This document shows positions 1 through 64,000 of a stretch of 64,000 nucleotides of DNA, piece after piece. Origin of the DNA: Callorhinchus milii (taxonomy: Eukaryota). The DNA is taken from contig NW_024704772.1 in assembly GCF_018977255.1 (NCBI RefSeq), forward strand, positions 372,001-436,000. Direction: 5' to 3'. Every line of letters begins with the position of its first letter. Position 1 is the stretch's first letter. Made by a program: the position numbers and the translations under genes. The notes under the pieces were generated by a model. The model was not told where the DNA came from and did not search any database. It was given only the letters and a program-made list of their open reading frames with translations.

Positions 1-1981
1 CAGTTGTTGGCTACAGTAGGCTTTAGTAATACTACTGAACAACAGCAGAGGGCAATCCTGTGGTCGCCTCACACTTTCAGAGAAGTAAAATTTCAGAATT
101 TAACAAGAAAATGCATGACTCTGAACTGAGCAGTTTTCTTTGTCCATATTTAAATTGTAGAGGCTTCAATTCTGACATCTTCCTCTAATTTGGTTGCCTT
201 TCCTGGAGATAATTCTGAAACAACTTTACAGTATTCCATTAATTTCCATAATTGTCCACAATTGGCAGAAAAGACTGAGGCTTTTTCTAGCAACTCAGAT
301 GCCACCACAGAACTTTCCTTCCCTGTCTACTCCCTGGTTTCTTCTGAGCAGTTTGGATGTTATGTAAATATGAGCTGTACTGACAGTAAAGGGGCTGTGT
401 GGCACACTTCTACAGTTGAATATCATGCATTTTTAAAGTTTTTTGGGGGTTTGTTTTTGTCCAATTCAGCGTTTACCACGTGGGCTTGCCTCAACCTTGT
501 CTTCGGCTCATGTCGTGTTCAAACAGCTGTGATGCTGAAAATGCTGTTGCTAGCAGTTTTGAAATGCTATTAGCACTTTTTTTTCAAAAGAATGCAAAGT
601 TGTTCCTTGTGAAACCAGTATTGTGTTAGCAGATTGATTTGAACAATTGTCTGAAGTCGGTTATTTTTGTGAGGTGTGCACATAACGATCTTTGAGCTGA
701 CAAAACCTACACAGTTCAGATTGGCCGTCTGAAGGATTCCTTCAGGCCCTGCCTTCAGTGGATGCATTTCAGGCTTTTGATTACTTTAATCGTCAGTGGA
801 GGTTTTACAATTAGAATTATTTGGGAAAAATTTTCTTATGCTTATTTGGTGTTGTGCTAATGTACTAAGGTGCTATATCAAACACAAGGATTATGATGAT
901 TGTGGTCTGACCTCTATTTACCTGCATTCCTCCACCTTCTCTTTCCGGGCCTGATGACCTATAATAAACAGCCACACCAGCGGCTCCTGATGCACTGCGC
1001 AGCCTGTCGGATGCAGGACATGCCTTCCACGGTGCAGTAAGTTCACATTCCTTCACATCTCCCTTCATTGCTACATCTCAGTGCATCTGCACCATTTTTG
1101 CAAACCTCTGCTACCAGCTGCTTGGCGCAGTGGCTTTTTGTTCTCATCCCTGTGTGCTTGGATATCCACTGAACTATTCAAATATTAAAACTTGTCCTGA
1201 AGGTTTATTGCTTTTCTCTTAACAGGCTGCAGTAAACTGCATGAGCCCCTTTGCCTCACTGCTGACAGGGAGTGAGCAATCAAAGCTTCCACTTCAAGCC
1301 CAGGATTTGATGTCATTCAGCCCCAGTTTATCACCACAGTAATGGATGTCAACCAGGCTATCCTAATGTACCAGGCCATCCCTTCAGGTGATGGTGAAGA
1401 ACGTGTACATTCGGAGGGTTTGAGAGAATCTCACAGAGAAACCATGCCATGGGGGCTGACAGTGAGGAAACGGGTAACCATGCCACAACAGATGAAGCTT
1501 TCATTTAAATATGATCATTGGGACACTTTCTAGCACATACAACTTAACTGTTTAATGTGCAGTCACTTGCTGTCAAAATTCACCAGGGGTTTTTGTTCTG
1601 TTCGTATGTTGTAAGTGGCAATAAGTGAATGGCCTTATTTCTGTATATGTAAGTGGGAATGAGGCAGGTCACTATGACTGCCCTCACTCTTGCTTACAAA
1701 TGTGCAAGACCACTTACTAATTGTGTTTTTTCAAACTAGTTTATCACAAACCTGGTGTGTGTGTGTGTGCATGTGCTGTTTGAAGCCGGAGACTTGCTCA
1801 AAATGGATTTGTCATTTACTTGCCAATTTTAGCTATAGCTAATACAGATCGCAATTTATTACGGTCATGTTTTAGTCAATTAAAGGACTTATTGTACAAT
1901 ATGATAGTGATGCTTATAAGACCAGAATTTGTATTCTATAAAGTACATTAAGTGTGGAATTTCTTACCTATATGTTTAACA

Positions 1982-1987
1982 AATAAA
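1982..1987 (+). terminator. Candidate poly(A) signal (AATAAA) of an unidentified upstream + strand transcript
   Basis: AATAAA ends an AT-rich, repeat-poor, 3'UTR-like stretch (~1500-1990) and is followed by a T-rich tract. Confidence 0.3.
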
Positions 1988-2879
1988 AGTCAATCTCTTC
2001 TTTAGTTGAATGAAGGTTAAAGTGAGTGGTCATGGATTTGCTTCTGGAGGGCAGAGTGATTGACGTATATTCTTCCCCCTCTTAATTCTTCAGTTCTTGC
2101 CCAATGTCTTTCTCACCTGTGGGTAGGGAAACAATCAACCTAACTCCGTCTCTTCCTGCTTACCCGATCCCAAAGTATAAAGCGCAAGTTAACAAACATC
2201 AAGGCTTGGGGATCCTACAGCGTGGATTGAGGTACCTGTGCGCATTCTGGGAAGCTTCCCACTCTTTGTTCATCTTGGAGCACCTACCCATTAGAGCTTT
2301 GGCCAGATAGGAACAATCCCAGACTCAGTCTTCCCCGTTGCCTCTGCTTTGCGATTTCTTCCTCTCCTAAGAAACTCTGGCTGCTAATTCCCCTTTTCCA
2401 TGGCCATGGATTCCTGAGGCCAATGGTTGGAGCTGTTACCTCACTGGGCCCCTACCATCACTGAACACATCCGTTCCAGAGGGCAATGGGGAGAAAGAGA
2501 AGCAAAATGTCTTAAATATATATTTTTATAGGTAAATCTCACAAGGAAACAGCTCTTGAGCATTCAATGTACTCTAGCTATCAGACAACTTTAACAAAGC
2601 TCCATCATCAAATCATTGTATTTTATTACTGTCACAGTTCATAGTCAATTACAGGTTTTATTGTGCAGAAAGCTGAGGAAATGATCTACACAAGATGGTC
2701 TGATGGCATTCGCAGGATGGGGTTTGCTGGTGATTAGGGAGGAGGGAATAATGATTGCATCGTGTTAAACTCTGTGTTTTATATATTTATAATTCCTCTT
2801 CGACCGTTCCTATCCCAACCCTCCTTGTCTACCCCCTCCCCTCATGATCCCAACCCCCAGCTCGGGTCCAAATCCCAGA

Positions 2880-3330
2880 GTGTCCAGCGCCTTGGAACAA
2901 CAACAAGATTCCATTTATAGAGCGCCTTTCACGTTGGGAGGACGTCCCAAGGTGCTGTACAGTTGGGTCAGGACCCGAGCATTGGGGGGGAAATGGTCAG
3001 GGTGAGGAGAGGGAAGGGAGGGAGCGAGGAGGGGGTAGAGAGTCGAGAGCGGAGCTGAAGGTACGGTCAAAGAGAAAGGTCTTGAGACCGGCCTTGAAGA
3101 AGGAAAGGGAGGAAGCGGTGAAGGCACTGGGGATAGAGTTCCAGAGCCTCGGGCCTGAGAGGCTGAAGGCCCGACCACCGATGTTGGGGCGGGGGATGTG
3201 GAGCAGACCGGAGCCAGAGGAATGGAGGGTACGGGCGGGCACGTGGGGGGATAGTAGGTCAGAGAGGTAGGAGGGAGTGAGGCCGTGAATGGCCTTGTAG
3301 GTGAGGATGAGGATCTTGAAATCGGGAACG
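2880..3330 (-). mobile_element. LINE2 (L2 clade) 3' fragment: ORF2 C-terminus plus tail
   Basis: Minus-strand translation FKILILTYKAIHGLTPSYLSDLL...RTLHSS...GGRAFSLSGPRLWNSIP...FKAGLKTFLF is the typical L2 ORF2 end. It is followed by a gggacgtcctcccaacgtgaaaggcgctctataaatg tail. Confidence 0.85.
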
Positions 3331-4136
3331 TCCTCCCGATGTGAAAGGCGTTGTGTAAATGTCATACCTGTTCAGGTAGCCATTATTAGACACCAGAAGA
3401 GATACGAGAAGGAAAATGAGTTCCTCCTCATGTCCTGACCATCAATTCTCCAAATCAGTTGGGCCATTCACCTCTTGTCTATTTGTGGAATGTTGCCATG
3501 TGTCAAAACACTGCAATTTACCTACAAAGGCTTTTGAGATATTTCAGTGATGAGGTAGGTGCTGAGGAAATGCTGGACAATACCCAGGTTCTGACCAAAT
3601 AAAGCATATTCACACGTACATTTTTACGTACTTCATAGAAAACAATGTACAGGAAAACAAGTCTGACAGAATTGAACATTGCCATCATAGTTTCCATCAC
3701 CTGCACCGCCCAGTCATCCCTCATACACTAATCTTACTGGCTATTCTATAGAGCCGGGAGAGATCTCGGGCTCGGATTACAGCTGTGTTTGTTTATAGGA
3801 AGGTCCAAATTAACATTTCAGCTCCAATTCTGTTGCTGAATTCTATGTGCCGGGGCTTAGGGCATTAATTGAAATGCCTGTTGGGAGCTTTGTCTTATCA
3901 GGTAGTTGATGTGGTTACCTCTCCTGTTACTGGTCATGGCAGGGTGACCGCACCTGCAGAAGCCAGTGACTGGCTTATGTTCTACTCTTGTTATAAAACC
4001 CTCTCCCACCTGCAGATTTTCCAAACATGGCTTCCACTTAAGCAATGAACAAACAGTCACTACGCTGGGGTTTGACGCTAAGCAGGAAAGGGAGAAAAGG
4101 AGACTGAAGGTAATATTCCCTTCAATAAATAATAAT

Positions 4137-4300
4137 TTGGTCCACGATTGTTTGTGGGTCACTGCTGTGCGCAATTGGCTGCCGCGTTTTGCTCACAAAA
4201 TACGCAATGAATTCACTTCACAGTATATTCCGTGAAGCGCTTTGAGATATCTTGATAACGTGATAAAAGCGCTATATTAAATGCAAGGATTATTATCATT
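4137..4300 (+). mobile_element. SINE 3' half (Deu-like core plus L2-type tail), member of the dominant family in this window
   Basis: tgtttgtggg..ctgctgtgcgcaattggctgccgcgttt...aagcgctttgaga...gcgctatattaaatgcaaggattattat. More than 20 similar copies occur in the window. Confidence 0.8.
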
Positions 4301-6009
4301 ACCAAATAGCTTGGTCAAACCGGATTGGTTTCGTTAAGAAGCCTTGTCATGTGACTTTTTTTATAATGTTTTTATATCAAAATGTCCAAAACAGGAAATG
4401 GAGCAATCTTAACAACTGCATCAGTTTCCCACTGACAACGTCTGTGTGTGTGTGTGTGTGTGTGCGCCCTTGATGTGTGACATTCACACCGTGTGATTCA
4501 CGTCAGCCTGGCATCTTTACTGAGAATTAATCTGCTGTCCATTACCGGGAAATGCTATGTCCAGCGCACAGTACACTTCTAATGGCCCTCATGGGGTTGC
4601 CTTAATGAAAACAGTGTGCCGAAAATGTCTCGCAAAGGGCCACGTCTAACCCCCCCTCTTCCCTTCCCCCTCCCGGCCCCATCTTACTGTGACCTAAAAG
4701 GCTGTGATACTCACTGAAGAATGTGGCTCGATCTAATTTGAGGTTGCAATCGTAAACACAGCTATAATTTTATTGTATATTTTAATTTATTCCCTTTACT
4801 TCTCATCTATCTCCTCTGTTCTGTCCAGCTCTGAGATAAGAAAGCAGGAAGAACTCTTCATGCTCCCCACCCCCCCACCCCCACATACATGCACCACTTG
4901 CTCCTCCACCATCACTTGCTCCGAGATGTTATTCTACGTGCAGAGCTCTATAATTGCAAGTTGCTCACTGTGTGCGCAGAGGAAACCAGCCAGTCAAGCC
5001 GGAAGAATACTGCACTTCCAGTTTACCATGAGGTCTAAATGTCTGGTCGTCATCATTGTGACTTCCTTAACCAAACACAACGGATCTGCACTCAGCAAGA
5101 TCCAACAAACAACCTTGATGGCCTAGACACGGAGAACCCTTTGCATTAGTGCTGTAGCATCTTCAACGTCCACTGGGACTGGTTTAACGTGTCACCTGAA
5201 TTATAGCAACAACTTGCACTTATATAGCGCCCCACACTCAGCGCTGAACAGTGGCGGAGCCTGACTCAGCCGTGGGGCGGGTGGGGTAGTGGGTAGCCGT
5301 AAGCACGGTCGAACAGATAGGTGGGACTTGAAAACGGGGGGAGAGAGTGGGCAAGGCGGAGGGATTGAGGACGAATATAATAACACAAGCCAAACCCAAG
5401 CATTGTGTTAGAGTGTCAGCCCGGAGCCTGAGCAGCGAGACCACACGTTGCTGGTGCCTGATGTGAGTATGAGGTGAGCTGATGAAATGGCTCTGTGAGT
5501 CGCGTGACATCACACCCCTTCAGTAAAGACATCACTATACTCATTGTGTTGCCAACCCCACTCTCCCGCTCGTCAGCTGCCACGTTCAGACCCCAGCCAA
5601 CTCTCACCACCTCCTCAAACAGAGTCTCCAGGATTATCAGGGCCAACGATACCATGGTGTGTGAACGATAGACATTTGGTGGCCAGGTGGTTTTCGTACA
5701 TACACCTCTGCATCTTTTGAGTATATTTTGTGCCTCAGTTAAAAATGGTTTACATAAGCCATCCTTTCCTGGTTACATGCACACACACGCCACAAGAGGA
5801 AAATCAATGTAACCTAAATGATGTCACTCTCTGGTATGAATTGCCCGCTCACTGAGTCAGTCAGCCTCCAGTCTTCCTTCTCTGATGTGCGCACATCGCA
5901 GCTCCTTGTTTGGAAGGTCTTGTGCCATGACCTATCTGCTGTGAGACTGCCCACAGATACCTGGATTTAGCTGCATTTAGCTTGCCGGCTACTTGCCAAT
6001 CACTTCAAT

Positions 6010-6465
6010 AATATTCCTTGCACTCGACCCAGTGCCTTTCACGTCAGGAGGACATCTTGGCGCGCTTCACCTCATTTACTACGGAGTGTCGTGACTGTGT
6101 ATTTTGTGGGCAAAGGCAGCCGGTGATTTGGAATGTCTCAGAAACGCATCTCGGTAGTTACTGACGCACAGTGACTCATTTATCTGTTGGGAAATGTCGC
6201 AGTCACATCGCACGCCCGCAAACAGCCACCAGGGGAATGGAGATGCTTTCTGGGGATTGTTGGCCAGGACACCCCGAGAAACTCCCTTCTCATTTTGAAT
6301 ATTGTCCACCTGAACCTCAGTCTAACGTCTCATCCCACAGTGCAACGTGCCCCCCCCTCAGAGTGTCTGCCAAGACTGAGCTCAAAGCCCTGAAGTGGGG
6401 CTTAAACTTAACCACAACTATTGTGTTTCAGAGGCGAGAGTGTGAATGACTGAGCCAGGCTGATG
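6010..6465 (-). mobile_element. Older full-length tRNA-head Deu-type SINE
   Basis: Minus strand begins tcagcctggctcagtcattcacactctcgcctctgaa (tRNA-like head), continues ggatgagacgttagactgag (Deu-like core) and ends with an L2-like tail. Confidence 0.65.
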
Positions 6466-7119
6466 TTAATAATAAAATGGTTATGTTATCTCACACCATT
6501 ATAGTATATTTTATACCATTATTATTTACAGATAATATATATGACATTATTGCAATATTTATTATATAACAAATAATAAATATGTCTGAAATGCTGTACA
6601 CTTTCCAGCACCTTGGGACGTCCCCCCGAAGTGAAAGGCACTATATAAATGCAATCTGGTTGTATATACTATTATTTATACCATTTTATTATATATTATG
6701 TTTATATAGATGCTGTCCAGTGTTATATAAATGCTTGTGGTTATCTGTCATACAGTATTACTATTGTATTTAATAATGAATGATTACCATTGTATAGCAT
6801 ATAACCAGAGTATTATACAATAACATCCAATAGTACTCCTTGCGTTTGATATAGCGCCTTATCACGCCTTCTAGACGTCTCAAAACGCTTCACGGGAAAT
6901 ACTGTCAAGTGAATTGACTATATTTTGGGGGTTAATATATATATATACTTTACCATATAATATGATGCCATACATCATACATATATTTACTATATAATAA
7001 TAATCTGCCAGTTTATTAGGTGTAAGTTATTGTTGCCGTTGTTTTATTGTTGTACACTATACTTATAGTATAGTAACGCCTAATAATAATAATCCCTCCA
7101 AAACAGACAACAATAATAA

Positions 7120-7290
7120 ATTGCTCATTTTCTACCCACCGCTGTTTGTGGGACAGACATTGCTGTGAGCAATTCCGCCCACAGACATACAGTCAATTCA
7201 CTTTTACAGTCTATTCTGTGAAGCGCTTTGGGACGTCGAGAAGGTGTGAGAAGCGCTGTATCAAATGCGCGGATTGTTGTTGTTGTTGTG
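7120..7290 (+). mobile_element. SINE 3' half
   Basis: Matches the family consensus and ends in (ttg)n. Confidence 0.75.
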
Positions 7291-7518
7291 TATNNNNNNN
7301 NNNNNNNNNNNNNNNNNNNNNNNNNNNNNNNNNNNNNNNNNNNNNNNNNNNNNNNNNNNNNNNNNNNNNNNNNNNNNNNNNNNNNNNNNNNNNNNNNNNN
7401 NNNNNNNNNNNNNNNNNNNNNNNNNNNNNNNNNNNNNNNNNNNNNNNNNNNNNNNNNNNNNNNNNNNNNNNNNNNNNNNNNNNNNNNNNNNNNNNNNNNN
7501 NNNNNNNNNNNNNNNNNN

Positions 7519-7790
7519 NGGTATTTCGGTCGGCGGACGGTAATTGCGCCTTTAAGGGCTCCGGGGCTGCGCTGTGTATCCGGGTCCTGTGAGTGATGGC
7601 GGCGGTGTGAAGCCGAGTGTCGGTGGGTCCCTCCGGCAATCTGCCGCCATCCCCCGCCCCCGGGCCGCCGGGGGGCCCGAGCACCGGCCGGACTGCAGCC
7701 CCGGGCGGCCGGGGGGCGGGGGGGCCGGGAATGGGGGGGCGCCGGGACCCCGGGACCCCGGGAAAGGGCGGCGAAGAGAGAGAGGCCTCC
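7519..7790 (+). promoter_or_regulatory. CSNK1E: CpG island with putative non-coding first exon of CSNK1E (donor after 7622)
   Basis: CpG-dense and GC-rich, with a YY1-like gATGGCGGC motif and a cg|GTGGGT donor. The next acceptor (8359-8360) lies 12 nt before the ATG. The 5' end is hidden by an N-gap. Confidence 0.6.
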
Positions 7791-7819
7791 GCTGTGTGTG
7801 TGTGTGTGTGTGAGAGGCG

Positions 7820-8346
7820 CTCTCTCTCCCTCTCCCTCATCTCTCCCTCATCCCTCCCTCTCTCTCATCCCTCTCTCCCTCATCCCTCTCTCCCTCATCC
7901 CTCTCCCTCATCCCTCCCTCTCCATAATCTCTCCCTCCCTCTCTCCCTCCCTCATCCCTCTCTCATCCCTCTCCATAATCTCTCCCTCATCCCTCCCTCC
8001 CTCATCCCTCTCTCCCTCATCCCTCTCTCATCCCTCTCCCTCATCCCTCCCTCCCTCATCCCTCTCCCTCATCCCTCTCTCTCTCCCTCCCCCTCATCCC
8101 TCCCTCCCTCATCCCTCTCTCTCTCTTCCTCCCTCATCCCTCCCTTCCCCCCTCTCCCTCCCTCTCTCTCTCCCTGTCCCTCCCTCCCCTATCCCTCTCT
8201 TCCTCTCTATCCCTCTCACTCTTTCTTTCCCTCCCTCTCTCCCTCATTCCTCCCTCCCTCTCTCTCACCCTCTCTCCCTCATTCCTCCCTCCCTCCCCCC
8301 CCCCCCCCCTCTCTCTCTCTCTCTCTCACACACTCTCTCTCTCTCT
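7820..8346. repeat. Polypyrimidine low-complexity repeat (CCCTCAT/CCCT/CT units)
   Basis: About 500 bp of almost pure C/T directly upstream of the first coding-exon acceptor. Confidence 0.85.
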
Positions 8347-8372
8347 CATTGTGTTTTCAGTACAAAATAAAG

Positions 8373-8739
8373 ATGGAGCTGAGAGTTGGCAACAAATACC
8401 GGTTGGGGAGGAAGATAGGCAGCGGCTCCTTTGGTGACATCTATTTGGGTGAGTTCCACCCCCCAATCACATCAGCTGCGCCTTGTTGTTGGGGGGGTGG
8501 GGGGGGGGGGAAGTATGTCTGTGGGGTGGGGTGTCTTTGTGTGTGTGTGAGGGAGAGTGTGTGTGTGGGGGTGAGGAGACAGAGGGAATGTCTTGGCCCT
8601 ACAGCTGAAGATGCTGTTATTTCCTATATGACAATACATCCAAACCTTTTATCTCTCTCTGTGTCTCTCTCTCTCTCTCCGTCACTCTCTCTCTCTATCT
8701 CTGTCACTATCTCTCTCTATCTCTCTCTCTCTGTCACTA

Positions 8740-8771
<32 letters not shown>

Positions 8772-11443
8772 GCTCTTTCATCTATGTTAAAAACGTGATT
8801 TTTACTAAATAAATCAAGTGCAGAGTTTGATTTTTTTTTCCCTTTTTTTTAATGTACGTGTAATATAACTATTATTTTGCCCACAAAATATACAGTCACT
8901 ACACTTTGCAGCGTATCCTGTGAAGCGCTTTGCGACGTCTGGCAGATGTGATAGGGCGCTACGTCAAATGCCAGGATTATTATTATTTTTTGACATTTAT
9001 CTTTGTGCCCTTCTATTTTTTAAACAATTGTATTTGTTTTTTTCTATATACATATATATATATGTGTGTGTGTGTGTGAAAAGCTATTGTTATATATAAA
9101 ACATACACACATACAGATGTATGTATATTAACTTTAAATCTTTTTTTCTCACACGTCTGTATTTTTAAAACAACCTGATTTGTTTTTAATTGGTCTCTTT
9201 ATTTTGTATATAAAACGTACGTACGTGCGTGTGTATAGACTTTATACCTTTTTCCTCCCACGCTTCCGATTTGAAAACAATTATTTGTTGTTAAGTGGTT
9301 TGTTTTATTTCTCTTATTATACTGTATATAAAATGTACTCAACCTCCTTTTTCCCACGCTCCTGTTTTTTCTGAAGACAATTTAATTTGTCAAGTGGAGT
9401 TTAATTTAGTGTTATGTGTATGACATTCCAACCATTCTCTCCTGTGTTTTATTGGGGGTGGTGGGGGGGGAATTGAAATTGTATATACATATTATACTAT
9501 ATAAATAAAGTATACATATATACATTAATATACATTATTCCCTTTTATTTAGATTTGCTTACGTCTAAATTTGAATATTTTTTGGTTGTTGGAGAGGAAG
9601 GAGTGAGAGAAATTAGGGTTTTTTTTTCTAAATGTTTCTAAAACAAAATGAAAACAGATGTTTAGTATTAATTGGTCTCTCGTCTGTGGTCAGAGATGGT
9701 GTTATCATAATAATAATAATAATAATAATCCTTGCATTTGATATAGCGCCTTATCACATCTTCCAGACGTCTCAAAGCGCTTTACAGTGAAGTGAATTGA
9801 CTGTTATGTTCTGCAGCAAAAAATTTATATTATTTGCAATTTGTGAGTGCGTTGATTTGGGAGGTGGGGGGAAGGCTTGGCTGTCGGGTGAGTGGCTGTG
9901 TGTGTGTTGGGGGGTTGTTGGGAGGAGGAGAGAAGGGGCTTTGTTCTAATTTGCCCTATCAAAAGTTACAGAACCCGACACAGTATCTAACGTGTGTGGT
10001 GTGACGTGGGCCGGGGTACATGCAATAGTCGTCTCAGAGCTTCCTAACCTCCCAGTAGATCTGCTCCAATTCCCGATCAGAGCTTTGGAGAGCAAGAGAG
10101 AGAGAGAGAGAGAGAGACGGGGCGGGGGAATGAACCCCGGAACTCCGGAGGGGAAGAGTGACTGGGTTGCTAGTGCATTAGATGGTTCTCTTCCCTCTCT
10201 CCCACCCCACCCCAGTGTAATGGCCATTTGGTGTGTGAATTTGCCTACTGCATGATATGCAGCTCAATGTTTGATGGTCCTGAGGCGTTGCCTGGGGTCT
10301 GTGGTGGACCTCTGGGCGTGACGTGATGGCTGGGAAGCCACGGTTCTGCTCTGGAGGAGGGCTTAAACCTGACGTAAGAACACCTAAGGTAAAAATAGGT
10401 GTTTTGAGACCCTGTAGAGGTTTGTGAGGCCTCCAGGCAGAGGCAGGGTGGGGGCTGGTGCGGGGGGCACTCCCTCCCTGCTCCCAGCCCAGGAGCCAAC
10501 ACACAGCTATACAGACTGGTTGTAATTTGAGAGCTTGACCAGAGAGAAAGGCCTACCTGCTTGCCATCCATTGGGTCTTGGAGAAGCACTTTGGGATGTC
10601 CTCCTGACGTGAACTGCTGTGAATTTGTACTGTGATGTATTCTAGTGGATTTGCGATGAGGTGATGTTTATACGCCAGTTCTTGCAATAGTTGTGGGTCT
10701 TGAGTTAAGAACACTCGCTACCTTTAATTTTCTAATCGGAAGCGTTGGCTTGGACATGGAACCCACTGCCTGTTTGCCCAGTGGTCACTTCACTCCAACC
10801 TATTGGGGTTGGAGAGGGTTTGAGTTGGTGATGCTTGCATTTTACACAGCCGAATGCGGCAGCCGAATGCGCACGGCAGAAACAGAGATACTGGCTGTCA
10901 TTTAATCGCTCTGGGGCGCCAGCCTGCGTGACGGGCTGTGTATGAGTTGTTGTTTGAGAAGCTCTGCTCTAGCCTGGGAGTGAGTGAGTGAGTGAGTGAG
11001 TGAGTGTGGAGCCTGCGAACCCGTGCATTTTACATAATGCAGCGAAGCAACGTCAGGTGATGAGGAGGGAGCCTTTGGAGAGTAGCAGATGGCTGTGAGT
11101 GTAAGCAGGCCACACGAGGGGATTGAGTGGAGTGAGAGTGTGCGTGCGTGTTGGGGAGGGCGGGGGTTCCAGGGCGCCTGCTCACACCACTCAGCTGCCC
11201 TGGGGGAACCGGTCCTTACTGACCACACGGGTTTGCCGTGGGAGGGAGAGAGGGCGGGCGGGAGGTTGTCTCCTGTCGACCCCCGCTAAGGCTCCCCTAT
11301 GCTGACAGCGCACACTGCTGCGCAGTCAGGCTGTGCATTACGACACAGAGAGAGAGAGGGGAGTGTGTGTGTGTGAGGGATTACGACACCAGCCTGCAGT
11401 AACAGCAGCCGACAGGGAGGAGAGCAATTGTACTTCTGTTTTT

Positions 11444-11481
<38 letters not shown>

Positions 11482-12293
11482 CCGGATGATAGTATGTAAT
11501 ATGTGTGCGCGAGTGTGTGTATGTGTGTGTGAGACGTGCAGTTTATACGTGTTCTCTGGGGTCTGTGTACCTGCCTTTATTCAGACCCACGCCTGCCCCG
11601 AAGACAGTTTGCCCTCGTGCTGCTGGCCTCTGGGATGTGTGTACTCGCCAGTCTGTTACTGCAAACCTTCAGGTGGTCAGAGGACATGTTACTGACCTAC
11701 CAATGAAGTGAGAGGGACGTTAATCACAAATACTGCGTGTCTGTGTGACAGAGCAGTGTCTCGGACAGAGACAGGTTCCCGGGGGGTGTCTGACAGACAC
11801 TGGCTCCAGTGCAGGGTGAGTTGGAGTCTTTGAGGGATTGACTGTGTCTCTGACTCCACAGTTGGCAGCGATGAGCTGACGGCGATGGCTGCAGTAGCTC
11901 TCCTCATCCCCTCAGCCCCTGTGGCTGTCACGGCGTGTGATTGGCAGCTGGGACTGGCTCCTGAATTCAGCAGCTCGTTGTTCTCCTCTACCCCAGAGCC
12001 CTGGGCCCTGATTGGGAAAGCTGCTGAGAGCTGAGCTGTTAGATCAGGGACTCGGACACTGGCCTGCGCGTTAATCCGCTCTCCGCTCTCCTCACCTCAT
12101 CGTGCTTGAGAACGCAAAGCTTTCAATTTGGGGCTGGAGGGCGGAAGGTCGCTCTGAATAGCTGGTATTTGTTGCTGAGTGCCAGTGTTTCTGTGTTGAC
12201 AAGGTGTTTATTTAACACTTGTTGTCCTTGTTTAGTTGGCACAGACTGATACAGCTTTAACATGAGAGCCTGAGCTTCAGTGGCAATGATCCC

Positions 12294-12338
<45 letters not shown>

Positions 12339-15300
12339 GTCTGTGTTCAGGGTGATATGGAAAGGCTCCCTAATAGGATTTAGAAAAAGAGGGTGTTGTC
12401 TTCCCCCCCCCATCCCCATCCCCTCTCCAATTTCCCAAAGTCCTAGCCCTCCTCACCCCAAGATAAAATTGGTGAGAGTAGGGGAATGGGACTAGTTGGT
12501 AGCTCTTCAAAGAGCCAGCACAGGGAAGCTGGGCCGAATGGCCTCCTTCGGTGCTGTAAGATTCTATGTAAATTCACAACGTGGCTGCTGTGATTGCTTT
12601 TAAACAAACACACAGTCACTACACTTCACAGTGAGGCACTCTGATACGTCTCGATGACGTGCTAAGGCGCCGTGTCAAACGCGAGGATTGTCGTGCGAAT
12701 GGGAGTTGTTAAAGCAGTGAATGCTGTCCAGCCAGGAGCGATGTCGCTCTGCCCTCGCTGGGCGCTTCTGTGTTGTTTGTGAAGGCAGCTGAGCAGCTGC
12801 TATCGCCGTGCGTTGGGTGTGTGAGAATGGCAGCGTCGACTCAGCCAAGTTGGCCACAGCAACAACACTGGCCTCTGTTCCCTGACAGCCGCTGGGTTTG
12901 TGCTCTGGTGGTGGCGGGGGGGGGAGTGGGGTCTTCCTGTGTTACACTGGGGAGACGCCGGGACCTCAGCTTAACACCTTCTCCTGAAAGGCAGGATTGT
13001 TTTGCTTGGTAAAAATACTGCTAGAATAATATAAAAAGCTCTGCCCCCCACCCCCTCCAACACCTGTCCTGGAGACTATGTTGTGTGTATGTGTGTGTGT
13101 ATTGAATGTGTTATTTACAATGACGCTAACTCGTGGAGCTCCCACAGCTATTATCACGCCGGGAGTGTTTAGCTGAGCTGGATGACGCGAGCTGACAAGA
13201 CACTATTTTGGGAGCGCTTTAAGCGAGCTGTTTGTGGGGAGTGAATGAAGGAGGAATTAGGCCCAGTTCCCCACAATGGAATACATTATGTTAATCAGAC
13301 CACTGACTAACCAGCTGGAGCTTTGCTTAAATAGTATTAACAGCGTTCTGCCATGCCTGTGTGGGCAAGGAGAAAAACAGTACTCTTACATCCACCCTGT
13401 GTCAAAGCTGGGGAGACAGAGAGGGAGAGAGAGAGAGAGAGAGAGACACAATGTCAGATATACTGTTAAACTGAGCTCCCTCTCTGTGGCCTGTTTAAGG
13501 GGAACGCTAAAGATCACCATGATGTCATTCGTCAAGACAAAGGAGTTTCTTCCGGTTTCCTAACCAACGAAGTGTAGTGGCTGTGTATTTTTGTGGGGAA
13601 CCCAGCAATCAATTTTGCGCACAGTGACGTCCCCGCACAGACAAACGGCCATGAAGTGAACAACTGATTTTATAGGGTGGGGGGTGGCGGAGGTTGTCGG
13701 GCAGGTCAACAGTGGGGATGGGGAGGAATGAGAAAGAGTATGCCCGGTACGGCACAACGAGGCTTGGAGCAGGCGGTGGGCCGCTGAGGGGAGCCCAGAG
13801 GAACTGGTTTCTCCAGGAACATGGAGCTAACGGATGTGTGTTTTCCAGGTGCCAATATCGCTACCGGGGAGGAGGTGGCCATCAAGCTGGAATGTGTGAA
13901 AACTAAACACCCTCAACTCCACATCGAGAGCAAGTTCTACAAGATGATGCAGGGAGGAGGTAAGCTGTCTGTCACACTGTTACCCCTGACCGCAGTGGGC
14001 AGGGGGTGGAGGTGAGCCTGGGTGGGGGGGTGCGGAGTGTATGGGGTGTAGCTTAAAGTGACCACAGGACGGACTCAGAGTGAAGAGTATTGACAACTGA
14101 CATTTGCTTAATAGTAATAAATGAATCGTTGCATTTGATATAGCGCCTTATCAAGTCGCGGAGACGTCTTGAAGAGCTTCACAGAATATACTGTAAAGTG
14201 TAGTGACCGTGTATTTTGTGGGTGAAACGTGGCAGCCAATTATAACAATATAATAATCCTTGCATTCGATACAGTGCCTTATCACGCCTTCGAGACGCCT
14301 CAAAGCGCTTCAAAGGATATACTTTAAAATGTAGTGACTGTATTTTCTGGGCGAAACGTGGCAGCCAATTGCGCACAGCAGCGTCCCCACAAACAGTGAA
14401 AACAAAAACAGAAGTTGCTGGGAACACTCAGCAGGTCAGGCAGCGTCAATAGAGAAAGGAAAGTTTCGGGACCACGACCCTTCGTCAGACAGTGACTGTG
14501 AGATGTTGGGGTGACTCTCTCTCTCTCTCTGCCTGCAGTGGGGATCCCCTCTATTAAGTGGTGCGGGGCTGAAGGAGATTACAATGTGATGGTGATGGAG
14601 TTGCTGGGACCCAGCCTCGAGGATCTCTTCAACTTCTGCTCCCGCAAGTTCAGTCTGAAGACCGTGCTGCTGCTCGCAGACCAGATGGTACCAGAGCTCT
14701 CTTCCTCAACACATTGTGAAGTGCTTCACAGTCTCTACTGTCGCGGCTGAGACTTATTTTTGTAGGCAAATGTGGCAGCTATTTAAACACATCTGCGCAC
14801 ATATACACGTGCACGCACCGTGTGCTCCTCTTCCTTCTCTTTTCCTGCTCAGATCATGTGCTGTTCAGCTCTCTACTGGGTCCCAATGAGTTAGTGTAAA
14901 GCTGATGATGGGCCTGAGAGTTACAGTCCTTTGCTGTAACCTTGTTATCATGATCAGTGACCATATGACAGAGGCGTGTTGAAATCGCTTCACGTTTACT
15001 AACAGAGTTTGTTCAGGGGCTGGTGGAACGTGTTTAGCGTCAGTGTGGCGCAGACTGGCCTGCTGTTTAACACTGGCTGTGGTAACGCTTTGTGACTGCA
15101 GCCGCCACACGTGGGCAGGATTGCCTTGGGGAGAGAGCTTATCTTTTCAGTGTGGCTGAAATTTAAATTAAATCAAATTACTGTTGAGATCCACAGTATT
15201 ACTGTCACTGGCCCTTAAGATGCAAGGTTTTCTGTTTGTTTGTGGTGTGTGTGTGTTGGGGGTAGGAGAGGGGTTAGGTATATACAGTGTGAATATGTGC

Positions 15301-18300
15301 ATGGTGTGTGTGTGTAGATGGTGTATTGTTTGTGGCGTGTGTGTGGGAGGGTATGTGCATATACAGTGTGAGTATGTGTATTGTGTGTGTAGCGATATAT
15401 ATATATGTGTGTGTGTGTACGGTGTGTTGTGTGTATACGTGTGTATGGGCCACACTGACATTGCTGTGTCCTGTTCAGATCAGTCGGATCGAGTACATCC
15501 ATTCGAAGAACTTCATCCACAGGGACGTGAAGCCGGACAACTTCCTGATGGGCCTGGGCAAGAAGGGCAACCTGGTGTATATCATCGACTTCGGCTTAGC
15601 CAAGAAATACCGCGATGCCCGCACTCACCAGCACATCCCGTACCGGGAGAACAAGAACCTGACCGGCACCGCCCGCTATGCCTCCATCAACACCCACCTG
15701 GGCATCGGTCAGCATCCGTCCACCCCTCACTGTGTGATTGTCTCTGCTTCTGGGGGCAGATGCTGAGCAAAGGGGTGGGGGTGGTGGGGGGGCTTCTGGA
15801 GTGTTGAGGCGTGATTTAATAACTGAAAGACAGGAAAAGGTGGGAGGAGGAGAAATGTTTTTACCCGTATTTTACTCGCATCGGGGGGACAAGCCGAGGT
15901 GCTGAACAGTCAGGGTCATTAGGACCCGATTCCGCGAGAGAGGGAGGGAGAGCCAGGGATAGATTTGAGGTTGATACCCCTCTGGGTGTAGAGTTGCTCA
16001 GTTTGTGTGTGTCGTTCCCCTCCACAGAGCAGAGCCGGCGAGATGACCTGGAGTCTCTAGGCTATGTGCTGATGTACTTTAACCTGGGATCGCTGCCCTG
16101 GCAGGGGCTCAAAGCCGCCACCAAACGGCAGAAATACGAGCGCATCAGCGAGAAAAAGATGTCAACCCCCATCGAGGTGCTGTGTAAGGGCTACTCCTGT
16201 AAGTGTTTATCCAGTCGTGTGCGCATGTGGGTGACGATGTGAGAGGCGCTGTGTAAGGGCTACTTCTGTAGGTGTTTATCCACCCCATTGAGGTGCCCCC
16301 CCCCACGTCCTGTTCCTATTAAATAGGTATTGTACATCTTTTTGTGATTTGTGAATGTCCCGCGAGTGTGTGCGCGTGTATATGCACGTGCTTATGTATA
16401 TACACCTGCGCGCCTCTCATTTATCATTTGTGGCCACCAAATGGGTGTATTTTTCTGTGACTCTAATCTATTTGTGCTTTCCTTCCCATCCCCCCCCCCA
16501 GCTGAGTTTTCCACCTACCTGAACTTCTGTCGTTCCCTGCGTTTCGATGACAAACCGGATTACTCCTACCTGCGCCAGCTATTCCGGAATCTGTTCCACC
16601 GGCAAGGCTTCTCCTATGACTATGTGTTTGACTGGAACATGCTGAAGTTTGTAAGTTTTCCCTGTGGCCTCGCCTCCGCTCTCGGCCTCTCCTTTCTCTC
16701 CTGCAGTAAAACTTTAACCCACAGAGGGGTGTTTAACACCACCGCCCCCCCCCCCCCCCACACACCTTTGTGTGTGAGTTGGGGTGGGGGGAGCTGGGAA
16801 AGGAAAGATGCTGGTTTTTGGGAGGGAAATCTGTGCTTGTGTGTGTGAGCGCGCATGTCTGCGGCTATGTTTGAGTGCATGTGTGTGGGGGGAGTGTGTG
16901 TGTGAGCGCGCATGTGTGCAGGGGGGCGGGTGTGTGTGTGTGAGTGCACGTGTGTGCGGGGGTTGTGATTGAGTGCGCATGTGTGCGGCTGTGTGTTTCC
17001 TACTCGCTCTCTTTGTTCTTCAGAGAGAGGTGTATGTGATACGTTGCCCTGACTGTCTCTCTTCCCCACTTCTCTATCTCTCTCTCTCTCTCTCTCAGGG
17101 TGCTGGACGTACAGCCGAGGACTCTGAGCGGGAACGTCGGGAACATGACCGGGAGGAGCGTGTGGTGCAGACCCGCAGCTCGGCCACGCGCACGTTCCCG
17201 CCGGGAACTGGGCCCGGAGCAGGTGGCAACCGTCTACGGAACGGGCAAGAGGCTGTGCTGCCGACTCCCAACTCCCGGGCACAGCAGTCCGGTGTGTGTC
17301 TGTGTGTGTGGTGTCTGTCTTTGTCTGTGTGTGTGTCTGACAGTGTTGGGGCACGATGCCGAGTTGGGGGAGGGTGGCGGTGACTGTAGGCGCGGTTGAA
17401 GAGGAAGGTCTTCAGGTGCAACCTGAAGATAAGGAAGGAAGGGACGAGGTGAAGGGAGGGATAGAGGAAGTGTGTTCCAGGGTCTAAATAATAATAATAA
17501 TCCTTGCATTTGATATAGCGCTTTTCACGTCGGGAGGACGTCCGAAAGCGCTTCACAGAACACACTGTAAAGTGAATTGACCGTATATTTGTGGGCGAAC
17601 GCGGCAGCCAATTGCGCTGGAAGTGCAGCCACCGGTGGTGGAGCAGAGAGATTCATTTCAGCACAACGCGTGTGTGTGTGAGTGTGAGCTGGGGGTTAAT
17701 GAGCCAGTAAAAGAGAATCCTATTAAAAGTAAATTTGTTTATTTTCCTCTTCAGCAAATACCTCGCCCAGACCCATCTCCCGGGCTGAGAGAGAGCGGAA
17801 AGTCAGCATGAGGTTACACCGAGGAGCTCCCGCCAACGTGTCCTCCTCTGATCTCACAGCACGACAGGACGCCTCCCGCATCTCAGCCTCACAGGTCACT
17901 CCCAGCTCACTCCCTAACACACTCCCCTCCCTACACAGCCTGGGTCCCTGTCGGAGAGGGAGTGGGGGGACTACCCTGTCTGTGTGCGTGTGTGTGCAGG
18001 GATGGATATGTGTGTAGGGTCTGTGTGTGTAGGAGGTAGCGTGGCGGTGTGTTTGTGCTGGGGCTGGGATGGCCTGGCACGGCATGGGCTGGGATGGGGA
18101 TGGCACGGGATGGGATGGCCTGGCACTGCATGGCATGGCCTGGGATGGCCTGGGATGGCCTGGCACGGCATGGCCTGGGATGGGATGGCACGGGATGGGA
18201 TGGCCTGGCACTGCATGGCCTGGCACTGCATGGCACGGCCTGGCCTGGCACGGCATGGCCTGGGATGGTCTGGCACGGCATGGGCTGGGATGGCCTGGCA

Positions 18301-19159
18301 TGGCCTGGGATGGTCTGGGATGGCCTGGCACGGCATGGCCTGGGATGGCCTGGCACTGCACGGCATGGCCTGGCCTGGCACTGCACGGCACGGCACGGCC
18401 TGGGATGGCCTGGCACGGCACGGCATGGCCTGGATGGCCTGGCACGGCACGGCACGGCCTGGGCTATATCACTGTGAGAGGTGACTTGGACCTGAGAAAT
18501 AGCTGTGCAGTTGGAGGCCGTGGCTCCTGCAGCTCAGTGGGGCCCTCAAGTGGTGGCAATCTGCCAGTGCAGCTGAGGCGCTGCAAAGTGCCAACAGGAA
18601 GAGTGCTTTGACGTGATGTTCGGCATTTTTTTCCCTCTTTGGTCCCTCCCCACCCACCCCCCACCCCATGTGGTGTCGCGGCCGAATGACCCACCGCCTG
18701 CTCTATGAAACGTTGGCGTTGCACATAAAAAACGCTCGCTCTCAGGGCGCTCACATTGGCTGCTTACAACACAAGATTATGTGTCAGCGAGTGCCACATT
18801 GTCGGAGACTCCGTCCCTCAGATGAGGTGTTAAACCGAGCTCCCCTCCCCGTCTGCCTGTTCGGGCGTCGTTAAAGATCCCGCAAAGCAAAGGGAGTTTC
18901 TCTCTCACGGTGACCTGGCTGCCAGTTTCTCCCTCTCCCGCCCTCCCCCCACCATAGTAAAATAGGTCAGTCACTCCGCAGCTGTTTGTAGAGCCTGTTC
19001 GGCTGAGCACAAATTGGCTGCTACGTTCACCCTCAAAATATTGCCCTTGAGAGGAAGGTTGTGAGGTGCTTTGAGATGTTCTGAATGCTGTGCGGAGCGT
19101 GAGTGAGGCTGTGTGTTATTGTGGCTGATGTCTCTCTCTCTCTCTCTCTCTCTGTGTCA

Positions 19160-19191
<32 letters not shown>

Positions 19192-19230
19192 CTGTAGACC
19201 AGCATGGCCTTCGAACATGTGGCAAAGTGA
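8373..19230 (+). CDS. CSNK1E: Casein kinase I isoform epsilon (416 aa)
   Basis: Exons 8373-8448, 13849-13959, 14539-14687, 15479-15707, 16028-16198, 16502-16650, 17099-17291, 17755-17894, 19198-19230. All introns are GT-AG and the CDS totals 1251 nt. Motifs: [50 protein letters not shown], epsilon-type [11 protein letters not shown] and tail [10 protein letters not shown]. Synteny with TMEM184B/MAFF supports the call. Confidence 0.96.
14115..14400 (-). mobile_element. Two tandem SINE 3' halves
   Basis: Two copies of ttgcatt(t/c)gata(t/c)ag(c/t)gccttatca...gaaacgtggcagccaatt. Confidence 0.75.
17370..17617 (-). mobile_element. LINE2 3' remnant followed by a SINE 3' half
   Basis: Minus-strand [14 protein letters not shown], then (taa)n and the SINE consensus. 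Confidence 0.65.
18062..18465. repeat. Pentamer satellite (TGGCA/TGGCC/TGGGA/CGGCA)n in CSNK1E intron 8
   Basis: About 80 degenerate 5-nt units. These produce the spurious MAWHG/PGHAV ORFs. Confidence 0.9.
18790..19100 (+). mobile_element. Older Deu-type SINE body
   Basis: gtgccacattgtcggag...cagatgaggtgttaaaccgag...ccgtctgcctgttc...gttaaagatccc...cacaaattggctgctacgttc. Similar copies at 25230-25500 (-), 39920-40040 and 42860-43125. Confidence 0.65.
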
Positions 19231-19812
19231 CTGAAGTGCTTAGACCAGCAGGTAGTTTGGTGAGTAAGTACCTATTTGCTGTCTTTGGCGGTGGGACACA
19301 CAGCTGCAGTTTACAACACACATTTACATTTATATGCGCCTTCCACCTCACAAGGATATCCCAAGGCGCTTAATGCTTGCTATATTGTGCCCCGTTGTCC
19401 ACCATCCTGGCAGTCGCTTGACATTAGTATTGCAAATTAGTGTTTCTAATATGTTTTAATTTCTTTAGTTGTTTTAAAAAAAAGTCACAAATTGTTTATC
19501 GTTGACCAGAACTCCAATAATAATAACGATATTCCTGCATACACTGTAAAGTAAATTGACTATACAATTTGTGGCGAAACTCGGCGGCCAATTGCGCACA
19601 GCAGTGTCCCACAAGCATTCGTGGATTGAACGACCAAACTATTTATTATTTCCCCATCTCTTTCTAGTTTAACCACGGGATCTGTAACTCCCACATAAAC
19701 AGGCACAAGTGGGAGTTTGGTTTATTGTGCTTTATTACAAGGGGCTTGTTTTTGACTTGACTTGTATTTCTCTTCCCTCTTCGCCCCCCCCTCCCCCCTC
19801 CCCACAAACCAG

Positions 19813-19869
19813 ATTCCTTCGCTGATGTTTGCCAATGGTGGGGGCGGCTTCTCCAACATTGATCACTGA
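19813..19869 (+). CDS. CSNK1E: Alternative C-terminal coding segment of CK1 epsilon (IPSLMFANGGGGFSNIDH*) at the start of the last exon
   Basis: Pyrimidine tract plus ccAG acceptor at 19811-19812. In phase 0 with exon 8 if 19198-~19260 is skipped. Starts IP-, as the CK1delta1 tail does. Confidence 0.6.
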   Translation: MPSLMFANGGGGFSNIDH

Positions 19870-21349
19870 AGTGGGGCCTTCAGGGAGGATATCAGACCAA
19901 CGCTCGTCTAGAGATTAACTTGTTCAAGAAGTGAGGGACTAAAGGCCTCGATTTCAGTCTGAACACAACTTACAATGGTCCTGTGTCAGTCACCTCAAAA
20001 TCTATTATATATACATTGTTTTTGTTCCCCCTGGTTTATTTGTTTGGGGGAGGCGGGGGGAATCTTTTCCCAGGAGAAACAACACTCCCCCCTTCCTGCT
20101 GCCCCCACCCCCACCCCCCCCCCCGCATAGAATTTTGTTCTCAGACAAACTCTCCACAAAGGGAAGTTCGGACTTCGTGCTTGGAACCTTGTAAAGAGCT
20201 TTCCACCCACGCTCCACTCCATCACCAACTTGTAAATGTCATCTGTGTGTATGTGTGTATGTGTGTGTGTGCGCGCACGCTCGCGTGTGTGTGTTCGCTT
20301 TCGCTCACACGCACGAGAGAGAGGTTTGTTTGTGCGTGTGTTTGCGCTCATACACAAGTGTTTGTGTAAGCGCGTTTGTGTGTGTGTGTGTGTACGCGCG
20401 CGCACGTACATGTGCGTGCGTGCATGCGTGTTCGTGTGCGTGCGCGCTCGTTTCCCAGCAACGCCAGTGATGGGAGGGAGTGGGTTGGGGAAAGGGTGAA
20501 GGAATAGATTGCTAAATAAAAGGGTTTGACCAAGCTCCTTTTGAACCTGCAGCAGTCTCCTTCCCAGCAAGCCCGGAAGCTGGTCCGTTGTAATTTTTTT
20601 ATATATATATATACAGTATATATATGTACACGTGTATGTTACATAGGAACGGGACGCTTGACACTGACTGACTGACTGATCGACTGACTGACGTTAAGCT
20701 GCCTAGACGCTGTGCTGTAAACTAACTCTGCACTCTAGTTAATTGCAGTGTCGTCCTTAACCAGAAACTCCCTTCCTTTGCAGTGCCATGGGCTTCCCCC
20801 CCCCCTTCCACCATTGCCAGATCCCCCCACCCCCACCCCCGCCACATGCCATCCAGTGGTTGGCGAGTATCAACAACACTGCTGTGTAAAGCTCGTCTCT
20901 GTTAGTGTCCATTCGTTCACTCACCTTGTGGGGACGGAGTGAGAACATAGGATGGGGGAGGGGTTGGAATTACATTTTTAAACACCCCCCCCCCCCCCCG
21001 GTGGAAATCTCCCCCGCCCCCAAACACCGAGCTTTGCAGCAGGAAGAAATAGCAATGCAATAAACACAGGCCCACTAGAGTAGCCAGGCCTGAGTGTGTA
21101 AGTGAGTGTGAGCAGGGCCTGGTAAGCTGGCACTCGCTGTTTGTTTGGGGGTGGGGGGGGGGGGGGGTTGTCCTGCTCTGAGCTGCTCGTTGTCTTGTTA
21201 GTGTAAGGTGGGTAGGACCAGTGGTCAGGCCCCAGGCGGCTGCTCATTCCTTTACGGTGTCTATTTATTTTCTTTTTTTTTTAAAACTGGCTTTTGTGTC
21301 GTGTAATTTTTATTTTTTTTAAGGGAGAGCGAGGAGGCTCCCAGACCTG

Positions 21350-22210
21350 CAGATGTCTGTGTCTGTCTGTCTGTCTGTGTGTGAGTGTCTGTGTCTGTCT
21401 GTCTGTGTGTGAGTGTCTGTGTGTGAGTGTCTGTGTGTGAGNNNNNNNNNNNNNNNNNNNNNNNNNNNNNNNNNNNNNNNNNNNNNNNNNNNNNNNNNNN
21501 NNNNNNNNNNNNNNNNNNNNNNNNNNNNNNNNNNNNNNNNNNNNNNNNNNNNNNNNNNNNNNNNNNNNNNNNNNNNNNNNNNNNNNNNNNNNNNNNNNNN
21601 NNNNNNNNNNNNNNNTGAGTGTCTGTGTGAGTGTGTGTGTCTGTCTGTGTGTGAGTGTCTGTGTGTGGGTGTCTGTGTGTGAGTGTCTGTGTGTGTGTCT
21701 GTGTGTGTGTCTGTGTGTGTGTCTGTGTGTGAGTGTCTGTGTGTGTCTGTCTGTGTGTGGGTGTCTGTGTGTGGGTGTCTGTGTGTGGGTGTCTGTGTGT
21801 GGGTGTCTGTGTGTGAGTGTCTGTGTGTGAGTGTCTGTGTGTGGGTGTGTGGTGTGAGTGTCTGTGTGTGAGTGTGTGTGGTGTCTGTGTGTGTGTCTGT
21901 GTGTGAGTGTCTGTGTGTGGGTGTCTGTGTGTGGGTGTCTGTGTGTGGGTGTCTGTGTGTGGGTGTCTGTGTGTGAGTGTCNNNNNNNNNNNNNNNNNNN
22001 NNNNNNNNNNNNNNNNNNNNNNNNNNNNNNNNNNNNNNNNNNNNNNNNNNNNNNNNNNNNNNNNNNNNNNNNNNNNNNNNNNNNNNNNNNNNNNNNNNNN
22101 NNNNNNNNNNNNNNNNNNNNNNNNNNNNNNNNNNNNNNNNNNNNNNNNNNNNNNNNNNNNNNNNNNNNNNNNNNNNNNNNNNNNNNGTGTGAGTGTCTGT
22201 GTGTGAGTGC
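21350..22210. repeat. (GT)-rich compound microsatellite/minisatellite (gtgtctgtgtgtgg/ga), interrupted by gaps
   Basis: Tandem ~14-nt units. Confidence 0.85.
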
Positions 22211-22857
22211 ACGTGCAGAATCCTGGCAAAGAATTCAGCTCATTTATTTTATATATTTTTTAAAAAAATCTGTCCAGCTCGTTTTATTTTTACCCCCATC
22301 CCTCCCCCCCCCCCCCCCCCCCCCCCACCTCTCCCCTGTCTTTCTCCAGGCTCCGTTTCCAGGTGTCTGTTACACACTGCTCTGTGTGACAGTAAGTAAC
22401 TGTGTGTGCGCACGTGTGTGTGTGTGTGTGTGTTCAATACCACTCCCCTCCCTCCCAAAACGACTCCATTCCTGCTGTAGGTCACTGCAGTCCTGATACT
22501 GACCTCTCAGCGGTCGTGAGTGGGCTTCATGATTTCCAGTGGAATTGGCTTCTTGTTGCAGTGTTCGCTGAGGAGACTCAGGCAGACAGACAGGGAATAG
22601 AATCACTAGTGTTCTCTTCTACCCCCCCCCACCCCACCCCACCCCAAAAAAAAAAAAACTTGGGATGAATGTTTCTTTCTCCCGTATCCTTTTTTTTTTT
22701 TTGCAAAAAAGGCGCTGGGATTCGGGACAACTGTGGAGCGTGAGAGGGAACTGGGCGTCGTGGTGTCCAGTCAGTCTCACTATGTGTGTGTGTGTGTGTT
22801 GTGAAATTCGTACCAATTCAGCTCAGCAGCCAAAGTAGCAGGAGGTGGGGGTGGGGG

Positions 22858-22893
<36 letters not shown>

Positions 22894-24876
22894 GTGTGAC
22901 CCTGTGACTGTCCTAGTTTCGGGGTGGGGCGAGAGCGTGCATTAGCTGACTTGCCTCGCACTGTGTCAAGTGGCAACGCATCTGTCGCAGTCTCAAGTCT
23001 CTTCCCCCCCCCCCCCCCCCCACCCCCGACTGCCCTCCCTCTCTTCCACCCCCCCACCCCCGTACGCACACCTCACCAGACCTCGCCCCTCGCTGCGTTC
23101 AGTGGTATAACAATTGATGTAGGAGGGAGAGTTTACGGAATGGGCAGTAAGGCAACCTTAGACGAGCCTTTGCCACGCCCGTCCGTCTGCAACGCAACGC
23201 AGAGTGGTCTTGTGTGTGAGTTGTCGTGTGCGAGTGTGTGAGAGTTTGCCACCGTGGTCACGGTGCAGTGTCCGCCCCCCACCCCTTTTATTAGCACATG
23301 TAGCAAAATGCTCCCGACCACTGGACCATGTTCTGTGATGTAGTGTTGGGGTTGCGGGGAGGGAGGGAGAAAGAGGAGGAGAGGAGGGTGTGACGATGGA
23401 GATGGTGGGAGATGTCAGATTGAGCCACGCTTTGTGGTGGTGGTGGTGGTGGGCTGGAGTTGGGGGTGGGGGTGGGGGGGAGTGGATGGGGGTCAGTTGC
23501 TCGGGTACAGAGCTCGGAGGAGAGGGGAGGGGGTGTCCGGTCTCCCAGTGTCTGCTGTTGAGTCTTGCAGTCCGACTGACGTTCAGTTTGTAGCAGTTTC
23601 TGAAGTAGAAATTGTATGAACCCGAAAAACATTTTCTTGTTCTGTAACGTAAACACGAATGTCACTTTTCTTTTAAAATCTTAAGTGTACTAATAGCCCC
23701 CTCCCTCCCTCCCTCCCTCCCTCCCTCCCTCCCTCTCTCTCGCCCTCTTCCTCCCTCCCTCCCTCCCTCCCTCCCTCTCTCTCGCCCTCTTCCTCCCTCC
23801 CTCCCTGCCAAACAGTTTATGGGTTCTGTATTTAATCCACTAAATATTCCTAATTAAGTTATTTTTCTCCCTGTTTTGTTAACATTGGTATTTCCTCAAA
23901 ATCACCTTTTTTGAGATTATTTTGTATTTGTGTAAATAGCGGAGGTTTTTTTTTTTGGATTGTAAAGTGGAAGAACTGTGGCTTCTTAGTACTGATGTTG
24001 AACAATGTAACATAGTTTTTCATTTCTGACCCAAAGTGTGGTGACGGGGTGGGGTAGGGATCGAACCGTCAGCTTGTGTGTGGGGGAGCTCTCCCCCCCC
24101 CCCACCCATGTGGAGAGGTGGGGGTTTATAGGCTGACTGTACCCAGGGGTGGAGCATTGCTACCATCAATTCAGCCTTTGCTCACCCTGTGTGTGTGTGT
24201 GTGTGTGGGGGGGGGGACGGGACGGGGGGAACGGGGGATTCTCATGACTTGATTGTGGGAGTTACAACAACATTGGACTCTCCTGATGTAGCTTATAGCA
24301 CGGAGAGCGAGTGAACAAGACAGCGATGGAGGGAGCAGGCGGGGAGGGGTGGGGTGGGGAGGGGGAGGGGGTGGGGAGGTAAATCTGGGCCCGGTGTTTG
24401 ACCCGGTCACACACAGGCTTCGCCCAGTGAGGAGAGACTGGAAGACGTTCGCTGTTTTGCCGTTGCCCGGGATCAGGATTGGCGCCTGATCAGGTCCCCA
24501 GTCGTGTCCATTGGGTGTGAGCGAGCGTGTGAGTGCTGTATAACCAGTCGCCTTGGGGGGTGGGGGGGGGGGGGGGGCAAAGTGAACCCCCAAAACAGGA
24601 CGTCTGTCACTGAGCCAACAGAGTCCGCAACAAAGAGGGTGAGACCACCCCCCCCCCCCCAACACACACACAACACATACACACCCCAATGGGGGAAACT
24701 CCCAATGTCACCCTTACTGGTGCAGTTTGACGCTGCCCTTCCCTCCCTTTGGGAATATTCTCTGACCTATTCTGTCTCGATGTCTAATGTACAGTTCTTT
24801 ATTCCTGACACTATTTAATGTTATTTACAATACAATTTAATATGGTTGTTATTTGTGTACATTTTAAAAGCTTATA

Positions 24877-24882
24877 AATAAA
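24877..24882 (+). terminator. CSNK1E: Candidate distal poly(A) signal of CSNK1E
   Basis: AATAAA follows AU-rich UTR-like blocks with TGTA motifs and precedes a GT/T-rich tract. More proximal AATAAA sites are at 20515 and 21059. Confidence 0.5.
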
Positions 24883-25699
24883 GGGACGGGGAAAAAAATG
24901 TGTGTGTAGGTTTTTTGGGGGTTGGGGGGGAGAAATACCTTTTTCTCTTCACCGCCCTCTCTATCTCTCCCTTTCCATCTCTCTACCTCTCTCCCACTCT
25001 TTCTCTTCTCACTCCCGTCCTCTAAGTCACTTGGACTTGTAAGGATTTTGAGTATTCAGACTTGTAAAGTGATGGACATCTGAGAAGAGGACACATCAGG
25101 AGCTGATGTGTGTTTTACAGCGACTGGAACATCTGTAACTGGAATTGGAACCCACTGTTAAGATGGCAACGATGTGTTTCTTACGTTTGATCCGGAGCCT
25201 TATCACGTCGTTGAGAACCTCACAGCTCTTCACAGGATTTAACTGTCGAGTACATTTGTAATCGGTAGTGCATATTAGCCGCCAGTTCTCAACCCAGCAA
25301 CAGCCTCACAGACAGTGGGAAGTAAACTCCAGTGATATCTGGAGGATTGGCAGTCAGGACACCAGCCAGGAGAGAGAAACCGTCTTTGTTCGAAGAGCTT
25401 TTAATGTCCACCTGAGCCGGGCACAGTTGGGGAGTAACGGTTTAACATCTCGTCCGAAGACAGCACCTCCGACTGCATCGCTTCCCCCAACACTACGTGT
25501 GTTAGAAAGACAATCAGATTAGTCAAGTAAACTCCTCGGGGAAAATCCAGGTAAGTGCAGCGAACTGAGATGAGGAGTGTTGGTTCAGTGGATAAGTCAG
25601 TGGTGGTGAGAATGGGCGACTGAGTAATACACTTGCGGGCGGGGTTTAACCAGAGAGAGGGAGGTGATTTAACTAAAGAATGAGGGAGAGGGAAACAAC

Positions 25700-26080
25700 A
25701 ACAACAAATGACATTTATTATGTGTCATGTCAGGAAGACATCCCAAGGCGCTGGATAGTCATGGGGGTTGGGATCAGGAGGGAGGTAGGGTGGGGCAAGG
25801 AGGGTGACTGGAGGAGCGACTGAAGAGGAGGGTCTTGAAGGAGGTGAGGGACGGGGCGTTGGGATGGAGTGCCACAGGGTCCGGGCAGAAAGGGTGAAGG
25901 TTCGACCACCAATGATGGAGTGGTCCAGGCGGGGGACAGGGAGCAGAGGGGTGATCGCAGCCACAGGCTGTGTGTGAGGGACCCCAAGGTGAAGGAGCCC
26001 TTCCCTCAACCACTAGACCCCTCCTTCTCCATCTTCAGGTCGCGCCTGAAGACCTTCCTCTTTGACCTACGGTCACCTTC
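25700..26080 (-). mobile_element. LINE2 3' fragments
   Basis: Minus-strand IGGRTFTLSARTLWHSIP and TSFKTLLF with an L2 tail. A second short + strand piece reads FRSRLKTFLFD. Confidence 0.65.
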
Positions 26081-26499
26081 CCCCCCGCGCCCTCCCCCCC
26101 TCCGCCGGCTCGGCCTCGGCCATTGTTAAGGGCCCTGGGAAGCTAAGAAGGAGGTCAGTTTTGTGGGGGGGGTGGGGGTGGAGGGAGGGGAGGGGGGCAA
26201 TGTGCCTTTAAGAAGCATGTCCAGTTGGAGCCATGACATCACCCTCCTGGGTGCGCATGTGTGGTCAGTGTGGGGGGGGTGTGGGGGGTGTGTGTGTGTC
26301 CCTTTAACACCGAGTTCGCAGCTCAGAGCTCAGACTCCGCAGTGATTTATATCTCTGTTCAAAAACCCCTTTGATCCCCAATGCCTTTTTTTTAAAAAAA
26401 AAACCGTATTTATTTATTTGTACTGTGCATTTCTCTCTTTAGCTGTTGTTTGTGCCTTTCTCTCTCTCTCTCTCTCTCTCCTCCTCTCCTCTCCTCCTC

Positions 26500-26590
26500 T
26501 CCTCTCCTCCCCCTCAGGCTTTCCTCATTGTTTTCCAGGACAGTTTGATTTGGAGACAGAGAGGAGAGAGAGAGACTCTCTCACACACAG

Positions 26591-26625
<35 letters not shown>

Positions 26626-26699
26626 AGAGGCTTCTGGCAGTGAGGGGCAGAGTGTGAGAGAGGAGAGAGAGGAGGGAGAGAGGGAGAGGACATGCCGAG
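26500..26699 (+). other. TMEM184B: Putative 5' non-coding exon of TMEM184B
   Basis: Strong donor GAG|GTAAGC at 26700, a GA-rich leader, an upstream TGCGCATG (NRF1-like) motif near 26252, and a position between the CSNK1E 3' end and the first coding exon. The start is approximate. Confidence 0.4.
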
Positions 26700-27739
26700 G
26701 TAAGCAGAGCCACAACTTTTACTTGGAATTGTATGTGTGCAAATGTTTTTTCCCCCAAAAAAGATTGTTTTAATGCAAGAAAATACAATAGGAAAGAGAT
26801 CGTTTGTGTATAAACTGTTTTGCACGAATGAATAAAAAGGCACTCTGTTTTATTGCTGCTCCTGTCCCCCCCCCCCACTCCCCCCCCCCCACTGCCCCCC
26901 ACTCCCCCCCCATTCCCCCCCACTCCCCCCCACTCCCCCCGAAAAAAAATCGAAAGGCTTTGCAGAGAATTTCCTCACTGCCTTTGACTTGTACGGTTCA
27001 CCATTTTTAGTAGTGTTTTTTTTTGCANNNNNNNNNNNNNNNNNNNNNNNNNNNNNNNNNNNNNNNNNNNNNNNNNNNNNNNNNNNNNNNNNNNNNNNNN
27101 NNNNNNNNNNNNNNNNNNNNNNNNNNNNNNNNNNNNNNNNNNNNNNNNNNNNNNNNNNNNNNNNNNNNNNNNNNNNNNNNNNNNNNNNNNNNNNNNNNNN
27201 NNNNNNNNNNNNNNNNNNNNNNNNNNNNNNNNNNNNNNNNNNNNNNNNNNNNNNNNNNNNNNNNNNNNNNNNNNNNNNNNNNNNNNNNNNNNNNNNNNNN
27301 NNNNNNNNNNNNNNNNNNNNNNNNNNNNNNNNNNNNNNNNNNNNNNNNNNNNNNNNNNNNNNNNNNNNNNNNNNNNNNTCTTCCAGGTTAGAAATACAGA
27401 GGTTGGGAGTTTTTGGTTTTGTGTATATATAAGAAAGAAAATTGATTTACGGCACTATTTATATATCTATATATCTCACAGTGCTGAGGTTTACACTGTT
27501 TAAAACAGGAGGGAGGGAGAGGGATGGGGGAGAGAGAGAGAGAGAGTGGGGGGAATGTTTCAGACAGTGTGGGGTTGTGTGTGAGGGTTCGTGGCCTTCC
27601 CCCCACCCCACAGGCTGTGTGTGAGGTTCTGCTGCAGTGCAAATCCAGTCGGTGTTTAGTAACCTAATTTAGGGGAGAGACAGAGAGAGAGAACGATTTA
27701 TACATCTGTGTGTGTGTTTGTGCTTTTTCCTGCATGTTT

Positions 27740-28510
27740 CTGTGTGTGCGTGTGTGCTGGCACTGTGTGTGTGCTGGCACTGTGTGTGCGTGTGTGCTCG
27801 CACTGTGTGTGCGCGTGTGCTCGCACTGTGTGTGCGCGTGTGCTCGCACTGTGTGTGCGTGTGTGCTGGCACTGTGTGTGCGTGTGTGCTGGCACTGTGT
27901 GTGCGTGTGTGCTTGCACTGTGTGTGCGTGTGTGCTGGCACTGTGTGTGTGCGTGTGTGCTCGCACTGTGTGTGTGCTGGCACTGTGTGTGTGCGTGTGT
28001 GCTCGCACTGTGTGTGTGCTGGCACTGTGTGTGTGCTTGCACTGTGTGTGTGCGTGTGTGCTGGCACTGTGTGTGTGCGTGTGTGCTCGCACTGTGTGTG
28101 TGCTGGCACTGTGTGTGTGCTTGCACTGTGTGTGTGCGTGTGTGCTGGCACTGTGTGTGTGCGTGTGTGCTCGCACTGTGTGTGTGCTGGCACTGTGTGT
28201 GTGCTTGCACTGTGTGTGTGTGCTTGCACTGTATGTGTGCGTGTGTGCTGGCACTGTGTGTGTGCGTGTGTGCTGGCACTGTATGTGCGTGTGTGCTGGC
28301 ACTGTGCGTGTGTGCTGGCACTGTGTGTGCGTGTGTGCTGGCACTGTGTGTGTGTTTGCACTGTGTGTGTGCGTGTGTGCTGGCACTGTGTGCGTGTACT
28401 GTGTGTGTGCGTGTGCTGGCTCTGTGTGCGTGTACTGTGTGTGTGCGTGTGCTGGCTCTGTGTGCGTGTACTGTGTGTGTGCGTGTGCTGGCTCTGTGTG
28501 CGTGTGTGCT
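27740..28510. repeat. Compound minisatellite: gtgct(gg/cg/tg)cac cores separated by (TG)n
   Basis: More than 35 units. Source of the HTQCQHT/CVCAG pseudo-ORFs. Confidence 0.9.
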
Positions 28511-29399
28511 GCATGAATCATTTTTATGCTGTATTATTGTCGTTCTGTCACCCATCATTGTAAAATTTATAGTTTGCACACCTCTGTCTCGAGGAGTTAG
28601 CGGAGAGTTTATCAGTTTCTCCATCACACACAACACACAGCACAGCAAGAACATGGAACGTTTGCTTACAGTGTAGTGACTGTTTTGCGAGCGAACACAA
28701 CAGTCAATTTGCACACAGCAATGTCCCCCCCCCCCCCCCCATTAACGCTTGTGCCGTGGCAGAAAGTTGTGGGTTCAAGCCACCGTGCGGGGGAGGGAGG
28801 GGGAAGAGGGGAGTTCCCCACCCCCCCACGGTATCCTGGCTGGCAATCCCTCCCCCTCCGATAGAGCAGGTGTTTGCAGGCGCAGCGGTGGCTGTGTGTA
28901 GGTGGAGCGGACACGCACACAGGTGACTGACTGAGTGAGTGGAGTCTGTGTGTTATTTACTGCTCTGTGGGTGAAGATGAACAGCATTGTCCTGGGAATT
29001 CAATCTTTTCCGCTGTTTGTGTTCGGAGTCTCGGTGTTCCCGGCTCTGGCTCTCGTCACGGCACAGAAACGGACCGTTCAGCCCAGACCAGTCCAGTCCG
29101 GTGGTTAATAATCCTGGATTTTTTTTGCGGGATGCGTTCGGCACCGTCACGGCGCTGAGACGCCTCACAGTCCTTCACGGAACGTACCGTAAAGTGGAGT
29201 GACTGGATTTTTTTTGTAAAGTGTAGTGTCTGTGCGTCTGTAGGCGGACACAGGGAAAGGCCTTAGGGTCTTTGCCTCAAAGACCATCATTGGATATGCG
29301 CTCACTCTTCCCCCCCCCCCCCCACCCCTCTCTCTCTACTGTAAGCGCTTCTCAGATGCCACCCTGTTTGGAGGGAGTTAAATAAGTGCAAGTTATTGT

Positions 29400-29430
<31 letters not shown>

Positions 29431-30384
29431 CCCTCTCCCCGTCTCCTCTCTCTCCCCTCTCCCTATCTCTGTCTCCTCCTGTAGAGACCGCTTGGCTCAG
29501 CATCAATTGCTGACGTGGAGGAATGTCTCTGTCTCTCTCTCTGTGTATAACAGACGGCCTTGACACAGTGAATGAATCTGCCTGTGACCTCCCCCCCCCC
29601 CCCCCCCCCCCCCCCCCGCCCCCCCCCCCGCCCTCGCTTCCCGGACACACAGCAAACTGAACTGGGGGCAAAATAAACAGCTCCCCCCACATTACTGTCT
29701 ACTGACGTTTTACACCCTCCGACACAGTCAACAATCTTTACGTTAGTCGCCCCCTCCTCTCCCCCCTGCCCCCCCAACCCCTCCACGTGATCTCTCTCAC
29801 TCTCCTCAGCATAACATCCACCTCTCTCCCCCCCTCCGCCTCTCTCTCTCCATCTCCCCCATGCCCCCCCCTCCCTCTGAGAACACACTGGAGTCTCTCT
29901 TTCTCTGCCCGGCCCAGTGTGTGGGGAGGGGGCTGTCTGTACACATACTGTCAGCCCCAAACACACTTCGGCTCAGTGTCGAGCTCTGGCACTGTGAAGC
30001 GCTCTGGGACCCCTACCCTGTGTCGTTGAGACATCCTGCTGAAGGGAGAGGCGGTGTGTTAGATCAAGTCAGGGCTGTTATGTCCAGTCTGTGCCGGGGT
30101 TTATGCCCCACCACACGCTGAGGGGAGGTGTGGGGTGGGGGGGGGGGGGGGGTTCAGGCTGCTGTAACATTCCCCATTGTGAGGCTGAGTTGGGAAAGTT
30201 TCCAGGATTTGGCCGGGAGCCACGGAGCCTGGTATCTGGGCGGTGAGATTCCCCACGTCAGCTTTTCCTCATCAGCCGGGAGCTCGCTCGCCCGCTCTCG
30301 CTCACTTTTCCTCTCTCACTTGTGCTTACATTCTCATTTTCTCTCACACACTCTTTCTATCACTCACACGTTCCCCCCTTTACT

Positions 30385-30416
<32 letters not shown>

Positions 30417-30686
30417 CCTCTTTCTCTCTTTCTGTTCTGTATTTCGCCCACAAAGTACAGTCACTTCGCTTTACAGTGACTTCCTGTGAAGCGCTTTGAG
30501 AAGTCTCGAAGACGTGATGAGGCGCTTTAACAAATGCAAGGATTATTATTATTATTATCTCACTTACTCTCTGTTCTCTCTCCCTCTCACACACCCCCTC
30601 ACTCTCACTTTCTCTCTCCCACACCCCCACCCTTCGCTCACACTCCCTTTCTCACACTCTTACACATCTCTCTCTCTCTCCCCCAG

Positions 30687-37586
<6,900 letters not shown>

Positions 37587-37799
37587 CCGTGGCTCAGGCT
37601 CTGATGTCGGGGTACGTGTGGGCAGTGACCAGTATAAGAACTAAACGAAGGGTTCATTTGGGTTCTGTGTCCCTCAGTCCTGTGCCTTTCTCCCGGGGGG
37701 TAAGGGGGTGGGTGGGGGCGGGTGTGGCAGGGTGAGAAACTGACCCTAACCAACAACCAACCGCTCCCATGTTCCAGCACCACTTCGGTCAAGTTGCAT

Positions 37800-38150
37800 G
37801 TGTGAGTGTGCTATCTGTCACAGGGTATGTGTTTCTGTGCGCGTGTGTGTGTGCTGTCTTATAGGTTGTGTGGGTGTGTGTGCGTGTGTGTGCTGTCTGT
37901 CACAGGCTGTGAGTGTGCGTGCTGGGCGGTGTCTGTGTGCTGTCTGTTACAGGCTGTGTGTGTGTGCACACGCTGGCCTGCGTGTGTGCTGTCTGTTACA
38001 GGCTGTGTGTGTGTGCTGTCTGTTACACGGTGTGTGTGTGCGTGCGCTGGACTGTGTGGTGTGCTGTCTGTTACAGGGTGTGTGTGTGTGTGCGCGCGCT
38101 GGCCTGTGTGTGTGCTCTCTGTTACAGGGTGTGTGCGTGTGTGCGCTGAT
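37800..38150. repeat. Minisatellite (gtgtgctgtctgttacagg(c/g)tgtg) in the TMEM184B 3'UTR
   Basis: About 8 degenerate units. Confidence 0.75.
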
Positions 38151-39105
38151 TTGCAGTGTATGACACACTATCAACGATTTGACTTTTTCTTACACATTTT
38201 GCCGAAATAGTGGGGTTTTGTTTTGTGTTTATAACGAACTCGTAGTTATTAATGTCACCTTTTTTCAGACCGTTTGTAGCCAAAATGGTTGATTTAATTT
38301 TTCCATCGATGGCCGCCCAACCATTCTGTGTGGTGGGGGGGGAGGGAATACATTAACCTTGACGTTAATCCCAGTTTCTGGTGGATGTTAAACCCCCCTC
38401 TCCCCCCTCCCAATTCTGTGTGTGTGTGTGCGTATAAAATTGGTTACTACATTTCACAGTAAAACCCCAGGAAGCGCTTTGAGACGCATTTGCTTCTGAT
38501 GTGAAAGGTGTCGTATTTAAATGCGAGGATTGTTATCAATAATGGTGAGAAATAATTCCAACATGTGGACGGACAAATATAATCCAGAATTGCCCCCCAC
38601 TCCCCCGCCCAGTGTGTGTGTGTCTGTACAGGGGCGCGAAAGGAGAGACGGACAGAAACCCTCTGTGTCTTGGATGATATTTTTTCTTTCTAATGTTTTG
38701 CGACCTTTGTGAATATCCGCATTTAGGCTGTGNNNNNNNNNNNNNNNNNNNNNNNNNNNNNNNNNNNNNNNNNNNNNNNNNNNNNNNNNNNNNNNNNNNN
38801 NNNNNNNNNNNNNNNNNNNNNNNNNNNNNNNNNNNNNNNNNNNNNNNNNNNNNNNNNNNNNNNNNNNNNNNNNNNTGTGTGTGTGNNNNNNNNNNNNNNN
38901 NNNNNNNNNNNNNNNNNNNNNNNNNNNNNNNNNNNNNNNNNNNNNNNNNNNNNNNNNNNNNNNNNNNNNNNNNNNNNNNNNNNNNNNNNNNNNNNNNNNN
39001 NNNNNNNNNNNNNNNNNNNNNNNNNNNNNNNNNNNNNNNNNNNNNNNNNNNNNNNNNNNNNNNNNNNNNNNNNNNNNNNNNNNNNNNNNNNNNNNNNNNN
39101 NNNNN

Positions 39106-39517
39106 TGTGTGTGTGTCAGCCCGGCTCGGTGCTGTGTGTGTGTGTGTCAGCCCGGCTCGGTGCTGTGTGTGTGTGTGTGTCAGCCCGGCTCGGTGCTGTG
39201 TGTGTGTGTGTCAGCCCGGCTCGGTGCTGTGTGTGTGTGTGTGTCAGCCCGGCTCGGTGCTGTGTGTGTGTGTGTCAGCCCGGCTCGGTGCTGTGTGTGT
39301 GTGTGTCAGCCCGGCTCGGTGCTGTGTGTGTGTGTGTCAGCCCGGCTCGGTGCTGTGTGTGTGTGTGTCAGCCCGGCTCGGTGCTGTGTGTGTGTGTCAG
39401 CCCGGCTCGGTGCTGTGTGTGTGTGTGTCAGCCCGGCTCGGTGCTGTGTGTGTGTGTGTGTGTGTCAGCCCGGCTCGGTGCTGTGTGTGTGTGTGTGTGT
39501 GTGTCAGCCCGGCTCGG
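39106..39517 (+). repeat. Minisatellite: constant cagcccggctcggtgc core plus variable (TG)n
   Basis: 13 visible cores with a period of ~29-37 nt. The array runs into an N-gap upstream. Confidence 0.9.
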
Positions 39518-39620
39518 TCGGTCGCACTCTTGCCTCTGAGTCAGAAGGCTGTGGGTTCGAGCCTCTGCCACACACACACACGTTGGGGATTTGAGCTCAC
39601 AGTCCAAGTTGATCTCTGAC
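39505..39620 (+). mobile_element. tRNA-derived SINE head
   Basis: cggctcggtcggtcgcactcttgcctctgagtcagaaggctgtgggttcgagcc contains A-box-like and B-box (GGTTCGAGCC) motifs and is homologous to the head at ~6400-6465 (-). Confidence 0.7.
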
Positions 39621-39818
39621 ACAGTGTGAGAACAATGTCGTTCCCAGGTGGCATATTGTACATATAATATATATATATAGATATACTGTAAGATATAAAG
39701 GTGTCCGAGATGACAAACGCCTAGTTTTGTATCTAGAGTTGTTTTATGTGTGTGTCACAGAAGCTGCTTCTATTTTCCCTCACGGTTCAATCTCGTTTCT
39801 CCTCCCGAGAGAAAGTTC

Positions 39819-39824
39819 AATAAA
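39819..39824 (+). terminator. TMEM184B: Candidate poly(A) signal of TMEM184B
   Basis: AATAAA after an AU-rich, TGTA-containing block, ~2.2 kb downstream of the stop. Confidence 0.45.
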
Positions 39825-41346
39825 GATCTGATAGCGATTGCGGCTTCACAGTGTCACAGCTCTCTTTGCCCCCGCAACTGAGGGAGTTGGGGTGGGTGGG
39901 AAGCTGGGGCAGAACAAGACTGTGAACCGAGCTCTCTACCCGTCTGTGCCCTGTTCAGGCGGACGTTAAAGTTAAAAAGAGAAGGGAACCTCTCTCTGTG
40001 TCCTGGCCAACAATTTCCCTCCCCGATAAAATCACCAGTTCGCTCACTTCACTGCTAATTCACGCCTGTGTGTGTGTGTGTGTGTGTGTGTCCCGCACAC
40101 AATCGGACACAGCAATAAATACATGGAATAGTCATAAAAGGTGACAAACTTTTTTTTTATATATAATATATATAATATAATCTCTTTATATAAAAGATAC
40201 ATCTTGGGTATCTACAATCCACACACGGCTGGTAGGAGGGGAGTGGGGGGGGGTGACGAGGAACATTGAATAATTTACGCAATAAATTAATGGAATCTGT
40301 TGCTCGGTTTGCTTCCTCCTTCCTTCTCACCTCCCCCCCCCCCCCACCCCCCTCCAGCGCTTTGCCCCTTCTGTAGCTCCCTCCCCCCCACCCTAAGCGC
40401 CCCCACCGCTCCCCCCACCCCGAGCAAGGACAGTGTGAAGTGTCCCACAGTCTAGCGAAATACCGTTTAATTATTAAATACAGAGATAAAAAAAACCTAA
40501 TATTTCTATGTACAGAGATAGAGCCTGAAAAATCACTCCCCAACCACACTCTACCCTCACTTGTCCCTATTCCTGCCCCCATCCGACTCACTTTGTGTCT
40601 CTTTACCCCAATCCTCTCCACTCCATGACCCCGCTCCCAGCTCGGGCATTGCCAAGCTCTTTGAGAAGTTCTCCCGACGTGGAAGGTCCTGTGTAAACAT
40701 AATTGTTATCAAACCGCTCGCTCCGTCAGGGTCCCTGTTCTTCGCCCACTGAAGCTATCATCACTGGGTCAGTTTGTGCTGAATCCTCTGCTCACGCCTT
40801 TCATTCCAGCTGCGGATTCTCCCCTGAGAAACCTGGGTTACCCCCCCACCCCCTCGCTCTTTATCAAACCCCCAAACCAACACGCACCATTTCTCAACTT
40901 GCCTTTTCCTTTCATGTTCCTCTCAAGACCTTCCTCTTTGACCACGTCTTCAGTTATCTCCCCCCTCCCTCCCTCCCTCCCTCTCGCCTCTTCCCCTCCC
41001 CCAGCTCCCCCCAGTTTGGGACGTCCTGCCGATGGGACACGGGACCGTATGTGAAGGTAAATTAGTCGTGTGCTGTCCTTGAAACCAAATCCCCCCCCAC
41101 CCAATGTTACTGATTCCCACCCTCTGACAATGAGCAGGGAAGCGAGTGGTGGAGGGGAGAGCAACACCACCAAGTGCCCCTCACGCAGGGTAGCTTCCCA
41201 GAGCGCTTGAGGGCGGGGGACACTGGGAGGGGGTGGGGGCAATGGGGAGCGGGAGGGGAGAGAGAGCAGGGGGAAATGGGGAAGGGGAGAGGAGAGGGTT
41301 AATGGGCAGTGGGGAGGACGGGGCGGGGGGGCAGTGAGTGCGAGTG

Positions 41347-42678
41347 CTAGCGGCGAGCCGGGTCAGCAGACTTGACGCTGGTGATGACGCTGGCCGTATT
41401 GGCTCTGGCGGCTGACACGGTGCGGGCGAAGCTCTGCAGGGCCTGGTACTTGGCGCGCAGGTTGTCCAGCTCGCCCCTCATGCTCTCGTTCTCCTCCGCC
41501 AGCTTCTCCACCTCGTCCTGCAGCTCCGCTCGCTGCTGCTCCAGCTCCTCTCTCTGCGTCACGCGCTTCACACGGCAGCTCGCAGCGTAACCGCGGTTCT
41601 TTAGCGTCCGGCGTCTCTGCTTCAGGTCCACCACCTGCTCCTTGCTCAGCCCCCGCAAGTGGTGGTTCAGCTCTCTCACCGACAGAGACACCAACTCCTG
41701 GTCAGTCAGGGCCTGGGAGATCTCTCCCGATTCCCTCTTCACCTGCACACAGAAAACAACGCACAGCAACCAATTACATTGACGTAGGGACAGGAGGAGA
41801 CCATTCAGCCTCTCGAGCCTGTTCCGCCATTCTATTAGATCATGGTTGATCTGTATCTCAACTCCAATTACCCGCCTTTGCCCCGGATCCCTTGATCCCC
41901 CGACCTCACAAACCTCTCTCCACCTCAGGCTGGAAAATTTGAATGGATTCAGCATCCACAACCTTTTGGCTTTTTTTACTCAGGGCCTTTGACATCGGGT
42001 GGACATCCCAAGGTGCTGACAGACCAGGACAGGAGGGGACGTGGAGCAGACCAGAGCCACTGAGCTGAGGGAGTGGATCGGTCAGTATAGAGTTAGCAGG
42101 TCAGAGTTAGGGAGGACACCTCATTATAGCAGATGTACCAAAGCTCCCTGCGCCTTCCACAGCTCAGCACGCTTCACCGTCAAGTGTAGTGACTGAGTTC
42201 GAGGGCAAACCAGGCAGCCGATTTTGCGCACTCAAACAAACAGCCGATCGGAGATTTGGGACGTCCACCCAACGTGAAAGGCGCTGTACAAACGTAATTT
42301 GTTGTTCTTGTTTAATCCGGGGGGATTGTCGGGAAAGGACATAAGACCGGGGAGAGAGAGAGAGGGAGACTCTCTTCTATTTTCCCGATAGCCACAGGGA
42401 GCTTTTAACGCACGTCTGAACAGGTCAGCGCTCGGTTTAGCCTCTCATCGAAAGGCCGGCGGCACCTCTGCGCAGCCAGTAAGTATAAACAACAACAAGC
42501 ACTTCCATTATATAGCACCTCTTTACGCTGGGGAGTGTCCCAGAGTGAGTAAATATTGTCCCGTTCTGTGAAATCAGGCGCAGTGTGGAGGGTTAGAGAC
42601 TGTTTGATGGCCCACAGACAGTGGGGAGCTCGTCTCTCTTACCCTCAGGGCTTTGCTTGTTCGGTTGGTGTTCATCAT
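41347..42678 (-). CDS. MAFF: Small Maf bZIP transcription factor MafF (143 aa)
   Basis: Exons 42678-42643 ([12 protein letters not shown]|GTAAG) and 41742-41347 (VKRE...[21 protein letters not shown]...[21 protein letters not shown]...LQSFARTV...SVITSVK). Assigned to MAFF by the YAASCRVKR motif and its position between TMEM184B and PLA2G6. Confidence 0.92.
41788..41970 (-). mobile_element. CR1-type LINE 3' end fragment
   Basis: Minus strand gttgagatacagatcaaccatgatctaatagaatggcggaacaggctcgagaggctgaatgg. Other copies at 58060-58137 and 59640-59850. Confidence 0.65.
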
Positions 42679-43637
42679 GTCCGCGGGGAGAGATTTGCCA
42701 GAACCGGAGCCTGGGCTGTGGAGAGGAGACAAGTTAGTGGAGAGAGAGAGAGAGAGAATGTGCCACCATCTCCCCCTAATATTAACCTTTGCTATTCTCT
42801 CTGCTGGCAGTGCCCTCACCCAGTGAGCAAGTCGGGGGGAGGGAGAGCACGAGGATGTCCTTCGGATCAGACGTTAAATCTCACTCCCCAGTCCAGGCCC
42901 TGTTCAGGTGGACGTTAAAGATCTCCCGCGACGCTGTTGGAAAACAGAAGGGAGTTTCTCTCTCCTGACAATCCTGAAGACAAAAATCTGTCGTTCACTT
43001 CCCGGGGACGTCGTTGGGCACACATCGGCTGCCGCGTTCACCCGCAAAACCCACAAGCACTACATTAAAGAGACTTTGAGACTTCTCCCGGGGCAAGTGC
43101 GAAAGGCGCTGTGTCAAATGAGCGAATGAACAGATTATTTATTCAAAAATAATTTAAAAGATGGCACCACAGCACTGTGTGTGTGTGTGTGTGAGGGGGG
43201 GGGGGGGGGGGGGGGGGGAGAGAGAGAGAGAGAGGGTGAGAGAAAAGAGTCAGTTAAATCCCTTAAATCCACAAAATATACGCCTCAACAACGTGATAAG
43301 GCGCTATATCAAACGTAAGGATTATTATTAAGTCTGCAAATGGATTCCAGGCAACTGGTGTGTGCGTTTGTGTGTAAAAAAACACACACACACACACACA
43401 CAAGTTAAATATTAAGCAGATGGCGGAACAGTAATAACTTGTGGCTCAAACATGTTGCTTGTGGCAACTTTTGCTCTCAACGCCGCCGACTCCTCTCTGT
43501 TTTCTTTTAGGGAATAACATCAATGGATATAGTAAACGGGTAGTTTTGGGACCTATGCGCATGTGACCCGCCAGGAAGGTGGAAGGTGAACTAGATGGAC
43601 CTCCGTCTTCTTTTGTCCAACATTTCTTAAGCTCTTC

Positions 43638-43963
43638 TAATAATAATAATAATAATAATCCTTGCATGTGATACAGACGTCTCAAAGCGCTTCACAGAAC
43701 ATACTGTAAAGCGCAGCGACTGTGTATTTTGTGGGCGAAACGCGGCAGCCACTTGCGCACAGCGGCGTCTCCCACACAAACAGCCGTGGATTTTTTTTTG
43801 GGGGGAGGGGGATCATTACCCCCGGAAAAACGATCCGCCAATCGCCTTCGGGAGCGGTGGATTCCTACATCCCGCTCGGTAGACACGGCTCACCCCGACC
43901 TGCCCGGGGATCGAACCCCTTCGCCCGCGAAGGCGATCGCTCTCACCACTGAGCTACGGGACT
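43638..43963 (-). mobile_element. Near full-length tRNA-head SINE
   Basis: Head gtcccgtagctcagtggtgagagcgatcgcc...ggttcgatcccc, family core and tail, and a (TTA)n end. Confidence 0.8.
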
Positions 43964-44772
43964 CACATACACAAACAATCTCTCACACACATCCCCAGTT
44001 TGCCCCCCACAACCCCCCCCCACACCCCACAACCCCCCCATTTGAATCCTCTCCCCCTCCCCTCTGGAGTCGCCCCCAACTTCCTTGTTCTCGGTTCACA
44101 ATATTTACACTTACCTCTAAGATGTTCCTCTCCTCTCCTCTCCTGATTATATATATATTTTTTTTTCCTCCTTCTTGTTCTTCTCGAGTCCTTTCCCCTT
44201 CTCTCTCTCTCTCTCTCTCCCCCAAAACAGAACACCTTTTTTTATTAAAAAAAAATCCCACCCCACCCCCTCACCCCCTCTTCCTTATTTCTTCGCCTAC
44301 TCCTTGAGATCACTTGTCAAAAAAAAAAATTGCCACCAACCTCCCTCCGGACAAGAAAAAAAACGTTTCCCCCTCAGACACACACACACACACACACACA
44401 CACTGGAGGGGAGTTTTGGCTTAAAAGTTTATTAATTTTCTTTTTTTTTAANNNNNNNNNNNNNNNNNNNNNNNNNNNNNNNNNNNNNNNNNNNNNNNNN
44501 NNNNNNNNNNNNNNNNNNNNNNNNNNNNNNNNNNNNNNNNNNNNNNNNNNNNNNNNNNNNNNNNNNNNNNNNNNNNNNNNNNNNNAAAAACACAGAGAGA
44601 AAAAAAAAGAAAAAAAAAAAAATGCCCCAAAACAACAACAAAAAAAAACCAACTAAATAAACGCAGGAAAAACCCAGTGTTTTTTTTTGGGCCAAATAAT
44701 AAAAATAAAAAGAAAGAAAAAAAAAGAAACCGCTCCACCAAATGTCTGACAGTCACAGAGCGACCAGTCAGA

Positions 44773-44870
44773 GTGATTCAGCAACTCAACAACATCCCCC
44801 CCCCCGGGGCTGTGCTGTGCTGTGCTGTGGGGGCGCACTGACCGCCTCTCTCGTTCGGTCCCTTTTATAT
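44773..44870 (-). promoter_or_regulatory. MAFF: Putative MAFF proximal promoter: TATA box and ARE/MARE half-site
   Basis: Minus-strand TATAAAAG at 44862-44869, GTGATTCAGCA at 44773-44783, and a minus-strand donor ag|GTAAGT at ~44114. Confidence 0.45.
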
Positions 44871-45684
44871 TATTATTATTATTATTATTAATATTTTATG
44901 TTATATTTTTTTTAAAAAAAAAGCGAATGGGGGGAAACCCGCCCTCAAAACACACCGAAAACACACCATTATCTACATCCGTACGGTGCACACACGACGG
45001 ACTTTTATTTTAAATAATATATCCCTCCCCCACACCCCCCCCCCAACACCCCTTTTTTCTGCTCCTCCCCCTTCCCCCCCTCCTCCTTCCCCCCCCACCC
45101 CCACCTCAGCCAAACACAAATAAAATAAGGGAGAGGCGGTTCTCTGGAAACGACCTCCTCCCCTCTCCCCCTCTCCCTCTCTCTCCCCCTCTCCCCCTCT
45201 CCCCCCCTCTCTCCCCTCCCTTCTCTCTCACCTCCCCTCTCTCTCCCCCTCTCTCTCCCCCCCTCTCCCCCTCTCTCTCCCCTCCCTCTCTCTCCCTCTT
45301 CCCCCCCTTTCTCTCCCCCCCCTCTCTCTCTCTCCCCCCCCTCTCTCTCTCCCTCTCCCCCCCTCTCTCCCCCTCTCTCTCTCTACTCACTGTTCATTTT
45401 CGTTTTCTCTTTCTCTTCTCTTTTTCTCTCTCTCCGCTCCACACAAAGGCTTTGGGGGTGAGACCTGCAGTTGTCTGGAAGCGGGTGTCGGTGTGTGTGG
45501 GGGTGGGGGTGGGTGGGGGGCGGTGGGAGGGGGGCTGTTGTTTTTCGGGGAAGGAAGGAAGGAAGGAAGGAAGGAGGGAGACAGACAGAGACACAGACAG
45601 ACAGGGAGGGAGGGAGGGCTCCCAGTTCTGGGTCAGATGATACTCTCAGAGATGCCTTTCATTCATAAAAACACACACCGCCGC

Positions 45685-45756
45685 TGACGTCACCAGACTT
45701 TGTGTCCCTACATGGTGTTACCCTGACGTCAGCCAATCCGGTGAGGGGTGACGTAA
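45685..45756. promoter_or_regulatory. MAFF: CRE cluster (2x TGACGTCA, TGACGTAA) with CCAAT box; putative distal MAFF promoter
   Basis: TGACGTCA at 45685-45692 and 45724-45731, CCAAT at 45733-45737, TGACGTAA at 45749-45756, and a minus-strand donor GTGAGT at ~45390. Confidence 0.55.
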
Positions 45757-46037
45757 CCCTTCCAACAGGCCACGCCCTCTCCCCCCCCCCCCCCCACACA
45801 CACACACACATACACACCACCACAACAACGACCACTACCACTTAGAATTATACAGCGCAGGGAGGGAGGCCGTGCTCTCGCTCCCCTCCCCCTCCCCATA
45901 GCCCTGATCAACCCCACTCCTGCCCCCCCCCCCGCACTCTCCCCATAGCCCCGATCAACCCCACTCCCCCTCCCCCCCCCCCGCAGTCTCCCCATAGCCC
46001 TACTCAACCCCCCTCCCCCCCCCCCCCCCCACGCCGC

Positions 46038-46612
46038 CAATAACAATAATGATCCTTGCCTTATCACATACATCTTCGAGACGTCTCAAAGCGCTTCACA
46101 GGATATGCTGTGAAGTGCAGTGACTGTGCGTTTTGTGGGCGAAACGCGGCAGCCAATTGCGCACAGCGACGTAACCCACCAACAGTCGTGGATTGAGTGA
46201 TCAAATTTGTTGGGGGTAGGGATTACTACCCCCCGAAAAGTGATCCGCCCAGTTAAGCTCCAAGGTAAACAGAGGCATGTGTGTGCGCGCGCGCGCGCGT
46301 GTGGCGAGGAGACTTGCCTAATAATAATAATTTGATACAGCGCTTTTCACGCCTTCCAGACGTCTCAAAGCGCTTCACAGAATAGACTGTATATTTGCGG
46401 GTGAAACGCGGCAGCCAATTGCGCGCAGCAGTGTCCCACAGACAGTCGTGGATTGAAATGACCAATTTATTCATGTTTTTTGTTCCTCGGGGGGATTATT
46501 ATCAGGCGTGTGGAGGAAGGAAACTTGCCCAAGGTTTCACCCTGACCCGGGTCCTCTCGCTTGCGAGGCGCGGGCGCTATCAAATGCAAGGATTATTATT
46601 ATTATTATTAGC
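46038..46612 (-). mobile_element. Cluster of SINE copies between the divergent promoters
   Basis: Two copies of the family consensus plus head and tail fragments. Confidence 0.75.
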
Positions 46613-46794
46613 TACATGACTCCAGGCATTCGTTTGTTATATATTGTGTCTATATTGTATTTCCATATGATGCAGTGATGTATTTATTTAGATGTTTCTT
46701 CATAGTTTTATTTGTACGTTTAGACTTAATATAAATGTGTAATTAATTATCCCATTAGCCCCTGATCAGAGTTTGCCTGGAGCAAGTTGCCAGC

Positions 46795-47115
46795 ATCAAA
46801 CATGGCGGCGGGGGGGGCGGGGCGGAGAGAGGGTTGAGCCTGTGATTGGCCGAGTGGGGGGGAGGAGGCGGGAAGAAACGTGGAAGCGGTGTGTGATTGG
46901 GCGGCGGGGGCCTGTCAATCAGGCAGTGTGGGCGGGGGCGGGTTGGCGGTGTGTGATTGGGCGGCGGGGACCTGTCAATCAGGCAGTGGGGGCGGGGGCG
47001 GGAGTGGGCGTGGCGGCGTGTGATTGGGCGGCGGGACCTGTCAATCAGTGGGGCGGACAGTCAGGCGGCGGCGGGCGGTGAGGAGCGAGGCTCCGGGGGG
47101 TTGGGGGGCCGTGAG
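46795..47115 (+). promoter_or_regulatory. PLA2G6: PLA2G6 CpG promoter and non-coding exon 1 (donor after 47115)
   Basis: YY1 motif AACATGGCGGC, four ATTGG, three CTGTCAATCA, GC boxes, and a gag|GTACGT donor. Confidence 0.65.
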
Positions 47116-48166
47116 GTACGTGTGTGTGTGTGGGGGGGGAGGTGTTGCCACGGTTACAGCCCCCGGGAGGGGGAGCGCGGGTCTTGTTGGGGGGTAATGA
47201 TGGCGGAGGTGTTGCCATGGTCACAGCCCGGGAAGGGGGGGGGGGAGGGGTGTCAGTGATGGGGGAGGGGGGGTGTTGCCATGGTCACAGCCCCCCCCAC
47301 CCCCACCCCCAGGGGTCGGGGTGGGGGGGCGGTTTATTTCATCATCTTCCCCCCCAGGGAGTGGGGGGAGGGGGTGTCACTGTGGGTTATTAGTGTCATG
47401 GGGGGGAGGGGGGGGAGGGGGCGATGGGGGGAGAGGGGGCGATGGGGGAGGGGGCAATGGGGGAGGAGGGGGTGTTGGGGGAGGGAGGGGGCGATAGCCA
47501 TGTTGTGCCCCCCCCCCCCTCAGCTTTGCACTGGAGGGTCAGCGATCTGACTGCCCGGGAGGGAACAAACATATTCTCCCCCACACCGTCCCCTCCACCC
47601 CCCCCCCCCCCCCAACCTCCCCTCGTGGGGGGTATAATTCCCCCCGATCCCCCCCCCCCAACCTCTGCTCCCAGGTAACATCGACAACAACAACAACAAC
47701 AACAACACGTGACAGTTACTCGGCGTCTCTCGGGGGGGTGGGGGGGGGGTGGGGGGCGCTGGACGGTCAGGGATACGGGCCTGAGCCGGGATGGTCCTGA
47801 CGGTGGAATGGAGCCGCGGCCGCCAGACACAGACACAGACACAGACGCGGCCCCCGCGCTCAGTCCCCCGGGACAAGTGGTCTCCGGCCGTGTTTTTTTG
47901 GGGGGGGGCGTGAACGGCCCCCGGACACGTTTGCGCGCGAGCGCCGGGGCCCCTGCGGAGAGCCGCGATCTTATTCTTATTCGCGAGGGAGTCTTCGGAG
48001 ATTAGCGTCGGTAATCTTCCGTCTAATCCTGAGAGTAATGCCATTAACCTCTTTGTATAGGATCACTCCGGCAGCGCTGTCCCCGCAGATCATCTTATAA
48101 TAATCTTTGCATTATAGATTTATCGCCTTATCGCGGCTTCGAGAATATACAGTGCAGTAAAGTAGT

Positions 48167-48490
48167 GGAGTCCTGCAGCTCTGTGGTGAGAGCGACACAC
48201 CCGGGTTCGATTCCGGGCGGGTCAGGGCGAGACCTCGGGCGAGTTTCCTTACTCCACACCTCCTCATGACAATCCCTCCAAAACAAAACAACAACAAAAA
48301 TTGGTCATTTTCGACCCACGGCTGTTTGCGGGACAGGCGCTGCTATGTGCGCAATTGGCTGCCGCCTTTCGCCCACAAAACGCACAGTCGATTCGCTTTA
48401 CAGCCTATTCTGTGAAGCGCTTTGAGACGTCGAGAAGACGTGAAAAGCTCTGTATCAGATGCCAGGATTGTTGTTATATTATTATTATAA
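48167..48490 (+). mobile_element. Near full-length tRNA-head SINE
   Basis: ggagtcctgcagctctgtggtgagagcg...gggttcgattcc head followed by the family core and tail. Confidence 0.75.
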
Positions 48491-49735
48491 AGTGCAGTGA
48501 CTGTGCACTTGTGGGCGAAGCGCGGCAGGCAGTTGCTCGCAGCAGCGTCCCGCAAACAGTGGTGGATTGAGGCGCGATGGGCACCTAATTCAAATGCAAG
48601 GATTATTATATCAATAATAATAATAATAATAATCCGGGCGTTTGACACAGCGCCTGATCACGTCTTCGAGACGTCTCAAAGCGCTTCACTGTCAAGTGAA
48701 TTGGCTGTGTATTTTGTGGGCGAAAATATCATTATTAAACCTCATCACAGGCTCTGTGGTGTGACATTATTTTATTGGGTGTATATATATATATGTGTGT
48801 GTAGCGAATATGTATGTATGTAATTCTAACCTTGATCTCAGCCCTATCGCTAGTCGGGATCAGAGTGGGGGTTGGAAAGGCTGTTAAAATGCCACACAGC
48901 CTGGTTGCAGATGGTTGTATGGTTTGGGGGCACGGACCACAAGAAAAGAGAAGGAGGAATTAAACACGTACCTACGGTATTTAACTCAGCTTTTGTTTTA
49001 TTTAGATATATATATTTATATAAAAACAGGAAGGAAGTCTGTCTGCAGGAGAAGCAATGCCGGGAAACCATTTAGTCAATTCAACCGGGATTTTATACTT
49101 CACGTGACGAGCTGGAAATCATCTTAAAATAATCCTTGCATCAGATACTTTTTTCGTTGCGATACAAATCAAAGTAAGTTTCAAAATAAAATATCTAGGA
49201 TTATTTTAAGTGGCATTAACTGTTGGAATGTATTTTCGCCTTCGGTTTATTCCCCGCCGCACTCTGCTCCGCCATTGGAGGCCGTGCTTTCAGCCATTCA
49301 TAATAATAATAATAATAATCCTTGCATTTGGTACAGCGCCTTATCACATCGTTGGGTCGTCTCAACGCGCTTCACAGGAAATACTGTAAAGTGAAGTGAC
49401 TGTGCATTTTGTGGGCGAAACACGGCAGCCAATTGCGCCCAGCAGCGTCCCCACAAACAGCCGTGGGTGAGTGAACCATTTATTATTATTTTTTCTTAAA
49501 GGGATTATTACCCTGGAACCTGCCTGGAACTCCCTGCCTAAATCCCTCCGTCCCACTCTCCCGCTCCTCGCACCTGAAGACCTTCCTCTTCGACCGCGCC
49601 CATGGTCACCGTTAGCGTTGCGAGACTCCGTCGTGTGTGAAGAGCGCTGTGTAAGTGCACACTGTTGTTGCTGTTGTTGCTGCTGCTGCTGTTGTTGTAA
49701 CCAGGTTATTTTAATGGCCGCAGGTCAGTGCAGAA

Positions 49736-52700
49736 ATGCAGTTCTTCGGGCGTTTGGTGGATTCGCTGAACACCACGGTGACCAACCTGTTCACCAACCC
49801 TTACCGCGTGCGAGAGGTGACGCTGGCCGAGTACACCGGCTCCTCCCGGGTGATGGAGGACGGCAGAGTGGTGCTGTACCGCACAATGAATTCCTGGGAC
49901 TGTCTGCTCATCAACCCCAACCTGCCTCACAGTGCTTTCAGGTGACTGGAAGTAAATAATAATAATAATAATAATAATTCTCGCATTTGTTGCAGCGCCT
50001 GATCACGTCTTCGAGACGCCTCAAAGCGCTTCACAGGATACACTGTCAAGTCAATTGACTATATTTTGTGGGCGATGTATAGAACAGAGAGAGACGAAAA
50101 GGTGGGGTTGGTGGGGGGGATGGGGGGTGGGGAGAGGGGGTTAACCTTTCAGGTCGATGACCTTTCGTCAGAACTCCGCAATCGACCCGAAACCTCAACC
50201 CACTTCCCTCTCTCCATGGATGCTGCCTGACCGGCTGACCGTTCCCGGCCACATGTGTTTTTATTGCAGATTTCCAGCACTGCAGTCTTTTGCCTTTTGC
50301 TGTGAGGATGTAATGTAAGTTGTTGATGATGTGGTGCCCCTCTGCAGGCTGTTCCAGCTGAGCTTGGAGGTGGAAGCCAGGCCCATGTTTGTGGAGTTTG
50401 GGAAGAAGCTGAGGCCGTTCTATGAGATCTCCCCGGCATTGCTGGGGGTGGACAGTGTCCAGAAGTTGACCGACTGTCTGCGGAGCCACCCTCAGTGGAG
50501 CCTGGCTCACGTGGCCGTGGAGATGGGGCTGAAGGACAGCTTCCGCCACAACCACATCATGAGGTAACGGCTCCAGGCTGGTCTGGCAGGGCGCAGGGGC
50601 CGAGCTTTCAGCCACTAACATAATAATCCTCCTCCCTAATTTGACGCAGCACCTTATCACGTCGTCGAGACGTCTCAAAAGTGCTTCACTGTAAAGTGGA
50701 TTGACTGTGTGTTTTGGGGGTCAAACGCAGCAGCCAACTGCGCACAGCAGAGTCCCACTGAACGGTCGTGGATTGAGAGACCCAGTTTTTATTTGAAGGG
50801 ATTATTACCCTCGGAAAACAATCCACCAGTTGACTAACGACCGGGTTCCTACTTATTCCCGGTAAATAAGAGGCGTGTGTGTGGAGCAAGGAAACTTGCC
50901 TATGGTTTAACCTTGCCCAGAAATCGAACCCACGACCTCTCGCTTGCGAGGCGAGTCCTCTAACTACTACACTACACTGCTTCCCCCCCGATGGTGGGGC
51001 GGAGGGTGCGAGGGAGGGGTAAGAAGCTGGTGCCAGTCGAGCAGAGGGGCCGGGTGGTGGATTGTAGAGGGAGGGAGGTGTCAGGGGAGCGAAGGGATTT
51101 GAACACATACACACGCTCATACGCACGCACACACACATACACGCACACACGAGTCACCACTAAGAGTTTCTAATGGACAGAACTGTTGTTCGCAGTTGCA
51201 TCAACAGCAGGGAGGCTGTGGAGGGCTTCACTCCCCTGCACCTGGCCTGCAGGAAGGAGAACCTGGACTGTGTGCGGGAGCTGGTGGAGGGCTGTGGGGT
51301 GCGGCTGGACATCGCCGACAACAACCAGGAAACCGTCTTCCACTACGCTGCTCAGCAAGCCAACTGCCAGGTCATCGAGGTGAGGGTCAGGGGCCACGGA
51401 CTGTACACACATAGTGCTCTGTCCAACAAAACACACACACACACATATATATTATAGGCACATACACAGCGCTCTTCCAACAAAGCCACATATATATATA
51501 TTATATTTCGCCCACAGAATACACAGTCAATTCACTTTGCTTTGAGACGCCTTGAAGACGTGATGAGGCGCTGTATCAAATGCAAGGACTCGTATTATCA
51601 TATACACACATACAGCGCTCTGGGCCAACAAAGCCACACATATATATATTACTTATATATATATATACACGCACAGTTTGTTTTTTTTGGATGAAAACTC
51701 CCAGCGCTAACCGCTCGTAAGAAAAAGGGAACTGTGAATGCGAGAGAGGGAAGAGTGAAAGAAACAGTAAGAAAAAGAGGGAAGCGTCTGCACGGAAGAC
51801 AAACTGATGGATGAAAGTTAATGGCATGACATGAGTGTCATGAATGTTTCTTTTTGTTCCTCAAGGTGAGAGGTGCCAGTGCTGGGCAAAGGAACGTATA
51901 ACCTCTGTGTGGGGTGTGTGTGTGTGTGGGGTGGGGTTGGGGGGGTGAGGTGGGGTGAGGGTGTGTTTGTGGCTGAGGTGCGTGTACACCGTTGACTCCA
52001 GATCATCCTCTCACCTCAGGTACAGCACGGACTAGATCCAGAGAAGAGCAATGTACCCGCCCTCACCCCGCCATCAATCAATCCCCCCAACTTTTATCAC
52101 AACCCGTCTACACCCTCGGCTACTCTCACGCTGGCCGAGTGTGCGATCGCCCTGTCCTTACCTGGTCACGGTTTCCCTCCTCGCTGGAGACGCTGGTCAC
52201 AGAGGATGGGCGCACGCACACTCTGGGGTTCAGGCTGTGTTGCTTCTGTAGCTTCTGGTGCTGGTGTTCTGCTCCCCCATCTCTGACCGTGTTTCTTCCA
52301 AGAACCCAAGGCATTGTGTAAGACTGACCTACGTCGACACAAAGCGCCGTAGATCCGCTCTCGGCCTCTGGGTGTCTTTACTACAGAACGCTGAGGGAGG
52401 AGGGAGTGGAAGGGGGTGGGGGTGGGGGGAGAGGGGGTAAAAGAGAGGGGTTTTGGGAGGGTTTGTAAGCAGTTGGGCCGAGTGGCCTGTTTCTGTGCTG
52501 TCTCGCTGTGTGAACTCCAGCGCACACCAGCGAAGGCGTTAACGTTTCCAACACGTTTGGGTGAAGAAGCCCCACCCAGCGCCTCATCCTGCAGCGAGTC
52601 TCGCTTTACCGTCCGCCCCATCGCAGCAACGCCACGTTTTTTCTCAAAGGTTTGACCCTCTGGCCTGCCCCCCCCCCCACCGTGTTTCCCTCCCCAGCTG

Positions 52701-55700
52701 CTGAGCAAACACGCGTCCATCGGGATCAACCACGTGAGCAGCGGAGGGGAGACGCCTCTCCACGTGGCCTGCCGGCTGGGGAACGCGGAGGTGGTCCGTG
52801 CTCTGCTGCGATGCCAGGCCAGTGGCCATGTGGTGGGCACACACGGCTATCCCATCCACACCGCCATGAAGTTTACCAAGGCCGGGTAAGCCAGTCTGTC
52901 TTTTATTATCACCTCTTCTTGGCCTGGCACGGTGGTAGTGCGCGCTCTCTCGCTCTCTCGAGCTCTCTCTCACTCTCGCTCTCTCTCTTGCTCTCTCTCT
53001 CACTCCGCTCCTTGCTCTCTCTCTCCCCCCAGATGTGCTGAGGCCCTGTTGGAGGCAGACCTGAGCCAGATGCACACTGAGGACCCTCGCTATGGGGGGA
53101 CACCACTTCACTGGGCCAAGAACAGAGAGGTAAAGCTGTCTCTACTGGTCACCTGGTGTTGTGCTGAGAGGACGGAGGGGGAGGGAGGAAGAGGCAGAGA
53201 GGGAGGGAGCGAGAGGGAGAAGGACGGAGAGAGGGAGAGTAATTGCTGTGGTTTAAGAAGTGTTTATACCACAGTCGGGCATAAAGAGAACATATCTGGC
53301 CCCACGATCGACAGGTTTAGCTTTCAGCCATTCTGCCCCCGCTTTCTGGAGCTCCATCACGGAAACCCCCCACTCCCCCAACAGGTTCAAGATCTGTCTC
53401 AGAGGTTAGTGAGGGGTGGGGGGGGGGGGCAGAGAAGGTTGGGGGGACAGAGGTTCGCGGGGGGAAGGGAGGTGATGTGTAGTGTGAGGGCTCTGTGATG
53501 TGTTTGCTTGACGGGTTACAGATGAGCATGCTGCTGCTGGAGCGGGGGTGTAATGTGAATTACCTGAGCAAGAGCGGGGAGACAGCACTGCACATCATGG
53601 TGAGGAGAGCTCGCTTCCCCTGCGCCATGGTGCTGCTCACACACGGGGCCGACCCCAACTGTAAAGGGGAGCACGGCAACACCCCTCTGCACCTCGCCAT
53701 GAAGGTCAGTCATTCACACGGTAAACCTCAAGCCCTCGCCTCGCTCACTCCTCGTCTGTCTGTCTCTCTGTCTGTCTTTAAGTCCCACCGTATTACCTAC
53801 AGTGTGTTTTGCTGTTACAGTTGGACAACCTGGACCTGATTAAGGCGCTGATCGTGTTCGGAGCCGACGTGAAATGTCACAATGATTTTGGGGAGAGCGC
53901 TGGCTTGATCGCTGCCCGGCACAGTAAAGGTGTGTTTGTGTGTCTGCCTGTGGTCTGTGTNNNNNNNNNNNNNNNNNNNNNNNNNNNNNNNNNNNNNNNN
54001 NNNNNNNNNNNNNNNNNNNNNNNNNNNNNNNNNNNNNNNNNNNNNNNNNNNNNNNNNNNNNNNNNNNNNNNNNNNNNNNNNNNNNNNNNNNNNNNNNNNN
54101 NNNNNNNNNNNNNNNNNNNNNNNNNNNNNNNNNNNNNNNNNNNNNNNNNNNNNNNNNNNNNNNNNNNNNNNNNNNNNNNNNNNNNNNNNNNNNNNNNNNN
54201 NNNNNNNNNNNNNNNNNNNNNNNNNNNNNNNNNNNNNNNNNNNNNNNNNNNGTGTGGGTGAGTGTGTGGGTGTCTGTCTGTGTGGGTGAGTGTGTGGGTG
54301 TCTGTCTGTGTGGGTGAGTGTGTGGGCGTCTGTCTGTCTGTCTTGTTAATAATAGTCAAATCCTATGATAACATGTCACAGCGTAGTGTGGGTTGTGTTT
54401 ATCGCGCCCGTGGCTGACAGCCCGGCTAGGCAAGGCGTTGTTGCGTATAGCGCGCACACGCAGGAAGTGACATCAGTGGACCCCCTTAACGTAGCGCGCG
54501 CACACAGGAAGTGACGTCGGCGGTGGCCTGTGTTTTTACCGGCTCCCTGTTATAAAGCGAGGTGTGATGTTAATGACCCCTGTTATAAGGGGACGCAGAC
54601 CACACCGTTGGGGACCTGGAGACTAACCTTGTTTGATGCCCCCACTCCCCCCCACCACAAAGGCAGTAACCGGAAGGTGATGCTGAACTTGCTGCACAGT
54701 ATAGGTGCCGAGCAGTGTTACCCACCGTCCTCCGACACCCCCACCTCGCCAACCAGAGCCCCAGCTCCAGCGAGACCCCCCCCCATCACCAGCCGGGAAT
54801 TAGGTAACCGCACACACACACACACACACACCCCTTCTTCCTTTCCCTAATCCTCACGTTTCTCCTGAAACCAGGATTTCTCCTTTTTTTTCCCCCCACA
54901 CTCAATAACACTTCTGTTCTTTTTGTTTCTCCATTTGCCTCTCAGACTATTATTTCTATATGTGACCGTCACCGTGTAAGTGAGCTGACTGCAACCCTCT
55001 CGCCTTCTGTCACTCCGAGCTTCTGCTTCTGTCCTGTTCTGAGACTCTGCTCTGCGGTGGGGAGGGTGGGAGAGAGAAAGGGTAGAGGGCGGGTGAGGGG
55101 AAAGGGGCGATTGGAGAGACAGAGAGAGACAGAGAGAGAGGGGGGGGGGGTGTTGGAGAGAGAGCAGACTGTAGAGAGAGATTGGGGAGAAAGAGAGGTA
55201 GAGAGACCGAGATAAAGAGTGAGAAAGAGAGAGGGGTTGGTGCGAGTGGGATATAAAGAGAGGGGAGGTGGATGGGGGTTGGGAGTGGGGTGTGGGGAGG
55301 TGGATTGGGGTTGGGAGTGGGGTCTGGGGAGGTGGATGGGGGTTGGGAGTAGGGTGTGGGGAGAATGGGAGGGCTATAGAGGGCGGAGGGGAGAGGTGGG
55401 GCTATAGAGGGCGGAGGGGAGAGTTTGCCTGCAGTGACCGCGGGGCCTGTGTTCCAGGGTTTGACGATGTACTGGGGGCGGCCACACTGTTCGCCTCCTT
55501 AACCAAAGGCTTCGACATCCCAGATACTCCCAGTCACCAACCGCGAAGGTGAGAGGAGGCGGGGAATACCGGGGGAGGGGGGTTTATACTCCACACGAGC
55601 CCCACACCCCCTGTTCCCCTCTCCCCCTCACACCCCCTGTTCCCCTCTCCCCCCCACACCCCCTGTTCCCCTCTCCCCCCACACCCCCTGTCCCCTCTCC

Positions 55701-56712
55701 CCCCACACCCCCTGTCCCCTCTCCCCCCCACAACCCCTGTTCCCCTCTCCCACTGCTCCCCTCTCCCCCAAGTACGCATCAAGTTTTCTCTTTAAAATGC
55801 ATTGATTCTAGTTGCTGTAACCTCTCTCTCTCTATTGCTCCATTCTTTCCCCCTCTCCTCTCTCTCCATCCTCTCTCTGCCCCCCACCCCCCTCAGCTGT
55901 GACCGGCTGCTGTGCCTGGACGGGGGAGGGATTCGGGGGCTGGTGCTGATCCAGTTACTGATCGCCATCGAGCAGGCCGCGGGGAGGCCAGTCAGGGAGC
56001 TGTTTGACTGGGTCTCGGGAACCAGCACCGGGGGCATCCTCGCCCTGGCTATCGTACACGGTGAGCCTGGCTCAGCCTGATCCCCTCCACCGCTCAGCCC
56101 TGCGCCAGCCCACCCCCCCATACACACACACCCCCCCACACATACACACCCCCCACACACCCACCCCCACATCCACACCCCCCCCCATACACACACACCC
56201 CCCCACCCACACACACACACCCACACACACACACACCCGCTCACCCCCCCTCCCCACACACACACATCCCCCTCACGCACACCCACACACACACACACCC
56301 CTCTCACCTACACCCACACACCCACACACACATACACCCGCTCACCCCCCTCCCCACACACACACACCCATACACACACCCCCCCACACACACCCACCCA
56401 CACACACCCACACACACCCCCCATACCCACAAACCCCCCACACACACCCCGGGGCATGTGAGGGTGTGAGACGGTGCGTGTGTGTGTGTGGAGTGGATGG
56501 TCTGTGGGAAGCTGCCGGTGAGGAGAGTCTGCGCTGACAGTCTGCGCTGTGTCACACACAGGGAAACCCATGCACTATCTCCGCTGCCTGTATTTCCGGA
56601 TGAAGGATCAGGTTTTCCAGGGCTCACGGCCCTACTCCTCCTCCCCCCTCGAGGACTTCCTCAAGAAGGAGTTTGGGGAAAACACCAAAATGTCTGACGT
56701 CACCAAACCCAA
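49736..56712 (+). CDS. PLA2G6: 85/88 kDa calcium-independent phospholipase A2 (iPLA2beta), 3'-incomplete in this sequence
   Basis: Exons 49736-49941, 50348-50563, 51196-51379, 52698-52885, 53033-53129, 53522-53704, 53821-53929, 54663-54803, 55458-55548, 55897-56060, 56562-56712. All GT-AG and in frame. Motifs: MQFFGRLV, ankyrin repeats (TPLHLAC, TPLHVAC, TPLHWAK, TPLHLAM), patatin [11 protein letters not shown] and GTSTG. No later exons were found. Confidence 0.93.
50620..50982 (-). mobile_element. Full-length tRNA(Val-like)-head SINE
   Basis: Minus head gcagtgtagtgtagtagttagaggactcgcctcgcaagcgagaggtcgtgggttcgattt, then the family core and tail. Confidence 0.8.
54352..54600. mobile_element. 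CpG-rich MITE-like element (MER131-like by recollection)
   Basis: Ends tagtcaaatcctatgataac ... cctgttataaggggacgcagac resemble pogo/Tigger-type termini. Contains an internal duplication of gcgcgcaca..caggaagtgac. Confidence 0.45.
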
Positions 56713-56889
56713 GTGAGTCAACCGCCCCCCCCCCCCCCACCCCCACCCACCCACCCCATCGTCTCTAACCATCCCTCCATCCACCACAGCTCTTGTCTCT
56801 CGCTCTTACTACAACATCAACAGCAGTTTACGTTTATATATAATAATAATAACACTCGTATTTGATACAGCGCCTTATCACATCTTCGA

Positions 56890-57784
56890 GAGCGTTGGGT
56901 TTAAACTCACTGCTGAGGAAAGCTGCTGCCACCTTGGGTCTTGGACCTTAATAGGGGAGCGAGACGTGGGGCAGTGGGTGTCCTGGGAAAGTGTGTCACT
57001 GAAGCTGCCGCTCGCAGCTCACTCAGCAAAGTCTTGTGGAGTCAAACAAACCTTCGCTCACTCTCTCTCTCCTTCACGTCAGCAGAACTGCAGCTGCCTG
57101 TGTCTGTGTGGGTCAGCCAGAGGGGCTGTGTGAGGGAGAGAGAGAGAGAGAGAGGGAGGGAGGGAGGACGAAGGCAGGGAAAAGGAGAACGAGGGGAGAC
57201 CAGGAACGGGAGAGAGACGGAGTGGGTGTGTGGGTGTGTGGGTGTCTGCAAGTGTATGTTGGTGGGCGTGTGTCTAAATGCGTGTGACTGTAAGTGACTG
57301 TGTCTGTGCCAGTTTGTGTGTGTGTGTGTCTGTAAGTGGGTTAGTGTGTGTGTGGAGCACACAGGTACACACGGAGGTGTGTGTGTGTGTGTGCGTGTGT
57401 GTGTCTTTAGCGTGCGTGGAGCACGCAGGTACACGCAGAGATGTGTGTGTGTGTGACAGGCAGGAGGTGTGCAGGAGGCAGAGGGATAAATTAGATGTAT
57501 TTATTACCAGCCAAACATGTCTGGCTCGCTGTGATGACAAGGCAGGGTTTAATGATGCAGTGATCTTTTTGTTGTGTTAACATGTCATAAACGCGAGACC
57601 CTGAGCGAGGTCTGGGAGGGGGATTGGGAGATTCGTATCTCAGGGCGGAGATGGGAGATGTTTGCCGTGGGGGGTGGGGTTGGGGCGGGGTGGGTGGGGG
57701 GGGGGTGGGGGGGAGAGAGATGTGCAGGAACACAAGTTATGTTCAGGACAGAAACGGGAGAGTTTTTTTTAACCAAGAGGGTAG
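56890..57784 (+). repeat. Direct duplication, copy 1 (~895 bp)
   Basis: Near-identical to 60278-61182. Confidence 0.92.
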
Positions 57785-58479
57785 CCCCTCCCTCGCCCTC
57801 TCCCCCTCCCTCCCCCTCTCCTTCAACCCTCCCTCACCCTCTCCCCCTCCCTCCTCCCCTCTCCTTCAACCCTCCCTCACCCTCTCCCCCTCCCTCCCCC
57901 TCTCCTTCAACCCTCCCTCACCCTCTCCCCTCCTTCACCTTTCCCCCTCCCTCCTGCCTTCCCAGCCTCATGCTGTGCTGTCCACCAGTAATGTGTGTCA
58001 CACTGGGGCACGGACCCCCTCCCCTCCCCTCCCCTCCCCTCCCTCTCAAACTTCCCTCCCAATTGTTAATCGGAGTCGCGATGCAGATCGGCCACGATTT
58101 AGTGGAATGGCGGAACAGGCTCGAGGGGCTGAATGGCTGTGTGTGTACGTGTAAGATGGGGAGTGGGAGTGTCTGTGTGGGGTGGGGGGTCTGTGTTTTG
58201 AGGGTGGGAGTGTGGGGGGAGCGGCTGTCTGTGTAAGGTGTGTGTGTCCGCGGGGGGCTGTGTGTGGGTGGGGGTGGGGGGAATGTTGGGTGTTGTTTTT
58301 AACACTCTCTGACATGGGATCCGCACGGGAAAGATTACCTTAGATTTAATTTGTCTGTGATGAACATTGATAAATTTAGGATTAAATATCTTTCGGGACT
58401 AACAGCTCCTGTGGAAGCTATCAGCGACCTCGGCGGCCAGCGAGCAGCTCATCATTGCTTCACATCCTCCCCACCCTCA

Positions 58480-58810
58480 CACCCCCTCTCCCCGCCCTCA
58501 CACCCCCTCTCCCCTCACACCCCCTCTCCCCTCACACCCCTCTCCCCCTCACACCCCCTCCCCCTCACACCCCCTCTCCCCTCACACCCCCTCTCCCCTC
58601 ACACCCCCTCTCCCCCCCTCACACCCCTCTCCCCTCACACCCCCTCTGCCCTCACACCCCCTCTCCCCTCACAACCCCTCTCCCCGCCCTCACAACCCCT
58701 CTCCCCTCACAACCCCTCTCCCCTCACACCCCCTCTCCCCTCACACCCCCTCTCCCCTCACACCCCCTCTCCCCTCACACCCCCTCTCACACTCCTCACC
58801 CCCTCACAAT
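58480..58810. repeat. 17-nt minisatellite (ccctcacaccccctctc)n
   Basis: Tandem units are directly visible. Confidence 0.85.
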
Positions 58811-59933
58811 CCTCACCGCCCCACACCCACTCACACACTCCCTCACAGACACACACACACCCTCACACCGCTTCACACATACCCTTACGCTCACCCTCCT
58901 GCCCCCACCCCCCACCCACACAAGCCCCCATCTCTGCCGAGCTTTCAGCTATTCCCCCCAAACCCCCCCCCACACCCCTGTCTTAAGACTATTATTGTGA
59001 TAATAATCCTTGCTTTGAATACAGCACCTTATCACGTTGGAAAGATGTCCCAGAGTGCTTCACAAAATATACTGTAAAGTGTAGTGACTGTGTGTGTGGA
59101 GGACTTTCCCCTTCTACGGCACCTCTGGCCCCCTCCCTTCCCTCCCCTTCCCCAGCTCGGCATCAGATCGCACCCACACGCTCCCACACGCTAGCCGTGT
59201 GAAGGACGCTGTGTAAAACGGGTTGGTGTATTGTTTAGGTGAACACGGCAATCAATTAGCCCCAACGACATCCATTAACAGCGGTGCCGTCCTTCAGGGA
59301 AAGGTAAGAACATTAAGAATTAACACTGGTGTGTCTGCCACCATCCTGGCTGCCGCTTGTCATGTCATGTCCCAAACTATACACCGTTTCCCCAGATATC
59401 CCGCACAGACACCAAGGGCCGAATGGCCTCCTTCTGCGCTGTATAATTCTATGATATTATTTCCTAACAGAAATCGATCTGAGAATCGAAAGAACCGACA
59501 CTTTGTTCTTATGAGGACCCGGGACTCAAACTCAACAGCTCGCTCGCCTCCGGGTCAGAACGTCAGAAATGTGAGGGTTCAAGCCCCACGTGGGGGACTC
59601 TGAGCTCGCGGTCCAGGCTGACTTTCCAGCGCAATGCTGGGAACATAGGAACAGGAGGAGGACATTCTAACCTGTTCCGCCATTCTATTAGATCTGGGAC
59701 GCTACCCCGGGTGAAGGCGCTATATAAACAAAAGTTGTTGTTGTAGACCACGGTTGATCTGTACCTCAACCCCAATTACCCGCCATTGCCCCAAATCCCT
59801 CGATCCCCCGACCTGACGAACATCTCTCCACCTCAGGCTGGAAAACGTGACTGGTTGAAACACTCGCTCTGTCTCTCTCTGTCTCTCTTACACTCTCTCT
59901 CTCTCTCTCTCCCTCTCGGTCGCCTGTTTTCAG

Positions 59934-60020
59934 TTCTCATGAAGGCAGCCAACTCCTACTTTGTCGCTGTGGGGAGATTCGGGGACATGGCTCTGCACAC
60001 GTCCACCTCACAGATACTGG
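59934..60020 (+). CDS. BAIAP2L2: BAIAP2L2 (Pinkbar) internal exon, IMD/I-BAR domain
   Basis: 87-nt phase 1-1 exon, ttttcAG|...|GTAAGA, encoding LMKAANSYFVAVGRFGDMALHTSTSQILG. This aligns to human LSEAAEVYFSAIQKIGERALQSPTSQILG (from memory). BAIAP2L2 is the expected gene downstream of PLA2G6. Confidence 0.8.
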
Positions 60021-60277
60021 GTAAGACCGTCTTACCTTTGTAGGCGTGTGTGCGTGCATGCGTGTGTGTGTGTCTGCGTGCATGCGTGTGTGTATGTGTA
60101 TGCGGGATGGGGAATGGGTCAAAACACACAGTCACTGTACTTGACAGTGAAATCCTGTGAAGCACTTTGAGACGTGCTTCTGACTTGATAAGGCCCTGTG
60201 TCTGTCTGTACGGGATTATCACCATGTCTGTGAGGTACTGGAGATGTGGGTGACATAATCAGAGACTTGCTTGGCTG

Positions 60278-61182
60278 GAGCGTTGGGTTTAAACTCACTG
60301 CTGAGGAAAGCTGCTGCCACCTTGGGTCTTGGGACCTTAATAGGGGAGCGAGACGTGGGGCAGTGGGTGTCCTGGGAAAGTGTGTCACTGAAGCTGCCGC
60401 TCGCAGCTCACTCAGCAAAGTCTTGTGGAGTCAAACAAACCTTCGCTCACTCTCTCTCTCCTTCACGTCAGCAGAACTGCAGCTGCCTGTGTCTGTGTGG
60501 GTCAGCCAGAGGGGCTGTGTGAGGGAGAGAGAGAGAGAGGGAGGGAGGGAGGGAGGGAGGACGAAGGCAGGGAAAAGGAGAACGAGGGGAGACCAGGAAC
60601 GGGAGAGAGACGGAGTGGGTGTGTGGGTGTGTGGGTGTCTGCAAGTGTATGTTGGTGGGCGTGTGTCTAAATGCGTGTGACTGTAAGTGACTGTGTCTGT
60701 GCCAGTTTGTGTGTGTGTGTGTCTGTAAGTGGGTTAGTGTGTGTGTGGAGCACACAGGTACACACGGAGGTGTGTGTGTGTGTGTGTGCGTGTGTGTGTC
60801 TTTAGCGTGCGTGGAGCACGCAGGTACACGCAGAGATGTGTGTGTGTGTGACAGGCAGGAGGTGTGCAGGAGGCAGAGGGATAAATTAGATGTATTTATT
60901 ACCAGCCAAACATGTCTGGCTCGCTGTGATGACAAGGCAGGGTTTAATGATGCAGTGATCTTTTTGTTGTGTTAACATGTCATAAACGCGAGACCCTGAG
61001 CGAGGTCTGGGAGGGGGATTGGGAGATTCGTATCTCAGGGCGGAGATGGGAGATGTTTGCCGTGGGGGGTGGGGTTGGGGGCGGGGTGGGTGGGGGGGGG
61101 GGTGGGGGGGAGAGAGATGTGCAGGAACACAAGTTATGTTCAGGACAGAAACGGGAGAGTTTTTTTTTAACCAAGAGGGTAG
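60278..61182 (+). repeat. Direct duplication, copy 2 (~905 bp)
   Basis: Near-identical to 56890-57784. Confidence 0.92.
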
Positions 61183-61375
61183 TAATAATAATAATCATCC
61201 TCGCATTTGATACAGCGCCTGATCACATCTTCGAGACGTCTCAAAGCGCTTCCCAGGATACACTGTAAAGTGTAGTGACTATATTTTTGTGGGCGAAACA
61301 CAGCAGCCAATTGAGCCCAGCGACATCCCCACAAACAGTCGCGGATTGAGTGGCCAAATTATTATTATTTTTTAC
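61183..61375 (-). mobile_element. SINE 3' half
   Basis: (TAA)n followed by the family consensus. Confidence 0.75.
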
Positions 61376-61619
61376 CCGCTGGGAGGGCTGGGGGGTGACG
61401 TGGGCTTAACAGAGAAGGATGGTACCCCCCACTCCTTGGCCCCCGCAGCCCCCTCGTGGGAGAGAGTGGGCGGGTGGGGGGGGGGGGGGGGGGGCGAGGT
61501 GGTAGGGGCACCAATGGTAAAACTTCTGGCTCAGATTTCCTGCATAAGTATTTATAGCCCAGAGACAACTATCAGATCCTCACAATCAGCACTTCTGCTC
61601 TGTGTGTTAACCCTCTGTC

Positions 61620-61970
61620 TCATATCGACCCGTCTGTTCCCTCTGCTCCACGTCCCCCGCCCGGCCCACCCCCACCCCCACCATCAGCGGTCAAGCCTTC
61701 AGCCTCTCTGCCCCCAACCTCTCGATCTCCATCCCACAGTCCCTCCGCCTCCCCACCTCCCTCCCCAATCCCTCGCCTCCGTCAAGGCACATCTCAAGAC
61801 TCTCTGCTTCGACCGCGCCTTCGGTCACCCTCCTACCCCCACCCTCCCAGCCCTCCACCCCCTCCTGATCCCAACCCACAGCTCGGGGCCAAACCCCTGA
61901 CTGTCCAGCGCCTTCGGATGCCCTCCCAACATGAGAGGCCCCGGGTAAAGGTCACTTGTTGTTGTTGTAG
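61620..61970 (+). mobile_element. LINE2 3' fragment
   Basis: LLHVPRP...SVKAHLKTLCFDRAF followed by the L2 tail. Homologous to 2880-3330. Confidence 0.65.
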
Positions 61971-62888
61971 CCGCTGTGTGGCCTTTAAGGGGGTTTGTAT
62001 GATGGGGGGCGGTGAGTGTGGGGGATTTGAGTTGTGGAGTGTGTGGCGGGTGGGGGGTCCCTTGCGGCGGGGGGGGGGGGAGGGAGGGGGTGAGGGTGTG
62101 GAGTCAGGGGGAAGAGTTGTGTCTGTCTCAGGTGTGCCACCTCACACACCCCCTCCCTCGCCCTCGCCCTCCCTTTCCCAAAGGAGGGGAATTGATTCCT
62201 GGGGGAGAGGAGGGGAAAAGGAGGATTTGTCTATGAAATACAGTCACTAGACTTCGCAGGGTTGTTTGTTTGGGGCAGCCCTGGGGGTGAGGGGTGGGGG
62301 TCGGGGGGTCTGACACACGGGAAAACCCATCAAATTTGCTTAAGAGTCTCCAGATCAGCTTGAGACACCGACATGGAGGTTCCCGGTTCACAGAACTTCC
62401 TCAAGCGAGGGAAGCGGGGAGAGACGGAACCAGAGGGAGGGAGGGAGGGAGGGAGGGAGGGAGAGAAAGGGAGGCGGGAGAGGGAAGGAGGGTGAGAGAG
62501 AGAGGGAGAGACGGAGAGGGACAGAGAGAGGGAGAGAGAGTCCCTGGCTCTCTGCCCTCCCTGTCTCTCTCTGTTGTTGGCCTGACCTGACGTGTCTTTG
62601 GCCGGTGATTGAATTACGGCTGCTCAGCAGGGCCGGGGGGGGGGGGGGGGGGGCGGGGGGCCGGGGGGGGACCACCGCTGATGGCCAAACCAGATGTGGT
62701 GTGAATATTAGCAACAGGTGCCTCAGGGCAACTGAACCCCTCCCACACACCCTCACACACACACCCTCACACACAACCTCACCCTCACACACACAGGCAC
62801 ACCCTCGTACACACCCTTACAGACACACAGACGCACACACACAGGTGCACACACACACACACACACAGACGCGCACACACACACAGGT

Positions 62889-62925
<37 letters not shown>

Positions 62926-64000
62926 CACATACCCACCACGCACAGACACACACACACGCGCCAACTCCCCAGCTCCAGCTTCATGTTTAACTGAGCAAAT
63001 GGAGTCGCCCTTTAGCCCTCAAAGTTTTCCCTCCGCTCGCCACCCCACGGTCAGCCCCTTGCCCACAGGCACCCCCCCCCCCCCTCCCCCCCCACCCCCC
63101 CGCACACCCATGTTTAGTGTCGTCTGGGATCTGGTTGATGATCTTGATGACAGGCGGGTATTCTGTTGCCAACAGCCTATTTATAGAGGGAGTTTCTCTC
63201 TCTCTTTCTCTCTCTCTCTATCTCCTTCTCTTTCCTCCCTCTCTCTCCCTCTCACACTCTTTCTCTGTCTGCCTCTATTTTTCCTGCGCTCTCGTGCTTC
63301 TCTCTCTCTCTCTCCCCCATCACGCTCCCTCTCTCTTTTGCTCTCTCTCTCTCTCTTTTTTCCCCTTTACCCCTTTTGAAATAGACAATTTCACTCTGAA
63401 CCCTTCTCAATGAGATCTGTCTCCCCCCCCCCACCCACCCCCTTCCTGGCTCAGTCACTGGAGCTCGGCCCCCCCCTCCCTCTCCAGGTGGGTGGGGGGG
63501 GTTGAGCTGCCAGTTCAGGCGGTGCTGGGGGTCAGGGTGATGGTGGTGGGGTGGGTGTGTGGGGGAGAAGAGAGTCTTTCCAGCTTCAGTAGATGGAGTG
63601 ACTGGCTCCCCCCCCACCCCATCACCTATCCCCCCCACCCCCCCCCTTCTCACTGTGGGAGGGCTGCCCTCTGCCGACAGAAGGTGGATCTGTAACTAAC
63701 AGACAATAATCCTTACATTTCATCCAAACGCCTTTCACATTGTGGTGGAGGACGTCTCAAAGCACTTCTCAGGATTTCAGTGTAAAGTGTAGTGACTGTG
63801 TGTTTTGTAGGCGAACGCAGTATCCAATTTAATGCACAGTGACGCCCCACACACTGCCGTAAGACGAGCGAGAGGGAGATTTTACTTAGGGCTTGAGAAG
63901 CGTAGTCTCTAGACTTGATAAGCGCTGGGAGGCTCAGTGTGTGTGTGTGTGTGTGTGTGCACTGTGTGTGTGTGTGCGCGCGCTCAGTGTGTGTGTGTGT

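What the first reader, a model, noticed from the sequence alone, without database searches (positions are those of the whole stretch)
19198..19869. CK1epsilon appears to retain the CK1delta1/delta2-type alternative C-terminal tail switch
Seen: a short exon (19198 to 19251/19259/19263, three candidate donors) encodes [10 protein letters not shown]. Its stop is <50 nt from the last junction, so it should escape NMD. The next exon (19813) opens in frame with exon 8 as IPSLMFANGGGGFSNIDH* (424-aa isoform). Known: CSNK1D makes delta2 (NSIPFEHHGK*) or delta1 (IPGRVASSGLQSVVHR*) by including or skipping the equivalent exon, and the two tails differ in PER2 priming activity and circadian period. Canonical mammalian CK1epsilon has the delta2-like tail. 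Inference: the switch predates the delta/epsilon duplication and survives in this epsilon gene.
Basis: partly seen in the sequence, partly recalled or inferred. Interest (0 to 1): 0.7.

Follow-up and report, generated by a model that had tools for sequence, protein, structure and literature searches.

The report
Relic splice switch in clock kinase
This cartilaginous-fish gene for the clock kinase CK1-epsilon still has the two-exon layout that lets its sister gene CK1-delta swap its regulatory tail, but the four transcript assemblies checked use only the standard tail, so the second tail is likely a leftover from before the two genes duplicated rather than a working switch.

Summary
The sequence observation holds. 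The gene is CSNK1E (tree). Exon 19198-19259 encodes the delta2-type tail, and the last exon opens in phase with exon 8 as an 18-codon frame. That frame is homologous to the delta1 tail of this genome's own CSNK1D paralog, which has the same exon pair. So the layout probably predates the delta/epsilon duplication.

That the switch survives is not shown. Contigs of 4 of 4 laid runs include the exon and show no skip. The same runs give the opposite, skipped form for the delta paralog. None of 178 epsilon-class proteins has such a tail, against 41 of 200 delta-class ones. The frame has Ala-Asn where delta1 has its inhibitory Ser-Ser pair.

Best reading: a relic, with each paralog settling mainly on one ancestral tail (0.55). 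A minor epsilon skip isoform stays possible (0.25): contigs drop rare forms, and the frame is better kept than neutral drift predicts (2-5%). The scan's earlier notes hold nothing on this gene.

The parts
8361..8448 (+). first coding exon of CSNK1E (12 nt of 5' UTR, ATG at 8373)
   Evidence: AG ends at 8360. Exons 8361-17894 sum to 1230 nt, exactly the length of contig X1 upstream of 19198
13849..16650 (+). kinase-domain exons 2-6 (13849-13959, 14539-14687, 15479-15707, 16028-16198, 16502-16650)
   Evidence: AG/GT ends and open frame; Pfam Pkinase on exon 4
17099..17291 (+). exon 7, epsilon-type part of the tail
   Evidence: close to the shark proteins P0001-P0003 and P0195
17755..17894 (+). 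exon 8, shared delta/epsilon tail exon, ends in phase 0
   Evidence: 100% identical to three shark/skate proteins; 85% to the paralog on contig C20
18065..18462 (.). pentamer tandem repeat (about 80 copies) in intron 8; no role shown
   Evidence: TRF
19129..19195 (+). TC/TGTC microsatellite that forms the pyrimidine tract of the exon-9 acceptor
19198..19259 (+). exon 9 (62 nt): delta2-type tail [10 protein letters not shown], stop 19228-19230, donor at 19259; paralog of the 64-nt delta2 exon
   Evidence: included in contigs of 4 of 4 laid runs; paralog exon at G000:C20:7524647
19813..19869 (+). start of the last known exon: 3' UTR in the observed mRNA; a phase-0 frame of 18 codons plus TGA homologous to the delta1 tail
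   Evidence: acceptor used in 4 of 4 runs; homology; translation not shown
19870..20077 (+). 3' UTR covered by the spliced contigs (the true 3' end was not determined)
   Evidence: no similarity to the paralog's UTR, p=0.81
30684..37583 (+). neighbouring gene of family PF03619 (TMEM184B-like, name recalled); synteny marker for epsilon
   Evidence: tblastn with the non-kinase halves of four fused teleost gene models, one of them (P0020) named CK1 epsilon

Best explanation
This is the CK1-epsilon gene; in the four transcript assemblies examined its mRNA includes the stop-bearing exon 19198-19259 and so encodes the 416-residue kinase with the delta2-type tail, and the 18-codon frame at the start of the last exon is likely an untranslated relic of the delta1-type tail that the ancestral gene would have made by skipping that exon. 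Shown: the exon layout, inclusion with donor 19259, the same exon pair in the delta paralog, homology of the two last-exon frames, and the skip form as the one seen for delta in the same runs. Inferred: the common ancestor of delta and epsilon could splice both tails. After the duplication epsilon fixed inclusion, while delta kept the switch and here mainly skips, which is a partition of splice isoforms between paralogs. Also inferred: selection on the epsilon frame lasted for some time after the duplication and then relaxed, which would explain why it is still open but has lost the Ser-Ser pair. NMD escape of the included form is inferred from the 29-nt distance (50-nt rule, established knowledge) and fits its being the assembled form.
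For:: the joint 19259->19813 stands in 4 of 4 runs (2 studies), each in one contig that runs on upstream for 1229, 896, 882 and 39 nt without a break at either junction. In X1 the upstream length equals exons 8361-17894 exactly; the same 4 runs join delta exon 8 straight to delta exon 10 (skip of 7422 nt), so the paralogs show opposite forms; delta has a 64-nt exon 9 (NSISFEHHGM, stop) and an exon 10 opening IPARMTSSGLHSTVPR, stop; the epsilon frame ranks 4 of 3292. DNA homology of the two frames p=0.0024, none in the 200 nt after the stops (p=0.81); delta1-type tails in 41 of 200 delta/cyclostome-class proteins and 0 of 178 epsilon-class ones; all 4 shark/skate epsilon rows end in the exon-9 tail. 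Identity by codon position between the two frames is flat (10/9/8 of 17), unlike exon 9 (9/6/4 of 11) or exon 8 (39/43/17 of 46). S406, S407 and S411 are the delta1 inhibitory sites: this genome's delta keeps all three; the epsilon frame has Ala-Asn at the first two. The last residue is Arg in 18 of 18 distinct delta1-type tails (partly by the selecting pattern) and His here.
Against: The frame is better kept than pure drift since the duplication predicts. With fourfold sites 39 of 112 identical between the paralogs (about 0.75 changes per site per lineage), simulated drift reached the observed similarity in only 2-5% of runs. At shorter distances it did so in 11-20% (0.5) and 35-51% (0.3). 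The length difference is in frame (6 nt) and the stop sits at the homologous place. The RNA data are assembled contigs, which drop rare variants (tool's own warning), from 4 of 14 listed runs whose RNA nature is a guess. The control did not show two spliced forms in one gene: the delta2 exon was not seen spliced in either, and 19 joints were not displayed. So sensitivity for a minor isoform is not established. Protein counts come from annotations and at most 15 listed members per cluster. No cyclostome row with a delta1-type tail was seen (lamprey and two hagfish rows end in delta2-type tails, a third hagfish row in an unrelated tail), which weakens the ancestral-switch step.
Confidence: 0.55

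Rival explanations
1. One reading: the epsilon gene still skips exon 9 in some tissue, stage or time of day and makes a 424-aa kinase with a delta1-like tail, as a minor isoform under weak selection.
For: The frame is open, in phase and ends at the homologous stop, with a 6-nt in-frame length difference. Similarity to delta1 is above neutral expectation (2-5%). The acceptor at 19813 is real and used. Contigs cannot show absence.
Against: No skip in 4 of 4 runs, although a long side path at about 3% of the main depth did survive assembly for delta in X1. 0 of 178 epsilon-class proteins have it. No codon-position signature. Two of three inhibitory serines are missing, so even if made it need not behave like delta1. 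PMC9794997 lists one epsilon isoform each for zebrafish, Xenopus, anole, chicken and human.
Confidence: 0.25
2. The ancestor always included exon 9. The start of the last exon was UTR that only the delta lineage later turned into the delta1 tail; the epsilon copy resembles it by common descent of UTR sequence and is open by chance.
For: The cyclostome proteins seen end in delta2-type tails (3 of 4 rows). A YAG-preceded frame is 14-20 codons long in 12% of cases. Identity is flat over codon positions. With the first two residues held fixed, the rest of the tail is only marginally similar (p=0.07).
Against: Similarity covers the coding frame and ends at the stop (p=0.0024 against 0.81). Both frames stop at an in-frame TGA in the same place. 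PMC9794997 lists two isoforms for one lamprey gene (their tails were not seen).
Confidence: 0.17
3. The gene is CSNK1D (so the switch is the known one), or the frame is an unrelated chance ORF.
For: The kinase exons of the two paralogs are nearly identical; a short ORF after any AG is common (58% reach 16 codons).
Against: The tree puts the window in a set of 12 rows with the named epsilon proteins (98/96) and the C20 paralog with a shark protein on the delta side (99/98). Synteny with the PF03619 gene. Homology tests.
Confidence: 0.03

Closest known systems
CK1delta1/CK1delta2 splicing of CSNK1D (Fustin 2018, PMC6003373; Narasimamurthy 2018, PMC6003379; bioRxiv 10.1101/2023.04.24.538174)
   Same: A short penultimate exon with a stop (63 nt in mouse, 62 here, 64 in this genome's delta) sits between a phase-0 exon 8 and a last exon that opens in frame with Ile-Pro. 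The exon-9 tail is of the delta2/epsilon type.
   Different: It lies in the epsilon paralog. Only the included form was seen. The last-exon frame is 18 rather than 16 codons and has Ala-Asn in place of S406/S407.
Canonical vertebrate CK1epsilon (CSNK1E, 416 aa)
   Same: Same length and delta2-like end; 96% identical to shark P0195 over 342 columns. This is the product that the contigs support.
   Different: A recognisable delta1-like frame opens the last exon. Three tetrapod epsilon models that read past the exon-9 stop (P0069, P0090, P0092) show a different sequence there, but only one frame is visible and the exon boundary is unknown.
[quoted passage not shown]
   Same: Alternative C-termini of epsilon exist in annotations.
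   Different: These rows replace the tail right after the kinase domain or add unrelated exons after exon 8. None is a skip into a delta1-like frame.
Partition of ancestral splice isoforms between duplicated genes (subfunctionalization; concept recalled, no call)
   Same: Each paralog is seen with one of the two forms in the same four runs.
   Different: The partition is incomplete: delta keeps both exons intact here, and both delta forms occur in bony vertebrates.

Membership tests
CK1epsilon (CSNK1E) | groups with named epsilon proteins, apart from delta | tested here: met
   IQ-TREE on exons 3-8 with tails removed, 26 rows: the window lies in the 12-row set with named epsilon proteins, 98/96; the paralog lies on the delta side
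CK1epsilon (CSNK1E) | a separate delta gene exists in the genome | tested here: met
   2 matches for exon 8 in G000; the second on C20 groups with shark P0309 at 99/98
CK1epsilon (CSNK1E) | synteny with the PF03619 gene | tested here: met
delta1/delta2-type tail switch | stop-bearing penultimate exon of about 63 nt with a delta2-type tail, stop within 50 nt of the next junction | tested here: met
   62 nt, stop 29 nt from the junction, spliced in 4 of 4 runs
delta1/delta2-type tail switch | last exon opens in phase with exon 8 in a frame homologous to the delta1 tail | tested here: met
   rank 4 of 3292; DNA p=0.0024
delta1/delta2-type tail switch | both spliced forms are made (exon skipping occurs) | tested here: inconclusive
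   skip seen in 0 of 4 runs; contigs drop rare forms, and the control showed only one spliced form of delta too
delta1/delta2-type tail switch | the skip tail carries the three inhibitory serines (S406, S407, S411) | tested here: not met
   Ala-Asn at the first two; the third aligns to a Ser only with a two-residue gap
delta1/delta2-type tail switch | the skip tail is conserved as protein in related species | tested here: inconclusive
   0 of 178 epsilon-class proteins, 0 of 4 shark/skate rows; no shark or ray DNA of this exon could be fetched (one search returned only two distant loci)
delta1/delta2-type tail switch | the two tails differ in PER2 FASP priming | not testable with these tools
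   needs a kinase assay

The most novel reading that the evidence does not exclude
Cartilaginous fishes keep a working delta1/delta2-type switch in CK1epsilon as well as in CK1delta: a tissue-restricted 424-aa CK1epsilon with a tail that has lost two inhibitory serines. The clock-tuning switch would then be at least as old as the jawed vertebrates and would have been lost from epsilon in bony vertebrates.
Probability: 0.22. Interest if true: 0.55.

Novelty: new member of a known kind. Interest (0 to 1): 0.3.

Why it matters
The last 10-16 residues set how strongly CK1delta/epsilon primes PER2 and so the clock period (PMC6003379, PMC6003373). The likeness of epsilon to delta2 is noted in those papers, and the passages I read give no evolutionary account of it. 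The paralogous exon pair found here offers one: epsilon would be the delta2 half of an ancestral two-tail gene, with the other half left as a trace in its 3' UTR. That is a tidy evolutionary point for clock and kinase specialists, not a new mechanism. It would matter more if raw reads showed the skip, since that would give a natural epsilon variant for testing tail autoinhibition.

Tried and rejected
1. Gene is CSNK1D: rejected.
2. Donors 19251 and 19263: not used in any of the 4 laid runs.
3. A first apparent delta1 frame in the paralog (starting at C20:7526975) has no acceptor in front of it and is chance; the true exon 10 is at 7522016.
4. The look-up of sequencing runs listed no holder on record as RNA; 10 runs are RNA by guess only. 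I laid 4 of 14 (X1-X4). The stretch laid for epsilon (18900-20230) left out exon 8, so the skip was tested through contig continuity and loose ends, not as a direct joint. Three loose ends were not displayed.
5. The delta control gave the skip form in 4 of 4 runs but no spliced delta2 exon among the 15 joints shown of 34, so it does not calibrate sensitivity to minor forms. Parts without cover are no evidence.
6. The metagenome scan gave only two distant loci (L007, L008) whose frames run on past exon 8 into unrelated tails; no use for the question.
7. A protein search with the 18-residue tail alone was not possible (below the minimum length), so the tail was never searched on its own.
8. Seven literature searches listed no title or abstract start on an epsilon exon-9 skip or on the age of the switch relative to the duplication. 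Subscription journals are missing from the library. Fig. S7 of PMC9794997 (vertebrate tails) was not among the readable files (three files are pictures), and the species in Fig. S1d of PMC6003373 were not in the passages seen; both may bear on novelty.
9. Earlier scan notes: nothing on this gene.
10. Splice-site strength was not scored. Stop-codon readthrough was considered and dropped: the frame after the stop closes again at the exon 9-10 junction.

Full report
Question. It proposed that CK1epsilon keeps the delta1/delta2 tail switch known from CSNK1D.

The gene. Eight coding exons with AG/GT ends sum to 1218 nt and end in phase 0 at 17894. Exon 8 is 100% identical to three shark and skate proteins, so the animal is a cartilaginous fish. 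That it is probably the elephant shark is my recall from the genome size (992 Mb) and comes from no call. A search of the own genome finds two copies of exon 8: the window and a paralog on contig C20. A tree of 26 rows, built on exons 3-8 with the alternative tails removed, puts the window in a 12-row set with the proteins named epsilon (98/96). The paralog joins a shark protein on the delta side (99/98) (the root is for drawing only, and the sturgeon and amphioxus rows are long branches). The next gene in the window belongs to PF03619, as in fused teleost gene models, one of which is named CK1 epsilon. The gene is CSNK1E.

The observation. Exon 19198- encodes [10 protein letters not shown] with TGA at 19228-19230. 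The frame at 19813 reads IPSLMFANGGGGFSNIDH and stops at 19869. The computed products are 416 and 424 residues. The stop lies 29 nt before donor 19259.

Is the second frame real homology? The paralog has the same layout: a 64-nt exon at C20:7524647 (NSISFEHHGM, stop) and a last exon at 7522016 (IPARMTSSGLHSTVPR, stop). Against six delta1 tails, the epsilon frame ranks 4th of 3292 YAG-preceded frames from both strands of the window. Shuffling it gives p=0.002, but only p=0.07 with the first two residues held. At the DNA level the two frames share 27 of 51 bases after a 6-nt gap (p=0.0024), while the 200 nt after the stops share nothing (p=0.81). So the two last exons are paralogous and open in the same frame. 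The simplest account is that the exon pair and the delta1-type frame existed before the duplication, which PMC9794997 places in the ancestor of jawed vertebrates (passages). This step is inferred. The cyclostome rows I saw end in delta2-type tails (3 of 4; the fourth has an unrelated tail), so a delta-only origin of the skip is not excluded.

Is it used? Fourteen runs hold the stretch; none is on record as RNA and ten are guessed to be. I laid four (two studies). In 4 of 4 a single contig covers 19198-19259, joins through GT..AG to 19813, and runs on upstream without a break for 1229, 896, 882 and 39 nt. In X1 that length equals exons 8361-17894 to the base, so this contig is by its length the whole spliced coding sequence with exon 9 in. 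No contig starts at 19813 among the pieces shown and no loose end is listed there (three loose ends and many short pieces were not displayed). Exon 8 itself was not in the laid stretch. As a control I laid the same runs on the delta paralog: 4 of 4 join exon 8 directly to exon 10, and the delta2 exon was not among the 15 joints shown of 34. The two paralogs thus show opposite forms in the same libraries. The control also cuts against over-reading. It shows no gene with two spliced forms, so it does not prove that a minor form would be seen, and the tool warns that contigs drop rare variants. One pointer the other way: a long intron-retaining path at about 3% of the main depth did survive in X1.

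Proteins. Of 425 proteins fetched, 45 lack the exon-8 anchor and were dropped and 2 were unclassed. The rest were sorted by a residue rule, not by tree. Delta1-type tails occur in 41 of 200 delta/cyclostome-class rows and 0 of 178 epsilon-class rows. A looser rule (14-18 residues starting Ile-Pro or Ile-Leu) also finds 0 of 178, and the best score of any non-canonical epsilon tail against the window's frame is 2. All 4 shark/skate epsilon rows end in the exon-9 tail. These rows are redundant, include gene-model errors, and show at most 15 members per cluster. Table S2 of PMC9794997 (read whole) lists one epsilon isoform each for zebrafish, Xenopus, anole, chicken and human, two for mouse, three for wombat, and no cartilaginous fish.

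Selection on the frame. Fourfold sites of the two paralogs are 39 of 112 identical, about 0.75 changes per site per lineage. Simulated neutral drift over that distance, starting from today's delta sequence, reached the observed similarity in 2-5% of 4000 runs per setting; at 0.5 in 11-20% and at 0.3 in 35-51% (my own substitution and indel settings, a rough null). So the frame was probably constrained for part of its history, or still is. Against present coding function, identity is flat over codon positions (10/9/8 of 17), unlike exon 9 (9/6/4 of 11) and exon 8 (39/43/17 of 46). The delta1 inhibitory sites S406, S407 and S411 (passages of bioRxiv 10.1101/2023.04.24.538174; supplement passages of PMC6003373) are all kept in this genome's delta but read Ala-Asn at the first two in epsilon.

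Mechanism. Most likely (0.55) the epsilon mRNA includes exon 9, stops there, escapes NMD by the 50-nt rule (established knowledge) and makes the ordinary 416-residue kinase. The delta1-like frame is then a 3' UTR relic of an ancestral two-tail gene whose forms were partly split between the paralogs. Rivals: a minor living skip isoform (0.25); a delta-only origin of the delta1 tail from ancestral UTR (0.17); misassigned gene or chance ORF (0.03).

Known and new. The delta switch and the likeness of epsilon to delta2 are published (passages of PMC6003373, PMC6003379 and PMC9205208; passages of PMC7733671, add nothing on epsilon). Seven searches (listings only for the papers not named here) showed no paper on a delta1-like frame in CSNK1E or on the age of the switch. 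Picture-only supplements of PMC9794997 and PMC6003373 could not be read and may bear on this. Earlier scan notes hold nothing on this gene.

Verdict. Observation confirmed; interpretation partly supported. It works like the delta switch only in layout, and membership as a working switch is unproven, with one defining feature not met. Interest 0.3.

Noticed in passing
G000:C20:7527459 (minus strand; L003 about 7760): Intron 8 of the CSNK1D paralog holds an AG-preceded phase-0 frame MFLDEFRWRL plus stop that matches 9 of 10 residues of the tail of shark CK1delta isoform X2 (P0309, MFLDELRWRL). This looks like a third delta tail conserved in cartilaginous fishes. It was not among the joints shown.
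   Followed up: partly
L003:2292-9769 (CSNK1D introns 8-9): The whole 7.4-kb stretch between delta exons 8 and 10 is covered by contigs at depth 59-66 against 213 for the spliced joint in X3, and about 8 against 299 in X1. Epsilon intron 9 is nearly uncovered in the same runs. This suggests intron retention in delta transcripts.
   Followed up: no
G000:C20:7524647 (delta exon 9): The delta2 exon of this genome ends in Met where the delta2-type tails of most other rows end in Lys, and it was not seen spliced in, in 4 runs.
   Followed up: partly
window 19231-19259: The untranslated half of exon 9 reads Leu-Asp-Gln or Pro-Asp-Gln in tetrapod epsilon models that run past the stop in different frames (P0069, P0090, P0092, P0162), and Leu-Asp-Gln here. 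This points to a conserved nucleotide motif in the UTR part of the exon.
   Followed up: no
window 18065-18462: A degenerate pentamer tandem repeat of about 80 copies lies in intron 8.
   Followed up: no
window 17510-17650 and 19330-19640: Copies of an abundant interspersed repeat lie on both sides of exons 8-9; the second draws very high contig depth. Family not identified.
   Followed up: no
window 30684-37583: A multi-exon gene of family PF03619 lies downstream on the + strand.
   Followed up: partly
PMC9794997, section 4: The passage says that delta1 and epsilon share the last 16 residues and prime FASP better. The primary papers (PMC6003379, bioRxiv 10.1101/2023.04.24.538174) say this of delta2.
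   Followed up: yes
L007:1-321 and L008:2-220: Two distant metagenome loci keep the exon-8 motif and run on in frame into unrelated tails with neither a delta1- nor a delta2-type end.
   Followed up: no
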